Part shown: piece after piece, positions 1-64,000 of the stretch
Layout: each line of letters starts with the position of its first letter
Position numbering within the stretch: position 1 is the first letter of the stretch
Sequence record: LR746311
Length of the DNA: 64,000 nucleotides
Reading direction: 5' to 3' (one strand)
DNA from: Shigella phage vB_SsoM_113
Made by a program: the position numbers and the translations under genes
The notes under the pieces: generated by a model
The model's database searches: none
What the model saw: the letters and a program-made list of their open reading frames with translations, nothing else
What the model was told of the DNA's origin: nothing

Positions 1-581
1 ATAAAATTAATAATAAAATTTATATTGGTGTGCATTCTACCGAAAATTTAGATGATGGATATATGGGTTCTGGTAAATTATTAAAACGAGCCCAAGATAA
101 GTATGGTATAGAAAATTTCTCTAAAGAAATATTAGAGTATTTTGATGATAAAGAATCTATGCTTGAAGCCGAGAAAAATATTGTTACAGAAGAGTTTTTA
201 AATAGACCAGATGTGTATAATTTAAAACTTGGCGGTGAAGGTGGATGGGACCATATAAATAATTATCCTATGACAGATCAGCAACGCGAATTAATTTCAT
301 TGGGTGTTAAAAAGGCACATTCTAATGGAAAATTAAAAGGATGGTCTTCAAATGGATTAATGAAGAATGGCTTTGCTGGTAAAACTCATTCTCAAGAAGC
401 TAAACGTAAAATAGCAAAAGCGAACGAAGCAAAAGTTTCTGCAGATGAAAGAAAAAGAAGAATAGAAATTTCTAAATTATATGATTTTTCTAAGCGCGGT
501 GAATTATCTAAATATGCTAAGCATATTGTCGTAAGTCATACTCAAGCAAAAAGAATTCTAAATCAAATTAACAATATATAA
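1..581 (+). CDS. segB: GIY-YIG homing endonuclease (SegB-like), 5' end outside window
   Basis: Open in frame from window edge to stop at 579-581; N-terminus KIYIGVHST...YMGSGKLL fits the YIG half of GIY-YIG; sits directly upstream of the tRNA cluster as recalled for T4 segB. Confidence 0.6.
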   Translation, partial: KINNKIYIGVHSTENLDDGYMGSGKLLKRAQDKYGIENFSKEILEYFDDKESMLEAEKNIVTEEFLNRPDVYNLKLGGEGGWDHINNYPMTDQQRELISLGVKKAHSNGKLKGWSSNGLMKNGFAGKTHSQEAKRKIAKANEAKVSADERKRRIEISKLYDFSKRGELSKYAKHIVVSHTQAKRILNQINNI

Positions 582-587
582 ATATTT

Positions 588-677
588 GGAGGCGTGGCAG
601 AGTGGTTTAATGCACCGGTCTTGAAAACCGGCAGTCGCTCCGGCGACTCATAGGTTCAAATCCTATCGCCTCCGCCA
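588..677 (+). tRNA. tRNA-Ser (anticodon UGA), class II, encoded CCA
   Basis: Acceptor GGAGGCG/CGCCTCC; anticodon stem CCGGT/ACCGG with loop CTTGAAA; long variable arm; T-arm TAGG-TTCAAAT-CCTA; 3' GCCA. Confidence 0.85.
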
Positions 678-682
678 GTTTT

Positions 683-758
683 GCTGATTTAGCTCAGTAG
701 GTAGAGCAACTCACTTGTAATGAGAAGGTCGGCGGTTCGATTCCGTCAATCAGCACCA
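683..758 (+). tRNA. tRNA-Thr (anticodon UGU), encoded CCA
   Basis: Acceptor GCTGATT/AATCAGC; D-arm GCTC-AGTAGGTA-GAGC; anticodon loop CTTGTAA; T-loop TTCGATT; 3' ACCA. Confidence 0.85.
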
Positions 759-759
759 A

Positions 760-834
760 GGCCCTGTAGCTGGAAGGTTCAAGCAAGCGACTCATAATCG
801 CCAGATGGTGGTTCAATTCCACCCAGGGCCACCA
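760..834 (+). tRNA. tRNA with CAU anticodon (Ile2-type if lysidine-modified, otherwise Met), encoded CCA
   Basis: Acceptor GGCCCTG/CAGGGCC; anticodon loop CTCATAA; T-arm GGTGG-TTCAATT-CCACC; T4 carries a CAU-type tRNA-Ile at the equivalent position (recalled). Confidence 0.75.
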
Positions 835-843
835 AATTAATTT

Positions 844-930
844 GGGGAGTTATCCCGTAGAGGTAGCGGTGTGGACTGTAAATCCATTGTCATTGCGACT
901 CGGGTGGTTCGACTCCATCACTCCCCACCA
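844..930 (+). tRNA. tRNA-Tyr (anticodon GUA), class II, encoded CCA
   Basis: Acceptor GGGGAGT/ACTCCCC; anticodon stem TGGA/TCCA with loop CTGTAAA; long variable arm; T-loop TTCGACT. Confidence 0.75.
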
Positions 931-934
931 ATTT

Positions 935-1009
935 GGATGTGTAGCTCAATGGCAGAGCGATCGCCTGTTAAGCGATTGGTTATAGGTTCGAATCCTATCA
1001 CGTCCGCCA
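935..1009 (+). tRNA. tRNA-Asn (anticodon GUU), encoded CCA
   Basis: Acceptor GGATGTG/CACGTCC; anticodon stem ATCGC/GCGAT with loop CTGTTAA; T-arm TAGG-TTCGAAT-CCTA. Confidence 0.8.
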
Positions 1010-1013
1010 AATC

Positions 1014-1089
1014 CGAGGCATAGCTCAGAAGGAAGAGCAAGGACCTTCTAAGTCCTAGGTCGTAGGTTCGATCCCTACTGCCTCGACCA
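1014..1089 (+). tRNA. tRNA-Arg (anticodon UCU), encoded CCA
   Basis: Acceptor CGAGGCA/TGCCTCG; anticodon stem GGAC/GTCC with loop CTTCTAA; T-arm GTAGG-TTCGATC-CCTAC. Confidence 0.85.
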
Positions 1090-1105
1090 ATTAAGTGAGG
1101 AAAAT

Positions 1106-1456
1106 ATGAAAGGTAATGTTTATTTAGTAGTTCATGATTTAACATTCTATTTTAATCATAATGACACTGTTATTTCTGAACGTGTAATTAATTTGCTTTA
1201 TCAGCATGCAGATTATGTTTATGTCGAAAACGAATATGGTCATTGGCAATTTCTCAAAAATCGTTCATTTGGTTTAGATGGTTACGAATATTTTGAACGT
1301 AAAGACCTTTTAGATAAAATTCCGTTATCTACACAATATCAAAATCACAAGTCTTTATATAAATGCCGTCCAATTCGAAATGCTGAATCTGCGTATGAAG
1401 CAATTGATTTATGGCGTAAACGCCGTGAACAGATTGATGCTTTAAAAGAATATTAA
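1106..1456 (+). CDS. hypothetical protein (116 aa)
   Basis: ORF track; SD GAGG 7 nt upstream of ATG; immediately follows tRNA-Arg. Confidence 0.6.
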   Translation: MKGNVYLVVHDLTFYFNHNDTVISERVINLLYQHADYVYVENEYGHWQFLKNRSFGLDGYEYFERKDLLDKIPLSTQYQNHKSLYKCRPIRNAESAYEAIDLWRKRREQIDALKEY

Positions 1457-1767
1457 GAAACCGGGTCGCTACCGGTAAGTCGTCGGACTGATGTTCCCTG
1501 GGTAAGGACTGGCATTAACAAATCTTTATGATCTGTTAATGTCCCCTTACATCACAGCAGAAACGGCGCGCAGAATTATCGATTCGAGGAAATATTTTTG
1601 CCGTAAGCCGAGTAGCGTTTTTGACGGAACGTTCGGATATGGTCGAGATATGGCCTTTTAAAAATATTGAGTAGCGTCAACTGCTTAATAACCGGGTTCG
1701 AATCCCGGCGTTTCGTACAAACACTTGCCTTAGCAGGTGGAACCCCGACAAGGTTGCCGCAAGGCTT
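1457..1767 (+). ncRNA. candidate small stable RNA(s) downstream of tRNA cluster
   Basis: About 310 nt with no ORF, tRNA-like T-arm CCGGG-TTCGAAT-CCCGG near 1690-1707, ends at a strong terminator; T4 has two stable RNAs (rnaC, rnaD) beside its tRNAs (recalled). Confidence 0.3.
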
Positions 1768-1796
1768 AGCCCCGACCGAAAGGTTGGGGCTTTTTA
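1768..1796 (+). terminator. rho-independent terminator (10-bp stem, GAAA loop, T-run)
   Basis: AGCCCCGACC-GAAA-GGTTGGGGCT followed by TTTTT. Confidence 0.7.
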
Positions 1797-1797
1797 G

Positions 1798-1805
1798 TAT
1801 AAATA
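1798..1805 (+). promoter_or_regulatory. T4-type late promoter box TATAAATA
   Basis: Exact TATAAATA about 40 nt upstream of the first CTS-protein gene. Confidence 0.6.
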
Positions 1806-1845
1806 CAGTAGTATATTAAATCCACGAATTAAAACAGGAAATAAG

Positions 1846-2319
1846 ATGAAATCATATGCTCAATTTTTAAATGAAGCGGTGTTAAATGAAGCATCTAGCA
1901 CCGAAATTCAAGCTGTCGCAAAAGCAGCCATTGCAGCGGGTAAATATTCCTATAAAGATGCTTCTGACGAATCACGATTCCAGTTTGCTCGCGACATGAA
2001 AGCAGAAGGATTTACGGGAAATGCAGTTAGTATGGCCTGGAAAAGTTTAGTTGCTACTGGCGCTGCTTTTGCAAAGGCTTCGGGTAAACCTGCTCCTAAA
2101 GCAGATCCTAAAGCTACACAAGAAAAAAATATCGTTAAAGGAATTATCGCTAAATATGAAGCTATCCTTAAAGAGCTTTTAGTAATCAAAACCGAAGGCC
2201 AAAAGTTAGCCCGTGCTTATAGTTTCAAAGATAATCCGCATGTTCACTCTCTTGAGTATGTTGAAGACATCCAAAAAATTATTAAAGACCGCATTTGGTC
2301 TGCTAAACAAATCAAATAA
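1846..2319 (+). CDS. internal head protein-like (capsid targeting sequence at N-terminus)
   Basis: N-terminus MKSYAQFLNEA matches the T4 internal-protein targeting pattern MKTYQEFIAEA (recalled); late promoter upstream; terminator downstream. Confidence 0.7.
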   Translation: MKSYAQFLNEAVLNEASSTEIQAVAKAAIAAGKYSYKDASDESRFQFARDMKAEGFTGNAVSMAWKSLVATGAAFAKASGKPAPKADPKATQEKNIVKGIIAKYEAILKELLVIKTEGQKLARAYSFKDNPHVHSLEYVEDIQKIIKDRIWSAKQIK

Positions 2320-2327
2320 CATTCTTA

Positions 2328-2355
2328 ACCCCAGCCGAAAGGTTGGGGCTTTTTA
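2328..2355 (+). terminator. rho-independent terminator, near-duplicate of 1768-1796
   Basis: ACCCCAGCC-GAAA-GGTTGGGGCT plus TTTT; 3' half identical to the terminator at 1778-1798. Confidence 0.7.
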
Positions 2356-2444
2356 GTTTGAATCACTCGGATAACGCTGTTACGGATAATAACAAAGTAA
2401 TAAATAATTAATAACCAACCGATAGATTATTTCAAGGATTTTAA

Positions 2445-3008
2445 ATGAAAACCTATGCCGAATTTTTAACCGAAGCAGCAAAATTACCATCTGAAGCAGA
2501 TCTTACTAAAGTATTCTTCCACTTGGACCCAAAAGACCGCGGCGATTTTCTTAAGTGGAAAGCTAAAGCTATTGAAATGTACAACATCGATAATAGTTCT
2601 TTTACAATGAGTCAAGAAAATAAATTCAATAAAGCATTTTTCAAAATTTCTAAGAAATTGGCATCTGGCGCTCAGGTTCCTAAATCTGTATTAGCTACTC
2701 CTGAACGTGCACCTGTTAAAATTTCTAAGAATATGTTCGACACTAAAAAATACGTTAATGCTTTGAATAAAGCTCTTGATGCATTGGATGATGCAAAGAA
2801 GGCAGCCCGCGATCTTCAAGACGTGTACACCGATTTTGACCGCAAAACTAAAGGTTCTATTTCAAATAGCGAACGCAATAGTGTAAGTGTTTATTCTGAT
2901 AGCCTTGATGTTCTTGGCGATGCGTATACTGAAATTAAAAATCGTATTAACACTGCATCTAAGCTAAAAGCTGCTGCAGAAGCTATAATAACTAAACTAG
3001 GTAAATAA
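2445..3008 (+). CDS. internal head protein-like (capsid targeting sequence at N-terminus)
   Basis: N-terminus MKTYAEFLTEAAKLP; basic and Lys-rich; terminator hairpin follows. Confidence 0.7.
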   Translation: MKTYAEFLTEAAKLPSEADLTKVFFHLDPKDRGDFLKWKAKAIEMYNIDNSSFTMSQENKFNKAFFKISKKLASGAQVPKSVLATPERAPVKISKNMFDTKKYVNALNKALDALDDAKKAARDLQDVYTDFDRKTKGSISNSERNSVSVYSDSLDVLGDAYTEIKNRINTASKLKAAAEAIITKLGK

Positions 3009-3016
3009 TTTTAAAT

Positions 3017-3041
3017 CCCTATCTAAATGATAGGGCTTTTT
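3017..3041 (+). terminator. rho-independent terminator
   Basis: CCCTATC-TAAAT-GATAGGG followed by CTTTTT. Confidence 0.6.
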
Positions 3042-3164
3042 GGTATTTAGGCCTTTCTGGACCTCTCTAGGCATCATTTAGTTTATACCCTTTATAATAT
3101 ATTATCCTATCCTTTAATTGCCCATCCCTGCCCTAGAATTCCCTAAAAATTTTTTCACAAAACT

Positions 3165-3194
3165 GTTTACATCTCTGTTCTTCCATGGTACTAT
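3165..3194 (+). promoter_or_regulatory. T4-type early promoter (GTTTAC ... TGGTACTAT)
   Basis: A/T-rich upstream TTTTTCACAAAA, -35 GTTTAC, 18-bp spacer, extended -10 TGGTACTAT; part of a cassette repeated elsewhere. Confidence 0.7.
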
Positions 3195-3237
3195 ACAACT
3201 ATCAACTACTGATATAGAAAACAACTTGGAGAATGAA

Positions 3238-3501
3238 ATGGATAATTACGGCGAACTGTTCAACTTCTTTATGAAATGCGTTTCAGAAGATTTCGGTCGT
3301 ACAGTGAATGATATTAAAGTTATCGGTCCTGATCATCCGATGTTTGAAACTTACGCAGTAATGGGTAATGAAGACGGTCAGTGGTATACTGTAAAAGTTG
3401 TGATTAATATGTTCACAGCAGAAGGTTATGTTAAACTGTCTTCTAAAGTTTACCACGATAACGACGAAATCGCAGAAGAATATTTCAATAATATGAAATA
3501 A
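3238..3501 (+). CDS. hypothetical protein (87 aa)
   Basis: ATG at 3238 with GGAG 6 nt upstream; the track ORF from 3118 would run through its own promoter. Confidence 0.6.
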   Translation: MDNYGELFNFFMKCVSEDFGRTVNDIKVIGPDHPMFETYAVMGNEDGQWYTVKVVINMFTAEGYVKLSSKVYHDNDEIAEEYFNNMK

Positions 3502-3502
3502 G

Positions 3503-3531
3503 TTTACACAGGCTCATGATTGAGATATTAT
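3503..3531 (+). promoter_or_regulatory. T4-type early promoter with flanking 10-bp dyad
   Basis: GTTTAC at 3503-3508, -10 TATTAT; perfect inverted repeat ACAGGCTCAT / ATGAGCCTGT at 3508-3517 and 3530-3539. Confidence 0.6.
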
Positions 3532-3556
3532 GAGCCTGTAACTTGAGGAGAACATT

Positions 3557-3892
3557 ATGAAACGTAACTTTAGTAAAGCTTTTTGTAATCGAAATTATTA
3601 TCCCGAAGAGCTTTTTGAATCTAAGGAATTTAAAGAGTTTAACGAACGCTCTCAAAACATGCCTGTACAGTGGGTATTGGATTATGCTAACCGTATCTTT
3701 GAAGGTGTACGTTTCGTTGGCCCTGATGATGAAGCTCCTTATTTTAAAAAGGCTTGGGAACTTGCTAACCAAGCATATATCAATGCTTTAGAATCTTCTA
3801 AAGGCACTGACGATGATTTTACTTTATTGGCTATCAATGATGCCGTTATCGAGGCCATTGACGTCTTTATCGATGAGATAGACGAAGAATAA
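3557..3892 (+). CDS. hypothetical acidic protein (111 aa)
   Basis: ORF track; SD GAGGAG upstream; promoter upstream. Confidence 0.65.
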   Translation: MKRNFSKAFCNRNYYPEELFESKEFKEFNERSQNMPVQWVLDYANRIFEGVRFVGPDDEAPYFKKAWELANQAYINALESSKGTDDDFTLLAINDAVIEAIDVFIDEIDEE

Positions 3893-3922
3893 GTTTACAA
3901 TCTATTAAAAACGTGATATTAT
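3893..3922 (+). promoter_or_regulatory. T4-type early promoter
   Basis: GTTTAC at 3893-3898, about 18-bp spacer, -10 TATTAT. Confidence 0.55.
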
Positions 3923-3949
3923 CTAATTGTATCAACCTAAGGAAATACT

Positions 3950-4543
3950 ATGAACACACTGAAGAAAATTGTTGAGTTTATTCGCACTAAACTTGGTTCT
4001 GCTATGGCTAAAAATTTATCTGTTGAAGAACAGTATACTGCTGCGGCAGCAAAACTACTTGATAAAATTAAAGATCTAAAAACTGCTTCTGTTAAATCTA
4101 TTAATGAAGAAAAACGTATTCGTGAACTTATTGTCGAAAAGAATCGACAGGCTGAATCAAAAGAGCGTGAAATTCGTAAACTTCTTTCCGAAGGTCAAGA
4201 TGTAACAATGCATGCTAAACTTGGTTTACTATATCGTCGAACAGCTGAGCAGTTGACTACTAAGGCTGACGGTTATGCTGAAATGCGAATTGAAATCGCC
4301 AAGAAAGTAGTTGAGTTAGATGATGCTCGTCAAGAGCTTGCAGTTAAATTGGAATATATCCGTGAAACTCGTGCGGCAAATGCCCTTGGAATTAGTACTG
4401 CAGATGATGTAGTTGAAATTGCAGCACTGACTAAGGTTGATATTGAAGATACCCTTGCTCGAGTTGAAACCTTTAATGGTAATATTTCTGGGGTTGAAAC
4501 TACCTCTGCCGATGTTCAGGAATACATTAATTCTCTGAAATAA
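3950..4543 (+). CDS. coiled-coil protein, possibly PspA/IM30-like (197 aa)
   Basis: Long heptad-rich helical sequence with a layout resembling E. coli PspA (recalled); SD AAGGAA upstream; PspA assignment is tentative. Confidence 0.6.
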
Positions 4544-4546
4544 TGA

Positions 4547-4566
4547 TAAGGGGCTTCGGCCCCTTA
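4547..4566 (+). terminator. terminator-like hairpin (weak U-tract)
   Basis: AAGGGGC-TTCG-GCCCCTT; trailing U-run is poor. Confidence 0.4.
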
Positions 4567-4584
4567 TACTTGGAGTAAATAGGA

Positions 4585-5559
4585 ATGAAAATGAAAATGC
4601 AAAGTGATTTCAATTCAATGTTTGAAGAGTTCCAAAGACAGGTTGATGTTCCAGACCAATTACTAAATGCTCTTAAACGCATGGCAGAAGGACGTAATTA
4701 CTATTGGGGGTCTTCATATGAAACCGATGAAAGCCTTTCCGGAAGATTTTCTAGAGGTAAAAAGTCTTTAATACGTCCTGGAATACTCATTAACAGTATT
4801 GAATCAATTCATTCATTGATGTGTGATTTTGATGTTGAATTTACTGATTTCATTTCTCCTGAATGGACGGTTTGTTATTTAAACGACGATTATGATTATC
4901 TTGGCGTTTATAGTTTAAGTGATGCATGGTTTAAACGTAATTTACAAAAATCAAATTTATTTTATATTGATACTACGGTAAAATTTCAGGGAAAGAAATA
5001 TTTCTTTACTCTTATAGTTGACTCTGAAACAAAATATGAAAATAAGCGTATTCTTAGTAAAAAGAATATCTTAACTATTGTTGATGATCTTTTTGATAAA
5101 TTCGTAGAAAATCCCAATTTTGAAAGCGATTTATTATTAGAAAATTTGTTAAGGAATGTAGAGAATATGTCAAAGCCATCACTATACCTTCCAAGTAAAC
5201 CTGTGAAGTATGAACCAAAGCGTCAGCTAATTTCTACTGATGTGTTAATAGGTCCTGTGGTAGCTGTATCATTTGTGATTTTGGTGATTGCTGGAATGGT
5301 TATAGACGTTATGACTGATATTGAATCTGGTGTAATATTTGGAGCAACACTAATTCTTCCATTGGTAGTTCCGCTTTTATTAGTACCTGTAAATTGGGTA
5401 GGATACTGGTATCAAGGAAGACATTATCGTAAACGTGTACGTGATTGGAAAGCTCAGTGTAAAAAGATTAAAAAGGAACACCAGCTTAAGCTAGATATGT
5501 ATGAATTTGATGAAATTATGAAATTTGTTAAGGAATCACGATGCAAAAGCCAAAACTAA
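4585..5559 (+). CDS. membrane-anchored protein (324 aa), C-terminal TM segments
   Basis: ORF track; hydrophobic stretches near residues 210-270; charged tail containing Cys. Confidence 0.65.
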   Translation: MKMKMQSDFNSMFEEFQRQVDVPDQLLNALKRMAEGRNYYWGSSYETDESLSGRFSRGKKSLIRPGILINSIESIHSLMCDFDVEFTDFISPEWTVCYLNDDYDYLGVYSLSDAWFKRNLQKSNLFYIDTTVKFQGKKYFFTLIVDSETKYENKRILSKKNILTIVDDLFDKFVENPNFESDLLLENLLRNVENMSKPSLYLPSKPVKYEPKRQLISTDVLIGPVVAVSFVILVIAGMVIDVMTDIESGVIFGATLILPLVVPLLLVPVNWVGYWYQGRHYRKRVRDWKAQCKKIKKEHQLKLDMYEFDEIMKFVKESRCKSQN

Positions 5560-5903
5560 ATAAAGTCAAATATTCGTTTCCTGAGGCACTATTAATTCTT
5601 GCTGTATCAGTATTTGCAGCTCTTGCGGGTAGTCTTATTGGATTGTTAATTGACTGTTTTATTTTAAACATCGATAGTTCAGCAATTATAACAGATGTTT
5701 GGAGTGAACTTCGTTTTACTATAGCGATTTCATTATTTTCATTCTTTGGTACCATGTTATATTTTCATTATGATAATTTTAAAATAAATTGGCAAAGAAA
5801 AAAGGATTACAAAATACAATTAAAGGAATATAATAGCTATATGTCTTATATTGAAAAAGAATCAATGGAAGAGTTTGTGAGTGATTGTAGGAAAATTAAA
5901 TGA
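5541..5903 (+). CDS. small membrane protein (120 aa)
   Basis: ORF track; two hydrophobic helices; tail ...CRKIK resembles neighbours. Confidence 0.6.
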   Translation: MQKPKLNKVKYSFPEALLILAVSVFAALAGSLIGLLIDCFILNIDSSAIITDVWSELRFTIAISLFSFFGTMLYFHYDNFKINWQRKKDYKIQLKEYNSYMSYIEKESMEEFVSDCRKIK

Positions 5904-6388
5904 TTTTAAAAACTCGCTGGTATGATTTAGATGATGGGGACGATGGCATTTCAGTTGATAGAGTTGACTGGAGCGGCTGTTCTGAAGATACAAAGAAACG
6001 ATTAATTAGGGAGTTTAGAATGGGATATCAAGCAGTTAAGCCATCTACTGTAACAGATGATAAATTCGTGTGTATTCATAATGGTCGTGCTAAGTTAACG
6101 AATGCTGAATGGTTCACAGATAAGATTATGATTCTGTGGTATATCATTAGTCTTCCTGTGTCATCATTCGTATTTTACTTTTTTATAAAAAATCCAATGG
6201 ACAGAATAGGAGATTGGATTCTTTTAACCATACTTGTTAATATTTTTACAGCATCAATATTATCAGGAATATGGTACATGTTCATTGAAATGCCATGGCG
6301 GATGCGCAGACAACAAAAGATTTTTGATGAAAAGAAATATGCTCAAAATTTAAATAATTTTATCACTGAATGCAGGAAATTAAAATGA
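5900..6388 (+). CDS. membrane protein (162 aa)
   Basis: ORF track; two hydrophobic helices; tail ...ECRKLK. Confidence 0.6.
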   Translation: MILKTRWYDLDDGDDGISVDRVDWSGCSEDTKKRLIREFRMGYQAVKPSTVTDDKFVCIHNGRAKLTNAEWFTDKIMILWYIISLPVSSFVFYFFIKNPMDRIGDWILLTILVNIFTASILSGIWYMFIEMPWRMRRQQKIFDEKKYAQNLNNFITECRKLK

Positions 6389-6825
6389 AAACATTATCAG
6401 CTGGTATTATCTTTATGACAGAAGATAAAGATTTATTTATGGGACGAGTTACCGGTTCTCGTAAACCTGGAATGATGGCACATCGCTGGGATATTCCAAA
6501 GGGGCGTGTAGAAAGTTCTGATTTGAATGCACTGGAAGCTGCAAAAAGAGAATGCTCAGAAGAGACTGGTTTTATCGATTATAATCCAGACCTTCTAGAA
6601 GACTTAGGTGTATTTAAATATTCTAGTAATAAAGACTTACAGTTATTTTATTATACGATTCCAGTAGAGCATGAGATGTTTAGAAATTGCCATTGCGAGT
6701 CTTATTTTGAAAATAAAGATGGCGTTATGATTCCAGAGATGGATGCTTTTGCTCTTATTCCTCGTACTCAGTGGCAATATGTGATGGGTCCTTCACTTTA
6801 CCGAATAATGAACAACCTCTTTTAA
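6385..6825 (+). CDS. nudE: Nudix hydrolase
   Basis: Nudix box GRVESSDLNALEAAKRECSEETGF; immediately upstream of e, as T4 nudE (e.1). Confidence 0.75.
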   Translation: MKTLSAGIIFMTEDKDLFMGRVTGSRKPGMMAHRWDIPKGRVESSDLNALEAAKRECSEETGFIDYNPDLLEDLGVFKYSSNKDLQLFYYTIPVEHEMFRNCHCESYFENKDGVMIPEMDAFALIPRTQWQYVMGPSLYRIMNNLF

Positions 6826-7356
<531 letters not shown>

Positions 7357-7363
7357 AGCTATT

Positions 7364-7392
7364 TACTTTCTCCTAGAATTGTGATAGTATAT
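7364..7392 (+). promoter_or_regulatory. early promoter-like element upstream of denV
   Basis: -35-like ATTTAC, 17-bp spacer, TGTGATAGTAT extended -10. Confidence 0.5.
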
Positions 7393-7415
7393 TCACAGTT
7401 ACTTGGAGGGATAAA

Positions 7416-7832
7416 ATGACTCGTATTAATTTGACTTTAGTATCTGAACTTGCTGATCAACATTTAATCGCAGAATACCGTGAATTGCCGCGTGTTTTTG
7501 GTATAGTTCGTAAGCATGTGGCAAACGGTAAGCGCGTTAAAGATTTTAAAATATCTTCTAAATTTATTTTAGGTTCTGGTCATGTTACTTTCTTTTACGA
7601 TAAGTTAGAATTTTTGCGAAAGCGTCAATCGGACATTATAACGGAATGCTTAAAACGCGGGTTCAGTATAAAAGATACTGAAGTTCCTGACATCAGCGAT
7701 ATTCCAGTAGAATGGAAAAATGATTATAATCCATGCAAATCAGCTATTAAGTTGAGTCAACAACGACTCGATGAAAAAATTTTAATGAAGCCACACTGGT
7801 ATAAGTATTACGGCAAAAATATTTACATTTAA
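7416..7832 (+). CDS. denV: endonuclease V (pyrimidine dimer DNA glycosylase)
   Basis: 138 aa; N-terminus [17 protein letters not shown]...[10 protein letters not shown] matches recalled T4 endoV. Confidence 0.95.
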
Positions 7833-7929
7833 ATAACATGGGAATAACCTGGACCTCATGATTCTGTGAGGGATTCCCACCAACCTGTAATAAGGTCGAG
7901 CCCAAGTGCGGTAATGGGTAAATACAGAA

Positions 7930-8517
7930 ATGGACAATTCATGCGCCATGGAATGGCCCAAATTTAGAGAGAATAAAATGAGAACATTTTTAACTGGTCC
8001 TTATCTATCCCTGATGAATGCTTTTACACACCATTCTGATGCTAGAGTAGAAGAAATTTGTAAAAACGAATATATCCTGCCATTTGAAGACTTGCTTAAA
8101 CAGTATTGCACACTTCGACTAGACGGTGGACGTCAATCTGGTAAATCAATTGCTGTGACTAACTTTGCTGCTAATTGGTTGTATGATGGCGGAACAGTTA
8201 TTGTTCTTTCTAATACTTCAGCTTACGCTAAAATTTCTGCAAATAACATTAAAAAGGAATTTTCACGTTATTCTAATGATGATATACGTTTTCGTTTATT
8301 TACTGATTCTGTACGCAGTTTTATTGGTAATAAAGGAAGCAAGTTCAGAGGTTTATCGCTTTCGCGAATTTTGTATATAATTGATGAGCCTGTCAAATCT
8401 CCTGATATGGATAAGATTTACGATATTCATATTGAAACTGTGCAACACTGCTGCAATAGTAAATGCTGCATTGGCGGTATTACTCGTCCGCAGTTTTTCG
8501 TAATTGGAATGCAATGA
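7930..8517 (+). CDS. hypothetical protein with P-loop-like GGRQSGKS and C-terminal Cys cluster
   Basis: ORF track; start may instead be ATG at 7978; Walker-A-like GxxxxGKS; CCNSKCC near C-terminus. Confidence 0.55.
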   Translation: MDNSCAMEWPKFRENKMRTFLTGPYLSLMNAFTHHSDARVEEICKNEYILPFEDLLKQYCTLRLDGGRQSGKSIAVTNFAANWLYDGGTVIVLSNTSAYAKISANNIKKEFSRYSNDDIRFRLFTDSVRSFIGNKGSKFRGLSLSRILYIIDEPVKSPDMDKIYDIHIETVQHCCNSKCCIGGITRPQFFVIGMQ

Positions 8518-8843
8518 TGACAGATACGCAACTTTTCGAATATCTTTATTTTTCGCCAAAAACTATTAAAAATAAATTGGTGAATCATTTTGAAATTTTG
8601 GCAAATAACAACGTCTTGAGCGAATTTTATCCCAAGCAATACAAATTACAAAAAGGTGTATTCAAAGGATGCAGAGTTTTGTGCACTGCTCCTAATGCAA
8701 GATTAATGAATAAAATTCCATATTTTACCATGGAATTTATTGATGGACCATTTAAAGGATTAATTACTCAAAGTTTAATGGCATATGATTCTGAGCCATT
8801 TTTAATTAAAGAACAATCTTGGATAAAATTATTTTCTAATTGA
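8514..8843 (+). CDS. hypothetical protein (about 110 aa)
   Basis: ATGATG start overlapping the preceding stop; the track ORF begins upstream at 8463. Confidence 0.5.
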   Translation: MMTDTQLFEYLYFSPKTIKNKLVNHFEILANNNVLSEFYPKQYKLQKGVFKGCRVLCTAPNARLMNKIPYFTMEFIDGPFKGLITQSLMAYDSEPFLIKEQSWIKLFSN

Positions 8844-8849
8844 GGTTAT

Positions 8850-9212
8850 ATGAAAGCATATCAAATTCTTGAAGGCACACATAAAGGTACTATTTATTTT
8901 GAAGATGGTATTCAAGCACGAATTATTGTCTCTAAAACCTTTAAAGTGGACTCTTTTGTAGACCCAGAAATTTTCTACGGTTTGCATGCCCGTGAAATTG
9001 AAATTGAGCCACAGCCTACAGTTAAAATTGAAGGTGGTCAACACCTGAACGTTAACGTTCTGCGTCGTGAAACTCTGGAAGATGCAGTTAAGCATCCGGA
9101 AAAATATCCGCAGCTGACCATCCGTGTATCCGGTTATGCAGTTCGCTTTAACTCTCTGACTCCGGAACAGCAGCGCGACGTTATCGCTCGTACCTTTACT
9201 GAGAGCTTGTAA
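8850..9212 (+). CDS. autonomous glycyl radical cofactor (GrcA/YfiD-like)
   Basis: C-terminal 60 aa [60 protein letters not shown] matches recalled E. coli GrcA with glycyl-radical motif RVSGY; host-like codons in 3' half. Confidence 0.85.
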
Positions 9213-9433
9213 TGGCAAAGATAATTATTGAAGGTTCTAAAGATGTGTTAAATGCTTTCGCCGAGTGGTTTAGTAATTCAGGCGAACAGCAATTTAATGA
9301 AGCGTGGACCATGGGTGATATTGATGGAATTTATCCTACGACAGAAATTTCTGTTCAAGGATATGGCATTCATGAACCTATTCGTTTAGTTGAATATGAT
9401 TTATGTACTGGTGAGGAAGTCAAATATGATTGA
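9212..9433 (+). CDS. hypothetical protein (73 aa)
   Basis: ORF track; tightly packed. Confidence 0.5.
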   Translation: MAKIIIEGSKDVLNAFAEWFSNSGEQQFNEAWTMGDIDGIYPTTEISVQGYGIHEPIRLVEYDLCTGEEVKYD

Positions 9434-9692
9434 AGATATTAAAGGTTATAAGCCACATACCGACGAAAAAATCGGTAAAGTAAATGCTATTAAAGACGCT
9501 GAAGTTCGTTTAGGACTTATCTTTGATGCTTTATATGATGAATTCTGGGAAGCACTAGATAATTGCGAAGACTTTGAACTCGCGAAGAATTATGCTGAAA
9601 GCCTCGATCAGTTAGCTATTGCTAAAACGAAACTCAAAGAAGCCAGTATGTGGGCTTGTCGTGCTGTGTTCCAACCAGAGGAAAAATACTAA
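9426..9692 (+). CDS. hypothetical protein (88 aa)
   Basis: ATG at 9426 with GGAAG upstream; track ORF starts at 9390. Confidence 0.5.
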
Positions 9693-9970
9693 TGGCTCAA
9701 TTAAGCGCAGGGTTTGGTTATGAGTATTATACTGCCCCTCGTCGTGTGTCTGCTGCTCCTAAGAAAATTCAAAGTCTTGATGACTTCCAGGAAGTAGTCC
9801 GTAACGCTTTCCAGGACTATGCACGGTATCTTAAAGAAGATTCACAGGACTGTCTCGAAGAAGATGAAATTGCTTACTATACGCAGCGTCTTGAACAGCT
9901 CAAAAATCTACATGAGGTTCGTGCAGAAGTTTCAAAGTCTATGAATAAATTGATTAGATTTAAAGAATAA
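9692..9970 (+). CDS. hypothetical protein (92 aa)
   Basis: ATG overlapping preceding stop (TAATG); track ORF starts at 9650. Confidence 0.5.
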
Positions 9971-9973
9971 CTG

Positions 9974-10002
9974 TTTACTTTTCCTCTTGACTGTGGTATA
10001 AT
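9974..10002 (+). promoter_or_regulatory. T4-type early promoter with flanking dyad
   Basis: GTTTAC, 17-bp spacer, TGGTATAAT; inverted repeat CTCTTGACTG / CAGTTAAGAG brackets the -10. Confidence 0.7.
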
Positions 10003-10029
10003 TTTTCTATCAGTTAAGAGGAGAACAAC

Positions 10030-10491
10030 ATGACTATCAATACAGAAGTTTTTATCCGTCGAAATAAGCTTCGTCGTCATTTTGAGTCGGAGTTTCGTCA
10101 AATTAACAATGAGATTCGTGAGGCATCAAAAGCAGCAGGAGTCTCATCGTTTCATCTAAAATATTCTCAACATCTTCTTGATCGTGCAATTCAACGGGAG
10201 ATTGATGAGACATATGTTTTTGAATTATTCCATAAAATAAAAGACCATGTTTTAGAAGTTAATGAATTCCTGAGTATGCCTCCGCGTCCTGACATTGACG
10301 AGGATTTTATTGATGGGGTTGAATATCGTCCTGGACGTTTAGAAATCACAGATGGAAATCTTTGGCTTGGATTTACGGTTTGTAAGCCTAATGAGAAGTT
10401 CAAAAACCCGTCACTTCAATGCAGGATGGCAATTATCAACAGTCGTCGTTTACCAGGAAAGGCTTCTAAAGCAGTAATTAAAACTCAATGA
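10030..10491 (+). CDS. regB: RegB endoribonuclease
   Basis: 153 aa; matches recalled T4 RegB in length and N-terminus MTINTEVFIRRNKLRRHFESEF. Confidence 0.85.
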   Translation: MTINTEVFIRRNKLRRHFESEFRQINNEIREASKAAGVSSFHLKYSQHLLDRAIQREIDETYVFELFHKIKDHVLEVNEFLSMPPRPDIDEDFIDGVEYRPGRLEITDGNLWLGFTVCKPNEKFKNPSLQCRMAIINSRRLPGKASKAVIKTQ

Positions 10492-10498
10492 GGTAAGC

Positions 10499-11044
10499 AT
10501 GAGAAAAGCACTACTCGCTGGTCTATTGGCCATTTCAATGATGGCACATAGCTCCGAGCATACTTTCAGTAATGTCCAACTCGATAACATGCGTTACGCA
10601 TATCAATTCGGGGAACAATTTTCTAAGGATGGAAAATATAAAACACACAAAAATATCCACAAGAGCGGATTAGGTCATATAATGGCTGCTATTTTGTGGC
10701 AAGAAAGCTCTGCCGGAGTTAATTTAAAATCTAAACCAAAGCATCATGCCTATGGAATGTTCCAAAATTATTTGCCTACTATGCGAGCAAGAGTTAAGGA
10801 ACTTGGTTATAATATGACCGATGCTGAAATAAAAAGAATGTTGAATAAACGGTCCAATTCAGCTTCCTGGGCGTACATTGAACTTTCTTATTGGTTAAAT
10901 ATACATAAGGGCGATATAAGAAAGGCGATATCCTCTTATAATTCGGGATGGAATGTTAAAGCAGGTTCTAAATATGCTTCTGAAGTCCTAGAAAAGGCTA
11001 ATTACCTTAAAAATAATAAACTTTTGGAAATAGTAAATGACTAA
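10499..11044 (+). CDS. secreted protein with signal peptide (Vs.1-like position)
   Basis: N-terminal signal peptide MRKALLAGLLAISMMAHS; 181 aa. Confidence 0.6.
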   Translation: MRKALLAGLLAISMMAHSSEHTFSNVQLDNMRYAYQFGEQFSKDGKYKTHKNIHKSGLGHIMAAILWQESSAGVNLKSKPKHHAYGMFQNYLPTMRARVKELGYNMTDAEIKRMLNKRSNSASWAYIELSYWLNIHKGDIRKAISSYNSGWNVKAGSKYASEVLEKANYLKNNKLLEIVND

Positions 11045-11384
11045 AATTTTGGTTTTATGTATAGGATTAATTTCATTTTCTGCTTCTGCGTTAGCAGATA
11101 CATCATATACTGAAATTAGAGAGTATGTAAACCGTACTGCCGCGGATTATTGTGGGAAAAATAAAGCATGCCAAGCTGAATTTGCGCAGAAATTAATATA
11201 TGCATATAAAGACGGAGAAAGAGATAAATCAAGCAGATACAAAAATGATACATTGTTAAAACGATATGCTAAAAAGTGGAATACCTTAGAATGTTCAGTT
11301 GCGGAGGAGAAAGATAAAGCCGCTTGTCATTCAATGGTTGACCGTTTAGTAGATTCTTATAATCGAGGATTGAGTACTAGATGA
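11037..11384 (+). CDS. vs: valyl-tRNA synthetase modifier-like (115 aa)
   Basis: 115 aa as recalled for T4 Vs and in the regB/tk interval; identity not verified. Confidence 0.45.
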   Translation: MTKILVLCIGLISFSASALADTSYTEIREYVNRTAADYCGKNKACQAEFAQKLIYAYKDGERDKSSRYKNDTLLKRYAKKWNTLECSVAEEKDKAACHSMVDRLVDSYNRGLSTR

Positions 11385-11860
11385 TTGTAAAATATATCAA
11401 GGGCGATATTGTCGCCCTATTTCTTCAAGGTAATATTATTGCGCACGGGTGCAATTGCTTCCACACAATGGGCTCTGGCGTAGCGGGTCAATTAGCAAGA
11501 GCCTATCCCAAAATTTTAGAAATAGATAAAACCACTACCGAGTACGGTTCTCGTGATAAATTAGGCGATATGTCTATTGTTTTTAAACATAGTCCTACGG
11601 GATTTGGTATATGCTATAACCTGTATACACAATACGAACCGGGTCCTAATCTTGATTATGGTGCTTTAGTAAACTGCATGATAGAATTAAATCTACAGGC
11701 AGAAACCCTTTTGTTTAAACCAGTAATTTACATTCCACGTATAGGTTGCGGTATTGCTGGCGGCGATTGGGATAAGGTTTCTAAATTAATCGACATGTTT
11801 ACTCCTGATATTGATTTAATAGTGGTGGATTATGAAAGTACATTACCCGCATCCGTTTGA
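11381..11860 (+). CDS. macro domain protein (ADP-ribose binding/processing)
   Basis: Macro-domain glycine-rich motifs NIIAHGCNC...GSGVAG and IGCGIAGG; 159 aa. Confidence 0.7.
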   Translation: MIVKYIKGDIVALFLQGNIIAHGCNCFHTMGSGVAGQLARAYPKILEIDKTTTEYGSRDKLGDMSIVFKHSPTGFGICYNLYTQYEPGPNLDYGALVNCMIELNLQAETLLFKPVIYIPRIGCGIAGGDWDKVSKLIDMFTPDIDLIVVDYESTLPASV

Positions 11861-12044
11861 TCCTAAAAACAAAGTGGAAATTATTCGTCAATGGGAACGC
11901 ATTTGCCGTACTAAATGCCCAATTAATAGTCCACATGGTGTAGATAAAGACTATATTGGAACATTCGTTGAATATACCTTTATTGATAAGAAAGGTCGTA
12001 AACAACACGTAGAAGAATATTGTTTAAAGGTTACATGGTTATGA
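11832..12044 (+). CDS. hypothetical protein (70 aa)
   Basis: ORF track. Confidence 0.45.
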   Translation: MKVHYPHPFDPKNKVEIIRQWERICRTKCPINSPHGVDKDYIGTFVEYTFIDKKGRKQHVEEYCLKVTWL

Positions 12045-12247
12045 GCCAAACAAGTATTCTTAAAAATGCCCACTGCGAAAAGTGTGAATGGCCAGTTGTT
12101 TTTGCTTTATGTAATGATGAAATGGCTTGTGATTTCGATTATTGGTGCTATTGTTCTAATAAAGGATGCATCAATCATAAAGGTGAAGGATTTTATTCAG
12201 GATTTTATCCTTATCCCGATTTCGTTAAAGAAGGTAAACCAAAATGA
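12020..12247 (+). CDS. hypothetical Cys-rich small protein
   Basis: ORF track; CxxC pairs (CEKCEW, CYCSNKGC) suggest metal binding; start uncertain. Confidence 0.45.
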   Translation: MFKGYMVMSQTSILKNAHCEKCEWPVVFALCNDEMACDFDYWCYCSNKGCINHKGEGFYSGFYPYPDFVKEGKPK

Positions 12248-12417
12248 ATAGTTTTGAGTTACAATATGAAGTGTTATGTGAGCTTGATAATTTAATTGAA
12301 CTCGCTGTCAATAAAGGTTTTGCCATTGGAATCGGTCAAAAAGATACTGGTCATTTAACTATGGAAATATTTAAGCAAAAGCGAATTATTTTAAAACTCC
12401 TGGAAATTAATATATGA
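12244..12417 (+). CDS. hypothetical small protein (57 aa)
   Basis: Hand-translated ORF MNSFELQYEVLCELDNLIELAVNKGF..., start overlapping preceding stop; below the track's 60-aa cut-off. Confidence 0.4.
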   Translation: MNSFELQYEVLCELDNLIELAVNKGFAIGIGQKDTGHLTMEIFKQKRIILKLLEINI

Positions 12418-12599
12418 GTCTGAGTAAAGAACAAAAAGATAAATTGTTTGAGCTTATCCATGAACTTCTAGATGAGCATACAGAAGCAAACACCTTTTAT
12501 GATGAATGCGGCCCGCTATCTCCCGATCAGCAAGAAGAATTTGCTGATCGGTTTGATAAGAAAGAAAACGAATTAATAGCTTATGTGAATACGCTTTAA
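12414..12599 (+). CDS. hypothetical small helical protein (61 aa)
   Basis: ORF track; shares the N-terminal pattern of the 14230-15331 array. Confidence 0.5.
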   Translation: MSLSKEQKDKLFELIHELLDEHTEANTFYDECGPLSPDQQEEFADRFDKKENELIAYVNTL

Positions 12600-12608
12600 G
12601 AAGGTGAT

Positions 12609-13190
12609 ATGGCGAGTTTAATTTTTACTTACGCAGCAATGAATGCTGGAAAATCTGCTTCTCTTTTGACTGCTGCACATAATTATAAAGAACGCGGAAT
12701 GGGTGTATTAGTTCTTAAGCCTGCTATTGATACTCGCGATTCTGTCTGTGAAGTCGTTTCTCGCATTGGAATTAAGCAGGAAGCGAATATTATTACGGAT
12801 GATATGGATATTTTTGAGTTCTATAAATGGGCTGAAGCACAAAAAGATATTCATTGTGTATTTGTAGATGAAGCCCAGTTTTTAAAAACTGAACAGGTGC
12901 ATCAATTAAGCCGAATTGTTGATACATATAATGTTCCTGTTATGGCTTATGGACTAAGGACTGATTTCGCTGGAAAATTATTTGAAGGTTCTAAAGAACT
13001 TTTGGCGATTGCAGATAAACTTATTGAACTAAAGGCAGTTTGTCATTGTGGTAAAAAAGCTATTATGACAGCTCGATTAATGGAAGATGGAACACCAGTT
13101 AAAGAAGGTAATCAAATCTGTATTGGTGATGAAATTTATGTTTCTTTGTGTAGAAAACATTGGAATGAATTAACTAAAAAGCTCGGTTAG
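12609..13190 (+). CDS. tk: thymidine kinase
   Basis: 193 aa; P-loop MNAGKSASLL; matches recalled T4 Tk. Confidence 0.95.
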   Translation: MASLIFTYAAMNAGKSASLLTAAHNYKERGMGVLVLKPAIDTRDSVCEVVSRIGIKQEANIITDDMDIFEFYKWAEAQKDIHCVFVDEAQFLKTEQVHQLSRIVDTYNVPVMAYGLRTDFAGKLFEGSKELLAIADKLIELKAVCHCGKKAIMTARLMEDGTPVKEGNQICIGDEIYVSLCRKHWNELTKKLG

Positions 13191-13200
13191 TGTAAAAGTT

Positions 13201-13208
13201 ATAAATAG
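13201..13208 (+). promoter_or_regulatory. late promoter box TATAAATA
   Basis: Exact TATAAATA about 25 nt upstream of ORF 13233. Confidence 0.55.
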
Positions 13209-13232
13209 GTTTATCTAACTAAAGGGGTATAT

Positions 13233-13445
13233 ATGCTACAATTAACTGAAAAGCAACTTCGCAATCTTACTGTTCTTCAATTAGATGAAATTCGTAGGGA
13301 AGTTGGAAATATCATTTCAGCTTTGCGTCGAGAAGTATCACTCAACCAATCTCCGGCAGACTATACTAGATTGCGAAATTTTGAAAAATACCTTGATAAA
13401 GTTAAGGCCGTGCATCGGCATAAAGTAAATACAGGACAAAAATGA
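13233..13445 (+). CDS. hypothetical protein (70 aa)
   Basis: ORF track; SD AAAGGGG upstream. Confidence 0.55.
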
Positions 13446-13457
13446 TAGGAGGCCTTT

Positions 13458-13751
13458 ATGGCCTTAAAAGCAACGGCACTATTTGCCATGCTAGGATTAG
13501 CGTTTGCTTTATCTCCACCAATTGAAGCGAATGTCGATCCTCATTTTGATAAATTTATGGAATCTGGTATTAGACACGTTTATATGCTTTTTGAAAATAA
13601 AAGCGTAGAATCATCTGAACAGTTCTATAGTTTTATGCGAACGACTTATAAAAATGACCCGTGCTCTTCCGATTTTGAATGTATAGAGCGAGGCGCGGAG
13701 ATGGCACAATCATACGCTAGAATTATGAACATTAAATTGGAGACTGAATGA
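13458..13751 (+). CDS. rI: lysis inhibition regulator RI
   Basis: 97 aa with N-terminal signal-anchor; MALKATALFAMLGL...NVDPHFDKFMESGIRHVYMLF matches recalled T4 RI. Confidence 0.9.
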   Translation: MALKATALFAMLGLAFALSPPIEANVDPHFDKFMESGIRHVYMLFENKSVESSEQFYSFMRTTYKNDPCSSDFECIERGAEMAQSYARIMNIKLETE

Positions 13752-14134
13752 AATTCAGCGACTTTTCACAAAGTGGAAAACCTTCAAAGGCAGATGAATA
13801 CTTAGGTTTATTAATGGCTGCACAAGCTTATTTTCATTCTGCACATTTTGAAACTAAAAGTTATGCTAGACACAAAGCATACGATTTTATTTTCTCTGAA
13901 TTGCCAGATTTGATTGATAAATTTGGTGAGCAATATTTGGGGTATTCTGGTAGAAAATACACGCCTTCTATTCCAGATGCCAGTAAACTTCCTACCGATA
14001 CAATTAAAATGATTGATCACATACTAGATCAATCTAACAGCATTTATAAAGAAATGCCTCCAGCCATTCAAAGCACGATAGATGATATCACTGGGATGTT
14101 TTACCAGAGTAAATATCTTCTTTCCCTCGAATAA
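13748..14134 (+). CDS. hypothetical protein (128 aa)
   Basis: ORF track; start overlaps rI stop. Confidence 0.6.
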
Positions 14135-14138
14135 CATT

Positions 14139-14162
14139 AGTCTCCTTCGGGAGACTTTTTTC
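14139..14162 (+). terminator. rho-independent terminator
   Basis: AGTCTCC-TTCG-GGAGACT followed by TTTTTT. Confidence 0.75.
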
Positions 14163-14171
14163 ATTTTACCG

Positions 14172-14201
14172 GTTTACTTTCAATTTGAGCTGTGATACTA
14201 T
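14172..14201 (+). promoter_or_regulatory. T4-type early promoter
   Basis: GTTTAC, 18-bp spacer, TGATACTAT. Confidence 0.65.
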
Positions 14202-14229
14202 ACAACCATCGGATAAAGAGGAGAACAAC

Positions 14230-14418
14230 ATGAAAATTGAAGCACTCAATCAAGAAGGAAATATCTACGTCATCATTAATGGTGATTTTTTCGTCGACAT
14301 GGATGAAGTTACTAGTGAAGAACTTGTAGAACTTCTTAAGAAACGTTATGATATGTGTGATGAAGCTGCAACTCATATGGCGTGTGCAATATTCTCTCTT
14401 TCATATGTGGTGGAATAA
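14230..14418 (+). CDS. small helical protein (62 aa), member of tandem small-ORF array
   Basis: ATG at 14230 with GAGGAG upstream. Confidence 0.55.
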
Positions 14419-14621
14419 TGACTAGAATTGAACAAGCAGATAAAATTAAAGAATTGGTAGCTTTAATTCGCAAAGCAGATGAGGAACTTAGTGACTTTGC
14501 TTGGTTTTCGGCAGGCATTGCAAATAAAGGTATTGAAAAATTTGAAGCTAAAGTTAATAATGCTGTAGAAGCTTTAGATATGTTTCTTGATGAAATTATC
14601 GATCATAATACGAGAGTTTAA
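14418..14621 (+). CDS. small helical protein (67 aa), array member
   Basis: ATG overlapping preceding stop; [17 protein letters not shown]... Confidence 0.55.
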   Translation: MTRIEQADKIKELVALIRKADEELSDFAWFSAGIANKGIEKFEAKVNNAVEALDMFLDEIIDHNTRV

Positions 14622-14623
14622 GT

Positions 14624-14818
14624 ATGCTGACAAGTGAACAGTTTGAAAAAATCATTAAATTAGCACGTGATATTGAAATAGATTCATACCAATTAGCAGT
14701 TGAGCATTGTGAAGGATACTCATACGATGGTATAGAAGCAGCTAAAAAGGATTTGGATAAATCCAAAGCTAAGTTAGTTCAATATCTTGAAATGATTAGG
14801 TGGAATAATGAAAACTGA
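14624..14818 (+). CDS. small helical protein (64 aa), array member
   Basis: ORF track; MLTSEQFEKIIKLARDI... Confidence 0.55.
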   Translation: MLTSEQFEKIIKLARDIEIDSYQLAVEHCEGYSYDGIEAAKKDLDKSKAKLVQYLEMIRWNNEN

Positions 14819-14982
14819 AAAGCAGATGTTTTTAATGAAGCTAATTGAAGAATATGCTAATGCAGTTTCTGACTATGAGTATTCTGCTCGGGAAAGAGGT
14901 ACAGCTTTCGCAAAGGAAGAAATGAAAATCATGGTTGATGCTCACACAAAGCTTCAGAATTTTATTGAAAACGTCATTTAAT
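14809..14982 (+). CDS. small helical protein (57 aa), array member
   Basis: Hand-translated ORF MKTEKQMFLMKLIEEYANAV... Confidence 0.4.
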
Positions 14983-14983
14983 G

Positions 14984-15013
14984 GTTTACAAGTTGGCAAG
15001 GTTATGGTATAGT
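14984..15013 (+). promoter_or_regulatory. T4-type early promoter with imperfect flanking dyad
   Basis: GTTTAC, 18-bp spacer, TGGTATAGT. Confidence 0.65.
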
Positions 15014-15145
15014 AATCTTGTCAACTGCCAAGGAGAAGAGAATGAAAGTTTTGTTTGTTGTGTATGTGATGATTCAATACAATTACCCAATGTTTACTTA
15101 TAATCTGGTGAACAACATTATTGATATTATTCAAAGGAGCATGTA

Positions 15146-15331
15146 ATGACAGATGAACAAGCTTTTAAGTTAAGAGAATTAATTGAGACTTATAGTAAAG
15201 CTGTTCGTGCATCAACAATTATTGATGAATCAGCTTTCTCCGGACACGCTAATAAGATTAAATACAAAACTCTTATGGAAGAAGCTAAAGTAAATCTTGA
15301 TTCTTATATTAAAACTTTAATTGGTAAATAA
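15146..15331 (+). CDS. small helical protein (61 aa), array member
   Basis: ORF track; SD AAGGAG upstream; MTDEQAFKLRELIETY... Confidence 0.55.
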   Translation: MTDEQAFKLRELIETYSKAVRASTIIDESAFSGHANKIKYKTLMEEAKVNLDSYIKTLIGK

Positions 15332-15332
15332 T

Positions 15333-15875
15333 ATGAAAGCTATTATTGAAACAACTGATTTGTTCGGTGATCTAGTTATCGAAAAACGTGGTAATGTATA
15401 CGTTCTGACACAGGAAGACGATAGTATTACTATTCTTCCTATGGAACTAGCTGCGATTTTATCTTATACTCCCCCAGGAGTTACCAGTGTAACTAATATC
15501 ACAGGCGACCTCCAAGTTCGTTTTTATCGTGGCACTCACGGTGGTAATATTGAAACTGAACTTGTGTGTCTTTCTATCAATAATTGGGCAACATTCGTTG
15601 TTAAGGTGAAAGAATTCTTGGAATCTGAATCAGCCGAAACATCTGAAAAGGCTAAACTTCAATGGGCTAAAGATCGCAGTGCTAGCATTATTAATCCAGT
15701 AGCTGCAAACTATACTACGACTTTGGATGTCAAAACTTCTTATGAAGATGGTGATGTCGTACTTGTTCGCCAAATTGATGATTCTCGAGCACATATTGTC
15801 ACATTTACCAAAGACGAAGCTATTGCGCTAAAGACTTATCTCGATTCTGTCATTCCAACTATGATTTCAAAGTGA
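15333..15875 (+). CDS. hypothetical protein (180 aa), paralog of next gene
   Basis: ATG at 15333; C-terminus DEAIALKTYLDSVIPTM resembles SEAEAMIKYLTTVTPSM of the next ORF. Confidence 0.6.
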   Translation: MKAIIETTDLFGDLVIEKRGNVYVLTQEDDSITILPMELAAILSYTPPGVTSVTNITGDLQVRFYRGTHGGNIETELVCLSINNWATFVVKVKEFLESESAETSEKAKLQWAKDRSASIINPVAANYTTTLDVKTSYEDGDVVLVRQIDDSRAHIVTFTKDEAIALKTYLDSVIPTMISK

Positions 15876-15881
15876 GGAAAT

Positions 15882-16403
15882 ATGTTTATTTCAAGTGAAA
15901 GCGGTTTAATTCGTGTTGAATTTAAAAATGACATCTTTCTTATTCAAGGAGATGATATTATTAAAATGAGTTATGATGAAATCAAGAAAATTTGTCATGC
16001 TCTTGAAAGTCATGGAAAAGTGAACGCTGTTATTGATATAGGTGATTTATGGGTGACACTTTATGAAGTATCCGAAGGATTTAACATTGAAGATGAAAAC
16101 AACATCTTAGCTATTGACAAAAGAAGTGATTTGTTTGATGTGTTAAAAGTTTATGAACAGTCAAACGGTGGAAGAAAAGCTGCATTGATTTATCAAAAAC
16201 CACATTCATGTGGAACTGCTTCAATCATTTCAGATATTGAAGATGAAACTGATACTTATATGTGTGTTTTAAAAGCTGGTGGTGACCGTCATCCGGATTT
16301 TATTTCTATTCGTCAAAACAATGGAGAAATTTCATTATCAAAATCAGAAGCTGAAGCTATGATTAAGTATTTAACAACTGTTACACCTTCAATGAAAGGA
16401 TGA
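15882..16403 (+). CDS. hypothetical protein (173 aa), paralog of previous gene
   Basis: ORF track; SD GAGGAA upstream. Confidence 0.6.
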   Translation: MFISSESGLIRVEFKNDIFLIQGDDIIKMSYDEIKKICHALESHGKVNAVIDIGDLWVTLYEVSEGFNIEDENNILAIDKRSDLFDVLKVYEQSNGGRKAALIYQKPHSCGTASIISDIEDETDTYMCVLKAGGDRHPDFISIRQNNGEISLSKSEAEAMIKYLTTVTPSMKG

Positions 16404-16873
16404 TTATAATTATGGTTATTAATGAAAACTCTTGGCATTATAAATTATTCAAAATGTTTAACGACGAATGGAAACGACCTAAGACACTTTGTGCATATTT
16501 TTGGTCTATTGTTATCCCTACATTTTTCGTTTCTTTTTTCGGATGTACTATACTCGCAGGTCTAACTATTATCTGTGCAGAAATCATACAGAAATGGCTT
16601 ATTTTTGGTAGTTTATGGACTCTTATTCCATCAGCATTTATACTTGCCATTTTGCTTGTTTTACTTATTATTGGTTCATTTGTTATTCCTGCACAACTAC
16701 ATGAAAAATATAAAGATTATAAATGGAAAAAGGATTATGCTTTACATGTAGAAAATATTGATAGGGCGTATAAAGGTTTACCTCCTATTCAACCCAAGAA
16801 ATCTATTATCGTCGAATTTTTAAAAGCGCGTAAAGCTAAAGTATGTCCTGTTATTGAATATAAGGCTGAATGA
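16400..16873 (+). CDS. membrane protein (157 aa, about three TM helices)
   Basis: ORF track; hydrophobic segments. Confidence 0.6.
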   Translation: MIIIMVINENSWHYKLFKMFNDEWKRPKTLCAYFWSIVIPTFFVSFFGCTILAGLTIICAEIIQKWLIFGSLWTLIPSAFILAILLVLLIIGSFVIPAQLHEKYKDYKWKKDYALHVENIDRAYKGLPPIQPKKSIIVEFLKARKAKVCPVIEYKAE

Positions 16874-17883
16874 TGAAAACAGTAATGAAAAGCTATTTTG
16901 GTAGTCATCTTTATGGAACTTCTACTCCAGAATCTGATGTAGATTTTAAAGAAATCTTTGTTCCTCCTGCTCGCGATATTCTTATCGGAAATGTTAAAGA
17001 GCATATGAGTAAAAACACTAACAACACATCATCTAAAAACACTAAAGATGATATTGACCATGAACTATATAGTCTTAAGTATTTCTTTAAATTAGCTGCA
17101 GATGGTGAAACTGTAGCATTGGATATGCTCCACACTCCACCGGAACTAGTGGTTAAATCTGATTTGCCTGATGTATGGAAGTTTATTCAAGACAATCGTT
17201 CTCGTTTTTATACGACTAACATGAAATCCTATTTAGGATATGTTCGCAAGCAAGCTTCTAAATACGGTGTTAAGGGTTCTCGTTTGGCCGCATTACGTGA
17301 TGTATTGAAAGTAGTTAATCAAATCCCTGAGCAATGGGTTGATTACCAAGAAGACGGTTCCATTAAGCAGCGTCGAACTAAAGTTGAAGATATTAAGCAT
17401 CGTCTTCCAGAGAACGAATTCTGTGAATGGGTATTCCATAATCATGAGAAAACAGGCCCACAAACGTTCTACACCGTGTTGGGTCGTAAATATCAAACAA
17501 TGCTTTCTCTTATCGAGCTTAAGCAATCTTTGAATAAACTTGATGCTGAATACGGCGAACGCGCTCGTAAGGCCGAAGCTAATGAGGGCATTGACTGGAA
17601 AGCTCTGAGTCATGCTTGCCGTGGTGGACTCCAACTATTGGAAATTTACAAAACTGGTGACTTAGTCTATCCACTTCAAGATGCTCCATTTATTCTCGAC
17701 GTGAAGTTGGGTAAACATCCATTTAAAACTGTTCAAGAGTTTTTGGAAGATGTGGTCGATCAAGTAGAAGCAGCATCCATTGAAGCTTCTAAGAACGGTA
17801 TGCAGCAAAAAGTAGACATGGGTTTCTGGGATGACTTCCTTGAGAGGGTTTATCTTGAAAACCACCGAAGTTATTATAAATGA
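16870..17883 (+). CDS. Pol-beta superfamily nucleotidyltransferase-like protein (337 aa)
   Basis: N-terminal YFGSHLYGTSTPESDVDF fits the GS-x10-DxD nucleotidyltransferase signature; about 230-aa helical C-terminal extension. Confidence 0.65.
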   Translation: MMKTVMKSYFGSHLYGTSTPESDVDFKEIFVPPARDILIGNVKEHMSKNTNNTSSKNTKDDIDHELYSLKYFFKLAADGETVALDMLHTPPELVVKSDLPDVWKFIQDNRSRFYTTNMKSYLGYVRKQASKYGVKGSRLAALRDVLKVVNQIPEQWVDYQEDGSIKQRRTKVEDIKHRLPENEFCEWVFHNHEKTGPQTFYTVLGRKYQTMLSLIELKQSLNKLDAEYGERARKAEANEGIDWKALSHACRGGLQLLEIYKTGDLVYPLQDAPFILDVKLGKHPFKTVQEFLEDVVDQVEAASIEASKNGMQQKVDMGFWDDFLERVYLENHRSYYK

Positions 17884-17885
17884 TA

Positions 17886-17909
17886 GGGAGCCTTCGGGCT
17901 CCCTTTTTT
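17886..17909 (+). terminator. rho-independent terminator
   Basis: GGGAGCC-TTCG-GGCTCCC followed by TTTTTT. Confidence 0.8.
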
Positions 17910-17933
17910 ATTTCAAAATTTTTTCACAAAACG

Positions 17934-17963
17934 GTTTACAAGCATAAAGCTTTATGGTACTAT
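17934..17963 (+). promoter_or_regulatory. T4-type early promoter (repeated cassette)
   Basis: TTTTTTCACAAAACGGTTTACA ... TGGTACTATACAACTATCAACT, near-identical to cassettes at 3151 and 45311. Confidence 0.7.
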
Positions 17964-17997
17964 ACAACTATCAACTGATACGGATTTGGGGAATAAA

Positions 17998-18147
17998 ATG
18001 AAAACTACGTTAATTGAAGTAAAAAAGTTGATTGACACAGAAGAAATTTCAGCTTATTTTGAAAATTTCTTAGAAGATGCAACTGAAGATAACGCAGTTT
18101 ATCTCGCTCAGAAAATTATAGAAACATATTTGGAGCAGAATCAATGA
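17998..18147 (+). CDS. hypothetical small acidic protein (49 aa)
   Basis: Hand-translated ORF with SD GGGG upstream and cassette-type leader; below the track cut-off. Confidence 0.4.
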   Translation: MKTTLIEVKKLIDTEEISAYFENFLEDATEDNAVYLAQKIIETYLEQNQ

Positions 18148-18407
18148 CAGTTTACGTAGATGTTTTAATGAATCATGGATGGAAACTTCGCGGTCATCCA
18201 ACTAAAAATTGTCATATGTTCACTGATGGAGATATTGAAGAGCTTCATAAAATGGCAGAAGCAATAGGAATGAAACGTTCTTGGTTTCAAGATAAACGCA
18301 TTAAACATTATGACTTACATGCTCGCCGACGCCAAAAAGCCGTAGAACTTGGAGCTGTAGAAGTATCTCGTCGCGAAGCAGTAAAAATTTGGCAAACATT
18401 AAAATAA
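18144..18407 (+). CDS. DUF4031-like small protein (87 aa)
   Basis: MTVYVD...HYDL pattern recalled for the DUF4031 family; assignment tentative. Confidence 0.5.
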   Translation: MTVYVDVLMNHGWKLRGHPTKNCHMFTDGDIEELHKMAEAIGMKRSWFQDKRIKHYDLHARRRQKAVELGAVEVSRREAVKIWQTLK

Positions 18408-18410
18408 ATT

Positions 18411-18440
18411 GTTTACAGTAGGGTAGTAGTGTGATACTAT
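18411..18440 (+). promoter_or_regulatory. T4-type early promoter with flanking dyad
   Basis: GTTTAC at 18411-18416, -10 TACTAT; inverted repeat TAGGGTAGTAG / CTATTACCCTA. Confidence 0.6.
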
Positions 18441-18476
18441 TACCCTATCAAAACAAATGTGAAATTGGAGAATAAA

Positions 18477-19445
18477 ATGAAAACTGTAACTATCAATAAG
18501 GGTATCTACTTCGGTAAAGAAATCTCTGGAACTTTTGAGCTCTTAGGCGAATGGTTCCCAGATAATGCTCCGGTAGATGCACAAGGAGATGGTAAAGTTT
18601 TTGTTGAAATTGACGGTAAACGTCGCGGTGTTTGGGTTTACAAATCAGATATTTCATATGATGGTGTAAAAGTTGAAGAAGTTAAAGAATCGTATGAAGA
18701 TATGAAAACCCGCATTAATAAAAGATTTAATGTTATGGGAATGATGACGAATGGTATTATTAATGGAAATATTCGTTCATTGATTATCTCTGGTGCAGCA
18801 GGTATTGGTAAAACGTATTCTTTAGATAAAGCTTTGAATAAAGCAAATGATATTGGATACATTGAATATAAAAGCATTAATGGTAAAATCTCTGGTATTG
18901 GTCTTTATGAGCAGCTTTGGAATAATCGTGAAGAGAATTCTGTCCTTTTGATTGATGATGTGGATGTTTTCTCTGATATGGATATTCTTAATCTTCTAAA
19001 AGCCGCTCTGGACACTGGAGAGACCCGTAAAGTCTGCTGGAGCACTGCGTCTTCTTACTTAGAAGAAAAAGGCATTGAGCGTGAGTTTGAATTTAAAGGA
19101 ACGATTGTTTTTATCACAAACGTTGACATTGACCGCGAATTAGACCGTGGTACTAAACTTGCTCCACATTTACAAGCATTAGTGTCCCGCTCGGTTTATT
19201 TAGATTTGGGTGTTCACACTAATGAAGAAATTATGGTCAGGGTTGAAGATGTTATTCTTTCAACTGACATGATGCAAAAGCGCGGTCTTTCTGATGAAGA
19301 AACTTATAAAGCATTATCATGGATGAAAGTTAATGTTAATCGTTTACGCAATGTTTCACTGCGTACTGCTCTTTATCTTGCTGACTTTATTATGACCGAC
19401 AAAAACGGTTGGGAAGAAATCGCTGAGGTTACTCTTCTGAAATAA
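18477..19445 (+). CDS. AAA+/P-loop ATPase (322 aa)
   Basis: Walker A GAAGIGKT, Walker B LLIDDVD, sensor-like FITNVD; ATG at 18477 with GGAG upstream. Confidence 0.7.
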   Translation: MKTVTINKGIYFGKEISGTFELLGEWFPDNAPVDAQGDGKVFVEIDGKRRGVWVYKSDISYDGVKVEEVKESYEDMKTRINKRFNVMGMMTNGIINGNIRSLIISGAAGIGKTYSLDKALNKANDIGYIEYKSINGKISGIGLYEQLWNNREENSVLLIDDVDVFSDMDILNLLKAALDTGETRKVCWSTASSYLEEKGIEREFEFKGTIVFITNVDIDRELDRGTKLAPHLQALVSRSVYLDLGVHTNEEIMVRVEDVILSTDMMQKRGLSDEETYKALSWMKVNVNRLRNVSLRTALYLADFIMTDKNGWEEIAEVTLLK

Positions 19446-19546
19446 TTCATAAGAGGACTTCTATGACAAAAAGGCAGTTCAGAAATAGATTATATGGACT
19501 GCCATTAAAAAGATGACTAGAATTAAACTGGTGAATGGAGGTAGTG

Positions 19547-19849
19547 ATGTTATACTCAAAGGCTCGTGAAATTTACGAAACTAAAATTAAAGAAGCAGTA
19601 TTTCAGTTCGCAACGACAATGCGATGGACAAATGACTGGGAGTATTCAAAAAATCATAAGAAGCCCATGGTGACAAGAAAGGCTCATATGTTAGTGTTAA
19701 TAGACCGTGAGCAGATTAAAGCCCGAGAAGCCCTCCAGAATCATAAAAAGGCTGCCTTTGAATGGTTTATGGATAACACTGCTCCTGAGACCAAGAAAGC
19801 GGTAAGTGCATGGTTCAGTGGAAAAAATTGTGAAAGAAGTTTCTTTTAG
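19547..19849 (+). CDS. hypothetical protein (100 aa)
   Basis: ATG at 19547 after GGAGG; track ORF starts at 19535. Confidence 0.5.
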   Translation: MLYSKAREIYETKIKEAVFQFATTMRWTNDWEYSKNHKKPMVTRKAHMLVLIDREQIKAREALQNHKKAAFEWFMDNTAPETKKAVSAWFSGKNCERSFF

Positions 19850-19851
19850 TG

Positions 19852-19881
19852 GTTTACAAGACTGTTCCTCTGTGGTACTAT
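19852..19881 (+). promoter_or_regulatory. T4-type early promoter (repeated cassette)
   Basis: GTTTACAAGACTGTTCCTCTGTGGTACTATACAACTATCAACT, identical over about 45 bp to 45324-45366. Confidence 0.7.
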
Positions 19882-19909
19882 ACAACTATCAACTACGGAG
19901 GAACACAAA

Positions 19910-20437
19910 ATGAACGCTAAAGATATTTTCAACTTGGTAAATTACAACGATGGTAAATTTAAATCTGAGGCACAAAGCAAGTTCTTTAATGACATCTCAA
20001 TCGGAGGTGAAATCACTGTTGATGGAGGACAAATTTACAAATCCCGTTGGAATTGGATCGTTATTATTGATGAGATCGGTATTGTAGAAATTTACAAAAA
20101 TACGAATAAAAATCGTACATTACACTGGTCTCGTGATACTAACGAACAGTACAAAAAGGATAAAGCATCTAAATTATCTCGTGTAACTCAAGAAGATATT
20201 GAGTTCATCAAGAAAGATATTTTAATGTATGATAACTTAATTGCTGAAGAGCAAGCTGTTATTGATAAATTTGACGAGATTAAAGCTTCTCGTGAAATTC
20301 CTGATTTTATGAAAGAATCAGTAAATGAACGATACACTCTCATTTCAGAGCGTATTGAAACTTACAAAAAGCAAAGAGCTGAACGCCAAAATACTCTTCG
20401 GAAGTTTGAAGAACGGTTAAAGACGGTACTCGCATAA
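19910..20437 (+). CDS. hypothetical protein (175 aa)
   Basis: ORF track; SD GGAGG upstream. Confidence 0.6.
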   Translation: MNAKDIFNLVNYNDGKFKSEAQSKFFNDISIGGEITVDGGQIYKSRWNWIVIIDEIGIVEIYKNTNKNRTLHWSRDTNEQYKKDKASKLSRVTQEDIEFIKKDILMYDNLIAEEQAVIDKFDEIKASREIPDFMKESVNERYTLISERIETYKKQRAERQNTLRKFEERLKTVLA

Positions 20438-20440
20438 CCG

Positions 20441-20463
20441 CTTTATACCAAGGATGGTATAAT
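20441..20463 (+). promoter_or_regulatory. extended -10 promoter-like element inside a palindrome
   Basis: TTATACC-AAGGAT-GGTATAAT: TGGTATAAT extended -10 within a 7-bp inverted repeat; no clear -35. Confidence 0.35.
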
Positions 20464-20492
20464 GGTTCTAAGCCCTTTTAATTGAGATTATT

Positions 20493-20900
20493 ATGAAACA
20501 GTTGATAATTAAAAGATTGAATTTATTGATATGTTGTTTATGTGTAGTAGTTGCATATGGTTATTACGCAATTAATGATTATATGCATTATAAAGATTAT
20601 GATGTTACTGTAGTTAATACCATTACAGGAACACAAGGAAAAGGGTCTAGTTTATCGTTTATTGCCGTATATGAACTCAAAGATGGTTATAGATTTAGTG
20701 AATATATTTCCCCAGAGATGTATTCTTCAATAGAAAAAGGTGATAATATTACTGTAAGTTTACGTCCTTTCGACGTAAAACAGACATTGTTTGATAATAT
20801 TGTTTGGTTCTTTGGAATGGTATTAGTTCAATCTGTGTGTGGTGCTTATATAGTCTGTTCCATCTTATTCTGTATATTTAGTAAAATTGAAATTGAGTGA
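20493..20900 (+). CDS. membrane protein (135 aa)
   Basis: ORF track; N- and C-terminal hydrophobic helices. Confidence 0.6.
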   Translation: MKQLIIKRLNLLICCLCVVVAYGYYAINDYMHYKDYDVTVVNTITGTQGKGSSLSFIAVYELKDGYRFSEYISPEMYSSIEKGDNITVSLRPFDVKQTLFDNIVWFFGMVLVQSVCGAYIVCSILFCIFSKIEIE

Positions 20901-20907
20901 GGAAAAT

Positions 20908-21798
20908 ATGTCAGTAGTAATTAATAATGTCAATGCAGTAATTAAATCTTTAGTTAATAAAAAAATGATGAATGAATGGACTGTATTTCGCAGTGCAGAG
21001 CCAGATAAATTTTTTCATAGATTTAACCCAACTTTGGATTTGAATGTTATTGACAGAGATGTTCATGCAGAAATTTTAGATAAGTTTAAAGTTGATATTG
21101 GATTTGGATTAGAAAAACATTTGCAGCGAACAAACGGATCTGGAATGAGTTTATCTAATCGCATTATGAAAGCCCTTAATAAAATTGGAGCATTGTCTCG
21201 TATTAACGCGAGTGAAATCCTTCGTAATTATAATAAAGGATATGACCTTTATGGTCGACTAATGCCAAAATTATCATTCGATCAAATGATTGCGGATTTG
21301 TGGGAAAATCAAAGACGATTATTAGCATTAGGCGCTCGATTAGCTAAAGGTCTAGATAAACAAATGATTTTTAAGACCAATAATACAGAAGACCTTAAAT
21401 GCTTTAAATTTAGTATTCGTGGCGATGATTATTATATCAGAGCTCGCTCTACAGATTATGTCAATATGGGGCATCATCTCTGTTTAGCTTTTGAAGTTTT
21501 AAAAGAAGCTGGAACATTAGAATATTCATCTGGTGCAAAATGCCCTATTGGTTCAAGTTGTATTTTAATTTATCGCCCGGATGAATCCAGTTCAACTACA
21601 TTGCCTACGAAACCTGTATCAGTTCGTAGTAACGAAAAACATTCTGAACAAATTGATTATTTTAATAAACAGATTGAAGAGCTGAATATTTCTATTCAAC
21701 AATATGATGATGAAATTTTCAGACTATCTGGACTGAGTAGTAAAGCTAAATCTGAGCGTGAAAAGTTAATTAAAATTGTCGATTTACTTAAATCTTAA
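20908..21798 (+). CDS. paralog family member A, C-terminal coiled coil (296 aa)
   Basis: ATG at 20908 after GAGGAAAA; helical tail EQIDYFNKQIEELNISIQQYDDEIFRL... Confidence 0.65.
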   Translation: MSVVINNVNAVIKSLVNKKMMNEWTVFRSAEPDKFFHRFNPTLDLNVIDRDVHAEILDKFKVDIGFGLEKHLQRTNGSGMSLSNRIMKALNKIGALSRINASEILRNYNKGYDLYGRLMPKLSFDQMIADLWENQRRLLALGARLAKGLDKQMIFKTNNTEDLKCFKFSIRGDDYYIRARSTDYVNMGHHLCLAFEVLKEAGTLEYSSGAKCPIGSSCILIYRPDESSSTTLPTKPVSVRSNEKHSEQIDYFNKQIEELNISIQQYDDEIFRLSGLSSKAKSEREKLIKIVDLLKS

Positions 21799-21806
21799 GG
21801 AATACC

Positions 21807-22829
21807 ATGAAAACTCGTTCTCAAATTGAAGATATGGTTCGTAATGCCAGCTATACTCGTGATGCTATGACGTTTTTGTGTGAAAATAATTTAGACCTTG
21901 GTAAAGTTAATTGTTCCATTCATGCCTTTAAACATCTGAACAGCAGTGAATGGGTGCGCAATTTTAACCAAGCAGGATATATTACACAAATGACGGCTCG
22001 TGAGCAGCTCACTGATTTCTGTAAAACTATTGATTATAAAAATCCTCTATTTGTTCAAGGTGTTGGCCAAAGTAAGGTCGATTTATCATCTGGATTTTTC
22101 AATCCAAATCATTATCGTATTGAATGGAGATTTATTGCTCTATTCCGTAAACAATTAAAACAAATTTTATCAATTGCGAGTCGATTAAAAGGTTCTGATA
22201 TTAACTTAAAGAATCTGAAATTTGATGGTTATACTCTTCAGATGGAAGTAAGACCATTAAAAGAAAATAACAGAACTGCGCGAATTAGCTTTAAACCTAA
22301 TACAAAAAATTCTCTTTCAATTTGCGAATGCCTTAAATCACAGTTGACAGAAGCATTTAAGTATATGGATGTTGTTGCCGCTGTTCAGTCTAAGATTTTA
22401 CCTCATTTTGAGCGAAATTGGGAACATACAACAACGTATGAACTTGATATGATCGTTTCATTTAAATACGATTTTTTGAGAAAGGACGAAGTCCCACAAG
22501 AGAAAAAGCAGGAAGTGCAAGATAACTTAAATTTATCCAATTACTCATCAAACGATCCTAAATTTTGGATGTATAGTTCAAGTAATAAAGATGCATGGAA
22601 ATTCAATAAAGTGAATTTTCTTCCTGTTGAAAATCCGAGTCTTAAACCTGTTGAAAAATGGCATGCGGATGCGATTGAGAAGTCTATCAAGGCAGTAGAT
22701 GATGAACTCGTTAAAGCAACTAATGAAGTGTTAGAAGCTGAAAAGATGCTAGAAAAAGCTCAAGAAAAAGTCAAAAATCTTACGAAGCAACGTTCTAAAC
22801 TGAACAATGCACTAAATGCACTAAACTAG
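21807..22829 (+). CDS. paralog family member B, C-terminal coiled coil (340 aa)
   Basis: ORF track; internal motif WRFIALFRKQLKQILSIASRL shared with member C; coiled-coil tail. Confidence 0.65.
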   Translation: MKTRSQIEDMVRNASYTRDAMTFLCENNLDLGKVNCSIHAFKHLNSSEWVRNFNQAGYITQMTAREQLTDFCKTIDYKNPLFVQGVGQSKVDLSSGFFNPNHYRIEWRFIALFRKQLKQILSIASRLKGSDINLKNLKFDGYTLQMEVRPLKENNRTARISFKPNTKNSLSICECLKSQLTEAFKYMDVVAAVQSKILPHFERNWEHTTTYELDMIVSFKYDFLRKDEVPQEKKQEVQDNLNLSNYSSNDPKFWMYSSSNKDAWKFNKVNFLPVENPSLKPVEKWHADAIEKSIKAVDDELVKATNEVLEAEKMLEKAQEKVKNLTKQRSKLNNALNALN

Positions 22830-22859
22830 TTTACTTTGCCACAAGGATGTGGTATAATG
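22830..22859 (+). promoter_or_regulatory. T4-type early promoter
   Basis: GTTTAC, 18-bp spacer, TGGTATAAT. Confidence 0.65.
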
Positions 22860-22886
22860 TTCTTACTTTCTACTGAGGAGATTAAT

Positions 22887-23888
22887 ATGACTCGTAACGA
22901 ATATATCAAATCATTCAATAGCGTTATTGATGATAAAGTTAAGACTGTGTCTAGTCAGAATAGTGTTATTTCCATTATCAATCAATGGCTCAATAATACT
23001 GATGCAAGTATTGTTTCTTCAAGCAAATTTATTCATGAAGTTCATAAAATTTCTAGTCGCGAATATAAAGATGATATTAAGGAAACTTTTAAAGGTTCTC
23101 GTCTTCTTTCATATTTAGTTAATCAAGATATTCTTGGTAAATTTGGGAAAGAAATTAAACGAACTAAAGATGTAGTAGGATACAGTTGGTTCGGTGATGT
23201 TAATTCTTATCATCTTAATAATAAAGAAGACCCTGAGAATATTTTTACTCGTCGTTGGATTAGTAATTTTAGACTTTTCAAGAAGCAAATTCTAAAATCA
23301 GCTTCTAAATTATGCTATGGTGATTATCGTCAAATCCATCCTTGGGCTTCTGATATGATTATCATAAAAGAATATGAGCTTGATAAAAATAAAGCAGCTA
23401 TTTTTGTGAATTATGAATTTTTTACACCAGAAGCTAATCAAAAGAACATTAATAAATTTTTCTCAATTGCTAGCGATATAACTCGTCAGTTAGAGACCGC
23501 ATTACTTTGTATGGAAACAGTAGAAAATATTCATACTTATCCTTTTAAGAATATATGCGGTTGGGAAGGATATAAAATTGTAGTTAGTCTCCGTGAAGTA
23601 AAGTGTGCGTACTCACCGACTGATAAAGAAATTTACCAACAAAAATGTGATGAAATTGTGAATACTCCTAAAGAAGAAACTACCCTTGAGGAACTAATGG
23701 AATGTCTTGACGATTCACCTGAACCGGTAGAAATTCGTCCAGAAGTTATTGCACTAGAAAAAGCTTATAAAGAAGTTCTAGAAATTTCTAATAAAGCGCA
23801 GAAAGATTATGAGCAGGCTAAAAGGATTTGGGAAGAATCTGTTAATCGCCTGGATCGTCTTGAACAAGCTTTACAGTTAATTAAGTAA
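22887..23888 (+). CDS. paralog family member C, C-terminal coiled coil (333 aa)
   Basis: ATG at 22887 after GAGGAG; internal motif WISNFRLFKKQILKSASKL; coiled-coil tail. Confidence 0.65.
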   Translation: MTRNEYIKSFNSVIDDKVKTVSSQNSVISIINQWLNNTDASIVSSSKFIHEVHKISSREYKDDIKETFKGSRLLSYLVNQDILGKFGKEIKRTKDVVGYSWFGDVNSYHLNNKEDPENIFTRRWISNFRLFKKQILKSASKLCYGDYRQIHPWASDMIIIKEYELDKNKAAIFVNYEFFTPEANQKNINKFFSIASDITRQLETALLCMETVENIHTYPFKNICGWEGYKIVVSLREVKCAYSPTDKEIYQQKCDEIVNTPKEETTLEELMECLDDSPEPVEIRPEVIALEKAYKEVLEISNKAQKDYEQAKRIWEESVNRLDRLEQALQLIK

Positions 23889-23940
23889 TTTAAAGCCAAG
23901 GATGGCTCGGAGTATAAATCATTAACCAAGTGAGAAGAAC

Positions 23941-24867
23941 ATGAAAACTCGTAAACATTATATTGATTATTTTGACAGCCTTATTACTAAACACCGTAAT
24001 TATCAGATCGGACACAGAGCAGTAATCAATAATATTCTTCGTGATTTTTTAGACTATATTGGATGGGAAAACCATATTTGTAAAGATACACAAAATGCAT
24101 ATTCACATTCTCTTGGTTCTTTGCTAGAGTGGTTCAAACGTTCCCGATTACTATCTTCTGTAATAGCTGTTAATAATGTTAAAAAATTTATGTATCCAAG
24201 CTACATTGAGACTAATGTATCAAATGCTAATGTTGTTACATTTAATATTATTAATGACGTGAAAAGAACTTATTTAGAAGAATGGTTTTCTAAAAATAGT
24301 AAAGAAAAATTCGCTAGTGAGTTTTCAGGTGAATTTAATGAGAACGTTAATATGCTTTTTAAGCATTCTCGTAGACTGTTTTGTCATGGTGATAATCGTA
24401 CTATTAATGTGAATGTAAAAGACTGGGTTACTGCTAAATTCACTCCATCATCCCAGAATGGACAATTTGAATTATCAATTATCATTTGTGCTCCGCACGA
24501 GATATATAAAAATCTTCCGTATATGAAACCGCACGAAGCTAATAAACACAATGAAACTATTAGTTCTTTGGCTTATAATTTGCGTGAGTTATTATCTAAT
24601 ATGGATGTAGTTAAATCCTTTGATGATAATACGAATTATGGTCTTTCACTGTTTGAAACTAAATTTGTTATTAAGTTAAAGGACCCCAGCGAATTTAAAC
24701 CTACACCAAAGCACAATCATGGGAATGATACTATGAAAGAAGAACGTGAATATCTCAGTGCTCGTTTGATTGAAGTTGAAAAACAGATTGAAGAGCATAC
24801 TAAAGTTCTTAAGGCTTTAACCGCCAAAGCAGATGGTTTACGTGATGCTATTGAGGTGCTGAAATGA
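23941..24867 (+). CDS. paralog family member D, C-terminal coiled coil (308 aa)
   Basis: ORF track; SD GAGAAG upstream; coiled-coil tail EEREYLSARLIEVEKQIEEHTKVLKAL... Confidence 0.65.
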   Translation: MKTRKHYIDYFDSLITKHRNYQIGHRAVINNILRDFLDYIGWENHICKDTQNAYSHSLGSLLEWFKRSRLLSSVIAVNNVKKFMYPSYIETNVSNANVVTFNIINDVKRTYLEEWFSKNSKEKFASEFSGEFNENVNMLFKHSRRLFCHGDNRTINVNVKDWVTAKFTPSSQNGQFELSIIICAPHEIYKNLPYMKPHEANKHNETISSLAYNLRELLSNMDVVKSFDDNTNYGLSLFETKFVIKLKDPSEFKPTPKHNHGNDTMKEEREYLSARLIEVEKQIEEHTKVLKALTAKADGLRDAIEVLK

Positions 24868-25181
24868 AAAAGCGTCTATTAGAAGATATTGCAGCTTCAA
24901 GTAATTCCAGTCTAATTAAAATTATTATGGCTGGTGAAGAAGACGATTTGGAAATGCGTGGAAAGATTCATGGTTGTGACGATTTAGATTTTAAACCTCC
25001 AGCTTGGGATGCCATTATGGCTATGGTTGAACGTCGCGAAAGGGCTTCTAAAAACGTTCCTAATTGTCCTGAATGCGGTACTGAACAGGTACAATTAGTT
25101 CATTGGCAAACTAGTAATCTTCGTTATAAATGTCGTCATTGTAAACACCGATTTGAGAGAGAAGAAAATGTCCAAGCGTAA
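24864..25181 (+). CDS. zinc-ribbon protein (105 aa)
   Basis: C-terminal CPECG...CRHCKH four-Cys motif. Confidence 0.6.
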
Positions 25182-25419
25182 AGAATATATGAAGACTGCT
25201 GAAATGGCAGTCCGCGAATTAGCAATAGCTTATTATTATGAACATGGTAAATTTCCTGATAGATACAGCGTGCTTAAATCTGCTTTAACTCGTTCATATA
25301 AAAATATGCTATCAGAAGTAAGTGATATTATATACAAACATAAAGAACAAACGGGCCAAAGTCTTGATTACGACGAGACTTTTAAACAAGTACTAGGAAT
25401 TAAGGAATATTATGTTTAA
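25168..25419 (+). CDS. hypothetical protein (83 aa)
   Basis: ATG at 25168; track ORF starts at 25153. Confidence 0.5.
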
Positions 25420-25675
25420 AGTATATGGTTATGATAGCAGTATCCATAAATGCGTGTATTGTGATAATGCAAAACGTCTTTTGACTGTGAAGAAACAGCC
25501 GTTTGAATTTATCAACATTATGCCGGAAAAAGGTGTTTTTGATGATGAGAAAATCGCTGAGCTTCTGACGAAACTAGGTCGTGATACTCAAATTGGTTTG
25601 ACAATGCCGCAAGTATTTGCTCCTGATGGAAGTCATATTGGTGGATTTGACCAATTGCGGGAATACTTTAAATGA
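25412..25675 (+). CDS. nrdC: glutaredoxin/thioredoxin NrdC
   Basis: 87 aa; [23 protein letters not shown] with CVYC active site matches recalled T4 NrdC. Confidence 0.9.
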
Positions 25676-25887
25676 TGCTCGAAGGAACTGATTATATCCA
25701 TGACTACCGCGGAAGCGCGGTATATGTAGGTGATGAGGTTGCAGTTTATTATGGGTATGGAACTTTGATGACAGCAAAGGTTATTCAAATTAAAAATAAT
25801 CGTGCTAAACTCGAAGTTTATTATTCTAATGGTGAAAAGTCTATTTCTAAATGGAAATATGGCGATTGTATGGTCAAACTGGGGTAA
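25672..25887 (+). CDS. hypothetical protein (71 aa)
   Basis: ORF track. Confidence 0.5.
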   Translation: MMLEGTDYIHDYRGSAVYVGDEVAVYYGYGTLMTAKVIQIKNNRAKLEVYYSNGEKSISKWKYGDCMVKLG

Positions 25888-25889
25888 AT

Positions 25890-26060
25890 ATGATTTACGA
25901 TATTAGCGTATCAAGAACTCCGTCAATGGTTACTATTCCTGCTGAAGAATTAGATCGTCTTCAGAAAATTGAAGAACTTCTTTGGGAAATTGAATCTGAT
26001 TTGCCATCAGGACTAGAATCCTGGATTGATTATGAAGAACTTAATAAATTGCGAAATTAA
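25890..26060 (+). CDS. hypothetical small protein (56 aa)
   Basis: ATG at 25890; track ORF starts at 25851. Confidence 0.4.
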   Translation: MIYDISVSRTPSMVTIPAEELDRLQKIEELLWEIESDLPSGLESWIDYEELNKLRN

Positions 26061-26070
26061 TTGGTGAAAA

Positions 26071-26391
26071 ATGACTATTGAAAATAAATTAGATGTTGAT
26101 GCAGTTCTGAGTGAAATCATCGAAGACCATGATGCATTTTCAGAAAATTATGATTTCGATTTTTCGGATTATCTTAAACCTGTCGAAATAGAAGATTGGG
26201 TACAAGATGGCAAATGCCAATATCGTCAGTGTGTTTATTTTAGTCCAAAACATAACGTTCATGTGTCTGTAAATGAAACTCGCTCAGGTTCTTACCATTC
26301 TGACTGGTATTATGCAGTTCCGACTGTTGAACTAGTCGAGCCCCATGAACGTGTAGTAACTCAGACAATACGAGAATGGATTACGCTATAA
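26071..26391 (+). CDS. hypothetical acidic protein (106 aa)
   Basis: ORF track. Confidence 0.55.
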   Translation: MTIENKLDVDAVLSEIIEDHDAFSENYDFDFSDYLKPVEIEDWVQDGKCQYRQCVYFSPKHNVHVSVNETRSGSYHSDWYYAVPTVELVEPHERVVTQTIREWITL

Positions 26392-26514
26392 AACCTTGGT
26401 GGGCGGCTAGATGGGAAACTGTAGAGCCAGAGCCGGAAGAACCGGTTTACACTGATGAAGAAACAGTATATAATGAACCAACGATAAACGACTTAATTGA
26501 TATGGAGATGGGAT

Positions 26515-26961
26515 ATGATTGCAGTAGATAAGTGGTTTAAAATTAATCGTGCTGATAAAGAGCTGTGTAATTACTGGCCGGAACTTGGTGCAGGTACTGT
26601 CTTTAAAGTTCGTGAACTTGTAAAAGAATGTGAAGATGATATAGAACCTGATACTGGAATTATTGAAATTGAACTTTCTGGTGGAAAGATTATTAACATC
26701 TACGATAAGCCAACTGCCTATTGGTGCTTATGGAATACTGAATCAGTAGAAAATGGCGAAATTGAAGAGGTCGTAGAACGAGTTGATCAAGTTATTCATA
26801 AACCTAAAGCCGCTTTTCAAGGTGAACGCATTTCATATGCATTAGCTAAATTAGCTGCACAAGAAAATAACGATGGTTATGAAGGAAATTTGATGCAAGC
26901 TGCGGCAGAATATATTGAATGGCTTGAAACTCAAAATTCTTTTTCTGACCGAGCGTTTTAA
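26515..26961 (+). CDS. hypothetical protein (148 aa)
   Basis: ATG at 26515 after GGAGATGGG; position upstream of gene 49. Confidence 0.55.
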   Translation: MIAVDKWFKINRADKELCNYWPELGAGTVFKVRELVKECEDDIEPDTGIIEIELSGGKIINIYDKPTAYWCLWNTESVENGEIEEVVERVDQVIHKPKAAFQGERISYALAKLAAQENNDGYEGNLMQAAAEYIEWLETQNSFSDRAF

Positions 26962-27137
26962 TGAAAACCGAATTAATTTATACTGAAAAGTTAAATGGTG
27001 GTAAAGTCTGGAAACTTTTTATTAAAGGAAGTCCTACTGACCCTAATATGACCACTTGTGTAGGAACTTATTCTCGTCCTACTAAAAAGATGATTCGACA
27101 ATATAAGCGATTGCATCGAATGTTTTACAATACTTGA
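26961..27137 (+). CDS. hypothetical small basic protein (58 aa)
   Basis: Hand-translated ORF starting at TAATG overlap. Confidence 0.35.
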   Translation: MKTELIYTEKLNGGKVWKLFIKGSPTDPNMTTCVGTYSRPTKKMIRQYKRLHRMFYNT

Positions 27138-27178
27138 AAATAATAAATACCCTTATCTATTTAAGGTAAGGGTTTATT

Positions 27179-27652
27179 ATGTTATTGACTGGCAAATTAT
27201 ATAAAGAAGAAAAACAGAAATTTTATAACGCACAAAACGGTAAATGCTTAATTTGCCAACGAGAACTAAATCCTGATGTTCAAGCTAATCACCTTGACCA
27301 TGACCATGAATTAAATGGACCAAAAGCAGGAAAGGTACGTGGATTGCTCTGTAATCTTTGCAATGCAGCGGAAGGTCAAATGAAACATAAATTTAATCGT
27401 TCTGGCTTAAAGGGACAAGGCGTTGATTATCTTGAATGGTTAGAAAATTTACTTACTTATTTAAAATCCGATTACACCCAAAATAATATTCACCCTAACT
27501 TCGTTGGAGATAAATCAAAGGAATTTTCTCGTTTAGGAAAAGAGGAAATGATGGCTGAGATGCTTCAAAGAGGATTTGAATATAATGAATCTGACACTAA
27601 AACACAATTAATAGCTTCATTTAAGAAGCAGCTTAGAAAGAGTTTAAAATGA
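27179..27652 (+). CDS. 49: endonuclease VII (Holliday junction resolvase)
   Basis: 157 aa; Cys-rich N-terminus CLICQRELNP...HLDHDHELNG matches recalled T4 gp49. Confidence 0.9.
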   Translation: MLLTGKLYKEEKQKFYNAQNGKCLICQRELNPDVQANHLDHDHELNGPKAGKVRGLLCNLCNAAEGQMKHKFNRSGLKGQGVDYLEWLENLLTYLKSDYTQNNIHPNFVGDKSKEFSRLGKEEMMAEMLQRGFEYNESDTKTQLIASFKKQLRKSLK

Positions 27653-29466
27653 CAATTGAAAAAGAAATTGAAGGATTGATTCATAAAACTAATAAAGACC
27701 TTTTAAACGAGAATGCTAATAAAGATTCTCGTGTTTTTCCAACTCAACGGGACCTTATGGCTGGTATTGTGTCTAAACACATTGCCAAAAATATGGTCCC
27801 GTCTTTTATTATGAAAGCGCATGAAAGCGGAATTATCCATTTCCATGATATTGATTATTCCCCTGCTCTTCCATTTACTAATTGCTGTTTAGTAGATTTA
27901 AAAGGAATGCTTGAGAACGGATTTAAGCTCGGTAATGCGCAGATTGAAACTCCTAAATCAATCGGCGTTGCTACTGCAATTATGGCACAAATTACTGCAC
28001 AGGTTGCTTCTCATCAATATGGCGGAACGACTTTTGCGAATGTAGATAAAGTACTTTCTCCTTATGTTAAACGCACCTATGCAAAACATATTGAGGACGC
28101 AGAAAAATGGCAAATCGCTGATGCGTTGAATTATGCCCAATCTAAAACAGAAAAAGACGTATACGATGCATTCCAAGCTTATGAATATGAAGTAAATACT
28201 CTCTTTAGTTCAAACGGACAAACGCCTTTTGTAACAATTACATTTGGTACGGGAACTGACTGGACTGAACGAATGATTCAGAAAGCAATTCTGAAAAATC
28301 GTATTAAAGGTCTTGGTCGCGATGGGATAACTCCTATTTTCCCTAAGCTTGTTATGTTCGTTGAAGAAGGTGTTAATCTTTATAAAGACGATCCAAACTA
28401 TGATATTAAGCAGCTTGCTCTAGAGTGTGCAAGCAAAAGAATGTATCCTGATATTATTTCAGCTAAGAACAATAAAGCTATCACCGGTTCATCTATTCCT
28501 GTTTCTCCAATGGGTTGCCGTAGTTTCTTGAGCGTATGGAAAGATTCGACTGGTAATGAAATTCTTGATGGACGTAATAATCTTGGCGTTGTAACACTGA
28601 ATCTTCCTCGCATTGCGTTAGATTCTTATATTGGAACACAGTTCAATGAACAGAAATTTGCTGAATTGTTCAATGAACGAATGGATTTGTGTTTTGAAGC
28701 TTTGATGTGTAGAATTAGTTCCTTAAAAGGAGTTAAAGCGACTGTTGCTCCTATTCTTTACCAAGAAGGTGCATTTGGGGTTCGTCTTAAACCTGATGAC
28801 GACATAATTGAGTTATTTAAAAACGGTAGAAGTTCAGTGTCCTTAGGATACATTGGTATTCACGAATTGAATATTCTTGTCGGTCGTGATATTGGACAGG
28901 AAATTTTAACTAAAATGAATGCTCGTCTTAAGCAGTGGACTGAAAGAACCGGTTTTGCTTTTAGCTTGTATTCTACTCCTGCTGAAAACCTGTGCTATCG
29001 CTTCTGTAAACTTGATACTGAGAAATATGGAAGTGTAAAGGATGTTACTGATAAAGGCTGGTACACTAACAGTTTCCATGTTTCAGTAGAAGAAAATATC
29101 ACTCCGTTTGAAAAGATTTCTCGCGAAGCCCCATATCATTTCATTGCGACAGGTGGTCACATTTCTTATGTTGAACTTCCTGATATGAAAAATAACCTAA
29201 AAGGTCTTGAGGCTGTATGGGATTATGCTGCACAACATTTAGATTATTTTGGTGTTAATATGCCGGTAGATAAATGTTTTACATGCGGAAGTACCCATGA
29301 AATGACTCCTACTGAAAACGGGTTTGTTTGTTCTATTTGTGGAGAAACTGATCCTAAAAAGATGAACACAATAAGAAGAACTTGTGGCTATTTGGGAAAT
29401 CCGAATGAACGCGGATTTAATCTTGGAAAAAATAAAGAAATCATGCATAGGGTTAAACACCAATGA
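27649..29466 (+). CDS. nrdD: anaerobic ribonucleoside-triphosphate reductase
   Basis: 605 aa, continuous (no intron); C-terminal Zn-ribbon and glycyl-radical region; matches T4 NrdD length. Confidence 0.92.
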   Translation: MTIEKEIEGLIHKTNKDLLNENANKDSRVFPTQRDLMAGIVSKHIAKNMVPSFIMKAHESGIIHFHDIDYSPALPFTNCCLVDLKGMLENGFKLGNAQIETPKSIGVATAIMAQITAQVASHQYGGTTFANVDKVLSPYVKRTYAKHIEDAEKWQIADALNYAQSKTEKDVYDAFQAYEYEVNTLFSSNGQTPFVTITFGTGTDWTERMIQKAILKNRIKGLGRDGITPIFPKLVMFVEEGVNLYKDDPNYDIKQLALECASKRMYPDIISAKNNKAITGSSIPVSPMGCRSFLSVWKDSTGNEILDGRNNLGVVTLNLPRIALDSYIGTQFNEQKFAELFNERMDLCFEALMCRISSLKGVKATVAPILYQEGAFGVRLKPDDDIIELFKNGRSSVSLGYIGIHELNILVGRDIGQEILTKMNARLKQWTERTGFAFSLYSTPAENLCYRFCKLDTEKYGSVKDVTDKGWYTNSFHVSVEENITPFEKISREAPYHFIATGGHISYVELPDMKNNLKGLEAVWDYAAQHLDYFGVNMPVDKCFTCGSTHEMTPTENGFVCSICGETDPKKMNTIRRTCGYLGNPNERGFNLGKNKEIMHRVKHQ

Positions 29467-29933
29467 ATTATGATAGATTTTATCCTTGTGATTTTGTGAA
29501 TGGCCCTGGATGCAGGGTCGTTCTTTTCGTTACAGGTTGTTTGCATAAATGCGAAGGGTGTTATAATAAATCAACATGGAATGCTAGAAATGGCATTCCA
29601 TTCACTGGTGAAACACTGGAACAATTAATTGAATGTTTGAATAATGATTATATAGAAGGATTAACTATAACTGGAGGAGACCCTCTCTATCCTGATAACC
29701 GAGATGTTGTTCATTGCATTGTTCAAACAGTAAAAAATCTTTATCCAAATAAAAGCATTTGGTTGTGGACAGGATATAAGTTTGAGGATATTAAACAACT
29801 AGAAATGCTTAAATATGTTGATGTTATTATTGATGGGAAGTATGAGAAAAATCTTCCGACTAAAAAGCTGTGGCGAGGATCAGATAATCAGCGACTTTGG
29901 TCAAATACCGATGGGGTGTGGAAACATGATTAA
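29463..29933 (+). CDS. nrdG: anaerobic RNR activating enzyme (radical SAM)
   Basis: 156 aa; Cys-rich radical-SAM-type N-terminus CLHKCEGC; overlaps nrdD stop. Confidence 0.88.
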   Translation: MNYDRFYPCDFVNGPGCRVVLFVTGCLHKCEGCYNKSTWNARNGIPFTGETLEQLIECLNNDYIEGLTITGGDPLYPDNRDVVHCIVQTVKNLYPNKSIWLWTGYKFEDIKQLEMLKYVDVIIDGKYEKNLPTKKLWRGSDNQRLWSNTDGVWKHD

Positions 29934-30048
29934 ATTGAATTATATTATGGACACTATAAATGATATGATTTTTCATTTTGGTCCAGAATTTTATTCGCAA
30001 TATAGTTTAGTGCTTATCAATGCTTGGTTAATCAATTAAGGGTAAAAT

Positions 30049-30261
30049 ATGTATAAATTTCGCAAAGGTTTAGCTGATTTTCTTACAACTGTAACATTCT
30101 TTCTGTTTATGGCAGTTGGAGCTATTTTCCTTATTCCTTTTATTGTTATATTTTTCGTGATTAGTTTGATTTCTCCAGAAAAAGGACTGTCTTCTAGCGA
30201 GTTCAATGAGCGTCTGGATAAAATTACTAATAAGCTGAATGCTGCTCTTAGTAAGGAATAG
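30049..30261 (+). CDS. small membrane protein (70 aa)
   Basis: ORF track in clear intergenic gap; one long hydrophobic helix. Confidence 0.5.
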   Translation: MYKFRKGLADFLTTVTFFLFMAVGAIFLIPFIVIFFVISLISPEKGLSSSEFNERLDKITNKLNAALSKE

Positions 30262-30263
30262 TT

Positions 30264-30572
30264 GTGAAACAAAACAAGATTGAAGTCTATGGAATTCCAG
30301 ATGAAGTAGGTCGTTGTCCTGGATGTCAATCAGTTACAAAACTTCTAAAGGAGCTCAATGCTCCTTTTACTTTCTATAAAGTTCTTACAAATAATGGTAA
30401 GATTGAGTATGATCGTCCACTGATTGTATCTCTTGCTAAACGATCTGGATTCACATCTCTTAACATTCGTTATCCAGTCATTTTCATCAATGATTCTAGA
30501 CAAAAGAACATTAAACACTTCAAAGAAACTCTCATTTCACTTGGATATGATAGAGATATCATAGAAGATTAA
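30264..30572 (+). CDS. nrdH: glutaredoxin-like protein (NrdH-like)
   Basis: 102 aa; CPGC redox motif; GTG start after AAGGAA; position after nrdG. Confidence 0.65.
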   Translation: MKQNKIEVYGIPDEVGRCPGCQSVTKLLKELNAPFTFYKVLTNNGKIEYDRPLIVSLAKRSGFTSLNIRYPVIFINDSRQKNIKHFKETLISLGYDRDIIED

Positions 30573-30576
30573 GACG

Positions 30577-30597
30577 GGCCCTCTGGGCCTTTCTTTC
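30577..30597 (+). terminator. terminator-like hairpin
   Basis: GGGCC-CTCT-GGGCC... followed by TTTCTTTC. Confidence 0.5.
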
Positions 30598-30670
30598 TCA
30601 CATTCTGTATATTACCATTCTAAGCTATCGTTCCCTTCTTATCGTTCCCTAAAATAATTTTCACAAAGTT

Positions 30671-30700
30671 GTTTACAACAAGTTCAAACTGTGGTATTAT
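30671..30700 (+). promoter_or_regulatory. T4-type early promoter
   Basis: TTTTCACAAAGTTGTTTACA, 18-bp spacer, TGGTATTAT. Confidence 0.65.
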
Positions 30701-30730
30701 TAACATATGAATTGCCTTTGAGGATTTGAT

Positions 30731-30913
30731 ATGGTTGTGGTTGATAAAGAAATTAAAAAGGGACAATATTATTTTATTAATGGTAATGTTGTTCGTGTTA
30801 CTTACGTAAACGGTTTTGAAGTTTATTATCTTATACTCAAGTTACATAAACAGATGATTTGTGACCGTGCTGTATTTAGTTCAGTTGCTAAGGAAATTAA
30901 ACTCCATGGGTAA
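30731..30913 (+). CDS. hypothetical protein (60 aa)
   Basis: ORF track; SD GAGG upstream. Confidence 0.5.
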   Translation: MVVVDKEIKKGQYYFINGNVVRVTYVNGFEVYYLILKLHKQMICDRAVFSSVAKEIKLHG

Positions 30914-31199
30914 AACGTATCGTCGTAAAGATTTAAAAGTACGTGATTATGACTATTTCGGAAAGCGTAAAGCTCCTGATGGTGTAAGTCATAAAGATAT
31001 GGTTGAAAACATTTTTCGCTCTGATAAATGGCGTAGAATGAAAGGCATCGATTCAGAAGTTAAAGATGAGCTAAATCGCCAATTACGTGGTGAAGTAAGA
31101 AAGTTGAAAAAATCAGTTTACATTGATGATGATTTTGATTATAATACTTCTCAACGAGTTGCTAAGCGTAAATCAAACGAGTGCTATCGTTACAGCTGA
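30906..31199 (+). CDS. hypothetical basic protein (97 aa)
   Basis: ATG at 30906; Arg/Lys-rich, possible nucleic-acid binder. Confidence 0.5.
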   Translation: MGKTYRRKDLKVRDYDYFGKRKAPDGVSHKDMVENIFRSDKWRRMKGIDSEVKDELNRQLRGEVRKLKKSVYIDDDFDYNTSQRVAKRKSNECYRYS

Positions 31200-31206
31200 G
31201 GAAAAT

Positions 31207-31338
31207 ATGAATATCAAACGCATGCTTTTTAAACAAGGATTATACACTTTAAATGTTGCTCCAAAGGGCGATACGACCAAGTGGTCAGTAAATGACTGGA
31301 TTAAATTTATTGATGAAAATGGTAACTGGAAAATTTAA
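31207..31338 (+). CDS. hypothetical small protein (43 aa)
   Basis: ATG after GAGGAAAA; short. Confidence 0.35.
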   Translation: MNIKRMLFKQGLYTLNVAPKGDTTKWSVNDWIKFIDENGNWKI

Positions 31339-31539
31339 ATGAATCCTGAATCTAAATTATCGCAACGAATTTCTGAAGCTCGTCGTCAGTTCTTTGAAAA
31401 TATGATAGCCCAAGGTATTGATGACGAAGTTTTTCTAAACTGGTTTTGGAATCACAAATATTCAAGTTGCTCAGGAGCGATATTAATATCAGCCGCAATG
31501 ATGTACGAAGGCTGGAAGGGTGCCAAACGGTTTAGCTAA
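31339..31539 (+). CDS. hypothetical protein (66 aa)
   Basis: ORF track; followed by terminator. Confidence 0.5.
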   Translation: MNPESKLSQRISEARRQFFENMIAQGIDDEVFLNWFWNHKYSSCSGAILISAAMMYEGWKGAKRFS

Positions 31540-31560
31540 GGGCTTCGGCCCTTTTTTTGG
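31540..31560 (+). terminator. rho-independent terminator
   Basis: AGGGC-TTCG-GCCCT followed by TTTTTTT. Confidence 0.8.
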
Positions 31561-31593
31561 ATAATAAAATTTTAATGCAATTGAGGATAATGT

Positions 31594-31899
31594 ATGACTA
31601 TTCAAATTAAAAACGCCATCAATTCTTACGCATATGATAAAGTAGTTTCTTTGCTAGAAAAAGGCGATATTGTAACTCCTCAAATTTTGGATAAATGGGA
31701 AAAAGAGCTTCATCAGACGATGAAACAGAATGATCAGAAGATTGGGCGCAATACTGTCCGTGAATTGTTGGTTCAATATATCTTGTCAGAATTTGATGTT
31801 AAAGCTTTTGGCGTAGAATCTAAAGCTTATCAAAAGCATGAAATTTCCGATAAAACTATTCGTCGTATGAAAAATCAACGCAAGAAAAAAATTTGCTGA
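31594..31899 (+). CDS. hypothetical protein (101 aa)
   Basis: ORF track; SD GAGGA upstream. Confidence 0.55.
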   Translation: MTIQIKNAINSYAYDKVVSLLEKGDIVTPQILDKWEKELHQTMKQNDQKIGRNTVRELLVQYILSEFDVKAFGVESKAYQKHEISDKTIRRMKNQRKKKIC

Positions 31900-31917
31900 T
31901 CTGAAAATTGCTAAGGT

Positions 31918-32139
31918 ATGAATATGAACGAAGCTCTTATTAACGATTTACGTCTTGCCGGATATGAAGTAAATACAAATGGCATTGGTTTAACTCAAAT
32001 TGAAGGAAATGGATTCATCCTTGAGTATGAATTTAGCCAATGGTGGTTATACGCTAATTACGGCGAATTGATTGAATATGTTGACCAGTTTGATTCACTA
32101 GATGCAGCTCTTGAAGCGGCTAAGTTGATGAATGTATGA
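31918..32139 (+). CDS. hypothetical protein (73 aa)
   Basis: ORF track. Confidence 0.5.
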   Translation: MNMNEALINDLRLAGYEVNTNGIGLTQIEGNGFILEYEFSQWWLYANYGELIEYVDQFDSLDAALEAAKLMNV

Positions 32140-32405
32140 AATTAATTAATATTTCTATTGCTATTGAAAATTTTGGTATTTTCTATGTTGACCAATACAT
32201 GAAAATTTCATTTTTCCCAAATAAAACTGGTGTTGGATATTGGGAAAGCCATGTTTCTGAATTAAATGAAAGTAAATATTCTAATACCCATAAAAAGTTT
32301 TTAGACTTTTTATATCGCGCTGATATTACTGAACATTATATAGATATTCATGAATTTAAAAAGATGATGGAGAAAGTGTTCCAAGCATACTGCTTACTTA
32401 GATAA
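32136..32405 (+). CDS. hypothetical protein (89 aa)
   Basis: ORF track. Confidence 0.5.
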   Translation: MKLINISIAIENFGIFYVDQYMKISFFPNKTGVGYWESHVSELNESKYSNTHKKFLDFLYRADITEHYIDIHEFKKMMEKVFQAYCLLR

Positions 32406-32418
32406 CTGATATCCTCTA

Positions 32419-32462
32419 TGCTTTAAGATAGATCTTCAAATATTATGATATAATAGATCTAT
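32419..32462 (+). promoter_or_regulatory. MotA-box-like motif and -10-like elements inside an 8-bp dyad, upstream of gene 55
   Basis: TGCTTTA at 32419-32425; TATAAT at 32449-32454; inverted repeat ATAGATCT / AGATCTAT; spacing not ideal for a canonical middle promoter. Confidence 0.3.
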
Positions 32463-32483
32463 GAATTGAGCTAAGAGGTGAAA

Positions 32484-33041
32484 ATGTCAGAAACTAAGCC
32501 TAAATATAATTACGTAAACAATAAAGAGCTTTTACAAGCTATTATTGATTGGAAAACAGAATTAGCAAATAATAAAGACCCAAATAAAGTAGTTCGTCAG
32601 AATGATACTATCGGATTAGCCATTATGCTTATTGCAGAAGGCTTATCTAAACGTTTCAACTTTTCAGGATACACCCAATCCTGGAAACAAGAAATGATTG
32701 CAGATGGTATAGAAGCTTCTATTAAGGGGCTTCATAATTTTGATGAAACGAAATATAAAAACCCACATGCATATATAACTCAAGCTTGTTTTAATGCATT
32801 CGTCCAACGTATTAAAAAAGAACGTAAGGAAGTTGCAAAGAAATACAGTTACTTCGTTCACAATGTCTATGACAGTCGTGACGACGATATGGTTGCGTTA
32901 GTAGATGAAACTTTTATTCAAGACATCTACGATAAAATGACGCATTACGAAGAATCAACCTATAGAACACCGGGGGCTGAAAAGAAAAGTGTTGTAGACG
33001 ATTCTCCTAGTTTGGATTTTTTATATGAGGCTAACGATTAA
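32484..33041 (+). CDS. 55: late-transcription sigma factor gp55
   Basis: 185 aa; [24 protein letters not shown] matches recalled T4 gp55; ATG at 32484 after GAGG. Confidence 0.9.
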
Positions 33042-33243
33042 CCTCTCCGGATTCTTGGAAGAAATACCTGAAGTTGAAGCTATTCCCTATTTACTTAAAA
33101 TGTATCTCAGGGAAGTTTTAGCTCTTGACATTGATATTGATCCAGAAAATCCGTATGATACCGCTTTTAAATCTAACGGTGTAGAATTAAACTATCGGTA
33201 TCATTTAACAGATGATGATTTTTATTTTATATTAGAGAAATAA
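33025..33243 (+). CDS. hypothetical protein (72 aa)
   Basis: ORF track. Confidence 0.45.
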
Positions 33244-33244
33244 T

Positions 33245-33562
33245 ATGACTGATAAACCCGAAATTAATGATGAAGTGGAAAAGCTTATTTCTTCTATTGA
33301 AGAAAAGAACCGTCTTGAAGCAGAAAGAAAAGCAAATAAGTTATTGTCTAAAAACAAACGTGAACTGAACCGTCTTTATAAGTACGCTCAGATTGCAGCT
33401 GAAAACAATAATTTTGCTCAATACGAATACGCTATCAAGAAAAGTCGGGATATTCTAAAACAGCCATATAACGATGAACTCATTAGTATTCTTTGGAAGA
33501 CTACTAGATCGCAGATTGAGGATATGATTGATGCTTACACACGTAAAATTCAAGCGTCTTAA
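33245..33562 (+). CDS. hypothetical protein (105 aa)
   Basis: ORF track. Confidence 0.55.
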   Translation: MTDKPEINDEVEKLISSIEEKNRLEAERKANKLLSKNKRELNRLYKYAQIAAENNNFAQYEYAIKKSRDILKQPYNDELISILWKTTRSQIEDMIDAYTRKIQAS

Positions 33563-33737
33563 AATTAATGCAGGATTTACTGAATCTTTGAATGGTCATC
33601 TTTGTGTGAAAATTTCTGAAAAAGAATACCATGATAGTTCAATTAAAGAAGTTAATCCTCCTATTGTAAGAGCAGACCCTAATATGAAAGTGTGGGTTGA
33701 TTCTTATCAAGTTAAAAAATGGTGGCAACTGTGAAAG

Positions 33738-33911
33738 ATGAACGCCCAGACTTGTGAAATAGATTATAATAAAATTCGTTCCTCTAAAGTAGAAATGATG
33801 AGGCGCTTTAAAGAGTCTCATGATAAAGCTAAAGCAGAAGGAACTATAACACATAAACGTATAAAATTTAGAAGCTCTAACGAGCCTCTGTATGGTGTAT
33901 TATGCGGATAG
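33738..33911 (+). CDS. hypothetical small protein (57 aa)
   Basis: Hand-translated ORF; ends just before a GGAGC-TTCG-GCTCC hairpin. Confidence 0.35.
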   Translation: MNAQTCEIDYNKIRSSKVEMMRRFKESHDKAKAEGTITHKRIKFRSSNEPLYGVLCG

Positions 33912-33929
33912 GAGCTTCGGCTCCTATAT

Positions 33930-33953
33930 TGCTTTATAAATTTTTGGTAAAAT
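33930..33953 (+). promoter_or_regulatory. candidate MotA-dependent middle promoter for a-gt
   Basis: MotA box TGCTTTA, about 11-bp gap, -10 TAAAAT. Confidence 0.45.
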
Positions 33954-33977
33954 AAACCAAAACAATGAGGATATTAA

Positions 33978-35180
33978 ATGAAAGTATGCATTTTTATGGC
34001 TCGAGGTCTTGAAGGTTGTGGCGTAACTAAATTTTCTCTTGAGCAGCGTGATTGGTTTATTAAAAATGGTCATGAAGTAACTTTGGTTTATGCTAAAGAT
34101 AAATCATTTACCCGTAATTGCGCGCATGATTATAAATCATTTTCAATTCCGGTTTTATTGGCAAAAGAATACGATAAAACACTTAAGCTGGTAAATGATT
34201 GTGATATTCTAATTATCAATTCAGTTCCTGCTACTTCAGTAGAAGAAGACACTATTAATAACTATAAAAAAATTATTGATAACATTAAACCTTCGGTTCG
34301 TGTTGTAGTTTATCAACATGACCATTCTTCTCTTTCTTTGCGCCGAAATTTGGGATTAGAAGAAACTGTTCGTCGAGCTGATGTTATTTTTAGTCATTCT
34401 GATAATGGTGATTTTAATAAAGTTCTGATGAAAGAATGGTATCCAGAAACAGTTTCTCTGTTTGATGATATTGAAGAAGCACCGACTGTATACAACTTTC
34501 AGCCTCCTATGGATATTGCGAAGGTTCGATCAACCTACTGGAAAGATGTTTCTGAAATTAACATGAATGTCAACCGTTGGATTGGTCGTACGACTACATG
34601 GAAAGGTTTTTATCAGATGTTTGATTTTCACGAAAAACATCTTAAACCTGCAGGACTAAGTACTATTATGGAAGGTCTGGAACGTTCTCCAGCGTTCATT
34701 CCTATTAAAGAAAAAGGAATTCCATACGAGTATTATCGTCTTCATCAAGTAGACCAAATTAAAATTGCTCCTAATTTGCCGACGCAAATTCTCGACCGTT
34801 ATGTAAATAGCGAAATGCTTGAACGCATGAGTAAATCCGGATTTGGTTATCAGTTGAGTAAGTTGGACAAAAAATATCTACAACGTTCTTTAGAATATAC
34901 TCATCTCGAGCTTGGTGCATGTGGAACAATTCCAGTATTTTGGAAATCTACTGGCGAAAATTTAAAATTCCGTGTTGATAATACTCCGTTAATTTCTCAT
35001 GATAGCGGTATCGTTTGGTTTGATGAAAATGACATGGAATCAACATTTGAACGTATTAAAGAACTGTCATCTGACCGAGCTCTTTATGACCGTGAACGCG
35101 AAAAAGCTTATGAATTTTTGTATCAGCATCAAGATTCAAGCTTCTGCTTTAAAGAACAGTTTGACATTATTACAAAATAA
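33978..35180 (+). CDS. a-gt: DNA alpha-glucosyltransferase
   Basis: 400 aa; MKVCIFMARGLEGCGVTKFSLEQRDWFIKNGHEVTLVYAKDKSF matches recalled T4 alpha-gt. Confidence 0.92.
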   Translation: MKVCIFMARGLEGCGVTKFSLEQRDWFIKNGHEVTLVYAKDKSFTRNCAHDYKSFSIPVLLAKEYDKTLKLVNDCDILIINSVPATSVEEDTINNYKKIIDNIKPSVRVVVYQHDHSSLSLRRNLGLEETVRRADVIFSHSDNGDFNKVLMKEWYPETVSLFDDIEEAPTVYNFQPPMDIAKVRSTYWKDVSEINMNVNRWIGRTTTWKGFYQMFDFHEKHLKPAGLSTIMEGLERSPAFIPIKEKGIPYEYYRLHQVDQIKIAPNLPTQILDRYVNSEMLERMSKSGFGYQLSKLDKKYLQRSLEYTHLELGACGTIPVFWKSTGENLKFRVDNTPLISHDSGIVWFDENDMESTFERIKELSSDRALYDREREKAYEFLYQHQDSSFCFKEQFDIITK

Positions 35181-35194
35181 AGGGCTTCGGCCCT
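35181..35194 (+). terminator. terminator-like hairpin (weak U-tract)
   Basis: AGGGC-TTCG-GCCCT immediately after a-gt stop. Confidence 0.45.
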
Positions 35195-35356
35195 TTAGCT
35201 TTATACGGAGTTTGATATAATGATATTTCTTGGATATGTGATACTTTTTCTCGCATTTTATCTATTCACTAGAGCATGTTGGATTGGGTTCTTTAGCACT
35301 CCGGACGGATTTATTTCAATAATTTTATTTTGCATTTCAATGACGGTTCTTGATAT

Positions 35357-35980
35357 ATGAAAAAATATATAACTTATTTAACAATATATAGTGGAGATAA
35401 ACTTCCTCCTTTTTATATTGGATCTACGTCTTTAGATAGGCATTTAGCTGGATATCATGGTTCAGTTTTATCTAAAAAGTATAAGAAAATTTATAATAAA
35501 GAGCTTTCAGATAATCCTCACTTATTTGATTCATGCATTTTAGCTGAATTTGATACGCGTGAAGAAGCTATTAAATGCGAGTTATATTATCAACGATTGC
35601 ATGATGCAGTTAAAAATCCATTATTCTTTAATATGTCATATGCTGCTCCAAAAGGTTCATTTGGAAGAGATAATAAAGGACAAAATCATCCATTATATGG
35701 TTCTCATAATTGTAAAGGAAATATACATTCACATGATCCATTAACAGGAAAATCTGCCTTTTTGCCTTATATTCCAGAAGGTTATGTAAAAGGAAGGTCA
35801 AATAAATTTAAAGCTTCATCACATAATAAAGGTAAAAAATGGTATAATAACGGAGTTAAGCAAATGTTGTGTCATGAACCTCCTGGTCCTGAATGGACAA
35901 AAGGAAAAATTAAAGAACTGGTTTCAAAAGCAGCTAAATTAGGATGGAAAAGACACCATGAAAATACTAAACTTGGGTGA
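35357..35980 (+). CDS. GIY-YIG homing endonuclease-like protein (seg/mob-type)
   Basis: N-terminal ITYLTIYSGDK...FYIGSTS GIY-YIG-like motif; Gly/His/Lys-rich NUMOD-like repeats; wedged between a-gt and 47 and overlapping the 47 start. Confidence 0.65.
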   Translation: MKKYITYLTIYSGDKLPPFYIGSTSLDRHLAGYHGSVLSKKYKKIYNKELSDNPHLFDSCILAEFDTREEAIKCELYYQRLHDAVKNPLFFNMSYAAPKGSFGRDNKGQNHPLYGSHNCKGNIHSHDPLTGKSAFLPYIPEGYVKGRSNKFKASSHNKGKKWYNNGVKQMLCHEPPGPEWTKGKIKELVSKAAKLGWKRHHENTKLG

Positions 35981-36977
35981 TTGGCATTTAGGCGTTAAAG
36001 CTGATGATGAGTGGATTCGCGGTATTCAAATTGATGGAATTAAGCAAGCGATAGAATATTCTAAGAAAAATGGAATTACTGTATGGATTCAATATGGTGA
36101 TATTTTTGATGTGCGAAAAGCAATCACACATAAAACTATGGAGTTTGCCCGTGAAATAGTTCAAATGCTTGATGGTGCTGGAATCACATTACATACTATT
36201 GTAGGAAATCACGATCTCCACTACAAAAATGTAATGCATCCAAATGCTTCTACTGAGCTTTTGGCTAAATATCCTAATGTTAAAGTATATGATAAGCCTA
36301 CTACAGTAGATTTTGACGGATGTTTGATTGATTTAATTCCTTGGATGTGCGAAGAAAATACTGGTGAAATTCTTGAACACATCAAAACTTCATCTGCTTC
36401 TTTTTGTGTTGGTCACTGGGAACTGAATGGATTTTATTTTTATAAAGGAATGAAATCTCACGGTCTTGAACCTGATTTCCTTAAGACTTATAAAGAGGTG
36501 TGGTCTGGTCACTTCCATACTATCTCTGAGGCTGCTAACGTCAGATATATTGGGACACCATGGACACTAACTGCGGGTGACGAGAATGACCCTCGTGGGT
36601 TCTGGATGTTTGATACAGAAACAGAACGAATGGAATTTATTCCAAACAACACCACCTGGCATCGTCGAATTCAATATCCATTTAAGGGGAAAATTGACTA
36701 TAAAGATTTTACAAATCTATCAGTACGTGTTATAGTAACTGAAGTAGACAAAAATCTAACGAAGTTCGAATCTGAACTAGAAAAAGTTGTGCATTCATTA
36801 CGAGTTGTGTCAAAGATTGATAACTCTGTCGAGTCAGATGATAGTGAAGAAGTTGAAGTTCAATCTCTTCAGACATTGATGGAAGAATACATTAATGCAA
36901 TTCCAGACATCACTGATTCTGACCGTGAAGCACTTATTCAATATGCAAATCAGTTATATGTAGAGGCAACACAATGA
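35958..36977 (+). CDS. 47: recombination endonuclease subunit gp47 (Mre11-like)
   Basis: 339 aa; phosphoesterase motifs LGDWHLG, GDIFD, GNHD. Confidence 0.92.
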   Translation: MKILNLGDWHLGVKADDEWIRGIQIDGIKQAIEYSKKNGITVWIQYGDIFDVRKAITHKTMEFAREIVQMLDGAGITLHTIVGNHDLHYKNVMHPNASTELLAKYPNVKVYDKPTTVDFDGCLIDLIPWMCEENTGEILEHIKTSSASFCVGHWELNGFYFYKGMKSHGLEPDFLKTYKEVWSGHFHTISEAANVRYIGTPWTLTAGDENDPRGFWMFDTETERMEFIPNNTTWHRRIQYPFKGKIDYKDFTNLSVRVIVTEVDKNLTKFESELEKVVHSLRVVSKIDNSVESDDSEEVEVQSLQTLMEEYINAIPDITDSDREALIQYANQLYVEATQ

Positions 36978-37237
36978 CTTTTGATGAATTTAAAAATGTT
37001 ATGATGAGTCAGCATTTTGAATGCGAAGTAAAAGATGATATTGGGCATAAAGAAATTATTGAATATTGGTTTGAACCGCTAGAGGTTGAAGATAATTGTA
37101 TTAAAAAGGTTACGGTCTGCACTGACTGGGCTGTATCTTTTAACTTCAACATTTTAGATAATGACACACCTAAATCATTACAAGATATGGCTGTATCTTG
37201 TATTAAGGATGCATACTGTGAAGTTTTTGACATTTGA
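36974..37237 (+). CDS. hypothetical protein (87 aa)
   Basis: ORF track; between 47 and 46. Confidence 0.5.
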   Translation: MTFDEFKNVMMSQHFECEVKDDIGHKEIIEYWFEPLEVEDNCIKKVTVCTDWAVSFNFNILDNDTPKSLQDMAVSCIKDAYCEVFDI

Positions 37238-37424
37238 CCTTAACGATGAATTCATAGCAAATATTGATTACACTGAAGAAGATTCTAGATATGTTGGAAT
37301 AATTTATATCACATCAAAAGCAGCACAAGGTGTTGTTTGCATGGCTGAATTTGATGAATACTTTTTAGATTATGATGATATGATAGAATGGTCTAAAAGA
37401 TACATTAAAAGGAATCTTTTGTGA
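37209..37424 (+). CDS. hypothetical protein (about 71 aa, start uncertain)
   Basis: Track ORF 37161-37424; internal ATG at 37209 chosen; acidic. Confidence 0.35.
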   Translation: MHTVKFLTFDLNDEFIANIDYTEEDSRYVGIIYITSKAAQGVVCMAEFDEYFLDYDDMIEWSKRYIKRNLL

Positions 37425-39103
37425 AGAATTTTAAATTAAACCGAGTTAGGTATCAAAATATAATGTCAGTAGGTGGAAATCCTATTGACATTCAACTAGA
37501 TAAGTTTCAAAAAACTCTTATTACTGGACGAAATGGCGGTGGTAAGTCTACTATGTTAGAAGCCATCACATTTGGGCTTTTTGGCAAGCCATTTCGTGAT
37601 GTAAAGAAAGGTCAATTAATAAACAGCACAAATAAGAAAGAACTTTTAGTTGAACTGTGGATGGAATATGATGAAAAAAAGTACTATATCAAAAGAGGAC
37701 AAAAACCGAATGTTTTCGAAATCACCGTTAACGATACACGTCTTAATGAATCTGCCAGCAGTAAAGATTTCCAAGCAGAATTTGAACAGCTTATCGGAAT
37801 GTCATACGCCAGTTTCAAACAGATCGTCGTACTCGGCACGGCTGGATATACCCCTTTTATGGGCTTATCCACTCCTGCAAGAAGAAAACTCGTCGAAGAC
37901 CTGCTCGAAGTAGGAACATTAGCTGAAATGGATAAGCTCAATAAAGCACTAATACGTGAATTAAATTCACAAAACCAAGTGCTTGATGTTAAAAAAGATA
38001 GTATTATCCAACAAATTAAAATATATAATGATAACGTTGAACGCCAGAAAAAATTAACTGGTGATAACCTTACTCGTCTACAGAATATGTATGATGATTT
38101 GGCAAAAGAAGCCAGAACGCTAAAATCGGAAATAGAAGAAGCTAATGAAAGATTAGTTAATATTGTTTTGGATGAAGACCCGACTGATGCATTTAATAAA
38201 ATCGGTCAAGAAGCATTTTTAATTAAATCAAAAATTGACTCGTATAATAAAGTCATTAATATGTATCACGAAGGTGGATTATGTCCAACCTGTTTGTCAC
38301 AATTAAGTTCCGGTGATAAAGTTGTTTCTAAAATTAAAGATAAAGTTTCTGAATGCACACATTCGTTTGAACAGCTTTCAACACATCGTGATAATTTAAA
38401 AGTTCTCGTTGATGAATACCGAGATAATATTAAAACCCAGCAGACGTTGGCGAATGATATTCGCAATAAAAAGCAATCTCTAATCACGACGGTAGATAAA
38501 GCTAAAAAAGTTAAAGCAGCTATAGAAAAAGCATCATCCGAGTTTATTGACCATGCTGATGAAATAGCACTGCTTCAAGAAGAACTTGATAAAATTGTTA
38601 AGACAAAAACTAATTTAGTAATGGAAAAATACCACAGAGGAATTTTGACTGATATGCTCAAAGATTCTGGTATTAAAGGTGCTATTATTAAAAAGTACAT
38701 TCCATTATTTAATAAGCAAATTAACCATTATCTTAAAATAATGGAAGCGGATTATGTGTTTACATTAGATGAAGAATTTAATGAGACAATTAAATCCCGT
38801 GGTCGCGAAGATTTTAGTTATGCTTCATTTAGTGAAGGTGAAAAAGCACGAATCGATATTGCTCTTTTATTTACTTGGCGTGATATTGCTTCTATCGTAT
38901 CTGGTGTTAGTATTAGTACATTAATTCTTGATGAAGTGTTTGATGGGTCATTTGATGCCGAAGGTATTAAAGGTGTAGCTAATATTATAAATTCAATGAA
39001 AAATACTAATGTTTTTATAATTTCGCATAAAGACCATGACCCGCAAGAATATGGTCAGCATCTTCAAATGAAGAAAGTTGGTCGATTTACTGTAATGGTT
39101 TAA
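37421..39103 (+). CDS. 46: recombination endonuclease subunit gp46 (Rad50-like ATPase)
   Basis: 560 aa; Walker A GRNGGGKST, long coiled coil, CPTC zinc hook, signature/Walker B near C-terminus; GTG start. Confidence 0.92.
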   Translation: MKNFKLNRVRYQNIMSVGGNPIDIQLDKFQKTLITGRNGGGKSTMLEAITFGLFGKPFRDVKKGQLINSTNKKELLVELWMEYDEKKYYIKRGQKPNVFEITVNDTRLNESASSKDFQAEFEQLIGMSYASFKQIVVLGTAGYTPFMGLSTPARRKLVEDLLEVGTLAEMDKLNKALIRELNSQNQVLDVKKDSIIQQIKIYNDNVERQKKLTGDNLTRLQNMYDDLAKEARTLKSEIEEANERLVNIVLDEDPTDAFNKIGQEAFLIKSKIDSYNKVINMYHEGGLCPTCLSQLSSGDKVVSKIKDKVSECTHSFEQLSTHRDNLKVLVDEYRDNIKTQQTLANDIRNKKQSLITTVDKAKKVKAAIEKASSEFIDHADEIALLQEELDKIVKTKTNLVMEKYHRGILTDMLKDSGIKGAIIKKYIPLFNKQINHYLKIMEADYVFTLDEEFNETIKSRGREDFSYASFSEGEKARIDIALLFTWRDIASIVSGVSISTLILDEVFDGSFDAEGIKGVANIINSMKNTNVFIISHKDHDPQEYGQHLQMKKVGRFTVMV

Positions 39104-39158
39104 TTTATAAGAGATTATGCTTTAATTTATTAGAGTATAATCTCTATGGAGGAAAAAC

Positions 39159-39347
39159 ATGGAATATTCAACTGGACAGCATCTATTAACTATTCCTGAA
39201 ATAAAACGATATATTCTGAGAAATAATTTTTCTAATGAAGAGCATATAGTTACTGAATCTATGCTTAAGAATGCATTTAAAGCAGAATATACGAAAATAA
39301 TGTCCAACAGAAATGAAGCTTGGACTGTTACTGATTATTATGACTAA
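39159..39347 (+). CDS. hypothetical protein (62 aa)
   Basis: ORF track; SD GGAGG upstream. Confidence 0.55.
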   Translation: MEYSTGQHLLTIPEIKRYILRNNFSNEEHIVTESMLKNAFKAEYTKIMSNRNEAWTVTDYYD

Positions 39348-39356
39348 AGGTGTATT

Positions 39357-39746
39357 ATGACTAAAATTACTGTGAATTATACTGTTGATGTAAAAGATAT
39401 TCAGCCAAAACACGTGCGTTCTGATTCAAATCCACAAAACCAAAATAAAATTCGTCGAGCATGGGTTTTGTCTCTTTCTGATAACGCGATGGAAGTTATT
39501 CAGAACAAAATTAAATCTGCACCTGCTCGTCATGCGTATTATGAAGCTATCGATCGTGAAGTAAGTAATAAATGGATTGAACTAATGCGCAAACATACGA
39601 CAGAATCTTTAAATGCTGGTGCTAAATTTATTATGACTTCATGTGGTGAGCGCCTTGAAGATGATTATTGTGGTAATGCAGATGAACGTCTAATTGTTGC
39701 TGCTCAAATTGTTGCGGAAACAATTGCTGCCGATTTTAATCGTTAA
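39357..39746 (+). CDS. rpbA: RNA polymerase binding protein RpbA-like
   Basis: 129 aa, located immediately upstream of gene 45 as T4 rpbA (recalled); not verified. Confidence 0.55.
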
Positions 39747-39772
39747 TTGCTTTATTAAATTAGTTATAAAAT
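39747..39772 (+). promoter_or_regulatory. candidate MotA-dependent middle promoter for gene 45
   Basis: MotA box TTGCTTTA at 39747-39754, 12-bp gap, -10 TAAAAT. Confidence 0.55.
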
Positions 39773-39801
39773 TAAATCTCATTTGAATTGAAGGAAATTA
39801 C

Positions 39802-40488
39802 ATGAAACTGTCTAAAGATACTACTGCTCTGCTTAAAAATTTCGCTACTATTAACTCTGGTATTATGCTTAAATCTGGTCAATTTATTATGACTCGCGCA
39901 GTTAATGGTACAACTTATGCGGAAGCAAATATTTCTGACACTATTGATTTTGATGTAGCAATTTACGATTTGAACGGTTTTCTCGGTATTCTGTCCCTAG
40001 TTAATGACGATGCAGAAATTTCCCAGTCAGAAGATGGAAATATTAAAATTGCTGATGCTCGTTCAACAATTTTTTGGCCAGCAGCTGATCCGAGCACAGT
40101 AGTGGCTCCTAATAAACCAATTCCATTCCCGGTAGCATCTGTTGTTACTGAAATTAAAGCTGAAGACCTTCAACAACTGTTGCGTGTATCTCGTGGTCTG
40201 CAGATTGATACAATTGCTATCACAGTAAAAGAAGGTAAAATCGTAATTAACGGTTTTAATAAAGTAGAAGATTCTGCTTTGACCCGTGTTAAATATTCTT
40301 TGACTCTTGGTGATTATGATGGTGAAAATACATTTAATTTCATTATCAATATGGCAAATATGAAAATGCAACCAGGAAATTATAAACTTCTGCTCTGGGC
40401 AAAAGGTAAACAAGGTGCTGCTAAATTTGAAGGTGAACACGCGAATTATGTAGTAGCTCTTGAAGCTGATTCTACCCACGATTTTTAA
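39802..40488 (+). CDS. 45: sliding clamp gp45
   Basis: 228 aa; MKLSKDTTALLKNFATINSGIMLKSGQFIMTRAVNGTTYAEANISD matches recalled T4 gp45. Confidence 0.96.
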   Translation: MKLSKDTTALLKNFATINSGIMLKSGQFIMTRAVNGTTYAEANISDTIDFDVAIYDLNGFLGILSLVNDDAEISQSEDGNIKIADARSTIFWPAADPSTVVAPNKPIPFPVASVVTEIKAEDLQQLLRVSRGLQIDTIAITVKEGKIVINGFNKVEDSALTRVKYSLTLGDYDGENTFNFIINMANMKMQPGNYKLLLWAKGKQGAAKFEGEHANYVVALEADSTHDF

Positions 40489-40490
40489 TA

Positions 40491-40506
40491 AAGGGCTTCG
40501 GCCCTT
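40491..40506 (+). terminator. terminator-like hairpin (no clear U-tract)
   Basis: AAGGGC-TTCG-GCCCTT right after gene 45 stop. Confidence 0.4.
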
Positions 40507-40537
40507 AAATTTACACTAAAACTTGAATGAGGAAATT

Positions 40538-41497
40538 ATGATTACTGTAAATGAAAAAGAACACATTCTTGAACAGAAATATCGTCCATCTACTATCGAT
40601 GAATGTATTCTTCCCGCCTTTGATAAAGAAACCTTTAAATCTATTACAAGTAAAGGTAAAATTCCACATATTATTCTTCATTCTCCTTCTCCAGGAACAG
40701 GTAAAACAACTGTAGCAAAAGCATTGTGTCATGATGTAAATGCTGATATGATGTTTGTGAATGGATCAGACTGTAAAATTGATTTCGTTCGTGGTCCTTT
40801 GACTAATTTTGCTAGTGCAGCTTCATTTGATGGTCGTCAAAAAGTAATCGTTATTGATGAATTTGACCGTTCAGGGCTAGCAGAGTCTCAACGACATCTT
40901 CGTTCCTTTATGGAAGCTTATAGTTCAAACTGTAGTATTATTATTACTGCTAACAATATTGATGGTATTATTAAACCGCTTCAGTCACGCTGCCGAGTTA
41001 TTACGTTCGGTCAACCGACTGATGAAGATAAAATTGAAATGATGAAGCAGATGATTCGTCGATTGACTGAAATCTGTAAGCATGAAGGAATTGCTATAGC
41101 TGATATGAAAGTTGTAGCAGCTTTGGTTAAAAAGAATTTTCCTGATTTTCGTAAAACTATTGGTGAGCTCGATAGTTATTCATCTAAAGGTGTTTTGGAT
41201 GCTGGTATTTTATCACTGGTTACTAACGATCGTGGTACTATTGATGATGTTCTTGAATCTCTCAAAAATAAAGATGTTAAACAGCTCAGAGCTTTAGCGC
41301 CAAAATATGCAGCTGATTATTCGTGGTTCGTAGGTAAACTTGCCGAAGAAATCTATACACGTGTAACTCCGCAAAGTATTATTCGTATGTATGAAATTGT
41401 TGGTGAAAATAACCAGTATCATGGAATTGCGGCTAATACGGAATTACATTTAGCATATCTTTTCATTCAATTAGCATGCGAAATGCAGTGGAAGTGA
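40538..41497 (+). CDS. 44: clamp loader large subunit gp44
   Basis: 319 aa from ATG 40538; Walker [11 protein letters not shown]; matches recalled T4 gp44. Confidence 0.95.
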
Positions 41498-41498
41498 T

Positions 41499-42062
41499 AT
41501 GAGCTTATTTGAAGATGATATTCAATTAAACGAGCATCAAGTTGCTTGGTATTCAAAAGATTGGACAGCTGTCCAATCTGCTGCTGATTCTTTCAAGGAA
41601 AAAGCTGAAAATGAATTTTTTGAAATAATTGGAGCTATTAATAATAAAACTAAATGCTCTATTGCTCAAAAAGATTATTCAAAATACATGGTTGAGAATG
41701 CATTATCACAATTTCCTGAATGCATGCCAGCTGTATATGCTATGAATTTAATTGGATCAGGTTTAAGCGATGAAGCCCATTTTAATTATCTGATGGCTGC
41801 CGTTCCTCGGGGTAAAAGATATGGTAAATGGGCAAAACTGGTCGAAGATTCTACCGAAGTATTGATTATTAAGTTACTTGCTAAGCGGTATCAAGTTAAT
41901 ACAAATGATGCAATTAACTATAAATCAATTCTTACTAAAAATGGAAAACTTCCTTTAGTATTAAAAGAACTAAAAGGTTTAGTCACGGATGATTTTTTGA
42001 AAGAAGTGACTAAGAACGTAAAAGAACAGAAACAACTCAAAAAACTAGCATTGGAATGGTAA
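41499..42062 (+). CDS. 62: clamp loader small subunit gp62
   Basis: 187 aa; immediately after 44; matches T4 gp62 size and position. Confidence 0.9.
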
Positions 42063-42063
42063 A

Positions 42064-42432
42064 ATGATTGAAATTACTCTTAAAAAACCTGAAGATTTTC
42101 TGAAAGTAAAAGAAACTTTGACTCGTATGGGAATTGCTAATAATAAAGATAAAGTTTTGTATCAGTCCTGCCACATTCTTCAGAAAAAAGGACTATACTA
42201 TATCGTCCATTTTAAAGAAATGCTTCGTATGGATGGTCGCCAGGTTGAAATGACAGAAGAAGATGAAGTTCGCCGTGATTCGATTGCGTGGCTGTTAGAA
42301 GATTGGGGACTGATTGAAATCGTTCCTGGTCAAAGAACTTTTATGAAAGATTTAACCAATAACTTCCGAGTTATTTCTTTTAAACAAAAACATGAATGGA
42401 AACTCGTTCCAAAATATACGATTGGTAATTAA
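42064..42432 (+). CDS. regA: translational repressor RegA
   Basis: 122 aa; MIEITLKKPEDFLKVKETLTRMGIAN matches recalled T4 RegA. Confidence 0.92.
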   Translation: MIEITLKKPEDFLKVKETLTRMGIANNKDKVLYQSCHILQKKGLYYIVHFKEMLRMDGRQVEMTEEDEVRRDSIAWLLEDWGLIEIVPGQRTFMKDLTNNFRVISFKQKHEWKLVPKYTIGN

Positions 42433-42434
42433 GC

Positions 42435-42452
42435 AAGGGGCTTCGGCCCCTT
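42435..42452 (+). terminator. terminator-like hairpin after regA
   Basis: AAGGGGC-TTCG-GCCCCTT; weak U-tract. Confidence 0.4.
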
Positions 42453-42473
42453 ATTTGGAGTATAATATATTAA

Positions 42474-42510
42474 GAGCCTAATAACTCGGGCTATAAACTA
42501 AGGAATATCT
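42474..42510 (+). promoter_or_regulatory. gene 43 translational operator hairpin plus SD
   Basis: GAGCC-UAAUAACUC-GGGCU hairpin just upstream of SD AAGGAA; matches the gp43 autoregulatory operator recalled from T4. Confidence 0.7.
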
Positions 42511-45207
42511 ATGAAAGAATTTTATATCTCTATCGAAACAGTCGGAAATAACATTGTTGAGCGCTATATTGATGAAAACGGAAAGGAACGTACTCGTGAA
42601 GTAGAATATCTTCCGACTATGTTTAGGCATTGTAAGGAAGAGTCAAAATACAAAGACATTTATGGTAAAAATTGTGCTCCTCAAAAATTTCCATCAATGA
42701 AAGATGCACGAGACTGGATGAAGCGGATGGAAGACATCGGTCTCGAAGCTCTCGGTATGAACGATTTTAAACTCGCTTATATCAGTGATACATATGGTTC
42801 AGAAATTGTTTATGACCGAAAATTTGTTCGTGTAGCTAACTGTGACATTGAGGTTACTGGTGATAAATTTCCTGACCCAATGAAAGCAGAATATGAAATT
42901 GATGCTATCACTCATTATGATTCAATTGATGATCGTTTTTACGTCTTTGATTTGTTGAATTCAATGTACGGTTCAGTATCAAAATGGGATGCAAAGTTAG
43001 CTGCTAAGCTTGACTGTGAAGGTGGTGATGAAGTTCCTCAAGAAATTCTTGACCGAGTAATTTATATGCCATTTGATAATGAGCGCGATATGCTCATGGA
43101 ATATATTAATCTCTGGGAACAGAAACGACCTGCTATTTTTACTGGTTGGAATATTGAGGGATTTGACGTTCCGTATATCATGAATCGTGTTAAAATGGTT
43201 CTCGGTGAACGTAGTATGAAACGCTTCTCTCCAATCGGTCGAGTAAAATCTAAACTAATTCAAAATATGTACGGTAGTAAAGAAATTTATTCTATTGATG
43301 GCGTATCTATTCTTGATTATTTAGATTTGTACAAGAAATTCGCATTTACTAATTTGCCATCGTTCTCTTTGGAATCAGTTGCTCAACATGAAACCAAAAA
43401 AGGTAAATTGCCGTACGATGGTCCTATTAATAAACTTCGTGAGACTAATCATCAACGATACATTAGTTATAACATCATTGACGTAGAATCAGTTCAAGCA
43501 ATTGATAAAATTCGTGGGTTTATCGATCTAGTTTTAAGTATGTCTTATTACGCTAAAATGCCTTTTTCTGGTGTAATGAGTCCTATTAAAACTTGGGATG
43601 CTATTATTTTTAACTCGCTGAAAGGTGAACATAAGGTTATTCCTCAACAAGGTTCGCACGTTAAACAGAGTTTTCCGGGTGCATTTGTATTTGAACCTAA
43701 ACCGATTGCTCGTCGATACATTATGAGTTTTGACTTGACGTCTCTATATCCTAGCATTATTCGTCAGGTTAACATTAGTCCTGAGACTATTCGTGGGCAG
43801 TTTAAAGTTCATCCAATTCATGAATATATCGCAGGAACAGCTCCTAAGCCAAGTGATGAATATTCTTGCTCTCCGAATGGATGGATGTATGATAAGCACC
43901 AAGAAGGTATCATTCCAAAGGAAATCGCTAAAGTATTTTTCCAGCGTAAAGATTGGAAAAAGAAAATGTTCGCGGAAGAAATGAATGCCGAAGCTATTAA
44001 AAAGATTATTATGAAAGGCGCAGGGTCTTGCTCAACTAAACCAGAAGTTGAACGATATGTTAAGTTCAGTGATGATTTCTTAAACGAATTATCGAATTAC
44101 ACCGAATCTGTTCTTAATAGTCTGATTGAAGAATGTGAAAAAGCTGCTACACTTGCTAACACAAATCAGCTGAACCGTAAAATTCTTATTAACAGTCTTT
44201 ATGGTGCTCTTGGTAATATTCATTTCCGTTACTATGATTTGCGAAATGCTACTGCTATCACAATTTTCGGTCAAGTCGGTATTCAGTGGATTGCTCGCAA
44301 AATTAATGAATATCTGAATAAAGTATGTGGAACTAATGGTGAAGATTTCATCGCAGCAGGTGATACTGATTCAGTATATGTTTGTGTAGATAAAGTTATT
44401 GAAAAAGTAGGTCTTGATCGCTTTAAAGAACAAAATGATTTAGTTGAATTCATGAATCAGTTTGGTAAGAAAAAGATGGAACCTATGATTGATGTTGCAT
44501 ATCGTGAGTTATGTGATTATATGAATAACCGCGAGCATCTGATGCATATGGACCGTGAAGCTATTTCTTGCCCTCCGCTTGGTTCAAAGGGTGTTGGTGG
44601 ATTTTGGAAAGCGAAAAAACGTTATGCTCTGAACGTTTATGATATGGAAGATAAGCGATTTGCCGAACCGCATCTAAAAATCATGGGTATGGAAACTCAA
44701 CAAAGTTCAACACCAAAAGCAGTACAAGAAGCTCTCGAAGAAAGTATTCGTCGTATTCTTCAGGAAGGTGAAGAGTCTGTTCAAGAATACTACAAGAACT
44801 TTGAGAAAGAATATCGTCAACTTGATTATAAAGTTATTGCTGAAGTAAAAACTGCGAATGATATAGCGAAATATGACGATAAAGGTTGGCCAGGATTTAA
44901 ATGCCCGTTCCATATTCGTGGCGTACTAACTTATCGTCGAGCTGTTAACGGTTTAGGCGTAGCTCCAATTTTGGATGGAAATAAGGTAATGGTTCTTCCA
45001 TTACGTGAAGGAAATCCATTTGGTGATAAGTGCATTGCTTGGCCATCGGGCACAGAACTTCCAAAAGAAATTCGTTCTGACGTACTGTCTTGGATTGACT
45101 ACTCAACTTTGTTCCAAAAATCGTTTGTTAAACCACTTGCTGGTATGTGTGAATCGGCAGGTATGGACTATGAGGAAAAAGCTTCGTTAGACTTCCTGTT
45201 TGGCTGA
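42511..45207 (+). CDS. 43: DNA polymerase gp43 (family B)
   Basis: 898 aa; exonuclease motifs and polymerase motifs YGDTDS and KKRYA present. Confidence 0.97.
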   Translation: MKEFYISIETVGNNIVERYIDENGKERTREVEYLPTMFRHCKEESKYKDIYGKNCAPQKFPSMKDARDWMKRMEDIGLEALGMNDFKLAYISDTYGSEIVYDRKFVRVANCDIEVTGDKFPDPMKAEYEIDAITHYDSIDDRFYVFDLLNSMYGSVSKWDAKLAAKLDCEGGDEVPQEILDRVIYMPFDNERDMLMEYINLWEQKRPAIFTGWNIEGFDVPYIMNRVKMVLGERSMKRFSPIGRVKSKLIQNMYGSKEIYSIDGVSILDYLDLYKKFAFTNLPSFSLESVAQHETKKGKLPYDGPINKLRETNHQRYISYNIIDVESVQAIDKIRGFIDLVLSMSYYAKMPFSGVMSPIKTWDAIIFNSLKGEHKVIPQQGSHVKQSFPGAFVFEPKPIARRYIMSFDLTSLYPSIIRQVNISPETIRGQFKVHPIHEYIAGTAPKPSDEYSCSPNGWMYDKHQEGIIPKEIAKVFFQRKDWKKKMFAEEMNAEAIKKIIMKGAGSCSTKPEVERYVKFSDDFLNELSNYTESVLNSLIEECEKAATLANTNQLNRKILINSLYGALGNIHFRYYDLRNATAITIFGQVGIQWIARKINEYLNKVCGTNGEDFIAAGDTDSVYVCVDKVIEKVGLDRFKEQNDLVEFMNQFGKKKMEPMIDVAYRELCDYMNNREHLMHMDREAISCPPLGSKGVGGFWKAKKRYALNVYDMEDKRFAEPHLKIMGMETQQSSTPKAVQEALEESIRRILQEGEESVQEYYKNFEKEYRQLDYKVIAEVKTANDIAKYDDKGWPGFKCPFHIRGVLTYRRAVNGLGVAPILDGNKVMVLPLREGNPFGDKCIAWPSGTELPKEIRSDVLSWIDYSTLFQKSFVKPLAGMCESAGMDYEEKASLDFLFG

Positions 45208-45220
45208 TAGAATAAATCTA

Positions 45221-45241
45221 GGGACCTCCGGGTCCCTTTTT
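45221..45241 (+). terminator. rho-independent terminator
   Basis: GGGACC-TCCG-GGTCCC followed by TTTTT. Confidence 0.8.
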
Positions 45242-45323
45242 CATACAAGTAATATAAATCTATACTTAAGAAAAATAGATGATTCTAGGTCCTGTAAATT
45301 CATTAAAAATTTTTCACAAAACT

Positions 45324-45353
45324 GTTTACAAGACTGTTCCTCTGTGGTACTAT
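45324..45353 (+). promoter_or_regulatory. T4-type early promoter (repeated cassette)
   Basis: TTTTTCACAAAACTGTTTACAAGACTGTTCCTCTGTGGTACTATACAACTATCAAC. Confidence 0.7.
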
Positions 45354-45387
45354 ACAACTATCAACCAATACAAATTTGGAGAATGAA

Positions 45388-45768
45388 ATGAAAATTGCTA
45401 TTTTGGTTATTGCATTAGGTCTTACTGGTTGTGTAGCTCAAGGACCGGTAGTAAATCAGTCTGATGCAGGAAAAATTGTAAACTGTTCAAGCAAATTTTA
45501 TAATCCTAACGTCAAGTGTTATAAAGAGGCTCCAAAACAGACAGTAGAACAAATGCAGGCGAATTTTGACGAAGCTATTCGTCCAGACGAATCTGCTCAA
45601 GCATATCGTAATTCGGATGTAATTACACGCGAAGAAAAAATTGAAAACTACTGCGCCGAACTTTGGGCTAATTGGGCTAATAATTACCAATGGCGTACTG
45701 GTAAAAACGCTCCGATGGAGTATGTAGTGAATTCTTATAATTCATGCGTAAAAAATTTGACTAAGTGA
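45388..45768 (+). CDS. predicted lipoprotein (126 aa)
   Basis: Signal peptide with lipobox LTGC; ATG at 45388 after GGAGAATGAA. Confidence 0.65.
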   Translation: MKIAILVIALGLTGCVAQGPVVNQSDAGKIVNCSSKFYNPNVKCYKEAPKQTVEQMQANFDEAIRPDESAQAYRNSDVITREEKIENYCAELWANWANNYQWRTGKNAPMEYVVNSYNSCVKNLTK

Positions 45769-45775
45769 GGAAAAG

Positions 45776-46027
45776 ATGGAAACTTTAGTAGCAGGTTCAA
45801 TTTTTATGGTTTTAGTTTCAGGCGTGTTGGCTATTATTATATACATGCTTCCGTGGTTCATCGCCTTGATGCGTGGGTCAAAATCGACAGTAGGAATCTT
45901 TTTCACGTCTTTACTGTTTAATTGGTCAATTATTGGTTGGTTTATTACATTTATTTGGTCAATTGCGGGTGAAACTAAAAAATCCGCACAACCAAATCAA
46001 GTAATTATCATCAGAGAGAAGGAATGA
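45776..46027 (+). CDS. imm: immunity to superinfection membrane protein
   Basis: 83 aa, two TM helices; position between 43 and 42 as T4 imm. Confidence 0.8.
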   Translation: METLVAGSIFMVLVSGVLAIIIYMLPWFIALMRGSKSTVGIFFTSLLFNWSIIGWFITFIWSIAGETKKSAQPNQVIIIREKE

Positions 46028-46173
46028 AAAGCAAAATTTTAGCAGTATTGCTTTTAATCTTGATGATTATAATAAGTATATACTATAGCGTAACGGTTCC
46101 TTGTATGATTCCGACACTTATTATAGGTTGGGGTTTATTACTGTTACAAGTTAAATATGAATGCATCAATTGA
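46024..46173 (+). CDS. small hydrophobic membrane peptide (49 aa)
   Basis: Hand-translated ORF overlapping imm stop. Confidence 0.35.
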   Translation: MKSKILAVLLLILMIIISIYYSVTVPCMIPTLIIGWGLLLLQVKYECIN

Positions 46174-46180
46174 GGTTTAA

Positions 46181-46921
46181 ATGATTAACGATTATATGAC
46201 AGTTGAAGAAATCCGTCTTGATTTGGGTCTTGCATTAAAGGAAAAAGATTTCGTAATTGATAAAACTGGTGTTAAAACTATTGAAATTATTGGTGCATCA
46301 TTTGTAGCAGATGAACCTTTTATTTTTGGCGCTCTTAATGATGAATACATTCAGCGTGAACTTGAATGGTATAAGTCTCAAAGTCTGTTTGTTAAAGATA
46401 TTCCAGGTGAAACACCGAAGATTTGGCAACAGGTAGCATCTTCTAAAGGCGAAATTAACTCAAATTATGGTTGGGCCATCTGGTCAGAAGATAACTATGC
46501 CCAGTATGATATGTGTTTAGCTGAACTTGGTCAAAATCCTGATTCTCGACGTGGTATCATGATTTATACTCGTCCATCTATGCAGTTTGACTACAATAAA
46601 GATGGTATGTCAGATTTCATGTGTACGAATACCGTACAGTATCTGATTCGTGACAAGAAAGTCAATGCAGTTGTTAATATGAGAAGCAATGACTGCTGGG
46701 CAGGCTATCGTAATGATTATGCATGGCAAAAATACGTACTAGATAAATTAGTATCTGATTTGAATGCAGGCGACCCATCGCGGCAATATAAAGCAGGTTC
46801 TATTATATGGAACGTTGGAAGTCTTCATGTGTACGAAAATCAGTTTTATTTAGTTGACCATTGGTGGAACACTGGTGAAACTCATATTGCTAAAAAGGAT
46901 TATACTGGAAAATGGAAGTAA
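46181..46921 (+). CDS. 42: dCMP hydroxymethylase
   Basis: 246 aa; thymidylate-synthase-like fold sequence matching recalled T4 gp42. Confidence 0.95.
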   Translation: MINDYMTVEEIRLDLGLALKEKDFVIDKTGVKTIEIIGASFVADEPFIFGALNDEYIQRELEWYKSQSLFVKDIPGETPKIWQQVASSKGEINSNYGWAIWSEDNYAQYDMCLAELGQNPDSRRGIMIYTRPSMQFDYNKDGMSDFMCTNTVQYLIRDKKVNAVVNMRSNDCWAGYRNDYAWQKYVLDKLVSDLNAGDPSRQYKAGSIIWNVGSLHVYENQFYLVDHWWNTGETHIAKKDYTGKWK

Positions 46922-47553
46922 ATGTGCCACATGTTTATAAGTATAAACATCCTAAAACTAAAAAGTGGTATATAGGAAGTCATGATGGTCACAACCCAAA
47001 TTATGATGGTTCGGGTGTAGTTTGGCAACATGCTAAAAAGAAATATGGAATAAAATCCTTTAATAAAGAAATATTATATGAAGGACCAATGTTTAGACAG
47101 GTTGAAGAAATTATTTTAACTTGTTTAGATGCTGCTAATTGTCCGGATTCATATAATTTAAAGAATGAAGCATGGGGAGGAAGTTTTCCAGGCAAATTAA
47201 ATGGAATGTACGGTAAAAAACTATCTCCAGAAGAAAGATATAAGTGCGGAAATGCCTTTCGTGGAATCAAGCGTCCTGATCATTCTAAAAGAATGAAAGG
47301 CGAAGGTAATCCAATGTATGGTAAAAATGAGCAGGCATATGGAATTATAAATCGAGCAAAGGAAAATTCTGGTAAAACTTATGAAGAAATTTTTGGCGCA
47401 GAAAAAGCTAAAATAATTAAAGAAACGATGTCTAAAAATCGTAAAGGAAAACCTCATAATTTGATAGAAAAAATATGTCCGCATTGCGGACTAAAAGGAC
47501 GTGGGCCAAATATGACAAGATACCATTTTGACAAATGTAAGGCACTTAAATGA
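46912..47553 (+). CDS. GIY-YIG homing endonuclease-like protein (seg-type)
   Basis: N-terminal HVYKYKHPKTKKWYIGSHDG...YDGSG GIY-YIG motif; NUMOD-like GKK repeats; C-terminal CPHCG zinc knuckle; between 42 and the glycosyltransferase. Confidence 0.7.
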   Translation: MEVNVPHVYKYKHPKTKKWYIGSHDGHNPNYDGSGVVWQHAKKKYGIKSFNKEILYEGPMFRQVEEIILTCLDAANCPDSYNLKNEAWGGSFPGKLNGMYGKKLSPEERYKCGNAFRGIKRPDHSKRMKGEGNPMYGKNEQAYGIINRAKENSGKTYEEIFGAEKAKIIKETMSKNRKGKPHNLIEKICPHCGLKGRGPNMTRYHFDKCKALK

Positions 47554-48392
47554 TTCAATTCGTAATTCCAAGCTATCAACGCGTAGGGGCAGTTTCTGCC
47601 CTTGATATGTTTCCATCTGATTATGAACCACATATTGTAGTACGTAAACATGAAGAAAAAGCTTATTATGATGCTTACGGGTCTAGAGCCAAAATTATAA
47701 CTATTCCTGATGATGTCAATGGAATTGCTGGTACTCGTAAAGCAATTACTGATATGTATGCAGGTCAACGAATTTGGATGATTGATGATGATACTACTAT
47801 TCGTATGAGTTCAATGCGAAAAAGAGATGATCGTCGCTGCGTAGATAAAATTAATCAGTTAACTCGTGAACAGTTCTATGAATTGATTCAATACGTCGAA
47901 GATGCCATGGATTGTGGGTATTATCACGGTCATGCTCGTCTACCTATTTTTAAAATTACTTCATCTTGGGGTAATTATCGTGAAAATTCATATGGATTCA
48001 CGAATACTTGGTATGACCTCGGGAAACTTACAACAGAACAAATTGGATATGGAAAAATTGATTTATGCGAAGATATGTATGCATTTCTCAATTTAATTAA
48101 TCAAGGTTATCCGCATTTGGCCTTGTTCAAATATCTGGTTGTATCTGGAAAAGCGCAAGCTCCAGGCGGATGTAGTTCAATTCGTAGTAATTCAAAACAT
48201 AATAGAGCTCTTGAGCAAATCAATAGAGAGTTTCCAGAGCAAGCTCGTTGGAAAACATCGAATATTGAAAAGAGAAAATCGTTGGGTGAAGAAGACGAGC
48301 CATTAAAGGTTCTTCGCATGTGTGTTTCGCGCAAAGAAAAATCAGAAGCGTTTCATAAGTTTAATGCTATTCATCCAATAGCAGTTGATTAA
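47550..48392 (+). CDS. glycosyltransferase, not T4 beta-gt-like (280 aa)
   Basis: N-terminal VIPSYQR and WMIDDD (DxD) motifs typical of GT-A glycosyltransferases; occupies the beta-gt locus. Confidence 0.65.
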   Translation: MIQFVIPSYQRVGAVSALDMFPSDYEPHIVVRKHEEKAYYDAYGSRAKIITIPDDVNGIAGTRKAITDMYAGQRIWMIDDDTTIRMSSMRKRDDRRCVDKINQLTREQFYELIQYVEDAMDCGYYHGHARLPIFKITSSWGNYRENSYGFTNTWYDLGKLTTEQIGYGKIDLCEDMYAFLNLINQGYPHLALFKYLVVSGKAQAPGGCSSIRSNSKHNRALEQINREFPEQARWKTSNIEKRKSLGEEDEPLKVLRMCVSRKEKSEAFHKFNAIHPIAVD

Positions 48393-48469
48393 TGCCTAAA
48401 TTTATTGTGTTATAATTACTTTATCTTTAACCAGTGAGGAAAATATAATGATGCCTATGGAAAAAATGA

Positions 48470-49651
48470 ATGTCTATTGCAGATTTAAAATCCCGTTTGA
48501 TTAAAGCTTCCACTTCTAAAATGACTGCTGAACTGACTACATCTAAATTCTTTAATGAAAAGGATGTAATCCGTACAAAAATCCCAATGCTTAATATCGC
48601 TATTTCTGGTGCAATTGATGGTGGTATGCAGTCTGGTTTAACCATTTTTGCAGGTCCTTCTAAACACTTTAAATCAAATATGTCTTTGACTATGGTTGCG
48701 GCGTATTTGAACAAATATCCTGACGCGGTATGTCTATTCTATGATAGCGAATTTGGTATTACTCCAGCTTATTTGCGATCCATGGGAGTTGACCCGGAAC
48801 GAGTAATTCATACACCAATTCAGTCAGTTGAACAGCTGAAAATTGATATGGTGAATCAGCTTGAAGCTATTGAGCGTGGTGAAAAAGTTATTGTATTCAT
48901 CGACTCAATTGGTAATATGGCTTCTAAGAAAGAAACGGAAGATGCCTTGAATGAAAAATCTGTGGCAGATATGACTCGTGCTAAATCACTGAAGTCATTA
49001 TTCCGTATTGTTACTCCTTATTTTAGTATTAAAAACATTCCGTGTGTTGCGGTTAACCATACAATTGAAACAATTGAAATGTTTAGTAAAACCGTGATGA
49101 CAGGTGGTACAGGCGTAATGTATTCGGCTGATACTGTGTTCATTATCGGTAAGCGCCAGATTAAAGATGGTTCTGATCTTCAGGGGTATCAATTTGTTCT
49201 AAATGTAGAAAAATCTCGTACCGTTAAAGAAAAAAGTAAATTCTTTATTGATGTTAAATTTGACGGTGGCATCGATCCTTATTCTGGATTGTTAGATATG
49301 GCTCTTGAATTAGGATTTGTGGTAAAACCTAAAAATGGCTGGTATGCTCGTGAATTTCTTGACGAAGAAACCGGTGAGATGATTCGCGAAGAAAAATCTT
49401 GGCGTGCAAAAGATACCAATTGCACTACATTCTGGGGTCCTTTATTTAAGCATCAGCCATTCCGAGATGCTATTAAACGCGCTTATCAGTTAGGTGCTAT
49501 TGATAGTAATGAAATTGTTGAAGCTGAAGTTGATGAATTGATTAACTCAAAGGTTGAAAAATTTAAATCTCCAGAAAGTAAAAGTAAATCAGCAGCTGAT
49601 TTAGAAACTGACCTAGATCAGTTAAGTGATATGGAAGAATTTAATGAATAA
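48470..49651 (+). CDS. uvsX: recombinase UvsX (RecA-like)
   Basis: 393 aa; Walker A GPSKHFKS; DLKSRLIKASTSK N-terminus matches recalled T4 UvsX. Confidence 0.95.
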   Translation: MSIADLKSRLIKASTSKMTAELTTSKFFNEKDVIRTKIPMLNIAISGAIDGGMQSGLTIFAGPSKHFKSNMSLTMVAAYLNKYPDAVCLFYDSEFGITPAYLRSMGVDPERVIHTPIQSVEQLKIDMVNQLEAIERGEKVIVFIDSIGNMASKKETEDALNEKSVADMTRAKSLKSLFRIVTPYFSIKNIPCVAVNHTIETIEMFSKTVMTGGTGVMYSADTVFIIGKRQIKDGSDLQGYQFVLNVEKSRTVKEKSKFFIDVKFDGGIDPYSGLLDMALELGFVVKPKNGWYAREFLDEETGEMIREEKSWRAKDTNCTTFWGPLFKHQPFRDAIKRAYQLGAIDSNEIVEAEVDELINSKVEKFKSPESKSKSAADLETDLDQLSDMEEFNE

Positions 49652-49988
49652 AGATGATTTAGATTTAGATCTAGAAATTATTGATGAATCCCCCTCTTCG
49701 GAGGGGGAAGAAGAAAGAAAAGAACGTCTTTTTAATGAATCTCTTAAGATAATTAAATCTGCCATGGAAAATGTTATCCAGGAGATTGTCATTAAACTAG
49801 AAGATGGTTCTACACACATTGTGTATGTGACAAAATTAGATTGGGTTGATGGAAAAGTCGTAATGGACTTTGCTGTTCTTGACCAAGAAAGAAAAGCTGA
49901 GTTAGCTCCTCATGTAGAAAAATGTATTACAATGCAACTACAAGATGCATTTAATAAAAGGTCAAAGAAAAAATTTAAATTCTTTTAA
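49644..49988 (+). CDS. 40: gp40-like head assembly protein
   Basis: 114 aa from ATG 49644; between uvsX and 41 as T4 gene 40. Confidence 0.6.
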   Translation: MNKDDLDLDLEIIDESPSSEGEEERKERLFNESLKIIKSAMENVIQEIVIKLEDGSTHIVYVTKLDWVDGKVVMDFAVLDQERKAELAPHVEKCITMQLQDAFNKRSKKKFKFF

Positions 49989-49997
49989 GGAGTAAGT

Positions 49998-51425
49998 GTG
50001 GTAGAAATTATTCTTTCCCATCTCATATTTGATCAAGCTTATTTTTCAAAAGTTTGGCCATATATGGATTCAGAATATTTTGAAAGTGGTCCAGCTAAAA
50101 ATACATTCAAATTAATTAAATCTCATGTTAATGAATACCATAGCGTTCCATCTATTAATGCGTTAAATGTTGCATTAGAAAATAGTTCATTTACTGAAAC
50201 AGAATATTCTGGTGTAAAAACACTTATTTCAAAACTGGCCGATTCGCCAGAAGACCACAACTGGTTAGTAAAAGAAACAGAAAAATATGTTCAGCAAAGG
50301 GCGATGTTTAATGCTACGTCTAAAATAATTGAAATTCAAACTAATGCTGAGCTTCCTCCAGAAAAACGAAATAAGAAAATGCCAGATGTAGGTGCTATTC
50401 CTGACATCATGCGCCAAGCATTATCAATTTCATTTGATAGTTACGTTGGTCATGATTGGATGGATGACTACGAAGCACGTTGGCTATCTTATATGAATAA
50501 AGCTCGTAAGGTTCCATTTAGACTCAAAATTCTAAATAAAATTACTAAAGGTGGAGCTGAAACTGGAACACTGAACGTTTTAATGGCTGGTGTTAACGTC
50601 GGTAAGTCATTAGGTCTGTGTTCATTGGCAGCAGATTATTTGCAGCTCGGACATAATGTTCTTTACATTTCCATGGAAATGGCAGAAGAAGTCTGTGCTA
50701 AGCGTATTGATGCTAATATGCTTGATGTTTCTCTTGATGACATTGATGATGGGCATATTTCTTACGCTGAGTATAAAGGAAAAATGGAAAAATGGCGTGA
50801 GAAATCTACTCTTGGACGTTTAATCGTTAAACAGTATCCTACTGGTGGAGCAGACGCTAATACATTCAGGTCTCTCTTGAATGAATTGAAGCTCAAGAAG
50901 AATTTTGTTCCAACAATCATTATTGTTGACTATCTGGGTATTTGTAAATCTTGCCGCATCAGAGTTTATTCAGAAAATAGTTACACAACTGTTAAAGCTA
51001 TCGCAGAGGAATTGCGTGCTCTGGCTGTTGAAACCGAAACTGTTCTTTGGACCGCAGCACAGGTTGGTAAACAAGCTTGGGACTCTTCTGATGTTAACAT
51101 GAGCGATATTGCAGAATCTGCCGGCCTTCCAGCAACAGCCGATTTTATGCTTGCGGTCATTGAAACCGAGGAGCTAGCAGCTGCTGAACAACAACTCATT
51201 AAGCAAATCAAATCACGATATGGTGATAAGAATAAATGGAATAAGTTTTTGATGGGTGTTCAAAAAGGAAATCAAAAATGGGTAGAAATTGAGCAAGATT
51301 CTACTCCAACCGAAGTGAACGAAGTAGCAGGTTCACAGCAGATTCAGGCTGAACAGAATCGCTATCAAAGAAACGAATCCGCTCGAGCTCAGTTAGATGC
51401 TTTGGCAAATGAATTAAAATTTTAG
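49998..51425 (+). CDS. 41: replicative DNA helicase gp41
   Basis: 475 aa; GTG start; Walker A GVNVGKS; matches recalled T4 gp41 N-terminus MVEIILSHLIFDQAYFSKV. Confidence 0.95.
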   Translation: MVEIILSHLIFDQAYFSKVWPYMDSEYFESGPAKNTFKLIKSHVNEYHSVPSINALNVALENSSFTETEYSGVKTLISKLADSPEDHNWLVKETEKYVQQRAMFNATSKIIEIQTNAELPPEKRNKKMPDVGAIPDIMRQALSISFDSYVGHDWMDDYEARWLSYMNKARKVPFRLKILNKITKGGAETGTLNVLMAGVNVGKSLGLCSLAADYLQLGHNVLYISMEMAEEVCAKRIDANMLDVSLDDIDDGHISYAEYKGKMEKWREKSTLGRLIVKQYPTGGADANTFRSLLNELKLKKNFVPTIIIVDYLGICKSCRIRVYSENSYTTVKAIAEELRALAVETETVLWTAAQVGKQAWDSSDVNMSDIAESAGLPATADFMLAVIETEELAAAEQQLIKQIKSRYGDKNKWNKFLMGVQKGNQKWVEIEQDSTPTEVNEVAGSQQIQAEQNRYQRNESARAQLDALANELKF

Positions 51426-51454
51426 TTTACAAGCCGACAAGACTATGGTATAGT
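51425..51454 (+). promoter_or_regulatory. T4-type early promoter with 12-bp flanking dyad
   Basis: GTTTAC, -10 TGGTATAGT; inverted repeat CCGACAAGACTA / TAGTCTTGTTGG. Confidence 0.65.
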
Positions 51455-51483
51455 AGTCTTGTTGGTTAAATGAGGAGATTGTT

Positions 51484-51666
51484 ATGGAATTGGTAAAGGT
51501 AGTTTTTATGGGGTGGTTTAAGAACGAAAGCATGTTTACTAAAGAGATCACAATGATGAAAGATGACGTTCAATGGGCTACTACTCAATATGCTGAAGTT
51601 AATAAAGCGCTAGTTAAAGCTTTCATTGATGACAAGAAGGTATGTGAAGTGGATTGCCGAGGATAA
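51484..51666 (+). CDS. dmd: Dmd, inhibitor of RnlA/LsoA toxins
   Basis: 60 aa; MELVKVVFMGWFKNESMFTKEI... matches recalled T4 Dmd (gene 61.5). Confidence 0.9.
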   Translation: MELVKVVFMGWFKNESMFTKEITMMKDDVQWATTQYAEVNKALVKAFIDDKKVCEVDCRG

Positions 51667-51667
51667 T

Positions 51668-51925
51668 ATGCATATCGTTTTATTTAAACCTACTCCGTAT
51701 AATGTCAGGAAAAATACTCAATTCAAAGCACTTATTGCAGATACGTGGGAATTAGTATTAGATATTCCGGCAGAAGAAAGCCCTCCATTTGGTCGAGTGG
51801 AATTTATTAAGTTTGTTGTGCGCCCTACAAAGCGACAGATTCGTCAATGCAAAAGATACTTTCGTAAAATCGCCAAGTTAGAGAAACAGTTTGTAACATG
51901 TGATTATGCAGAAGTTTTAAAATAA
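51668..51925 (+). CDS. hypothetical basic protein (85 aa), T4 61.4 position
   Basis: ATG at 51668 after GAGGA. Confidence 0.55.
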   Translation: MHIVLFKPTPYNVRKNTQFKALIADTWELVLDIPAEESPPFGRVEFIKFVVRPTKRQIRQCKRYFRKIAKLEKQFVTCDYAEVLK

Positions 51926-51927
51926 CT

Positions 51928-51957
51928 GTTTACTTTTATTGGAAATTGAGATACTAT
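51928..51957 (+). promoter_or_regulatory. T4-type early promoter
   Basis: GTTTAC, 18-bp spacer, -10 TACTAT. Confidence 0.6.
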
Positions 51958-51985
51958 ATAAACATAAACTACTGAGGAGATTATC

Positions 51986-52279
51986 ATGAAAAAATTTATC
52001 TTTGCTGCAATTTTTGCTTTATCTTCTTGCGCTGCTCAGCCTGCTATGGCGGGTTATGACAAAGATTTGTGCGAATGGTCTATGACTGCAGATCAGACTG
52101 AAGTTGAAATTCAAATTGAAGCGGATATTATGAATATCGTTGAACGTGATCGTCCTGAAATGAAAGCTGAAGTGCAAAAACAACTTAAATCTGGTGGTGT
52201 AATGCAGTATAATTATGTTCTGTATTGCGATAAAAACTTTAATAATAAAAATATCATCGCTGAAGTGGTAGGTGAGTAA
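51986..52279 (+). CDS. sp: Spackle-like periplasmic protein
   Basis: 97 aa with signal peptide MKKFIFAAIFALSSCAAQPAMA; position matches T4 sp (61.3). Confidence 0.7.
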   Translation: MKKFIFAAIFALSSCAAQPAMAGYDKDLCEWSMTADQTEVEIQIEADIMNIVERDRPEMKAEVQKQLKSGGVMQYNYVLYCDKNFNNKNIIAEVVGE

Positions 52280-52291
52280 TTAGAGGTTAGT

Positions 52292-52648
52292 ATGTATAGT
52301 TCTGAATTTTCATATTTAAAAATGGAAAAAATTTCATACGATTTTATAGATGAAAAGGTTTATTACAGCTTCCATGAACCACGTTTTAATAGTGAGGTTG
52401 GGTTTATTATAGTAAAAGACAATTTCATTTTAAAAATATATTCGGCATTAAAGGATTTTCACTACGAAAATATTAACCTAAAATTTGATAAAGAAAACGT
52501 TCGTAATTGCGCAGTAACAATTACAGGAAATAAAGGTACATGCGTTATGCTATCTGATGAAATTAATGATTTGTTAAATGATGTAGAAAAAGTTGCTATT
52601 CCATCGATTGATGACCAAATTTTTAATGCTTTTATGAATAGAGGTTAA
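52292..52648 (+). CDS. hypothetical protein (118 aa), T4 61.2 position
   Basis: ORF track; SD GAGG upstream. Confidence 0.55.
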   Translation: MYSSEFSYLKMEKISYDFIDEKVYYSFHEPRFNSEVGFIIVKDNFILKIYSALKDFHYENINLKFDKENVRNCAVTITGNKGTCVMLSDEINDLLNDVEKVAIPSIDDQIFNAFMNRG

Positions 52649-52649
52649 T

Positions 52650-52814
52650 ATGAAAACATATAAAGAATTTATTAAAGAAGATATGGTAGCTGGAGATTCA
52701 GGTGGTAATCCTGAAAATATCTCCACTGGAACAACGTCAGGTGCTGTAGTAAATAAAGGTCCTGAACAGATTCCTAAAAAGAAAAAAGAGGAATCTAAAG
52801 AAAAAGAAGAGTAA
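52650..52814 (+). CDS. small protein with capsid-targeting-sequence-like N-terminus (54 aa)
   Basis: Hand-translated MKTYKEFIKEDMVAGDSGG...KKKKEESKEKEE; SD GAGG upstream; ends 2 nt before the gene 61 start. Confidence 0.5.
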   Translation: MKTYKEFIKEDMVAGDSGGNPENISTGTTSGAVVNKGPEQIPKKKKEESKEKEE

Positions 52815-52816
52815 AA

Positions 52817-53845
52817 ATGTCATCAATACCTTGGATTGATAATGAGTTTGCATACCGTGCATTGGCTCATTTACCTAAATTCGCACAAGTAAATAATAGT
52901 TCAACTTTTAAATTACGGTTTAGATGTCCTGTTTGTGGAGATTCAAAAACCGACCAAAATAAAGCCCGTGGATGGTATTATGGTGATAATAATGAAGGAA
53001 ATATTCACTGTTATAACTGTAACTATCATGCACCAATCGGAATATATTTAAAGGAGTTTGAACCTGATTTATATCGTGAGTATATCTTTGAAATAAGAAA
53101 AGAAAAAGGTAAAAGTCGTCCAGTAGAAAAACCTAAAGAACTTCCTAAACAACCTGAGAAGAAAATAATTAAATCTCTTCCGTCATGCATTAGATTAGAT
53201 AAACTGGCGGAAGACCATCCAATTATAAAATATGTAAAAGCTCGTTGTATTCCAAAGGATAAATGGAAATATCTTTGGTTTACAACCGAATGGCCTAAAT
53301 TAGTTAATAGTATAGCGCCAGGAACATATAAAAAGGAAATACCTGAGCCTCGTCTTGTTATTCCAATTTATAATGCTAACGGAAAAGCTGAGTCTTTTCA
53401 AGGACGTGCATTAAAGAAAGATGCTCCTCAAAAATATATCACCATCAAAGCTTATCCTGAGGCAACAAAAATTTATGGAGTCGAACGAGTCAAAGATGGT
53501 GATGTATATGTTCTAGAAGGACCTATAGATTCACTTTTTATTGAAAATGGTATAGCTATTACGGGTGGTCAATTAGACCTAGAAATTGTTCCATTTAAAG
53601 ATAGACGTGTGTGGGTTTTAGATAATGAACCTCGTCACCCTGACACTATTAAACGAATGACTAAATTGGTTGATGCAGGAGAAAGGGTTATGTTTTGGGA
53701 TAAATCTCCCTGGAAATCAAAAGATGTTAATGATATGATTAGAAAGGAAGGTGCAACCCCTAAACAAATTATGGAATATATGAAAAATAATATTGCCCAA
53801 GGGTTGATGGCTAAAATGCGGCTATCTAAATATGCTAAGATTTAA
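52817..53845 (+). CDS. 61: DNA primase gp61
   Basis: 342 aa; N-terminal Zn-ribbon CPVCGDSK...CYNCNYH and TOPRIM region. Confidence 0.93.
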   Translation: MSSIPWIDNEFAYRALAHLPKFAQVNNSSTFKLRFRCPVCGDSKTDQNKARGWYYGDNNEGNIHCYNCNYHAPIGIYLKEFEPDLYREYIFEIRKEKGKSRPVEKPKELPKQPEKKIIKSLPSCIRLDKLAEDHPIIKYVKARCIPKDKWKYLWFTTEWPKLVNSIAPGTYKKEIPEPRLVIPIYNANGKAESFQGRALKKDAPQKYITIKAYPEATKIYGVERVKDGDVYVLEGPIDSLFIENGIAITGGQLDLEIVPFKDRRVWVLDNEPRHPDTIKRMTKLVDAGERVMFWDKSPWKSKDVNDMIRKEGATPKQIMEYMKNNIAQGLMAKMRLSKYAKI

Positions 53846-54042
53846 ATTAACCCAACTAAAGCAAATGCTAAATCTACGAATGTATCAAGAGTAATTACTG
53901 GAATATTAACGCCATGAGCAATAGCAATTGGCGATAAAACAAAATTCCAGAGTAAAATTCCTACCATAGCAGAAATAGTAAAAGCTATACGTTTTTTATT
54001 ACCTTTTATGGCATTAACAAGTGCCATTAATTTTTGTACCAT
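53842..54042 (-). CDS. small hydrophobic membrane protein (66 aa) on the opposite strand
   Basis: Only non-overlapped minus-strand ORF in the window; SD AAGGAGG 4 nt upstream of ATG; two predicted TM helices. Confidence 0.5.
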   Translation of the reverse strand: MVQKLMALVNAIKGNKKRIAFTISAMVGILLWNFVLSPIAIAHGVNIPVITLDTFVDLAFALVGLI

Positions 54043-54055
54043 ATGTCCTCCTTAT

Positions 54056-54079
54056 TGCTTTATATATTTATTGTATAAT
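54056..54079 (+). promoter_or_regulatory. candidate MotA-dependent middle promoter for gene 56
   Basis: MotA box TGCTTTA, 11-bp gap, TATAAT. Confidence 0.5.
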
Positions 54080-54113
54080 TAATCTACTAACCCATGAATT
54101 GAAAGGAAAAATA

Positions 54114-54632
54114 ATGGCTTACTTTAATGAATGTAGTCAACTGATTGAAGGCGCTGATAAAGCTCAAAATGAATACTGGGATATTCTCGGCGATGAAAAA
54201 GACCCGCTGCAGGTTATGCTTGATATGCAGAAATCTCTGCAGGTTCGTTTAGCTAAAGATAAACCTGAATATAACCGTCATCCTGATGATTTGGCTACTG
54301 CAGGTGAAGTTGTTGATTGGCTGCGTAATCAGAAAGATTATATTGATGATGAATTCCGCGAACTTCTGACTTCTCTTGGTGGTATGAGCAATGGCGAAAA
54401 AGATGCATCTGCTGTATGGAAGCCTTGGAAGTCGCAACACGGTGAACGTCGTGAAACTCTGATTACTGATTTGTCTCCACAAGACCAGTTGGAAATTAAA
54501 TTCGAAATGATTGATATTCTTCATTTCGTTCTGAACATGTTCCAAGGCCTCGGTCTTACGGCTGAAGAAATCTTTAAACTTTATTATCTGAAAAATGCTG
54601 AAAACTTCGCTCGTCAAGACCGAGGTTATTAA
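54114..54632 (+). CDS. 56: dCTPase/dUTPase gp56
   Basis: 172 aa from ATG 54114 with SD AAAGGAAAA; MAYFNECSQLIEGADKAQNEYWDILG matches recalled T4 gp56. Confidence 0.9.
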   Translation: MAYFNECSQLIEGADKAQNEYWDILGDEKDPLQVMLDMQKSLQVRLAKDKPEYNRHPDDLATAGEVVDWLRNQKDYIDDEFRELLTSLGGMSNGEKDASAVWKPWKSQHGERRETLITDLSPQDQLEIKFEMIDILHFVLNMFQGLGLTAEEIFKLYYLKNAENFARQDRGY

Positions 54633-54856
54633 TGGCTCGTTTAAATAAACGCCAGCTTAAGAAAGCCCACAAGAAACGTATTGACCAGCTATTTAAAAAT
54701 TATGACAAGGAGCTCACATACGAGCTCTTATCTAATCAGCTTCGTGCAGTTGATTGGGGTGTAGAAGAAGGTCTTGATGAAATTTTTGTCAGTAAAGAAG
54801 CCTTAAAATTAATTATAGAGCATTCAAATGAAAATATCCAAAGAAGAATTTATTAG
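54632..54856 (+). CDS. hypothetical protein (74 aa)
   Basis: ORF track; start overlaps gene 56 stop. Confidence 0.55.
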   Translation: MARLNKRQLKKAHKKRIDQLFKNYDKELTYELLSNQLRAVDWGVEEGLDEIFVSKEALKLIIEHSNENIQRRIY

Positions 54857-55001
54857 ACGACAAAAAGCTTTAATTAATTTATACGAGTGGTATGCCTATC
54901 AACTTAAAGTAGATAGCTCTAATATAAATGCTGTAATGGCTTTATATAAACAAATTCAAGATGAACACGAATTCCTGGCACAAGTTTTCATTGAAGACTG
55001 A
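54828..55001 (+). CDS. hypothetical small protein (57 aa)
   Basis: Hand-translated ORF. Confidence 0.35.
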   Translation: MKISKEEFIRRQKALINLYEWYAYQLKVDSSNINAVMALYKQIQDEHEFLAQVFIED

Positions 55002-55009
55002 TATAAATA
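55002..55009 (+). promoter_or_regulatory. late promoter box TATAAATA upstream of soc
   Basis: Exact TATAAATA about 30 nt upstream of soc. Confidence 0.65.
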
Positions 55010-55040
55010 CACCTGTAATTAAACAATAAAGGAGTTTATT

Positions 55041-55277
55041 ATGGGTGGTTTCGTTAACATCAAGACCTTTACTCATCCAGCGGGTGAAGGCAAAGAAGTT
55101 AAAGGTATGGAAGTTTCTGTTCCGTTTGAAATTTATTCTAACGAGCATCGTATCGCAGATTCTCATTATCAAATCTTTCCGTCAGAAAAAGCAGCTTATT
55201 CTGATGTAGTTTCCGATGCAGCAACTTGGAAAACTAAGAATACTGCAATGTTTACGCCTACAGAAATAGGTGGTTAA
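55041..55277 (+). CDS. soc: small outer capsid protein Soc
   Basis: 78 aa; MGGFVNIKTFTHPAGEGKEVKGMEVSVPFEIYSNEHRIAD closely resembles recalled RB69-type Soc. Confidence 0.88.
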   Translation: MGGFVNIKTFTHPAGEGKEVKGMEVSVPFEIYSNEHRIADSHYQIFPSEKAAYSDVVSDAATWKTKNTAMFTPTEIGG

Positions 55278-55285
55278 AATTCAAG

Positions 55286-55310
55286 GACTCCTTCGGGAGT
55301 CCTTTTTTCA
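55286..55310 (+). terminator. rho-independent terminator
   Basis: GGACTCC-TTCG-GGAGTCC followed by TTTTTTC. Confidence 0.8.
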
Positions 55311-55319
55311 TTTTACCTG

Positions 55320-55349
55320 TTTACTTTCCAAAATGAGTATGGTATAATA
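55320..55349 (+). promoter_or_regulatory. T4-type early promoter
   Basis: GTTTAC, 18-bp spacer, TGGTATAAT. Confidence 0.7.
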
Positions 55350-55374
55350 GAATTATCTTACAGAGGAGAGCACT

Positions 55375-55581
55375 ATGTTAAATCGCTGGATTAAACCAAA
55401 TGAAGATTTAGATATTATCATTTCACGGCATGTAATGAAGAAATATGAACTACAGCCATGGTCTACAGAAGTTGTTGTGCATTCATTTATGATGTACGCA
55501 GATGGTTCTGTCGAATTTAATGCAGAGATTCGATATGATTATGGCGAGAAGCAAGTTGAATTCAAAAGAGGCTTTTTGTAA
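55375..55581 (+). CDS. hypothetical protein (68 aa)
   Basis: ORF track; SD GGAGAG upstream. Confidence 0.55.
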   Translation: MLNRWIKPNEDLDIIISRHVMKKYELQPWSTEVVVHSFMMYADGSVEFNAEIRYDYGEKQVEFKRGFL

Positions 55582-55919
55582 TGTTTATCTTTAATTGGTT
55601 TAAAAGTTTCTTTACGGATTTTTTCTCTACGACTCCCGGAGAAGGTGTAGTTCCTATTTCAAATGACTACCTTCCTTTAACTGTAGTTGAATATGTTTAT
55701 ATGGGAGATGGAACAGTAGAAGCAGTTACTATGACTTATGAAGAAGCCCAGGAATATTATAAAAATCCTTGGCGTTGGTCAACACCTACATCATCTAATA
55801 CGCAGAATACACAGTCTAGTTCTGATTCATATGATACTAATGTTCCTGTTCATGTGTGGACGGGCGATTCATGTGGAAGTTCTTGTGATTCTAGTTGTTC
55901 ATCTACATCTTGTGATTGA
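55581..55919 (+). CDS. hypothetical protein with Ser/Cys-rich C-terminal tail (112 aa)
   Basis: ORF track; tail [18 protein letters not shown]. Confidence 0.55.
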
Positions 55920-55927
55920 GGAAAATT

Positions 55928-56413
55928 ATGGAAGCAATTTTGTTTGAAATGTATATTAGCAGTGATAGCATGGCGTTTGCTAAAGATATTCCAATTACAG
56001 TAGCAGTAATAATTGATAAAAGATATGATAATAACATGTATCTAGTAGAAGATTTTATTTCAATGCCAGTTCCAGAAGATGTTGAAATAAAACTTAAAAA
56101 GATCGGAATTATTGAAACTGTACGAAATTCTCCATTTATGTCAATTCAAGCATTTACTAAATCTAACTATATTGATGTTGCTGAATCATATTATAACAAT
56201 AAACCATTGCCATTATATTCATATGATTCAGTATATGACTGGAAAATAGATAAAGGAAATAAATTTATAATTACGGAAGAAAATGCGCTGTCATATTTTA
56301 TTACCTCTTTATGGAATAGTTTAAATCCAAATTTGCTAAAAATTCATAAATTTGACGATGCTCCTACTATTGTTTTAGGTAAAACAAATGAAAGTTCTGA
56401 AGAAGATGCTTGA
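55928..56413 (+). CDS. hypothetical protein (161 aa)
   Basis: ATG at 55928 after GAGGAAAA. Confidence 0.55.
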
Positions 56414-56591
56414 ATGGTTCAATAGACCAAACTCAATGTATATTGATGATGGTTGGGTTGAACAAGCAAATAAAGAAATGCAGAACGAATCGGAAGAATG
56501 GATGAAATCAATGATTAGTGCTGAGAAAGAAAAGAAATTAGAACGCTCAGCGCTTAAATTGATGAGAGACATCTATGGGGATAAATCATGA
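56388..56591 (+). CDS. hypothetical protein (67 aa or shorter)
   Basis: ORF track; start uncertain. Confidence 0.4.
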
Positions 56592-56744
56592 ACAGAGATA
56601 TGACATTAGAAGAGGCTAAAGCTAAAGCAAATGAAGCAATGGATTTGCTTCTTAAAATTGGCAGTAAAATGATGGAAGAAAATGAGAAATATATCCAGGA
56701 AAACAAAATTCCTGACGGTCCATTAGTAGGCAAAAGGAAATCAC

Positions 56745-57215
56745 ATGATTGAAGTAGCAAAACATTATTCAATAGAATTTATGTCTAAAGAAGGTAAATC
56801 AGTAAATGCACTTGATAAAAAATGCTCATTAATTATTCCTTTAGTAGAAAATCCGGATCTTTTAATTAAAGATATAAAAGAAAGAAAATATCCAGAAAAT
56901 GTTATTCTAATTATAAAGCATACTGAAGATATTTTACAGAATACTGATTCACCGTTTTCTTCTTCTGAAGCTTTAACTATTAAAGGCTATAAAAGAGCCC
57001 ATGAATATGGTCTTTTTGACCTGTTTGAAGACGATAAAGTTAAATTAGCGAGTCAACCTTCTAAAAGTAAAACATTCATTATTGAAGATATTAAAGATAT
57101 AAATGCATTTGTTAAGATGGTCTGGGCTCATTTTGACGTTGGACTACGCTGGAGAATATCCGAAGAAGAAAGAAAGATTATTGAAGCTAATCGTTATTTT
57201 GGTTTTTATCGCTAG
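56745..57215 (+). CDS. hypothetical protein (156 aa)
   Basis: ORF track; line-numbering reads 1 nt off the track here. Confidence 0.55.
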
Positions 57216-57223
57216 GAATTAGT

Positions 57224-57406
57224 ATGGATTTATTTGAGATGTTAGAAGATAATCATTCTACGAATATCCAGAATGATTCTAGTGATTATAAGAAAGAGTA
57301 CCGTATAGTATTACAGAATTATGGAATTGAAGCCCCAGATGCTCTTCTAGAAGAACTAGCTTCATACCATCTTGACCCTCCGCCTTGGGCTCCCTGGGCA
57401 AAATAA
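57224..57406 (+). CDS. hypothetical acidic protein (60 aa)
   Basis: ORF track. Confidence 0.5.
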   Translation: MDLFEMLEDNHSTNIQNDSSDYKKEYRIVLQNYGIEAPDALLEELASYHLDPPPWAPWAK

Positions 57407-57417
57407 TTCAAAAAGTT

Positions 57418-57447
57418 GTTTACTTTCCTTCCTAACAATGATATGAT
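57418..57447 (+). promoter_or_regulatory. T4-type early promoter
   Basis: GTTTAC, 18-bp spacer, -10 TATGAT. Confidence 0.6.
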
Positions 57448-57473
57448 AGCTTCTGAAGTATATGGAGGCTATC

Positions 57474-58097
57474 ATGATTATTAATCTCGCAGATGTTGAA
57501 CAGTTATCTATAAAAGCTGAAAGTGTTGATTTTCAATATGATATGTACAAAATGGTCTGTGAAAAATTTACTGACTTTGAACAGTCAGTTCTTTGGCAGT
57601 GTATGGAAGCCAAAAAGAATGAAGCTCTTCATCGGCAGTTGAATAAAATCGTTAAAAAGCATTTAACTAAATCGCCTTATCAGCTATATCGTGGTATATC
57701 AAAATCGACAAAAGAACTCATTAAAGATTTACAAGTTGGAGAAGTGTTTTCAACGAACAGAGTAGATTCATTTACTACTAGTTTGCACACAGCATGTGGT
57801 TTTTCTTATGTTGAATATTCCACTGAAATAATATTTCGCTTAAAAACTGACAAAGCTTTTAATTATTCTGACCATATCAGCGATATTATACTTTCTTCTC
57901 CTAATACTGAGTTTAAGTATACATATGAAGATACTGATGGATTAGATTCAGAACGTACTGATAACTTAATGATGATTGTACGTGAACAAGAATGGATGAT
58001 TCCAATTGGAAAGTATAAAATAACTTCTATTTCAAAAGAAAAATTACACGATTCATTTGGAACATTTAAAGTGTATGATATTGAGGTAGTTGAATGA
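57474..58097 (+). CDS. modB: ADP-ribosyltransferase ModB-like
   Basis: 207 aa from ATG 57474 after GGAGG; paralog of next ORF; size and order match T4 modB then modA (recalled). Confidence 0.7.
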   Translation: MIINLADVEQLSIKAESVDFQYDMYKMVCEKFTDFEQSVLWQCMEAKKNEALHRQLNKIVKKHLTKSPYQLYRGISKSTKELIKDLQVGEVFSTNRVDSFTTSLHTACGFSYVEYSTEIIFRLKTDKAFNYSDHISDIILSSPNTEFKYTYEDTDGLDSERTDNLMMIVREQEWMIPIGKYKITSISKEKLHDSFGTFKVYDIEVVE

Positions 58098-58696
58098 AAT
58101 ATTCAGCAATGCAATTAAAAGATTTTAAAATAAAATCAATGGATGCATCGGTGCGTGCTTCTATTCGTGAAGAATTACTTTCTGAAGGATTTAATTTATC
58201 CGAAATTGAACTTTTAATTCATTGTATTACTAATAAGCCAGACGATCATTCTTGGTTAAATGAAATAATCAAATCTCGTTTGGTTCCAAACGATAAACCT
58301 CTTTGGAGAGGTGTTCCAGTTGAGACTAAGAAGGTGTTAAATCAAGGAATTGATATTATTACATTTGATAAAGTAGTATCAGCTTCATATGATAAAAATA
58401 TAGCTCTACATTTTGCTTCTGGATTAGAATACAACACACAAGTTATTTTTGAATTCAAAGCTCCTATGGTGTTTAATTTCCAGGAGTATGCTATAAAAGC
58501 TTTACGTTGTAAAGAATATAGCCCGAGTTTTAAATTTCCGGATAGCCATCGTTATCGTAATATGGAATTAGTTTCAGATGAACAAGAAGTAATGATACCA
58601 GCTGGAAGTGTATTTAGAATTGCGGATAGATACGAGTATAAAAAGTATTCAACATACACTATCTATACTCTTGATTTTGAAGGATTTAATCTATAA
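58094..58696 (+). CDS. modA: ADP-ribosyltransferase ModA-like
   Basis: 200 aa; paralog of preceding ORF (shared LWRGV/LYRGI and EQEVMIPAG/EQEWMIPIG segments). Confidence 0.7.
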   Translation: MKYSAMQLKDFKIKSMDASVRASIREELLSEGFNLSEIELLIHCITNKPDDHSWLNEIIKSRLVPNDKPLWRGVPVETKKVLNQGIDIITFDKVVSASYDKNIALHFASGLEYNTQVIFEFKAPMVFNFQEYAIKALRCKEYSPSFKFPDSHRYRNMELVSDEQEVMIPAGSVFRIADRYEYKKYSTYTIYTLDFEGFNL

Positions 58697-58751
58697 TGGA
58701 AGGACTTAGATTCATTATACCATGAAAGTTTTAAAGCATTTTCATAAAGTT

Positions 58752-58781
58752 GTTTACAAGTTGAAGTAAAAATGTTATAGT
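58752..58781 (+). promoter_or_regulatory. T4-type early promoter
   Basis: GTTTAC, 18-bp spacer, -10 TATAGT. Confidence 0.6.
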
Positions 58782-58810
58782 ATAAGTAGTTAACCGTCCG
58801 TGAGAAAAAT

Positions 58811-59557
58811 ATGAAACTGTCTAAAAATCAAATTCGTAAAATTACACGTCGTCTAGAGCATACCCAGGCATCTGCTAAAAGACGTTCTAAAGATTTTAAC
58901 TTAGACTTCAATTACATTAAGAACATTTTAGATCAGAAAGTTTGCGCTTACTCGGGAGAACCTTTTGATAATCGTATTGAAGGAGAGAAATTATCATTAG
59001 AACGTTTTGATAATAACGTTGGATACATTAAAGGGAATGTTATTGCAGTAAAGAAAAAGTACAATACATTTCGTTCTGATTATACTTTAGAAGAGTTGAT
59101 TGAAAAGCGTGATTTATTTGCTTTGCGAATTGGTCGTTCATCTGCGAAAAAAGTTCATAAACTAAATTTAGATGAAAAGAAATGGGCTAAAATCAAAAAG
59201 ACTTATAATCAAATTAAAGCTATACAGAAAAAACGTGAAAACCGAATTGAGCACATTTCTCAGCTTTCTAAATCAAAACAGACCTCTGACGTTAAGCTAA
59301 CGATTGTAGCACTCAAAGCTCGTATTGATGGTTCTCGTATAGCAGAAGGTGCTGAAGTTGTTAAATTGAACGTTCTTCTTAAAGGCTCTGATTGGAAAAC
59401 TGTGAAAAAGTTGTCAGAAGCAGAAATGCAATATGATATGTGTGATAAAATTATTCAAGGTGTAGAGCGGTATCAAAACTTGTCTTTTATTGATAAACTT
59501 AAACTAAAAAGAGGATATCCGCTAAATTGTTCAATTTTTAAACTTATCCGAGGATAA
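58811..59557 (+). CDS. srd: Srd-like protein (248 aa)
   Basis: Size and position between modA and dda match T4 srd (recalled); sequence not verified. Confidence 0.45.
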   Translation: MKLSKNQIRKITRRLEHTQASAKRRSKDFNLDFNYIKNILDQKVCAYSGEPFDNRIEGEKLSLERFDNNVGYIKGNVIAVKKKYNTFRSDYTLEELIEKRDLFALRIGRSSAKKVHKLNLDEKKWAKIKKTYNQIKAIQKKRENRIEHISQLSKSKQTSDVKLTIVALKARIDGSRIAEGAEVVKLNVLLKGSDWKTVKKLSEAEMQYDMCDKIIQGVERYQNLSFIDKLKLKRGYPLNCSIFKLIRG

Positions 59558-59558
59558 T

Positions 59559-59870
59559 ATGTTTTATGTATATGCGATAGTGTATAGAGACAAAGATGGA
59601 TTTGCAGTGCCTGTTCCTCTTGATGAACACCGCCCTGCTGTATTTTTTGAAAGGGAGATTGCTGATAAAGTATTTACCACTCTTAAAGAGCAGTATCGAC
59701 TAGCTTTGGGTATGGGAATTCCGAGATTAGTTGAGACTCCACGTAAGTTTTGGTTTAATAAAATAGAAGTTAAACATGTTAAGCCTGATGTAGACACGCA
59801 AAGATTATATCGGCGAATTTTAGATACTGGGCGTATTGTTAGTATACCAATTGCAGGGAATTTACGATGA
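59559..59870 (+). CDS. hypothetical protein (103 aa), dda.1 position
   Basis: ORF track; overlaps dda start. Confidence 0.55.
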   Translation: MFYVYAIVYRDKDGFAVPVPLDEHRPAVFFEREIADKVFTTLKEQYRLALGMGIPRLVETPRKFWFNKIEVKHVKPDVDTQRLYRRILDTGRIVSIPIAGNLR

Positions 59871-61186
59871 CATTTGATGATTTGACCGAAGGCCAGAAAA
59901 ATGCCTTTAACATCGTTATGAGGGCTATTAAAGAAAAGAAACATCATGTAACTATTAATGGACCTGCTGGTACTGGTAAGACTACTCTTACTAAGTTCAT
60001 CATTGAAGCTTTAATATCTACAGGCGAAACTGGCATTATTTTAGCAGCTCCTACTCATGCAGCTAAAAAGATTCTTTCAAAACTATCAGGGAAAGAAGCG
60101 AGTACTATTCACAGTATTCTCAAAATTAACCCGGTAACATATGAAGAAAACGTTCTTTTTGAACAAAAAGAAGTACCGGATTTAGCTAAATGTAGAGTAT
60201 TAATCTGCGACGAAGTGTCAATGTATGATAGAAAGCTATTTAAAATTCTGCTTTCAACTATCCCGCCGTGGTGTACTATAATTGGAATAGGCGATAATAA
60301 GCAAATTAGACCTGTTGACCCAGGAGAAAACACTGCTTATATCAGTCCATTCTTTACACACAAAGATTTTTATCAGTGTGAACTCACTGAAGTTAAACGC
60401 AGTAATGCTCCTATTATTGATGTAGCTACTGATGTTCGCAACGGTAAGTGGATTTATGATAAAGTTGTTGACGGGCATGGAGTACGTGGATTTACTGGTG
60501 ATACCGCTTTACGCGATTTTATGGTAAATTATTTTTCAATCGTAAAATCACTAGATGATTTGTTTGAAAATCGCGTAATGGCATTTACGAATAAATCTGT
60601 CGACAAGTTAAATAGCATTATTCGCAAAAAGATTTTTGAAACTGATAAAGATTTTATTGTCGGTGAAATTATTGTAATGCAGGAACCATTAATTAAAACA
60701 TATAAAATTGATGGAAAGCCTGTGTCAGAAATTATTTTTAATAACGGACAATTAGTTCGTATTATAGAAGCAGAGTATACATCAACATTTGTTAAAGCTC
60801 GTGGTGTTCCTGGAGAATATCTAATTCGTCATTGGGATTTAACAGTAGAAACTTACGGCGATGATGAATATTATCGTGAAAAGATTAAAATAATTTCATC
60901 TGATGAAGAGCTGTATAAGTTTAACTTATTTTTAGGTAAAACGGCAGAAACTTATAAAAATTGGAATAAAGGTGGAAAAGCTTCATGGAGTGATTTTTGG
61001 GATGCTAAATCACAGTTTAGTAAAGTGAAAGCACTTCCTGCATCAACATTCCACAAAGCTCAGGGCATGTCTGTAGACCGTGCTTTCATCTATACACCTT
61101 GTATTCATTATGCAGATGCTGAATTGGCTCAGCAGCTTCTTTATGTTGGTGTCACTCGTGGTCGTTATGATGTGTTTTATGTGTGA
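59867..61186 (+). CDS. dda: Dda DNA helicase (SF1B)
   Basis: 439 aa; Walker A GPAGTGKTT; MTFDDLTEGQKNAFNIVM matches recalled T4 Dda. Confidence 0.96.
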   Translation: MTFDDLTEGQKNAFNIVMRAIKEKKHHVTINGPAGTGKTTLTKFIIEALISTGETGIILAAPTHAAKKILSKLSGKEASTIHSILKINPVTYEENVLFEQKEVPDLAKCRVLICDEVSMYDRKLFKILLSTIPPWCTIIGIGDNKQIRPVDPGENTAYISPFFTHKDFYQCELTEVKRSNAPIIDVATDVRNGKWIYDKVVDGHGVRGFTGDTALRDFMVNYFSIVKSLDDLFENRVMAFTNKSVDKLNSIIRKKIFETDKDFIVGEIIVMQEPLIKTYKIDGKPVSEIIFNNGQLVRIIEAEYTSTFVKARGVPGEYLIRHWDLTVETYGDDEYYREKIKIISSDEELYKFNLFLGKTAETYKNWNKGGKASWSDFWDAKSQFSKVKALPASTFHKAQGMSVDRAFIYTPCIHYADAELAQQLLYVGVTRGRYDVFYV

Positions 61187-61192
61187 GGATAT

Positions 61193-61453
61193 ATGATTAA
61201 CATCAATTCAAAATATTTAAATCGTCTAATAGATGGTATAAAGAAGCATACTGATAAGCAAGATAACCTCAGTGTTATGATAACAGGAGCTGAGCTCCTT
61301 TATAAGCTTAATCTTATAAGTGATACTATACTAGCAATTAAACGAATTGAAAAACAATCATATCATAGTAATACAGACACGGTAATTACGCTAGATGAAA
61401 GTGTCTGTAAGCTGCTGATTAAATTTGAGGAAGCTATTCGTGGAAATAACTAA
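61193..61453 (+). CDS. hypothetical protein (86 aa)
   Basis: ORF track; SD GAGGA upstream. Confidence 0.55.
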   Translation: MININSKYLNRLIDGIKKHTDKQDNLSVMITGAELLYKLNLISDTILAIKRIEKQSYHSNTDTVITLDESVCKLLIKFEEAIRGNN

Positions 61454-61685
61454 AGATCAGTTTTATCTTCTTCAAGATAAAGTAAGCGAAATTTATGAAA
61501 TATCTTATAGTAAAAATTATGAAACTGTAAAAATTGAGTCTAGTAAGTTAATGCTTCAATTGGAAGAAATTGAACGAGATTTGACTGCGTTAGAATTCTT
61601 TTGCGGTAGAGTGAAAACTGTCACAATCAGTGATTATATTTTAGGTGAAATTAGCCATCTTTATAAGGCGATTATTAATGTTTGA
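61425..61685 (+). CDS. hypothetical protein (86 aa)
   Basis: ORF track. Confidence 0.5.
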   Translation: MRKLFVEITKDQFYLLQDKVSEIYEISYSKNYETVKIESSKLMLQLEEIERDLTALEFFCGRVKTVTISDYILGEISHLYKAIINV

Positions 61686-62361
61686 TTTTATTATAGATTT
61701 TGAAACAATGGGAAGCGGTGAAAAGGCAGCTGTTATTGATTTGGCTGTTATTGCCTTTGACCCTAATCCAGAAGTAGTTGAAACATTTGATGAATTAGTT
61801 TCACGTGGCATTAAAATCAAATTTGATTTAAAAAGCCAAAAAGGACATCGTCTTTTTACTAAAAGCACTATCGAATGGTGGAAAAATCAGTCTCCTGAAG
61901 CTCGAAAAAATATTGCACCATCAGATGAAGATGTAAGCACCATCGATGGTATTGTAAAATTTAATGATTATATCAATGCACATAACATCGATCCTTGGAA
62001 ATCTCAGGGCTGGTGCCGTGGAATGTCGTTTGATTTTCCAATTTTAGTCGATCTCATTCGCGATATTCAACGTCTTAACGGCGTTTCCGAGAATGAGCTT
62101 GACACATTTAAGTTAGAACCTTGTAAATTCTGGAATCAGCGTGATATTCGTACCAGAATTGAAGCACTTCTGCTTGTTCGTGATATGACCACATGTCCTC
62201 TTCCAAAGGGAACTTTAGATGGATTCGTTGCACATGATTCTATTCATGACTGTGCGAAAGACATCCTGATGATGAAGTATGCTTTGCGGTATGCTATGGG
62301 TCTTGAAGATGCTCCGTCAGAGGAAGAGTGCGATCCTCTGTCTCTTCCAACAAAACGATAA
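61678..62361 (+). CDS. dexA: exonuclease A (DnaQ-like 3'-5' exonuclease)
   Basis: 227 aa from ATG 61678; N-terminal FDFIIDFET acidic exonuclease motif; position after dda. Confidence 0.8.
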   Translation: MFDFIIDFETMGSGEKAAVIDLAVIAFDPNPEVVETFDELVSRGIKIKFDLKSQKGHRLFTKSTIEWWKNQSPEARKNIAPSDEDVSTIDGIVKFNDYINAHNIDPWKSQGWCRGMSFDFPILVDLIRDIQRLNGVSENELDTFKLEPCKFWNQRDIRTRIEALLLVRDMTTCPLPKGTLDGFVAHDSIHDCAKDILMMKYALRYAMGLEDAPSEEECDPLSLPTKR

Positions 62362-62384
62362 AAAGTAGCTATTTTGAATTAATA

Positions 62385-62414
62385 GTTTACAAACTCTTGG
62401 GACCAGAGTATAAT
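62385..62414 (+). promoter_or_regulatory. T4-type early promoter with perfect 7-bp flanking dyad
   Basis: GTTTAC, -10 TATAAT; inverted repeat GGGACCA / TGGTCCC. Confidence 0.65.
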
Positions 62415-62458
62415 GGTCCCGTGGAGTATAAAATCTTTTTAACAAGTGAGAGATAACT

Positions 62459-62956
62459 ATGATTATTAATATTGGTGAAATTGCTCGTGTATCTGATAAA
62501 TCCCGTTCTAAAGCAACAGGAAAATTGGTTGAAATTGTAAGCATTCAGCTTAAACATGGTGTTAAAGATGAAGATTCTGAAGTAAAAGTGCGTATCATTC
62601 CTAAAGATGGAAAGTCTAAACCTCAGTTTGGCTATGTTCGTGCGAAATTTCTTGAATCTGCGTTTTTGAAAGCTGTTCCTGCTAAAGGAATTGAAACGAT
62701 TGATACTTCGCACGTAGGTGTAGACTTTAAGTGGAAACTCGGTCAAGCTATTAAGTTCGTTGCTCCTTATGAATTCGAATTTACTGAAGATGAGGAAGGG
62801 GTTGTTCAAAAACACCGTACTCGCGCTATGTGTGCATACATTACCGATCAGTGGGTAGAAGATGGCGTTAAGTTGTACAACGCGGTATTTTTAGGAACAT
62901 ACAAAGTCATTCCTGAAAGTTGGATTAAACACTATAGCAAAGCCCGCTATGCATAA
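62459..62956 (+). CDS. hypothetical protein (165 aa)
   Basis: ORF track; SD GAGAGA upstream. Confidence 0.6.
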   Translation: MIINIGEIARVSDKSRSKATGKLVEIVSIQLKHGVKDEDSEVKVRIIPKDGKSKPQFGYVRAKFLESAFLKAVPAKGIETIDTSHVGVDFKWKLGQAIKFVAPYEFEFTEDEEGVVQKHRTRAMCAYITDQWVEDGVKLYNAVFLGTYKVIPESWIKHYSKARYA

Positions 62957-62980
62957 AGTTTAAAATTTTTTCATAAAACT

Positions 62981-63010
62981 ATATACATCGGTAGTTGATT
63001 ATGGTACTAT
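62981..63010 (+). promoter_or_regulatory. early promoter cassette variant with degenerate -35
   Basis: ATATAC in place of GTTTAC, then TGGTACTAT; leader near-identical to the 3195-3240 leader. Confidence 0.45.
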
Positions 63011-63053
63011 ATCAATATCAACTACTGATACAGAAAACAACTTGGAGAATAAA

Positions 63054-63323
63054 ATGGAAAATTTAATTATCATCGAACAATCTTTCAACGATTATGGTAT
63101 GGCTTACGGTTATCGTGCGATAATGGAAGATTCTCGTGGATGTGTTATCGATATTGCAGAATGCAAAGATTTACTGCAGCTTTTGAAGATTGTTCGCAAA
63201 AATTGGGATTGTGAAAACATTAAAGCTCGTGTTGTAACGGAAGAAGAAACTGTTTTTCATGATGTAAAATTCGCCAAAGGTGCTGCTACTCTTCTGAAAC
63301 GCATCGCTCCACTGTTCAATTAA
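63054..63323 (+). CDS. hypothetical protein (89 aa)
   Basis: ATG at 63054 after GGAGAATAAA, same leader as ORF 3238. Confidence 0.55.
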   Translation: MENLIIIEQSFNDYGMAYGYRAIMEDSRGCVIDIAECKDLLQLLKIVRKNWDCENIKARVVTEEETVFHDVKFAKGAATLLKRIAPLFN

Positions 63324-63336
63324 TGAGGAAATTGTA

Positions 63337-63552
63337 ATGAAACGTAAAACTGTTCAGAAATGCACTAATGACGAATTTGAAGATGTATTATTCGATCCAG
63401 ATTTGGTAGTAGTTCAAAAGGAACACACTGCTAAGTTTACTCACTTGACTTCGGTTTATGTGTATGAAAAGGTTGGTGATAAACACCCTATTTACGGTGT
63501 ATTCCGTGAAATTACTGAAGATGGCACAACTTACTGGAAGGAAATTTATTAA
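63337..63552 (+). CDS. hypothetical protein (71 aa)
   Basis: ORF track; SD GAGGAAA upstream. Confidence 0.55.
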
Positions 63553-63965
63553 TGGCTATTAAATTTGAAGTTAATAAATGGTATCAATTTAAAAATAAAC
63601 AAGCTCAAGAAGCTTTTATTGAAGACCATGCTGAGAATAAAATTTATGCAAAACGTTTAGGTATGCAACCTTTTAAAATCTTGGATGTTGATTCTCTTCA
63701 AACTCCAACTAAAATTATGACATCTAACGAAACACTATTTTTATATAGAGATACTTGCGATGAAAATTATATTTGTCTTTTAGCGGACGATGCAGAGTTC
63801 TTTGATGAAGTGGAAAATCCATATCAGGCAGCTGAAGAGCAAGAGCAGGAAGAGCAAGAACAAATAGAAGATTTCACAGAATTTCCTGTCATGAAAGTTA
63901 CTATTGAAAATAATGAACAGGCATGGTCCTTGTATCAGATGTTGAAAGCACACTTTAAGGAATAA
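63552..63965 (+). CDS. hypothetical acidic protein (137 aa)
   Basis: ORF track; [10 protein letters not shown] acidic tract. Confidence 0.55.
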
Positions 63966-64000
63966 TTATGCCAATGTATGATTATAAATGCCAATCCGAA

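Follow-up and report, generated by a model that had tools for sequence, protein, structure and literature searches.

Two paralogous candidate internal head proteins in late cassettes downstream of rnaC in Shigella phage vB_SsoM_113

In T4 the internal head proteins IPIII and IPII are encoded between e and denV. In Shigella phage vB_SsoM_113 (sequence record LR746311) two genes whose products start like these proteins are located elsewhere, downstream of rnaC. This raises the question whether they are known internal proteins at another position, members of a separate family of packaged proteins, or proteins that share the N-terminus with internal proteins for some other reason. All positions given here refer to the window, i.e. 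the complete stretch of 64,000 nucleotides that was analysed. We refer to the two genes as A and B. The analysis makes it quite likely that they are two paralogous internal head proteins, of a family whose database entries do not describe it in this way.

Leader and family of the proteins A and B

An earlier note, made from the nucleotide sequence, had described two ORFs with internal protein-like N-termini, and both are present:

1836..1841, + strand: Shine-Dalgarno-like AGGAAA of gene A, kept across the related loci compared
1846..2319, + strand: gene A, ORF of 157 aa, PHROG 2280 (E 3e-60)
1846..1875, + strand: leader of A, codons 1-10, with Y4, F7, L8 and E10 present
2445..3008, + strand: gene B, ORF of 187 aa, PHROG 2280 (E 1e-53)

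The capsid targeting sequence (CTS) of T4 has been mapped with amber suppressors in IPIII: Y4 and F7 are needed for targeting, L/I8 and E10 for cleavage by gp21, and residues 1-10 are enough to package foreign proteins (PMC9026906). All four experimentally mapped residues are kept in A as well as in B, which bears out the earlier assignment of a T4 internal protein-type leader. The targeting determinants Y4 and F7 are intact in both (MKSYAQF in A, MKTYAEF in B), and the gp21 site, L/I-x-E at residues 8-10 plus a small residue, appears as LNE/A in A and as LTE/A in B (slashes mark the putative cleavage positions). The N-terminus of A, MKSYAQFLNE/AVLNE/A, has two L-x-E sites, the second being LNE/A with its motif at residues 13-15; that of B, MKTYAEFLTE/AA, has the single site LTE/A. 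When the window is translated in all six frames, the pattern M[KR][ST][YF]xxF[LIV]xE turns up three times. All three matches are starts of ORFs of at least 50 aa; besides A and B, the third is the homologue of T4 gene 61.1. By chance a mean of 0.003 matches was obtained in mononucleotide shuffles and none in residue-shuffled ORFs. The leader is also common to all annotated internal proteins examined (PST IpIII-VI, T2 Ip7 and those of Kelasse), and the extended form ...FLxExxLNE/A found in A recurs in a 93-aa internal protein of Kelasse and in JS98 orf135.

A and B are distant paralogues with about 26% identity, both assigned to PHROG 2280 ("unknown function"). This family has few members and is limited to T4-like phages of Enterobacterales. 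A was found in 511 phage records, out of 1110 records matching an 8-kb query, and B in 164, where identity is never below 86%. Carriers of A include RB32, AR1, PP01 and BASEL Bas42, and carriers of B include RB14 and pSs-1. Deep protein searches returned 14 clusters for A, 11 for B and 15 representatives with the profile. They belong without exception to T4-like phages or phage-like contigs and give no hint of a function. With hhalign, JS98 orf135 is recognised as a homologue at a probability of 96% (E 2e-9). The leader is present in every member, including those from Klebsiella, Yersinia and Cronobacter phages that are only about 25% identical, and it is the most conserved segment of the family. 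Since the mature parts diverge to this extent while the leader stays, selection appears to act on the leader itself. A Lys/Pro/Ala-rich linker is likewise found in every member (GKPAPKADPKA in A, KPAKPAKAPVSKPAAQTKVAAPKPTPKAEPVKEAPKPK in JS98 orf135).

If cut at E10, mature A would comprise 147 aa with a computed mass of 16.0 kDa and a pI of 9.5; mature B, cut after the leader, would comprise 177 aa (19.7 kDa, pI 9.54). In charge both resemble IPII* and IPIII*. For A we predict a helical N-domain at about residues 18-71, the linker at 76-87 and a C-terminal helical hairpin at 88-154. B is predicted to be all-helical with the linker in its centre. The AF2 model of A is of moderate confidence only (pLDDT 71.7), and that of B (pLDDT 49) is usable for secondary structure only. 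When the model of A was compared with PDB and BFVD, no match outside the family was obtained, and none in PDB at E < 0.5. Searches of Pfam and NCBIfam gave sub-threshold noise only for A and B (e.g. Cytochrome b562, TraA).

Database entries for the family are nearly all named "hypothetical protein". The sole UniRef entry named "Internal head protein" is from Klebsiella phage KPKp, whose source paper annotated by BLAST and reports no proteomics. The literature searched yielded no virion proteomics, no N-terminal sequencing and no injection experiments for any family member: the Yersinia fPS paper, like the KPKp paper, contains no proteomics, fHy-Eco03 is not T4-like, and phiR1-RT, checked in the virion proteomics literature, is not among the close homologues of P0010.

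Both genes are under strong purifying selection, with dN/dS values of 0.05-0.13 for A and 0.07-0.26 for B. Together with their conservation this rules out that A and B are chance ORFs. The low values count against the proposed role, as inhibitors engaged in an arms race often diversify rapidly.

Terminator-bounded late cassettes at a polymorphic site

The earlier note had placed the genes beside the tRNA cluster and at a locus that differs from T4. The second statement is correct: in the window e (6862-7356) is directly followed by denV (7416-7832) with no ip genes between them, where T4 has ipIII and ipII. The first applies in part. The genes are near the cluster, the last tRNA of which ends at 1089, but an ORF at 1106-1456 and the homologues of rnaD and rnaC (about 1456-1716, 92.8% identical to T4) intervene. 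An Rfam search returned tRNAs only and no family matching the rnaC/rnaD region. Signals and repeats around A and B are arranged as follows:

1765-1804: 40-nt repeat, copy 1, containing the hairpin at 1768..1797
1768..1797, + strand: hairpin terminator with T-run after rnaC, 10-pair stem (-20.3 kcal/mol, z -4.3); upstream boundary of the insertion
1798..1805, + strand: exact T4 late-promoter box TATAAATA, 48 nt 5' of the ATG of A
2324-2363: 40-nt repeat, copy 2, 88% identical to copy 1 and containing the hairpin after A
2329..2356, + strand: hairpin terminator with T-run after gene A (-16.2 kcal/mol)
2399..2406, + strand: putative near-consensus late box AATAAATA (7/8), 46 nt 5' of the ATG of B
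3011-3050: 40-nt repeat, copy 3 (65%), containing the hairpin after B
3017..3043, + strand: hairpin terminator with T-run after gene B (-10.5 kcal/mol); downstream boundary of the insertion

Relative to T4, A and B form an insertion of 1.24 kb that follows the terminator of rnaC and comprises two cassettes. In each, a late box precedes the gene and a hairpin terminator follows it, and the 40-nt repeat bounds the cassettes. T4 has a single copy of the same hairpin with the flanks joined, and the sequence following it aligns from about position 3036 of the window. The RB32 record describes its homologue of gene A as "flanked by 34 bp imperfect direct repeat". The site between rnaC and e.8 is polymorphic: it is empty in T4, T2 and PST and is occupied elsewhere by A, by A and B, or by JS98 orf135. 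The genes are thus variably present among close relatives and non-essential in nature. As their origin we propose that they behave as mobile late cassettes, which phages would acquire or lose when the repeated hairpin sequences recombine with each other.

The exact late box which the earlier note had reported before the first ORF is found at 1798-1805 and is conserved in related loci. We compared the first gene after the rnaC terminator in 13 loci; in 11 of these it is gene A, whereas L009 and L011 have an ORF for a membrane protein there. The exact box is located at -34 to -48 in 11 of them, and the remaining two (L007, L008) have AATAAATA. The family pair of Cronobacter phage VP8 likewise has an exact late box. 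In the window as a whole TATAAATA is not enriched (7 copies counted, 10.1 expected by chance); every copy is in + orientation, and two of them are located before the late gene e. It is therefore the position and conservation of the box that count as evidence, not the number of copies. Upstream of B no exact box was found, only AATAAATA, which is located downstream of a terminator; each of the six loci with B that we examined has AATAAATA or GATAAATA at position -46 or -42. On the + strand upstream of A and B we found no sigma-70-like site. The neighbours e.8, e.7 and e.6 instead have sigma-70-like promoters of the type TTTACA-17-TAnnAT. Judged by its structure and position, the hairpin at 1768..1797 closes the transcription unit of the tRNAs, rnaD and rnaC.

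Proposed role and rival explanations

Given leader, boxes and terminators, A and B are most likely made late, packaged into the head, cleaved and later injected. Early transcription would stop at the strong terminator behind rnaC and not reach the two genes. Late transcription of A would start from the TATAAATA box and that of B from the 7/8 variant box or by read-through, timed with prohead assembly. The leader, with its aromatic residue at position 4 and Phe at 7, would dock the proteins on the gp22 scaffolding core, so that they become enclosed in the prohead. The prohead protease gp21 would then cut the L-x-E motif after Glu10, with a second possible site in A after Glu15. Cleavage would make Ala11 or Ala16 the first residue of A (AVLNEASSTEIQAVAK or ASSTEIQAVAK) and Ala11 that of B (AAKLPSEADLTK). 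What remains among the packaged DNA would be two basic proteins, of about 16 and 19.7 kDa, to be ejected together with the DNA into the next host.

In this host they may shield the incoming DNA from an immediate nuclease defence, for instance a type IV (GmrSD-like) system, as T4 Ip1, Ip2 and Ip3 do. The phage encodes an alpha-glucosyltransferase, a dCMP hydroxymethylase and a second glycosyltransferase, so that its DNA is glucosyl-hmC DNA, which GmrSD enzymes use as substrate. Ip1-3 each block one GmrSD variant, and five more GmrSD systems are active on T-even phages and have no known inhibitor (PMC12373910). A counter-defence role of A and B is proposed by analogy with T4 Ip1-3 only. Neither the sequence searches in Pfam and NCBIfam nor, for A, the structure searches in PDB and BFVD revealed a resemblance to any known anti-restriction protein, but as Ip1-3 are mutually dissimilar, missing likeness to known inhibitors carries little weight.

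Several observations could also be explained differently. With respect to length, B (187 aa) is close to T4 IPIII (193 aa) and A (157 aa) equals PST IpIV, as would be expected if A and B were T4 IPII and IPIII, or another named internal protein, at a shifted position. The earlier note had left this point to an alignment with T4 IPI, IPII and IPIII. BLASTP and hhalign match these proteins in residues 1-12 only, and near-identity to IPII/IPIII is excluded. After removal of the leader, neither A nor B matched PST IpIII-VI, T2 Ip7 or the Kelasse internal proteins at E <= 0.05, and Kelasse carries A and B alongside separately annotated internal proteins. The leader-only matches and the co-occurrence in Kelasse already refute this explanation, to which we assign practically no chance; by sequence comparison, A and B are not displaced IPII/IPIII. 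It is also improbable that A and B are late cytoplasmic proteins which stay unpackaged and have inherited the leader as an N-terminal module that has no targeting function. This explanation draws on gp61.1, which begins with a CTS-like leader (MKT[YF]KEFIKE) although its gene sits among early replication genes and its T4 record reads hypothetical protein, not annotated as a virion component; the motif alone may thus not prove packaging. The literature search described above, which yielded no proteomic evidence of packaging, points in the same direction. Against it stand the conservation of the leader in a family with such divergent mature regions, the ability of the first 10 residues of IPIII to package foreign proteins, and the late-only transcription predicted from boxes and terminators, which coincides with prohead assembly.

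A weightier alternative, though still one we would not favour, accepts packaging and assigns A and B a physical role, i.e. charge neutralisation or condensation of the DNA or an aid in its ejection, in replacement of the missing IPII/IPIII and with no specific inhibition of host defence. T4 has two ip genes between e and denV and this phage none, and mature B is similar to mature IPIII in size and charge (183 aa, pI 9.65). The family-wide linker seems to resemble the DNA-binding tails of histone H1-like proteins, lysines of T4 internal proteins touch DNA phosphates (PMC3012670), and strong purifying selection fits a housekeeping function. However, A and B are dispensable in nature, as T4, T2 and PST do without them and A is present in fewer than half of the matching records, and some phages, e.g. 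Kelasse, have both in addition to other internal proteins. Moreover, all three T4 internal proteins, formerly deemed structural, proved to be specific GmrSD inhibitors (PMC12373910).

Returning to A and B as injected internal head proteins, a broader joint reading can be put forward tentatively. The region between rnaC and e.8 might be an unrecognised third internal-protein locus, occupied by one divergent family (PHROG 2280) that would include A, B, JS98 orf135 and the versions found in Klebsiella, Yersinia and Cronobacter phages. The genes might be carried on "late-promoter stem-loop" cassettes, the late-gene counterpart of the PeSLs discussed below, and encode injected inhibitors. A and/or B might then target defences that have no known phage antagonist, such as one of the five orphan GmrSD systems.

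To the earlier note the analysis adds that A and B are paralogues of one family and that they occupy a polymorphic site as inserted late cassettes, each delimited by terminators. A CTS-bearing family is found in about 500 sequenced T4-like phages, many of which were isolated or studied for phage therapy, and its members are obvious and cheap candidates for new anti-defence functions and host-range determinants. Cassettes of a hairpin and a late box suggest a route by which injected proteins may be exchanged between phages. Once the family is recognised, PHROG 2280 and hundreds of entries in GenBank would receive a correct annotation.

Comparison with known internal proteins and cassettes

Polymorphic ip genes of T-even phages, ip4 and upward, were reportedly described by Repoila et al. 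in 1994, and one of them may belong to the A/B family. The leader strings of A and B are absent from the supplements of Silas et al. 2025, which name ip4-10 without giving sequences. The polymorphic T-even ip genes are similar to A and B in that non-homologous mature domains follow a common leader at hypervariable loci. In contrast, the genes of the annotated internal proteins examined here map either to the ipI locus (57B to trna.4) or to the surroundings of e and denV, whereas A and B occupy a third site, between rnaC and e.8, and among the records inspected bear an internal protein annotation only in the one Klebsiella phage entry.

T4 IPII and IPIII share with A and B the architecture of a 10-residue leader (MKTYQEFIAE/A in T4) and a mature pI of about 9.5. 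They are also non-essential, variably present and of the late type, and their genes share the orientation of the early genes around them. They differ in that no similarity to A and B is detectable beyond the leader, in their locus between e and denV, as opposed to downstream of rnaC, and in that GmrSD targets of Ip2 and Ip3 have been demonstrated (PMC12373910). T4 IPI* (Ip1) is the paradigm for the function proposed for A and B: it has a CTS-type leader, is processed by gp21, is injected with the DNA and inhibits GmrSD of E. coli CT596. Unlike in A and B, the leader of IPI comprises 19 residues and is cut after ...ITE, and IPI* has a compact alpha/beta fold of 76 residues (PMC3012670), whereas A is predicted to be all-helical with two domains.

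With the PeSL cassettes (Arbiol et al. 2010; Comeau et al. 2014) the locus shares single genes placed between repeated promoter/stem-loop elements, breakpoints of presence and absence in close relatives that fall within the repeats, and cassettes that are each transcriptionally self-contained. PeSLs contain a sigma-70-type early promoter; the A/B element instead has the late box TATAAATA just past the T-run of the hairpin.

Genomic setting and cassette structure

The two genes A and B are located between the rnaC and e.8 homologues, in an 8-kb region sharing 93–98% identity with many Tequatrovirus genomes.

Features of the window around A and B
30-581, + strand: segB-like homing endonuclease (GIY-YIG/NUMOD3) within the tRNA cluster, cut by the window start
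577-584, + strand: exact TATAAATA within the end of the segB-like ORF, 4 nt before tRNA-Ser
588-1089, + strand: six tRNAs (Ser, Thr, Met, Tyr, Asn, Arg)
1106-1456, + strand: 116-aa ORF of unknown function (PHROG 3355) between tRNA-Arg and the rnaD homologue
about 1456-1716, + strand: rnaD and rnaC homologues (T4 stable RNAs), 92.8% identity to T4
1765-1804: 40-nt direct repeat bearing a hairpin (-20.3 kcal/mol)
1798-1805, + strand: exact TATAAATA
1846-2319, + strand: A
2324-2363: second repeat copy (88%), hairpin -16.2 kcal/mol
2445-3008, + strand: B
3011-3050: third repeat copy (65%), hairpin -10.5 kcal/mol
3166-3194, 3503-3531, 3894-3922, + strand: near-identical sigma-70-like promoters TTTACA-17-TAnnAT, one each before e.8, e.7 and e.6
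3238-3501, + strand: e.8 homologue, followed by e.7 and e.6 homologues
6370-6825, + strand: nudE
6828-6835, 6841-6848, + strand: exact TATAAATA in tandem, upstream of e
6862-7356, + strand: lysozyme gene e
7416-7832, + strand: denV

The tRNA set is unlike that of T4. At the position of ORF 1106-1456 T4 has no gene; in T2 a 351-nt ORF is annotated there, beside tRNA-Arg.

In T4 the rnaC terminator hairpin runs straight into the sequence found in the window after the terminator of B; relative to T4 the window therefore carries an insertion of 1.24 kb. In each of its two units, 559 and 687 bp long, a hairpin and its T-run are followed by a late box (42-48 nt from the ATG), a Shine-Dalgarno motif, the gene and, after it, the next hairpin. 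The RB32 record describes its A homologue as “flanked by 34 bp imperfect direct repeat”. The exact late box that the earlier note had placed before the first gene was found at 1798-1805. Exact boxes are not above chance in the window (7 seen, 10.1 expected); all 7 lie on the + strand, two of them just upstream of late gene e. For B there is no exact late box in the window, and in all six B-carrying loci its box is AATAAATA or GATAAATA at -46 or -42. In 13 related loci, one Dhakavirus included, the module “hairpin, T-run, (G)TATAAATA, about 30 nt, AGGAAA, ATG” precedes most cassettes; the first gene past the rnaC terminator has the exact box in 11 loci and AATAAATA in the other 2. Judged from these late boxes and terminators against the sigma-70-like promoters of e.8, e.7 and e.6, A and B form a predicted late-transcribed islet, insulated by terminators, within the early region.

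The contents of the rnaC-e.8 site vary among the phages compared.

Occupancy of the rnaC-e.8 site
T4, T2 and PST: empty
several loci: A alone
the window and five other loci: A and B
two loci (L010 and L012): A and a membrane-protein ORF
two loci (L009 and L011, the latter JS98): a membrane-protein ORF and a JS98-type member

Leaders and protein family

Both ORFs and their starts were found as the earlier note had described them, with N-termini of the capsid targeting sequence (CTS) type known from the internal head proteins (IPs) of T4: A (157 aa) begins with MKSYAQFLNEAVLNEAS and B (187 aa) with MKTYAEFLTEAAK. Amber-suppressor work on the T4 IPIII CTS, MKTYQEFIAE, assigned targeting to residues 4 and 7 and processing to residues 8 and 10 (PMC9026906); Y4, F7, L8 and E10 are retained in both proteins. 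Translated in six frames, the window contains the motif M[KR][ST][YF]xxF[LIV]xE three times, on each occasion where an ORF starts, against 0.003 occurrences expected from shuffles. A second L-N-E|A site is present in A at residue 15 (the bar marks the predicted gp21 cleavage point).

A and B are about 26% identical and both match PHROG 2280 (“unknown function”; E 3e-60 and 1e-53, respectively). A-type genes, 50-99% identical, turned up in 511 phage records and B-type genes, all at ≥ 86%, in 164; every match listed is annotated “hypothetical protein”. Their dN/dS (A, 0.05-0.13; B, 0.07-0.26) marks both as real genes under constraint; they belong to one small family. Among 5.8 billion clustered proteins 14 clusters were found for A and 11 for B, and the family profile found 15 of 1.84 billion representatives, without exception from T4-like phages or phage-like contigs. 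Named members come from phages of Escherichia, Shigella, Salmonella, Citrobacter, Klebsiella, Yersinia (fHe-Yen9-01) and Cronobacter (VP8, Muldoonvirus). The sole non-hypothetical database name, “Internal head protein” for one Klebsiella phage entry, is without experimental support.

JS98 orf135 (205 aa, leader MKTYNEFLNESVLNEAG), at the same rnaC-e.8 site, is also a member (hhalign probability 96%, E 2e-9). In the distant T4-like Cronobacter phage vB_Cdu_VP8 (OQ361773.1; L016 3786-4510) two consecutive CTS-bearing genes, both annotated hypothetical, directly follow the tRNAs behind the same hairpin and exact TATAAATA module: a 72-aa ORF (MKSFTEFLTE|S) and a 169-aa family member (MKSFSSFLNE|G). 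Members only about 25% identical elsewhere still keep a leader of the form M-x-x-[YF]-x-x-F-[LV]-x-E, the best comparative evidence that the leader is itself under selection. Protein P0013 (182 aa, NCBI source) joins the A-family leader and N-terminal domain (residues 1-56) to an unrelated C-terminal part and may be a domain-shuffled variant.

Three proteins have in common a longer leader of 15 residues, MKxYxxFLxExxLNE|A, in which two L-x-E sites stand in tandem.

Extended 15-residue leader
window 1846-1890: A
L001 (phage Kelasse) 7453-7734: annotated 93-aa IP
L014 5385-6002: JS98 orf135

Since the mature domain of the Kelasse IP is unrelated to that of A, this leader appears to be exchanged between proteins as a module.

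Relation to the known internal proteins

T4 carries ipIII and ipII between e and denV, whereas in the window e abuts denV and the slot 7357-7415 is empty, which agrees with the earlier note on the T4 order and on the different locus. In close relatives the slot holds one small ORF (a 303-nt ORF in PBM-1, the 93-aa IP in Kelasse). By BLASTP and profile comparison the similarity of A and B to T4 IPI, IPII and IPIII is confined to the first 10-12 residues, excluding near-identity to IPII or IPIII, and without their leaders they gave zero matches to PST IpIII-VI, T2 Ip7 and the annotated Kelasse IPs. Kelasse carries A and B on top of its annotated IPs. Relocation of known IPs is ruled out by these three observations.

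Possible packaging and role

A 10-residue CTS is enough to bring foreign proteins into the T4 head; gp21 removes it, and IPs are injected with the DNA (PMC9026906, PMC3012670). Cleavage at E10 would leave A with 147 aa (16.0 kDa, pI 9.50) and B with 177 aa (19.7 kDa, pI 9.54); the pI is 9.56 for T4 IPII* and 9.65 for IPIII*, the mature forms. In an AlphaFold2 model of A from a shallow alignment (mean pLDDT 71.7), a linker (76-87) connects a small N-terminal helical domain (about 18-71, pLDDT 80-90) to a long hairpin of helices (88-154); the model of B was unusable (pLDDT 49). Foldseek with the A model returned nothing from the PDB at E < 0.5 and family members only from BFVD. Every family member has a basic, low-complexity Pro/Ala/Lys linker between two helical domains (window 1921-2100, A residues 76-87), greatly lengthened in JS98 orf135 (KPAKPAKAPVSKPAAQTKVAAPKPTPKAEPVKEAPKPK). 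It resembles histone-H1-like DNA-binding tails and could bind DNA.

Genes for DNA modification in the window
33978-35180: alpha-glucosyltransferase
46181-46921: dCMP hydroxymethylase
47550-48392, + strand: TAGT-like glycosyltransferase (280 aa, Pfam PF20691, E 2.6e-9) at the T4 beta-gt position

With these three genes encoded, the phage DNA should be glucosyl-hmC, the substrate of GmrSD enzymes. The TAGT-like enzyme at the beta-gt position presumably points to a sugar modification of hmC of the T2/T6 rather than the T4 type. Ip1, Ip2 and Ip3 each inhibit a distinct GmrSD type IV restriction system, and no inhibitor is known for five more GmrSD systems that restrict T-even phages; ip4-10 failed to inhibit those five (PMC12373910).

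Most likely, A and B would be made late in infection, directed into the head by the CTS, freed of the leader by gp21 and injected, and would then act protectively at once. We consider packaging and processing probable. A specific anti-defence role is a more tentative proposal; the chief alternative is a general function of the proteins in association with DNA inside the head. Proteomic evidence for any family member was not found in the literature. Further weak points of this account are B's inexact late box, the slow evolution of the family and a CTS-like leader on the gp61.1 homologue, a 54-aa ORF that immediately precedes primase gene 61 (52650-52814, + strand). It begins MKTYKEFIKE|DMVAGD with an L/I-x-E site (T4 gp61.1: MKTFKEFIKE), is acidic and of low complexity past the leader, is surrounded by early replication genes and carries no annotation beyond hypothetical. 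Either gp61.1 is itself a packaged peptide that has gone unrecognised, or a CTS-like motif is insufficient evidence of packaging.

Polymorphic IPs with a CTS were already a recognised class in 1994; the apparent novelty is PHROG 2280 as a family of CTS proteins, together with its position at a third locus and the late-cassette structure. The rnaC-e.8 cassettes are organised like the promoter-early stem-loop (PeSL) cassettes of T4-type phages, but their promoter is late where that of PeSL is early (PMC2839356). The neighbouring e.8, e.7 and e.6, with one promoter per small gene, follow the pattern described for PeSL regions.

Follow-up and report, generated by a model that had tools for sequence, protein, structure and literature searches.

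Hairpins embedded in the early promoters of Shigella phage vB_SsoM_113 and their likeness to the promoter/stem-loop cassettes of T4-like phages

The window analysed here, a 64,000-nt stretch of the Shigella phage vB_SsoM_113 genome (LR746311), is a Tequatrovirus (T4-like) early region in which all genes, as well as all features given below, are on the + strand. Its early promoters have the form GTTTAC-N18-TAnnnT, with 19 clear intergenic examples in the window; an independent consensus promoter scan also found those at 3503, 3894, 9974, 14985 and others. The 30 nt upstream of the -35 box contain on average 74% A+T, compared with 65% window-wide, and in all 19 early promoters an SD and an ATG follow 14-44 nt (mostly 25-29 nt) past the -10 box. 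A sequence-only reading had described inverted repeats around the -10 boxes of at least eight early promoters, and all eight listed pairs of arms could be located at their given positions. The number of matching positions was as described for seven of them (10/10, 9/10, 10/11, 7/7, 8/8, 11/12 and 7/7), while the pair at 14989 has 9/12 Watson-Crick matches and reaches the claimed 10/12 when one G:T is counted. The -10 box does not in every case lie just in the loop, as the 3' half of the hexamer takes part in several of the stems. Six of the eight are classic early promoters; the other two (sites 5 and 6) turned out to be middle promoters with a MotA box.

The hairpins at the promoters were compared with a null in which the -10 hexamer was kept fixed and the flanks were shuffled. 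The stems are 10-15 bp long, have small loops and contain 33-59% G+C. By coordinates, the predicted +1 (7 nt past the -10) falls in the loop or in the 3' arm. Since no usable T4-type transcript 5' or 3' ends (Term-seq, cappable-seq) were found in the searchable literature, the start sites of the cassettes and termination at them are given as predicted throughout. An Rfam scan found no family for the promoter hairpins, its matches being 6 tRNAs only.

In the first group of cassettes (class B) the 3' end of the hairpin lies at about +1 to +9, no U-tract follows and the SD is left unmasked. The cassette between e.8 and e.7 (3502-3559; -35 GTTTAC at 3502-3507, -10 TATTAT at 3526-3531) has its arms at 3508-3517/3530-3539 with an outer extension at 3500-3504/3540-3544, and is followed by the unmasked SD GAGGAG and the ATG at 3557 (MFE -19.9, z -5.7). 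Its pair C3509:G3538 appears among relatives as CG, UG, UA (T4 and Mosigvirus) and CA; the A:C found here in two loci is a disrupting change. Between mobD.2a and mobD.2 (site 3, 14984-15044; -10 TATAGT at 15008-15013, ATG at 15042) a 15-bp helix is formed by 14991-15005/15012-15026 (MFE -19.0, z -5.6). A helix of the same length (51432-51446/51453-51467; MFE -21.8, z -7.3) was found between gene 41 and dmd (site 7, 51425-51486; -10 TATAGT at 51449-51454, ATG at 51484). These two cassettes are paralogous (direct-repeat family D9), and the stem changes at dmd are C-G to U-G, G-U to A-U and A-U to G-U. Outside Tequatrovirus, the Dmd orthologues are not preceded by a promoter junction and thus offer no comparison for the dmd hairpin. 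The cassette of the nrdC.10 homologue (site 4, 18411-18479; -10 TACTAT at 18435-18440) has arms at 18418-18431/18435-18448, the 3' end of which coincides with the predicted +1 (MFE -17.8, z -5.7); relatives carry other hairpins at this locus, GGTCT../..AGACC in one (L005) and TGGTATGAG/CTCATACCA in others (L011-13). The last member lies between dexA and motB (site 8, 62385-62461; -10 TATAAT at 62409-62414, arms 62393-62405/62414-62427; MFE -19.7, z -5.0).

In the second group (class A: regB, denV, nrdC.8, a modB-like gene and, at a middle promoter, gene 55) an anti-SD run (TCTCC/TTCCTC) stands directly after the -35 or the Mot box, and this part of the promoter spacer pairs with the downstream SD, a pairing which is kept across genera. 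The anti-SD tetramers are enriched in promoter spacers (CTCC 15% vs 2%; TCCT 29% vs 4%). The regB cassette, downstream of vs.3 (site 2, 9973-10032; -35 at 9973-9978, -10 TATAAT at 9997-10002, ATG at 10030), has arms at 9979-9996/10007-10025 with the core at 9982-9993/10011-10022, which includes the SD AAGAGGAG (MFE -21.3, z -7.0). The computed probability that its SD is unpaired was 0.10 in the read-through RNA and 0.49 in the transcript of its own promoter. Hairpins with other arms were found at the regB promoter in Mosig-like, Gelderland-, Dhaka-, Karam-, Jiaoda-, Muldoonvirus and other phages, and in Aes508 an upstream terminator stands in place of the hairpin. When the regB promoters of 8 lineages were aligned with MAFFT and folded with RNAalifold, the outer anti-SD/SD stem was the only one to emerge (8 pairs, weak energy); since the inner stems sit in different registers, the folds of the individual lineages were used.

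Three further class A cassettes were not in the original list. Between e and denV (7361-7418; -35 ATTTAC, -10 TAGTAT at 7385-7390, ATG at 7416), the inner arms are 7375-7384/7393-7403, and the outer stem pairs the anti-SD TTTCTCC (7367-7373) with the SD GGAGGGA (7405-7411); the MFE was -18.1 (z -4.7), and the SD was unpaired with a probability of 0.20 in the read-through RNA and 0.50 in the promoter's own transcript. In other phages the stems of this cassette are changed and the SD is still masked (TTCCTCCAAG/CTTGGAGGAA; TCTCCTGTG/CACAGGAGA). The cassette between nrdC.9 and nrdC.8 (19852-19912; arms 19863-19876/19892-19905, ATG at 19910) is a 10/11 dyad with the SD in its right arm ACGGAGGAACA (MFE -20.2, z -6.2). 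Its spacer/SD duplex reaches -18.5 kcal/mol (z -5.5), and the unpaired probabilities of the SD were 0.09 (read-through) and 0.63 (own transcript); a change in T2 disrupts this stem. At the modB-like ADP-ribosylase gene (57418-57476; -10 TATGAT at 57442-57447) the hairpin 57442-57454/57464-57476 covers both the SD GGAGG and the ATG at 57474 (MFE -15 to -18), the predicted +1 is at the end of the 5' arm, and in relatives a change in the loop lengthens the stem. Scans for RegB and a modB-like protein in the metagenomes of IMG/VR and JGI gave only 11, 6 and 8 loci, so the diversity of the cassettes was drawn from GenBank phage records.

The middle promoter of gene 55, which encodes the late sigma factor, carries a three-tier hairpin (site 6, 32407-32489; Mot box ATGCTTTAA). 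Its inner dyad (32428-32435/32455-32462) is weak by itself (core z -2.7), but the outer stem pairs GATATCCTCT (32407-32417) with AGAGG(SD)..ATGTCA (32474-32489), and the full hairpin, which is conserved and has an MFE of -23.6 to -25.3, masks the SD. A compensatory change was observed in Mosigvirus (ATAGGTCT/AGACCTAT), and SD-masking arms of different sequence in Dhaka- and Karamvirus and in Klebsiella phage Roth68. In case of the other middle promoter, that of nrdC.7 (site 5, 20439-20463; CGCTTTA-N12-TATAAT), the 7/7 dyad TTATACC/GGTATAA is AT-rich, its right arm overlaps the -10 itself (GGTATAA-T), and it is invariant among the available relatives. With a core MFE of -8.4 (z -2.4) it is within the window-wide dyad background, so that this dyad alone is not significant; the equivalent site is labelled in GenBank OL960580 as middle promoter and terminator. 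Two more hairpins had also been missed. The early promoter between nrdC.5 and nrdC.4 (22829-22889) has a weaker one, GCCACAA/TGTGGT (22837-22854), in the spacer, and a second small stem ahead of the SD (MFE -14.4, z -2.9; the -10 is not bracketed). The hairpin ATCGGTAGTTGAT/ATCAACTACTGAT at 62987-63029, with TGGTACTAT in the loop (MFE -19.5), is a paralogue of the cassette at 3165 with a degenerate -35, TATACA (repeat families D2 and D3); its paralogous counterparts at other Tequatrovirus loci do not fold (MFE about -3).

The embedded hairpins occur at junctions in which the stop codon of the upstream gene directly adjoins the promoter. In the window, a hairpin was present at 10 of the 13 promoters without an upstream terminator and at none of the 6 with one (hypergeometric p about 0.003). 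Other early promoters are preceded by canonical UUCG-type terminators, and three (3893, 51928, 58752) have neither hairpin nor terminator. In a wider survey of 162 unique cassettes from 35 loci, the sequences of which are not phylogenetically independent, hairpins were present at 62/87 tight and 16/75 looser junctions, and at 70/127 promoters without an upstream terminator as compared with 8/35 with one (p=0.001). Such a complementary distribution of hairpins and canonical terminators would also be obtained if the hairpins were mere terminators or attenuators of the upstream gene, overlapping the next promoter by accident and having no translational role. Several of them are indeed called terminators by TransTermHP and WebGeSTer in OL960580, which carries overlapping 'early promoter' and 'terminator' annotations at these junctions (the T4 reference records NC_000866 and AF158101 hold only CDS, tRNA and misc features, no promoter or terminator features). 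In addition, one stem-loop of this type from RB49 terminated strongly when assayed with lacZ, cutting read-through like rrnB T1 (PMC2839356). However, no U-tract follows any of the embedded stems (the tails are AACTTGAGG, GAGAACAAC, CCAAGGAG, TCAAAACA and similar), and the consensus terminator scan of the window, which recovered the real terminators at 1768, 2329, 3017, 14139 and 17885, missed all of them; the strict label of terminator is thus unsupported for class B. Furthermore, regB, denV, nrdC.8, modB and gene 55 keep the anti-SD/SD pairing across genera while the inner stems change. A pure terminator would not need such pairing, and we regard a role in termination only, for the hairpins as a whole, as unlikely.

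The position of the hairpins, exactly at the cistron boundaries of read-through RNA, would also suit sites at which an RNase III-like endonuclease splits the cistrons of polycistronic early RNA. A typical RNase III substrate comprises roughly two helical turns and is longer than these 10-15 bp stems with small loops, and neither conserved internal loops nor cleavage motifs were observed. T4 early mRNAs do undergo heavy processing, but the enzymes named in reviews are RegB, RNase E, RNase G and RNase LS, not RNase III (PMC3014915). Processing by RNase III is therefore not indicated by stems of this length, and we judge it to be very improbable.

The sequence-only reading had left it open whether selection acts on a structure of the DNA or on one of the read-through RNA. 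In the mobD.2/dmd cassette family (A4) all 150 of the 150 cells of the 15-bp helix are paired and 9/15 pairs show double changes of the compensatory kind; 0/500 shuffles reached the observed values, and slid controls gave 21-66%. The non-Watson-Crick cells of this stem are 28 G:U and 0 A:C. The motB family (A3) has 8 bp, 100% paired, with compensatory double changes in 3/8 pairs (slid controls 35-50%), and the regB and gene 55 hairpins are re-formed with different arms in 5-9 genera. Among single-step stem transitions, 11 led from Watson-Crick to G:U and 4 to A:C. The RNA of the + strand was more stable than its reverse at 11/11 hairpins of the window, with a mean difference of -7.1 kcal/mol, compared with about -2 to -4.6 kcal/mol in background controls. 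The raw counts (11/11, weak alone; 70/78 in the survey) overstate the case, because the background G>C skew also favours the + strand: of the control windows, 63% did so if a fold on either strand qualified them, and 83-89% if, in effect like the sites themselves, they were picked for a stable + fold (mean difference -3.8 to -4.6 kcal/mol). The strand argument thus rests on the size of the stability difference and on the G:U counts. Taken together, the zero A:C in the best-sampled family, the tolerance of G:U and the covariation indicate sense-strand RNA rather than DNA or an operator, as does the fact that at several sites the SD itself serves as the 3' arm. The claim that the arms are too different for one operator held, since they differ between sites and covary within a site between phages, and a single operator was rejected.

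A role of the dyads as DNA, namely as a cruciform or single-strand hairpin in promoter opening, replication or recombination, or as a symmetric protein site, would be in line with the perfect palindromes at 3508/3530 and 32428/32455 and with the enrichment of homology breakpoints in the cassettes. Of 85 distinct breakpoints, 17 were inside cassettes (3.5% expected, p=7e-9), an excess to be read with the caveat that intergenic regions generally attract breakpoints. The edges of the e.7 cassette are themselves breakpoints (3501/3560), where the BLAST matches end in many genomes. In RB49/phi1 as well, crossovers were mapped within or beside the stem-loop (PMC2839356). A cruciform, however, would be hurt equally by the G:T that was tolerated 28 times and by the A:C that was never seen in the best-sampled family, the reverse strand folds 7 kcal/mol worse on average, and no common operator is present, the arms being unlike at every site. 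Arms of 7-15 bp are also short for cruciform extrusion. The DNA cruciform was rejected on the G:U without A:C and on the + strand stability, and any DNA-level function appears to be very improbable as well.

Six of the eight dyad sites are far beyond chance when set against the flank-shuffle null (z -5 to -7, with an MFE of -18 to -22 kcal/mol); site 6 taken by itself is weak, and site 5 is at chance level. A z of -5 to -7 was reached at nine promoters, and the fold scores of the early promoters are bimodal, 9-10 of the 19 having a hairpin (Fisher's combined p = 4e-6 over the 19). Four to five examples had not been listed before (-35 positions 7361, 19852 and 57418, and the hairpin at 62987-63029, besides the weaker one at 22829). 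The window contains 68 strong local folds (27-37 in shuffles) and 214 perfect dyads of at least 7 bp (96-155 in shuffles). Although short perfect dyads are this common even in shuffled windows and site 5 is no better than background, chance matches in AT-rich intergenic DNA can practically be dismissed and are refuted for all sites but site 5, given the z values at nine promoters and the bimodal distribution, the conserved stems with compensatory changes and the non-random association with tight gene junctions. Site 5 apart, the dyads around the -10 boxes are confirmed as real, selected RNA hairpins.

Such cassettes are largely known already. PeSL (promoter-early stem-loop) cassettes have been described in T4-like myoviruses (Arbiol 2010, PMC2839356; Comeau 2014, PMC4122927), and the suggestion that the dyads are a variant of them agrees with these descriptions, including the subclass whose stem-loop, as mostly in RB49/phi1, is placed in the stretch from -35 to -10 or over the -10 (PMC2839356). 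The T4/PST pair has PeSLs with the promoter TTTACW-N17-TAYWAT, and a middle-promoter version, PmSL, has also been described (PMC4122927), to which sites 5 and 6 with their Mot boxes are equivalent. The common features found here are a sigma70-type early promoter, an AT-rich upstream region, a stable stem-loop of variable sequence with SD and start codon 3' to it, an intergenic position, dispersed copies repeated across the early 'hyperplastic' regions, and indels or gene replacements between close relatives beside them. Among the dispersed direct repeats of the window, the promoter cassettes make up the principal families (D1-D5, D9), with stems that differ among the copies. One and the same cassette precedes different genes, T4 denV and IME08 regB, and a motB-type cassette was found at the e.7/e.6 locus in other phages. 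For the published PeSLs, recombination between neighbouring copies to mini-circles also belongs to the description (PMC2839356, PMC4122927). There are differences as well: in the PST/T4 legend the stem-loops stand 'just upstream' of the promoter, but about half of those here extend from the spacer over the -10 into the start region; the stems here are not polyG/polyC and have no U-tracts; and a subset has the downstream SD as its 3' arm, of which there is no mention in the accessible PeSL text. Compared with an intrinsic terminator, the likeness consists in a stable stem-loop placed where a transcription unit ends, but the embedded stems, with 33-59% G+C, are not the G+C-rich type followed by a U run.

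The second known system is the gate of T4 e, soc, 49 and I-TevI, in which the hairpin contains an internal promoter (PMC3014915). The classic e hairpin is present in the window (6820-6869), and the hairpin at 27133-27182 precedes a 157-aa ORF taken as a putative gene 49. Class A shares with this gate an SD and/or AUG bound in a helix in the long RNA initiated upstream. In the T4 genes a promoter within the region coding for the 5' arm gives a short translatable RNA, and the geometry of the sites here would be compatible with this, given the predicted +1 in the loop or the 3' arm. Masking of the SD is not seen in class B (3502, 14984, 18411, 51425, 62385). In the T4 genes the internal promoter is late (TATAAATA) and translation is delayed to late times, whereas the internal promoters here are early (regB, denV, nrdC.8, modB-like) or MotA middle (gene 55); the sites hence resemble the T4 gate but are not members of the late-gated set.

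On these grounds we think it quite probable that the dyads are PeSL-type composites of promoter and stem-loop, whose hairpins form in the sense RNA of read-through transcripts only and act as a translational gate in class A and as the 3' stem-loop of the upstream unit in class B. The hairpin would be possible only in RNA which is initiated upstream and runs through the promoter; the promoter's own RNA, which by prediction starts within the loop or where the 3' arm ends, would lack the 5' arm. The bracketing of the -10 can be explained by the lack of space: with the -35 abutting the stop codon, free variation is confined to the 18 nt of the spacer and to the first transcribed nucleotides, which flank the -10 on its two sides. 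In class A the anti-SD pairs with the SD or AUG and would leave the read-through RNA untranslated, so that translation would proceed only from promoter-proximal transcripts. Class A may thus correspond, at early and middle promoters, to the T4 e/soc/49/I-TevI gate, with translation predicted to be tied to the activity window of the early or middle promoter; the early promoter of regB is shut off at 2-3 min (PMC3014915). GGAG in secondary structure is shielded from RegB (PMC3014915), and the class A read-through RNA might be protected from cutting in the same way. The class B hairpin is most likely the 3'-terminal stem-loop of the upstream unit, a read-through attenuator and/or a barrier to 3'-exonucleases, which would replace the canonical terminator of roomier junctions.

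The current understanding is not overturned by these findings. Three points go beyond what has been described for PeSLs: purifying and compensatory selection acts on the stems as RNA, the stems replace canonical terminators at tight junctions, and a defined subset would gate the translation of regulators (RegB, gp55) by the promoter of origin of the mRNA. Where annotations of T4-type junctions show 'promoter' and 'terminator' calls that overlap, these represent one composite element and not an error, and such junctions are to be read as a promoter plus a read-through hairpin. The cassette view also explains the preference for cassette boundaries as recombination joints, and testable predictions arise from it on the means by which T4 uncouples adjacent early genes sharing a transcript. 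More tentatively, and with slightly less than even confidence, we propose that Tevenvirinae early and middle promoters systematically lie inside anti-SD/SD hairpins, so that the translation of genes sensitive to dosage or timing (the RNase RegB, the ADP-ribosylase ModB, denV and the late sigma factor gp55) would be licensed by their own promoter only and read-through would be silenced. If true, this would be a genus-spanning extension of the lysozyme (gene e) gate, independent of promoter class, of which there is no statement in the accessible parts of the literature, and the T-rich/C-rich spacer preference 'GTTTAC-tTCTCC' of T4 early promoters would partly reflect selection acting on the RNA and not on contacts with RNA polymerase.

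All eight inverted repeats that the sequence-only reading had located around -10 boxes (starting at 3508, 9984, 14989, 18419, 20443, 32428, 51434 and 62399) were found where it had placed them, the one at 14989 with 9 Watson-Crick pairs out of 12 and one G:T. Nineteen clear intergenic early promoters, defined as GTTTAC-N18-TAnnnT followed by an SD and an ATG and named here by their -35 position, were each compared with 2,000 shuffles in which the -10 hexamer was kept and the flanks were permuted. Strong folds (-18 to -22 kcal/mol, z -4.7 to -7.3) were obtained at 3502 (e.7), 7361 (denV), 9973 (regB), 14984 (mobD.2), 18411 (nrdC.10), 19852 (nrdC.8), 51425 (dmd) and 62385 (motB), and an intermediate one (-14) at 22829 (nrdC.4). 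The remaining 10 of the 19 folded no differently from the shuffles; the distribution was bimodal, and Fisher's combined p for the 19 promoters against the flank shuffles was 4e-6. The promoter hairpins ranked among the strongest clusters of a window-wide 50-nt fold scan, in which 68 clusters reached -15 kcal/mol or lower versus 27-37 in shuffles. The dyads were strongly non-random at six of the eight sites. The repeat at 20443 (nrdC.7), an AT-rich 7/7 dyad in which the -10 itself forms the right arm, was no better than the background of perfect dyads of at least 7 bp (214 in the window versus 96-155 in shuffles). Both this site, at a Mot-box promoter, and the one at 32428 (gene 55) belong to middle promoters and not, as had been claimed, to early ones. 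Hairpins at 7361, 19852, 57418 (modB-like) and 62987-63029 had been absent from the original list.

The mobD.2 (14984) and dmd (51425) cassettes are paralogues, 84% identical (direct-repeat family D9), and were aligned without gaps together with their orthologues and a third paralogue. All 150 cells of the 15-bp helix were paired, with compensatory double changes in 9 of the 15 pairs; 0/500 shuffles matched these values and in slid controls 21-66% of the cells were paired. The non-Watson-Crick cells comprised 28 G:U and no A:C, the pattern that marks a helix formed by the + strand RNA. In the motB cassette family (62385) the pairing was 100%, with double changes in 3 of 8 pairs. The pair C3509:G3538 of the first site appears as CG, UG and UA across relatives and as CA in two loci, and single-step stem transitions went from Watson-Crick to GU in 11 cases versus 4 to AC (binomial p ~0.06). 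The + strand RNA fold was the more stable in 11/11 window hairpins (mean difference -7.1 kcal/mol). Since background windows, because of the G>C skew, also favour the + strand (63%, mean difference -2.0, when chosen on either strand; 83-89%, -3.8 to -4.6, when chosen for a stable + strand fold), the strand excess is modest and the 11/11 count alone adds little. Taken together, the covariation, the G:U-only cells and the strand results ruled out a shared operator, which the sequence-only reading had itself rejected. The same evidence spoke against a DNA cruciform as well; of the two levels which that reading had offered, DNA or read-through transcripts, it supports the second, a sense RNA hairpin in read-through.

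At every site the predicted +1 (7 nt 3' of the -10) is placed either within the loop or where the 3' arm ends, therefore the promoter's own transcript would be without the 5' arm. Class A comprises the hairpins with SD masking, whose 3' arm takes in the downstream SD or AUG. The predicted unpaired probability of the SD in the read-through versus the own transcript was 0.10 versus 0.49 for regB (9973), 0.09 versus 0.63 for nrdC.8 (19852) and 0.20 versus 0.50 for denV (7361); the modB-like hairpin (57418) spans GGAGG and ATG. The regB arrangement was found again in other phages with differing inner stems. TCTCCT... directly 3' of the -35 pairs with ...AGGAGA in the Mosigvirus-like group, a third IMG/VR group, Gelderlandvirus and Dhakavirus, while Karam- and Jiaodavirus have an inner GGGCTAT/ATAGCCC stem over the -10 and an outer TCTCC/GGAGA stem. 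In Muldoonvirus the ATG is covered by the stem, in a Klebsiella phage the SD lies outside a 10/11 stem, and in Aeromonas phage Aes508 the junction has an upstream terminator and the embedded hairpin is absent. At gene 55 (32428) a three-tier hairpin encloses the Mot-box middle promoter, its outer stem pairing CCTCT with the SD AGAGG. The 8-bp dyad there carries a compensatory change in Mosigvirus (ATAGGTCT/AGACCTAT), the SD-masking arms differ in Dhakavirus, Karamvirus CC31 and Klebsiella phage Roth68, and a Krischvirus has a plain terminator in place of the hairpin. Anti-SD tetramers were enriched in promoter spacers generally (CTCC 15% vs 2%, TCCT 29% vs 4%), and GGAG showed no enrichment in the same comparison. 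Directly 3' of gene 46, a strong hairpin at 39103-39152 (-19 to -22 kcal/mol), with Mot-box-like ATGCTTTAAT and TATAAT in its arms followed by GGAGG and the ATG of 45.2 at 39159, is a further case of a promoter inside a hairpin at a junction, here of the middle type.

In T4 e, soc, 49 and I-TevI a late promoter lies within an SD-sequestering hairpin, which limits translation to late transcripts (Uzan and Miller, PMC3014915). Class A would work alike, but with early or middle promoters instead of late ones; no statement of such a version was found in the accessible papers. The early promoter that drives regB is silenced after 2-3 min, RegB cleaves its own SD, and GGAG can be shielded from RegB by secondary structure (PMC3014915). 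The classic gene e hairpin at 6820-6869 (MFE -16.2), in which ACCTTCT pairs with the SD AGGAGGT before the ATG at 6862 and which holds two late-promoter motifs (TATAAATA), is the established gate on translation of that gene and makes a good positive control. At 27133-27182 the start codon of a 157-aa ORF at 27179 is buried in the hairpin AATAAATACCCTTATC/..AAGGTAAGGGTTTATTATG. By its size and its position before the 605-aa nrdD the ORF is gene 49; the hairpin matches the known masking structure of that gene.

In class B (e.7, mobD.2, nrdC.10, dmd and motB) the end of the 3' arm lies around +1 to +9, and the SD is predicted to be accessible. In the T4 RefSeq NC_000866.4 an ambiguous N interrupts the e.8/e.7 hairpin in its 5' arm (GTTTACATAGGCTNATGATT), thus the stability predicted for it is artificially lowered. 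Among window promoters with the -35 at most 4 nt from the upstream stop codon, 8/10 had an embedded hairpin. Where a canonical terminator, a GC-rich tetraloop hairpin with a T-run, lies 5' of the promoter (3165, 14172, 17934, 30671, 45324, 55319) the count was 0/6, versus 10/13 where there is none (hypergeometric p ~0.003). A wider survey of 162 unique but not independent cassettes, for which the window was joined by 35 related loci (IMG/VR, metagenomes, T4, T2, Mosigvirus and others), gave 62/87 for tight versus 16/75 for looser junctions, and 70/127 without versus 8/35 with an upstream terminator (Fisher p=0.001). No embedded hairpin was picked up by a consensus terminator scan which does detect canonical terminators, because the embedded hairpins are followed by no U-run. 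A 42-nt segment from -35 to +15 (GTTTACAAGACTGTTCCTCTGTGGTACTATACAACTATCAAC) is identical in the early promoters at 19852-19893 and 45324-45365; the complementary SD arm ACGGAGGAACA is present only in the nrdC.8 copy (19852), and the copy after gene 43 (45324) has an upstream terminator instead. Comparison of the two sequences suggests cassette duplication followed by local adaptation.

Promoter-early stem-loop cassettes (PeSLs) were defined in RB49/phi1 by Arbiol et al. In that paper (PMC2839356) they combine a stem-loop with a strong early promoter of the sigma70 type and its AT-rich upstream region, an SD and a start codon. The stem-loop has five possible positions, most commonly between -35 and -10 or overlapping the -10; in a lacZ construct one acted as a strong terminator, and PeSL x PeSL recombination led to gene replacements and mini-circles. 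PeSLs and their middle-promoter version, PmSLs, occur in the T4/PST and KVP40/nt-1 pairs (Comeau et al., PMC4122927). The suggestion of a variant of T4-type cassettes was borne out in repeats, breakpoints and cassette sharing alike: promoter cassettes form the chief families of dispersed repeats in the window, breakpoints of homology to relatives are concentrated there (17/85 vs 3.5% expected), BLAST matches end at 3501/3560, the edges of the e.7 cassette, and one cassette serves different genes in different phages. The T4 denV cassette (GTTTACATCTCCTGTAG...CTACAGGAGA; 5588 of locus L038) is about identical to the regB cassette of Dhakavirus IME08 (235 of L032), therefore whole promoter/hairpin cassettes are common to different genes and genera. 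In phage HY01 (L047, 102-161) a nearly identical cassette precedes a Dmd only 67% identical to that of the window, which places a recombination joint at the cassette/gene boundary. The annotation of a close relative, OL960580, has 'early promoter' and 'rho-independent terminator' overlapping at ipI, e.8/e.7, after e, at regB and at nrdC.7.

The window shares 95-98% identity with many Tequatrovirus (T4-like) genomes and is antiparallel to the T4 map, all its genes being on the + strand. In order these are tRNAs, e.8...e, denV, regB, vs, tk, rI, mobD.x, nrdC.x, 49, nrdD, 55 and a-gt, then 47, 46, 45, 44, 62, regA, 43, 42, uvsX, 41, dmd, 61, modB/modA, srd, dda, dexA and motB. This order was derived from ORF sizes, T4 annotation, PHROG matches and the general T4 map. 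The segments 588-1086, 1501-1550, 1744-1793 and 2329-2348 hold six tRNA genes (Rfam) and, after them, very stable hairpins in the part that in T4 codes for small RNAs C and D; repeated CCCCRRCCGAAAGGTTGGGG terminators (repeat family D7) are present as well. The Guernseyvirinae; Kagunavirus label of OM982647.1 (phage ST2), a 171-kb T4-like, Mosigvirus-like genome, looks like a mis-assignment.

The observation is real, its original interpretation was essentially right, and the phenomenon is of an already described kind, PeSLs and T4 masking hairpins. In the mechanism that we propose, the hairpins would be sense-strand RNA forming only in read-through transcripts, and they bracket the -10 because the sequence can vary freely only in the spacer and in the initial transcribed region. 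Class A would act as a translation gate, the gene being translated only from the RNA of its own promoter, and would presumably shield the SD from RegB. Class B would supply the 3'-terminal stem-loop of the upstream unit where the junction is too tight for a separate terminator, as attenuator and/or 3'-exonuclease barrier. This mechanism as a whole, joining observed structures and their evolution to putative activities, we consider likely. For early and middle genes, the class A hairpins may represent a gate of the form 'translate only from your own promoter' that is general and spans genera.

Follow-up and report, generated by a model that had tools for sequence, protein, structure and literature searches.

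Three consecutive, overlapping reading frames lie immediately upstream of nudE and the lysozyme gene of Shigella phage vB_SsoM_113, and the original prediction described them as a duplicated family of membrane proteins whose similar, charged C-terminal tails each carry one Cys. This raises the questions of which genes these are, how closely their products are related, and what a tail that is shared by neighbouring proteins may be for. In this study, we addressed these questions in a window of 64,000 nucleotides of the phage genome (sequence record LR746311), to which all coordinates given below refer.

Identity of the genes and their order

Shigella phage vB_SsoM_113 is a Tequatrovirus with 99.3% DNA identity to phage BW-1, and 586 T4-like phage records match the window. 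The ORFs at 4585-5559, 5541-5903 and 5900-6388 are present exactly as first described. Matches to PHROG profiles, together with the gene maps of T4 and BW-1, show that they are the orthologues of T4 e.5 plus e.4, e.3, and e.2, respectively, so that the locus holds four genes and not three, the first ORF being fused by a frameshift. These four T4 early genes form one overlapping block, which lies 3' of a stable hairpin and runs into nudE. The features that frame the block are:

3950 to 4543, plus strand: e.6, 197 aa, largely helical and conserved (PHROG 1203; alignment).
4546 to 4567, plus strand: e.6/e.5 intergenic hairpin, GGGGC-UUCG-GCCCC, which is stable (fold energy -15.6 kcal/mol, z -3.5).
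6385 to 6825, plus strand: nudE (e.1), which closes the overlapping block and encodes a Nudix hydrolase (Pfam NUDIX, E 4e-13; T4 annotation).

The hairpin, which is an annotated stem_loop in the T4 record L13089, delimits the e.5-to-nudE block at its 5' end. Wherever a genus possesses e.5, e.6 stands directly 5' of that gene, and the order e.5 then e.4 is kept in five lineages. At the downstream end, the block adjoins the T4-type lysozyme gene e, and its placement just 5' of nudE and lysozyme had been recognised correctly. The same is true of the overlaps, which measure 19 nt between the first and the second ORF and 4 nt at each of the two ATGA stop-start junctions (5900-5903 and 6385-6388). 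AAGGA or AGGA precedes each ATG by 6-8 nt, the ribosome-binding site lying inside the preceding gene, and the stop-start overlaps are compatible with coupled translation of the block.

In themselves, the e genes are ordinary. They are already catalogued, uncharacterised T4 genes, and for three decades their T4 orthologues have stood in annotations as hypothetical proteins or as predicted membrane proteins (e.2-e.4 as 'predicted membrane protein' in PMC11879866). The motif in their tails is a modest new lead.

Fusion of e.5 to e.4 in the first reading frame

The first ORF and the site at which its two parts are joined comprise the following features:

4585 to 5559, plus strand: 324-aa ORF, a frameshift fusion of soluble e.5 and membrane protein e.4 (PHROG 2607 and PHROG 2604).
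5141 to 5144, plus strand: run of four A residues, a 1-nt deletion relative to A5 (alignments with T4, BW-1 and four other relatives, all A5).
5145 to 5162, plus strand: native e.5 tail codons FVKECR, out of frame in the window (the repaired-frame translation ends ...LLLEKFVKECREYVKAITIPSK).

PHROG 2607 matches residues 3-191 of this ORF (E 3e-99), PHROG 2604 its residues 195-324 (E 5e-69), and in T4 and BW-1 two genes overlapping by 32 nt are annotated here. It is because of the A5-to-A4 deletion at 5141-5144 that e.5 is joined to e.4: the ORF reads e.5 without its own tail and then the complete e.4, the frameshift costing e.5 its stop codon and its last 15-20 residues. Members of the e.5 family are soluble proteins of about 200 aa that end in ...EKFVKECREYVK... 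with a stop codon of their own, from which the ORF in the window departs, and restoring one A yields an e.5 of 204 aa. This e.5 (precomputed Pfam family PF26876) is a soluble alpha/beta protein without a hydrophobic helix, so that the description of the ORFs as membrane proteins does not extend to the first ~190 residues of ORF1, which are soluble by Kyte-Doolittle hydropathy. An AlphaFold2 model of e.5 (pTM 0.62) places a tail helix at residues 181-196, and a NuoC/Nqo5-like fold is no more than a candidate for this protein.

The fused form stands alone among its relatives. In an alignment of e.5 plus e.4, MAFFT misplaced the C-terminal half of e.5 onto e.4 by way of their common tail, and the fused ORF was queried instead; as a single query it found altogether 12 relatives in a set of 1.84 billion representatives, none of them fused. 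There is no 324-aa homologue among the database matches listed, which contain separate e.5-like and e.4-like proteins only (those listed by a polyprotein-profile search being close Tequatrovirus relatives), and none of 493 phage records matches the window sequence over the A4 stretch at 100%. Neither a programmed frameshift nor a recurrent fusion is indicated, as no relative has the fused form (0/493) and the run is merely A4 or A5. Either a mutation peculiar to this strain or a sequencing error in the homopolymer may account for the deletion.

That the 324-aa ORF represents a genuine, expressed e.5-e.4 fusion, in which covalent tethering to the membrane hairpin would replace docking through the tail, is a reading to which we give appreciable credence, although short of an even chance. 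Over 3.9 kb, the deletion is the sole indel that sets the sequence apart from its two closest relatives, the deposited genome annotates a 324-aa protein (CAA7537449.1), e.4 retains its own ATG and upstream sequence, and the e.5-then-e.4 order is conserved across the five lineages. However, the form is a singleton among the 493 records, with no natural counterpart among the 1.84 billion representatives; its site is a homopolymer run, a typical place for sequencing error, and the otherwise invariant e.5 tail is destroyed. The 324-aa ORF should not count as one gene.

Membrane hairpins, their possible kinship and their apparent dispensability

Downstream of the frameshift, the block encodes three proteins with hydrophobic helices:

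5167 to 5559, plus strand: e.4, 130 aa, in which a basic, predicted cytoplasmic C-terminal region follows a membrane hairpin of two helices at 5257-5313 and 5329-5385 (Pfam PF26873).
5541 to 5903, plus strand: e.3, 120 aa, a two-helix membrane hairpin (5595-5651, 5709-5765) with a predicted cytoplasmic tail (PHROG 2330, E 2.4e-57).
5900 to 6388, plus strand: e.2, 162 aa, whose N-terminal domain of 75 aa precedes a hairpin of two helices (6131-6187, 6215-6271) and a predicted cytoplasmic tail (PHROG 2203, Pfam PF26896).

For these proteins the description as membrane proteins is borne out, as Kyte-Doolittle hydropathy places two hydrophobic helices in each ORF (residues 225-243 and 249-267 of ORF1, 19-37 and 57-75 of e.3, and 78-96 and 106-124 of e.2) and shows e.4, e.3 and e.2 to be small, predicted inner-membrane helical hairpins. 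The counts of K plus R in the N-terminus, loop and C-terminus are 5, 0 and 15 in e.4, 4, 0 and 10 in e.3, and 13, 2 and 9 in e.2; hydropathy and the positive-inside rule together imply that both termini of each protein would be cytoplasmic. For e.2, an AlphaFold2 model with helices at residues 69-96 and 99-161 is of low confidence (pLDDT 50) and too poor for a fold search.

The three proteins differ in their distribution. Directly after e.5, e.4 is a full-length member of PHROG 2604 (E 5.4e-69, profile positions 1-130), and tblastn with it finds 680 phage records. The 45 homologues of e.3 (72-93% identity) are all in Tequatrovirus, and an IMG/VR scan with e.3 found 4 loci. Over its full length e.2 matches PHROG 2203 (E 3.2e-77), including the N-terminal W-x-x-LDDGD...VDWS domain; its orthologues occur in Dhakavirus, Gaprivervirus, Kanagawavirus and Winklervirus, those of VR5, VR7 and EcWhh-1 being at 28-44% identity, and its profile reaches proteins of FBB1 (124 aa, E 4e-7), p000v (101 aa, E 7e-4) and Mexia (98 aa, E 3e-3). 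Within the genus, the basic C-terminal region of 35-55 residues is less variable than the membrane helices, with column entropies of 0.11-0.21 bits against 0.33-0.42 bits in the helices and loop; those of the tail are 0.01-0.30 bits.

The proposal of a duplicated family is no more than weakly supported by alignment. The proteins have a common architecture of two membrane helices, a basic, predicted cytoplasmic region and the tail motif, and e.4 resembles e.3 weakly (BLASTP E 0.004; hhalign P 5e-4, probability 31%; hmmsearch E 0.003 in a 770-ORF database). For e.2 and e.3 the alignment covers the 14-residue tail only, and for e.2 and e.4 hhalign gives P 0.02, so that e.2 is joined to the others by tail and architecture only. 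Similarity over the whole proteins is weak, marginal between e.4 and e.3 and barely linking e.2 to either. At the DNA level, a 22-nt direct repeat connects the native e.5 tail site with the e.4 tail (91% identity at the e5/e4 and e4/e3 junctions); the junction repeats have p values of 2e-4 and 0.004, the latter for the e3/e2 against the e2/nudE junction.

As to function, the guides against e.2-e.6 in a CRISPRi-ART study of T4 are labelled 'Not Fit' (PMC11879866, supplement), a label that we read as no fitness defect upon knockdown. From this label, and from the truncated e.2 of the T4 reference genome itself (frameshifted, 102 aa), the e genes would be accessory and dispensable during growth on laboratory E. 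coli. A limited literature search found no functional study of e.2-e.5, scans of e.5, e.4, e.3, e.2 and e.6 against Pfam-A, NCBIfam and PADLOC gave nothing above noise, and PDB sequence searches with e.6 and e.5 gave no match. Several database records name e.3 or e.4 a sulfurtransferase (rhodanese); this name is unsupported, because these proteins are membrane hairpins of 120-130 aa without any such Pfam or NCBIfam match at E values up to 1-10. A PspA/IM30-like identity of e.6, and with it a role of the hairpins as PspB/C-like partners, is likewise unsupported (hhalign P 0.33 with a PspA sequence; no PspA match in PDB or Pfam).

The shared C-terminal tail

The tails of the three intact genes are encoded as follows:

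5524 to 5541, plus strand: e.4 tail motif FVKESR, overlapping the e.3 ribosome-binding site and ATG (coordinates checked).
5874 to 5891, plus strand: e.3 tail motif FVSDCR (F112, D115, C116, R117 and K118 invariant in 23 orthologues).
6359 to 6376, plus strand: e.2 tail motif FITECR, after which come KLK and a stop codon lying partly within the nudE ATG (coordinates checked).

All four proteins, native e.5, e.4, e.3 and e.2, end in a tail of the consensus L-x-x-F-[IV]-K-E-C-R followed by 0-11 mostly basic residues, as in the peptide KKYAQNLNNFITECRKLK. The similarity of the tails that drew attention to the locus is real: among 770 ORFs from the window and 11 diverged T4-like loci, 21 carry [FWY][IVL]xxCR no more than 12 residues from the C-terminus, against 0.39 expected by tail shuffling (maximum 2), and the resemblance is far beyond chance. 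Its Cys, however, is not in register throughout, standing two residues later in e.4 (FVKESRC) than in FVSDCR and FITECR. Nearly all of the 21 ORFs belong to the e-gene cluster. In T4, the strict motif is found in e.5, e.3 and the frameshifted e.2 remnant only (156 kb scanned; the segment at 50-63 kb lay outside the scan, its counterpart in vB_SsoM_113 being probably inside the scanned window).

An anchored alignment of 29 distinct tails has F in 23, W in 4 and Y in 2 at the aromatic position, followed by I (16) or V (11), K (18), E (15), C (17), I (5) or V (4), and R (28). As roughly one tail in three has I, V or L in place of the Cys at +4, this Cys is probably a packing residue rather than a catalytic or metal-binding one. 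A strongly amphipathic tail helix is not supported (hydrophobic moment about 0.3, shuffle p 0.14-0.26).

The tail occurs on at least five otherwise dissimilar families of small proteins from the tRNA-to-nudE accessory region, in about eight genera of Tevenvirinae. Its carriers include the non-membrane proteins e.5, Mexia 102 aa and Entb_45 99 aa, which argues for a portable module and not for the mark of a single membrane-protein family. This bears on the possibility that the tails have no special role and are similar by descent alone, left over from a history in which neighbouring paralogues arose by tandem duplication and underwent gene conversion. The weak similarity of e.4 and e.3 is collinear and includes their N-termini (MSKPSL and MQKPKL), the junction DNA repeats lie inside one genome, and a database protein, P0214, is an in-frame chimera of an e.4 N-terminus and an e.2 C-terminus, all of which would fit such an origin. 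Nevertheless, we consider it improbable, as conservation between genera is highest in the tail, the remainder of each protein having diverged beyond recognition, and as unrelated soluble folds such as e.5 also bear it. In Tequatrovirus, the tail entropy is 0.01-0.02 bits (e.4, e.2) against the 0.33-0.42 of the helices, and neutral remnants would not remain so constant over about eight genera.

A second explanation is that the last codons must encode the Shine-Dalgarno sequence and start of the next gene, the likeness of the peptides being a functionless by-product at the DNA level. In T4 and the window, all tails overlap the ribosome-binding site of the gene that follows, and the preference for K-E and R-K may thus be partly of DNA-level origin. 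In keeping with this, each tail in the window lies at most 25 nt 5' of the following ATG, AAGGAA (K-E) and AGGAAA (R-K) are good Shine-Dalgarno sequences, and the junctions resemble each other (22 nt at 91% for e5/e4 and e4/e3; p 0.004 for e3/e2 and e2/nudE). However, the position of the Shine-Dalgarno sequence shifts, from E-E in VR5 and VR7 to K-E in e.5 and e.4, R-K in e.3 and e.2, and R-G-K in p000v, whereas F, I/V, C and R are conserved wherever it falls. Among the tail codons, Arg is encoded by AGG, AGA and the non-purine-rich CGT, CGA and CGC, and Cys by TGT and TGC, a variation that points to selection on the peptide beyond overlapping ribosome-binding sites alone. The motif is also kept where the stop codon does not overlap the next gene (Mexia 102 aa, p000v e.4, Gravdalen 109 aa), and in these and VR5 gp127 the next gene begins 11-99 nt downstream. 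A purely DNA-level origin is therefore a poor candidate in our view. Control of termination or re-initiation by the nascent peptide was rejected, since the motif is separated from the stop by anywhere between 0 and 11 codons.

Somewhat less implausible, but still unlikely, is a basic C-terminal degron for a host protease (ClpXP or FtsH), which would restrict the early proteins to a time window. One class of C-terminal recognition signals of ClpX is basic, like the terminus of MuA, and the tails expose the basic ends RKIK, RKLK, RRK and RK; the e genes are, moreover, early and dispensable, as read from the CRISPRi-ART label. On the other hand, the best-conserved residues (L, F, I/V and C/I/V) stand upstream of the basic end, and the motif lies 0 to 11 residues from the C-terminus, which would be unusual if a free carboxyl terminus were read.

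The explanation that we regard as best, and as slightly more probable than not, is that the locus encodes the e.5-e.2 orthologues, accessory genes whose products are largely membrane hairpins and whose shared tail serves in the cytoplasm as a peptide for docking or recognition. By means of this tail, the mostly membrane-anchored proteins would engage one common, putative partner of phage or host origin early in infection, and the variable N-terminal parts would supply differing activities or anchoring. More speculatively, the tail could be a hitherto unnoticed signal of T-even-type phages, a portable C-terminal peptide by which early proteins of cytoplasm and membrane are targeted or docked, much as internal proteins are by the capsid-targeting sequence; this generalisation we hold possible but doubtful. 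If it were true, soluble e.5 would be recruited to a common inner-membrane partner or complex early in infection, and so would the membrane hairpins, whose assortment changes from genus to genus. A short peptide apparently under selection at the protein level, and common to soluble and membrane proteins, provides a handle on this uncharacterised accessory cluster, and if one tail partner exists, a role could be assigned to a whole block of T-even dark-matter genes at once.

Compared with known systems, the locus is closest to e.5-e.2 of T4 (msp4-msp7 in GenBank L13089), with 79-90% protein identity for e.4, e.3 and e.2; the genes have the same order and overlaps in both phages and likewise lie between the tRNA cluster and nudE/e. 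It differs from T4 in the fusion of e.5 and e.4 by a 1-nt deletion, and in having e.2 at full length (162 aa) where the T4 reference has a frameshifted form of 102 aa. Like T4 Imm, Sp, Ac and gp55.8, the e proteins are small and early, and Imm is likewise a two-helix inner-membrane protein. Imm acts in superinfection immunity, the kind of function that the e genes would have if the speculative role in superinfection exclusion or envelope remodelling put forward in the original prediction were correct. However, Imm lacks the F-I-K-E-C-R tail, and these T4 proteins and rIII have no sequence similarity to the e proteins (best BLASTP E 1.7).

Outside this group, the C-terminal peptide of FtsZ and the tail of SSB are short, conserved, hub-binding C-terminal peptides that end a helical or flexible region. 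The FtsZ triad at -3, 0 and +1, followed by basic residues (I-P-A-F-L-R-K), resembles L-x-x-F-I, a likeness of three residues, while the spacing of the basic residues differs between the two peptides. The internal proteins of T4 carry an N-terminal capsid-targeting sequence, MKTYQEFIAE, which directs them to the capsid and is cleaved by the prohead protease; in the window, an ORF at 2445-3008 has a similar N-terminus, MKTYAEFLTEA. The capsid-targeting sequence is N-terminal, whereas the tail of the e cluster is C-terminal and borne mostly by membrane proteins. The parallel, which is one of analogy and not of homology, lies in a short terminal peptide on unrelated accessory proteins of one variable region, with what would be a common destination.

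Gene order and the e.5-e.4 fusion

The window is T4-like phage DNA. Bases 4400-7400 match 586 phage records, led by Escherichia phage BW-1 (99.3% identity), and a look-up in the protein collection returned the exact proteins of the ORFs as those of Shigella phage vB_SsoM_113. The ORFs were identified using the T4 and BW-1 gene maps, together with PHROG profiles.

Features of the e region (T4 gene names)
Upstream of e.5: e.6, e.7, e.8 and a tRNA cluster
4546-4567: stable UUCG hairpin between e.6 and e.5
4585-5559: e.5 and e.4 (T4/BW-1 gene maps, PHROG)
5541-5903: e.3 (T4/BW-1 gene maps, PHROG)
5900-6388: e.2 (T4/BW-1 gene maps, PHROG)
Downstream of e.2: nudE (Pfam NUDIX, E 4e-13)
Downstream of e.2: T4-type lysozyme gene e and denV

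The genes e.5-e.4-e.3-e.2-nudE form an early, overlapping block that is probably translationally coupled, and the e.6-e.5-e.4 trio is kept in five lineages. For nudE there are two candidate starts, MQEIKMKT... at 6370 (T4 RefSeq, 151 aa) and MKTLS... at 6385 (BW-1, L13089; 146 aa), both overlapping the e.2 tail. Farther upstream, ORF 2445-3008 begins with MKTYAEFLTEA, similar to the sequence that targets T4 internal proteins to the capsid, and probably encodes an internal head protein.

The original prediction treated 4585-5559 as one membrane-protein gene. The ORF exists, but it is a fusion of e.5, which lacks a hydrophobic helix, with e.4. In alignments, the window reads GAAAAT at 5141-5144, whereas T4, BW-1 and four further relatives read GAAAAAT. 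In the five-A form, e.5 terminates ...LLLEKFVKECREYVKAITIPSK* and e.4 begins at its own ATG (5167) in a different frame, with a 32-nt overlap; in the four-A form, the reading frame of e.5 continues into e.4. This four-A variant is unique among the records and proteins compared: across the stretch, not one of 493 phage records is 100% identical to the window, and word-indexed protein searches recovered no other 324-aa protein. Neither did phmmer run exhaustively on 1.84 billion representatives, where only 12 relatives turned up in all. The variant is the sole indel in 3.9 kb relative to the two closest relatives, and is either a real mutation or a homopolymer sequencing error. Comparably, the T4 reference (L001, L007) has five As where the window (6187-6192) and BW-1 have six, which cuts T4 e.2 to 102 aa; the remnant downstream of this frameshift still encodes a perfect ...NNFITECRKLK tail. 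Whether the variant is a mutation or an error, the genes tolerate disruption.

In the protein collection, the fused 324-aa protein has merged the e.5 (about 200 aa) and e.4 (130 aa) proteins into one 90%-identity cluster. A further difference, four As in the window and five in BW-1, occurs at 3217; the e.8 start annotated in BW-1 comes after it, which makes it non-coding under that start, while a longer TTG-start ORF in the ORF listing (3118-3501) would include it.

The common C-terminal tail

The similarity of the C-terminal tails, first noted for the window, is real and extends to other genera. In the equivalent regions of Mosigvirus, Dhakavirus, Gaprivervirus, Kanagawavirus, Winklervirus, Roskildevirus and Klebsiella phage Mexia, three to seven small proteins in a row end with a common peptide, L-x-x-F-[IV]-K-E-C-R, whose consensus comes from an anchored alignment of 29 distinct tails.

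Composition of the tail (F = position 0; number of tails in brackets)
-3: L or I
0: F (23), W (4), Y (2)
+1: I (16) or V (11)
+2: K (18)
+3: E (15)
+4: C (17), I (5), V (4)
+5: R (28)
After +5: 0-11 residues, mostly basic, then the stop codon

The strict pattern, [FWY][IVL]xxCR within 12 residues of the C-terminus, was found in 21 of the 770 ORFs from the window and 11 diverged T4-like loci, against 0.39 expected from tail shuffles, and nearly every such ORF belongs to the e cluster. Over the 156 kb of T4 that were scanned it is confined to e.5, e.3 and the e.2 remnant, and over the 64-kb window to e.3, e.2 and one unrelated ORF. The tail also occurs on soluble proteins: native e.5 with its distant counterparts, a Mexia protein of 102 aa encoded downstream of nudE, and an Entb_45 protein of 99 aa. 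It is absent around nudE in Slopekvirus, Pseudotevenvirus and Serratia phage 92A1.

All tails in the window run over the Shine-Dalgarno sequence belonging to the gene that follows, an overlap that may account for part of the preference for K-E and R-K. However, the Shine-Dalgarno position within the motif differs from gene to gene, arginine is encoded by AGG, AGA, CGT, CGA and CGC and cysteine by both its codons, and the motif is retained where the next gene begins 11-99 nt downstream. These three points show selection on the peptide itself, and a by-product of an overlapping ribosome-binding site is a less likely explanation than a docking element. In a third of tails, the Cys at +4 gives way to I, V or L, which indicates a packing position, presumably neither catalytic nor metal-binding. 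The tail segment is not strongly amphipathic.

The endings of e.6 (3950-4543), kept in five genera, and of e.8 (3238-3501; ...AEEYFNNMK) fit a degenerate tail (aromatic, aliphatic, x, x, hydrophobic, basic). Other genera have, in this accessory region, a second tandem family of small proteins that ends in a different peptide, G-x-W-[VIY]-S-S-S-x-x-C followed by a stop (fetched loci L010:3492-4286, L012:445-2068, L016:2581-3413, L008:62-286 and L009:59-283), which is absent from the window and T4. C-terminal peptides common to several proteins seem to be a recurring theme of this accessory region.

Membrane topology and paralogy

The hydrophobic helices of the original prediction were recovered by hydropathy, two in each of e.4, e.3 and e.2 and none in e.5. 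Lys and Arg are plentiful at the N-terminus and throughout the C-terminal region of the three proteins but few or lacking in the short inter-helix loop, which implies that both termini would lie in the cytoplasm. The products of the block are thus a soluble protein, e.5, and three hairpins of the inner membrane, and the C-termini, predicted to be cytoplasmic, bear one conserved peptide. AlphaFold2 modelled e.2 poorly (pLDDT 50), with TM1 visible and TM2 running on as a single helix to the C-terminus. In Tequatrovirus alignments, the C-terminal region and tail are less variable than the membrane helices.

The proposal of a duplicated membrane-protein family held weakly for e.4 and e.3, whose collinear alignment spans about 110 residues (BLASTP E 0.004; hhalign P 5e-4, probability 31%), the e.4 profile reaching e.3 at E 0.003 among the 770 local ORFs. 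It is weaker still for e.2, whose alignment with e.3 is limited to the final 14 residues and whose alignment with e.4, pairwise or by hhalign, is not significant. The e.2 profile matches other two-helix cluster proteins from other genera (E 4e-7 to 3e-3). At the DNA level, a 22-nt repeat of 91% identity is common to the e.5/e.4 and e.4/e.3 junctions (local-alignment p 2e-4), and the e.3/e.2 junction aligns with the e.2/nudE junction (p 0.004). Whole-protein evidence for paralogy is thus weak, and together with the junction repeats it makes it plausible that e.4 and e.3 arose by tandem duplication and then diverged; for all three proteins such an origin is not proven. Neutral paralogy as the source of the tail is less likely than docking.

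Two database proteins appear to be in-frame deletion products, P0214 joining e.4 residues 1-31 to the C-terminal half of e.2 and P0209 being e.4 minus its two membrane helices; genuine recombination or faulty assembly could have produced them. In Mosigvirus p000v (L010:3375-3393), the end of e.4 has ATG CAA AAG CCT TAA (MQKP, then stop), which resembles an e.3 start halted after four codons in a genus without e.3; it could be a relic or could follow from conservation of the e.4 tail.

Possible role of the tail

The original observation was thus confirmed and extended, and its interpretation was right in part only. We propose that the tail would serve as a docking or recognition element for one common partner, which fits its occurrence on unrelated N-terminal modules and the finding of only one such tail in the 6.5-kb locus taken from phage VR7. 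The lone tail there suggests that a second tailed paralogue is unlikely to be the partner. A degron and control of translation termination are both less likely than docking.

Pfam-A, NCBIfam and PADLOC gave no matches for e.5, e.4, e.3 and e.2, and no functional study of them was found in the literature searched. Some e.3, e.4, e.5 and e.6 records are named 'sulfurtransferase', 'site-specific RNA endonuclease', 'host specificity protein' or 'DNA primase', names for which there is no supporting domain evidence. Similarity to T4 Imm, Sp, Ac, rIII and gp55.8 was likewise not detected. The T4 CRISPRi-ART data (supplement of PMC11879866) list e.2-e.4 as 'predicted membrane protein' and give every guide that targets e.2-e.6 the label 'Not Fit', which we read as no fitness defect upon knockdown. 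The genes e.5-e.2 are already catalogued and accessory; their common tail, apparently undescribed, is the robust result and a concrete lead.
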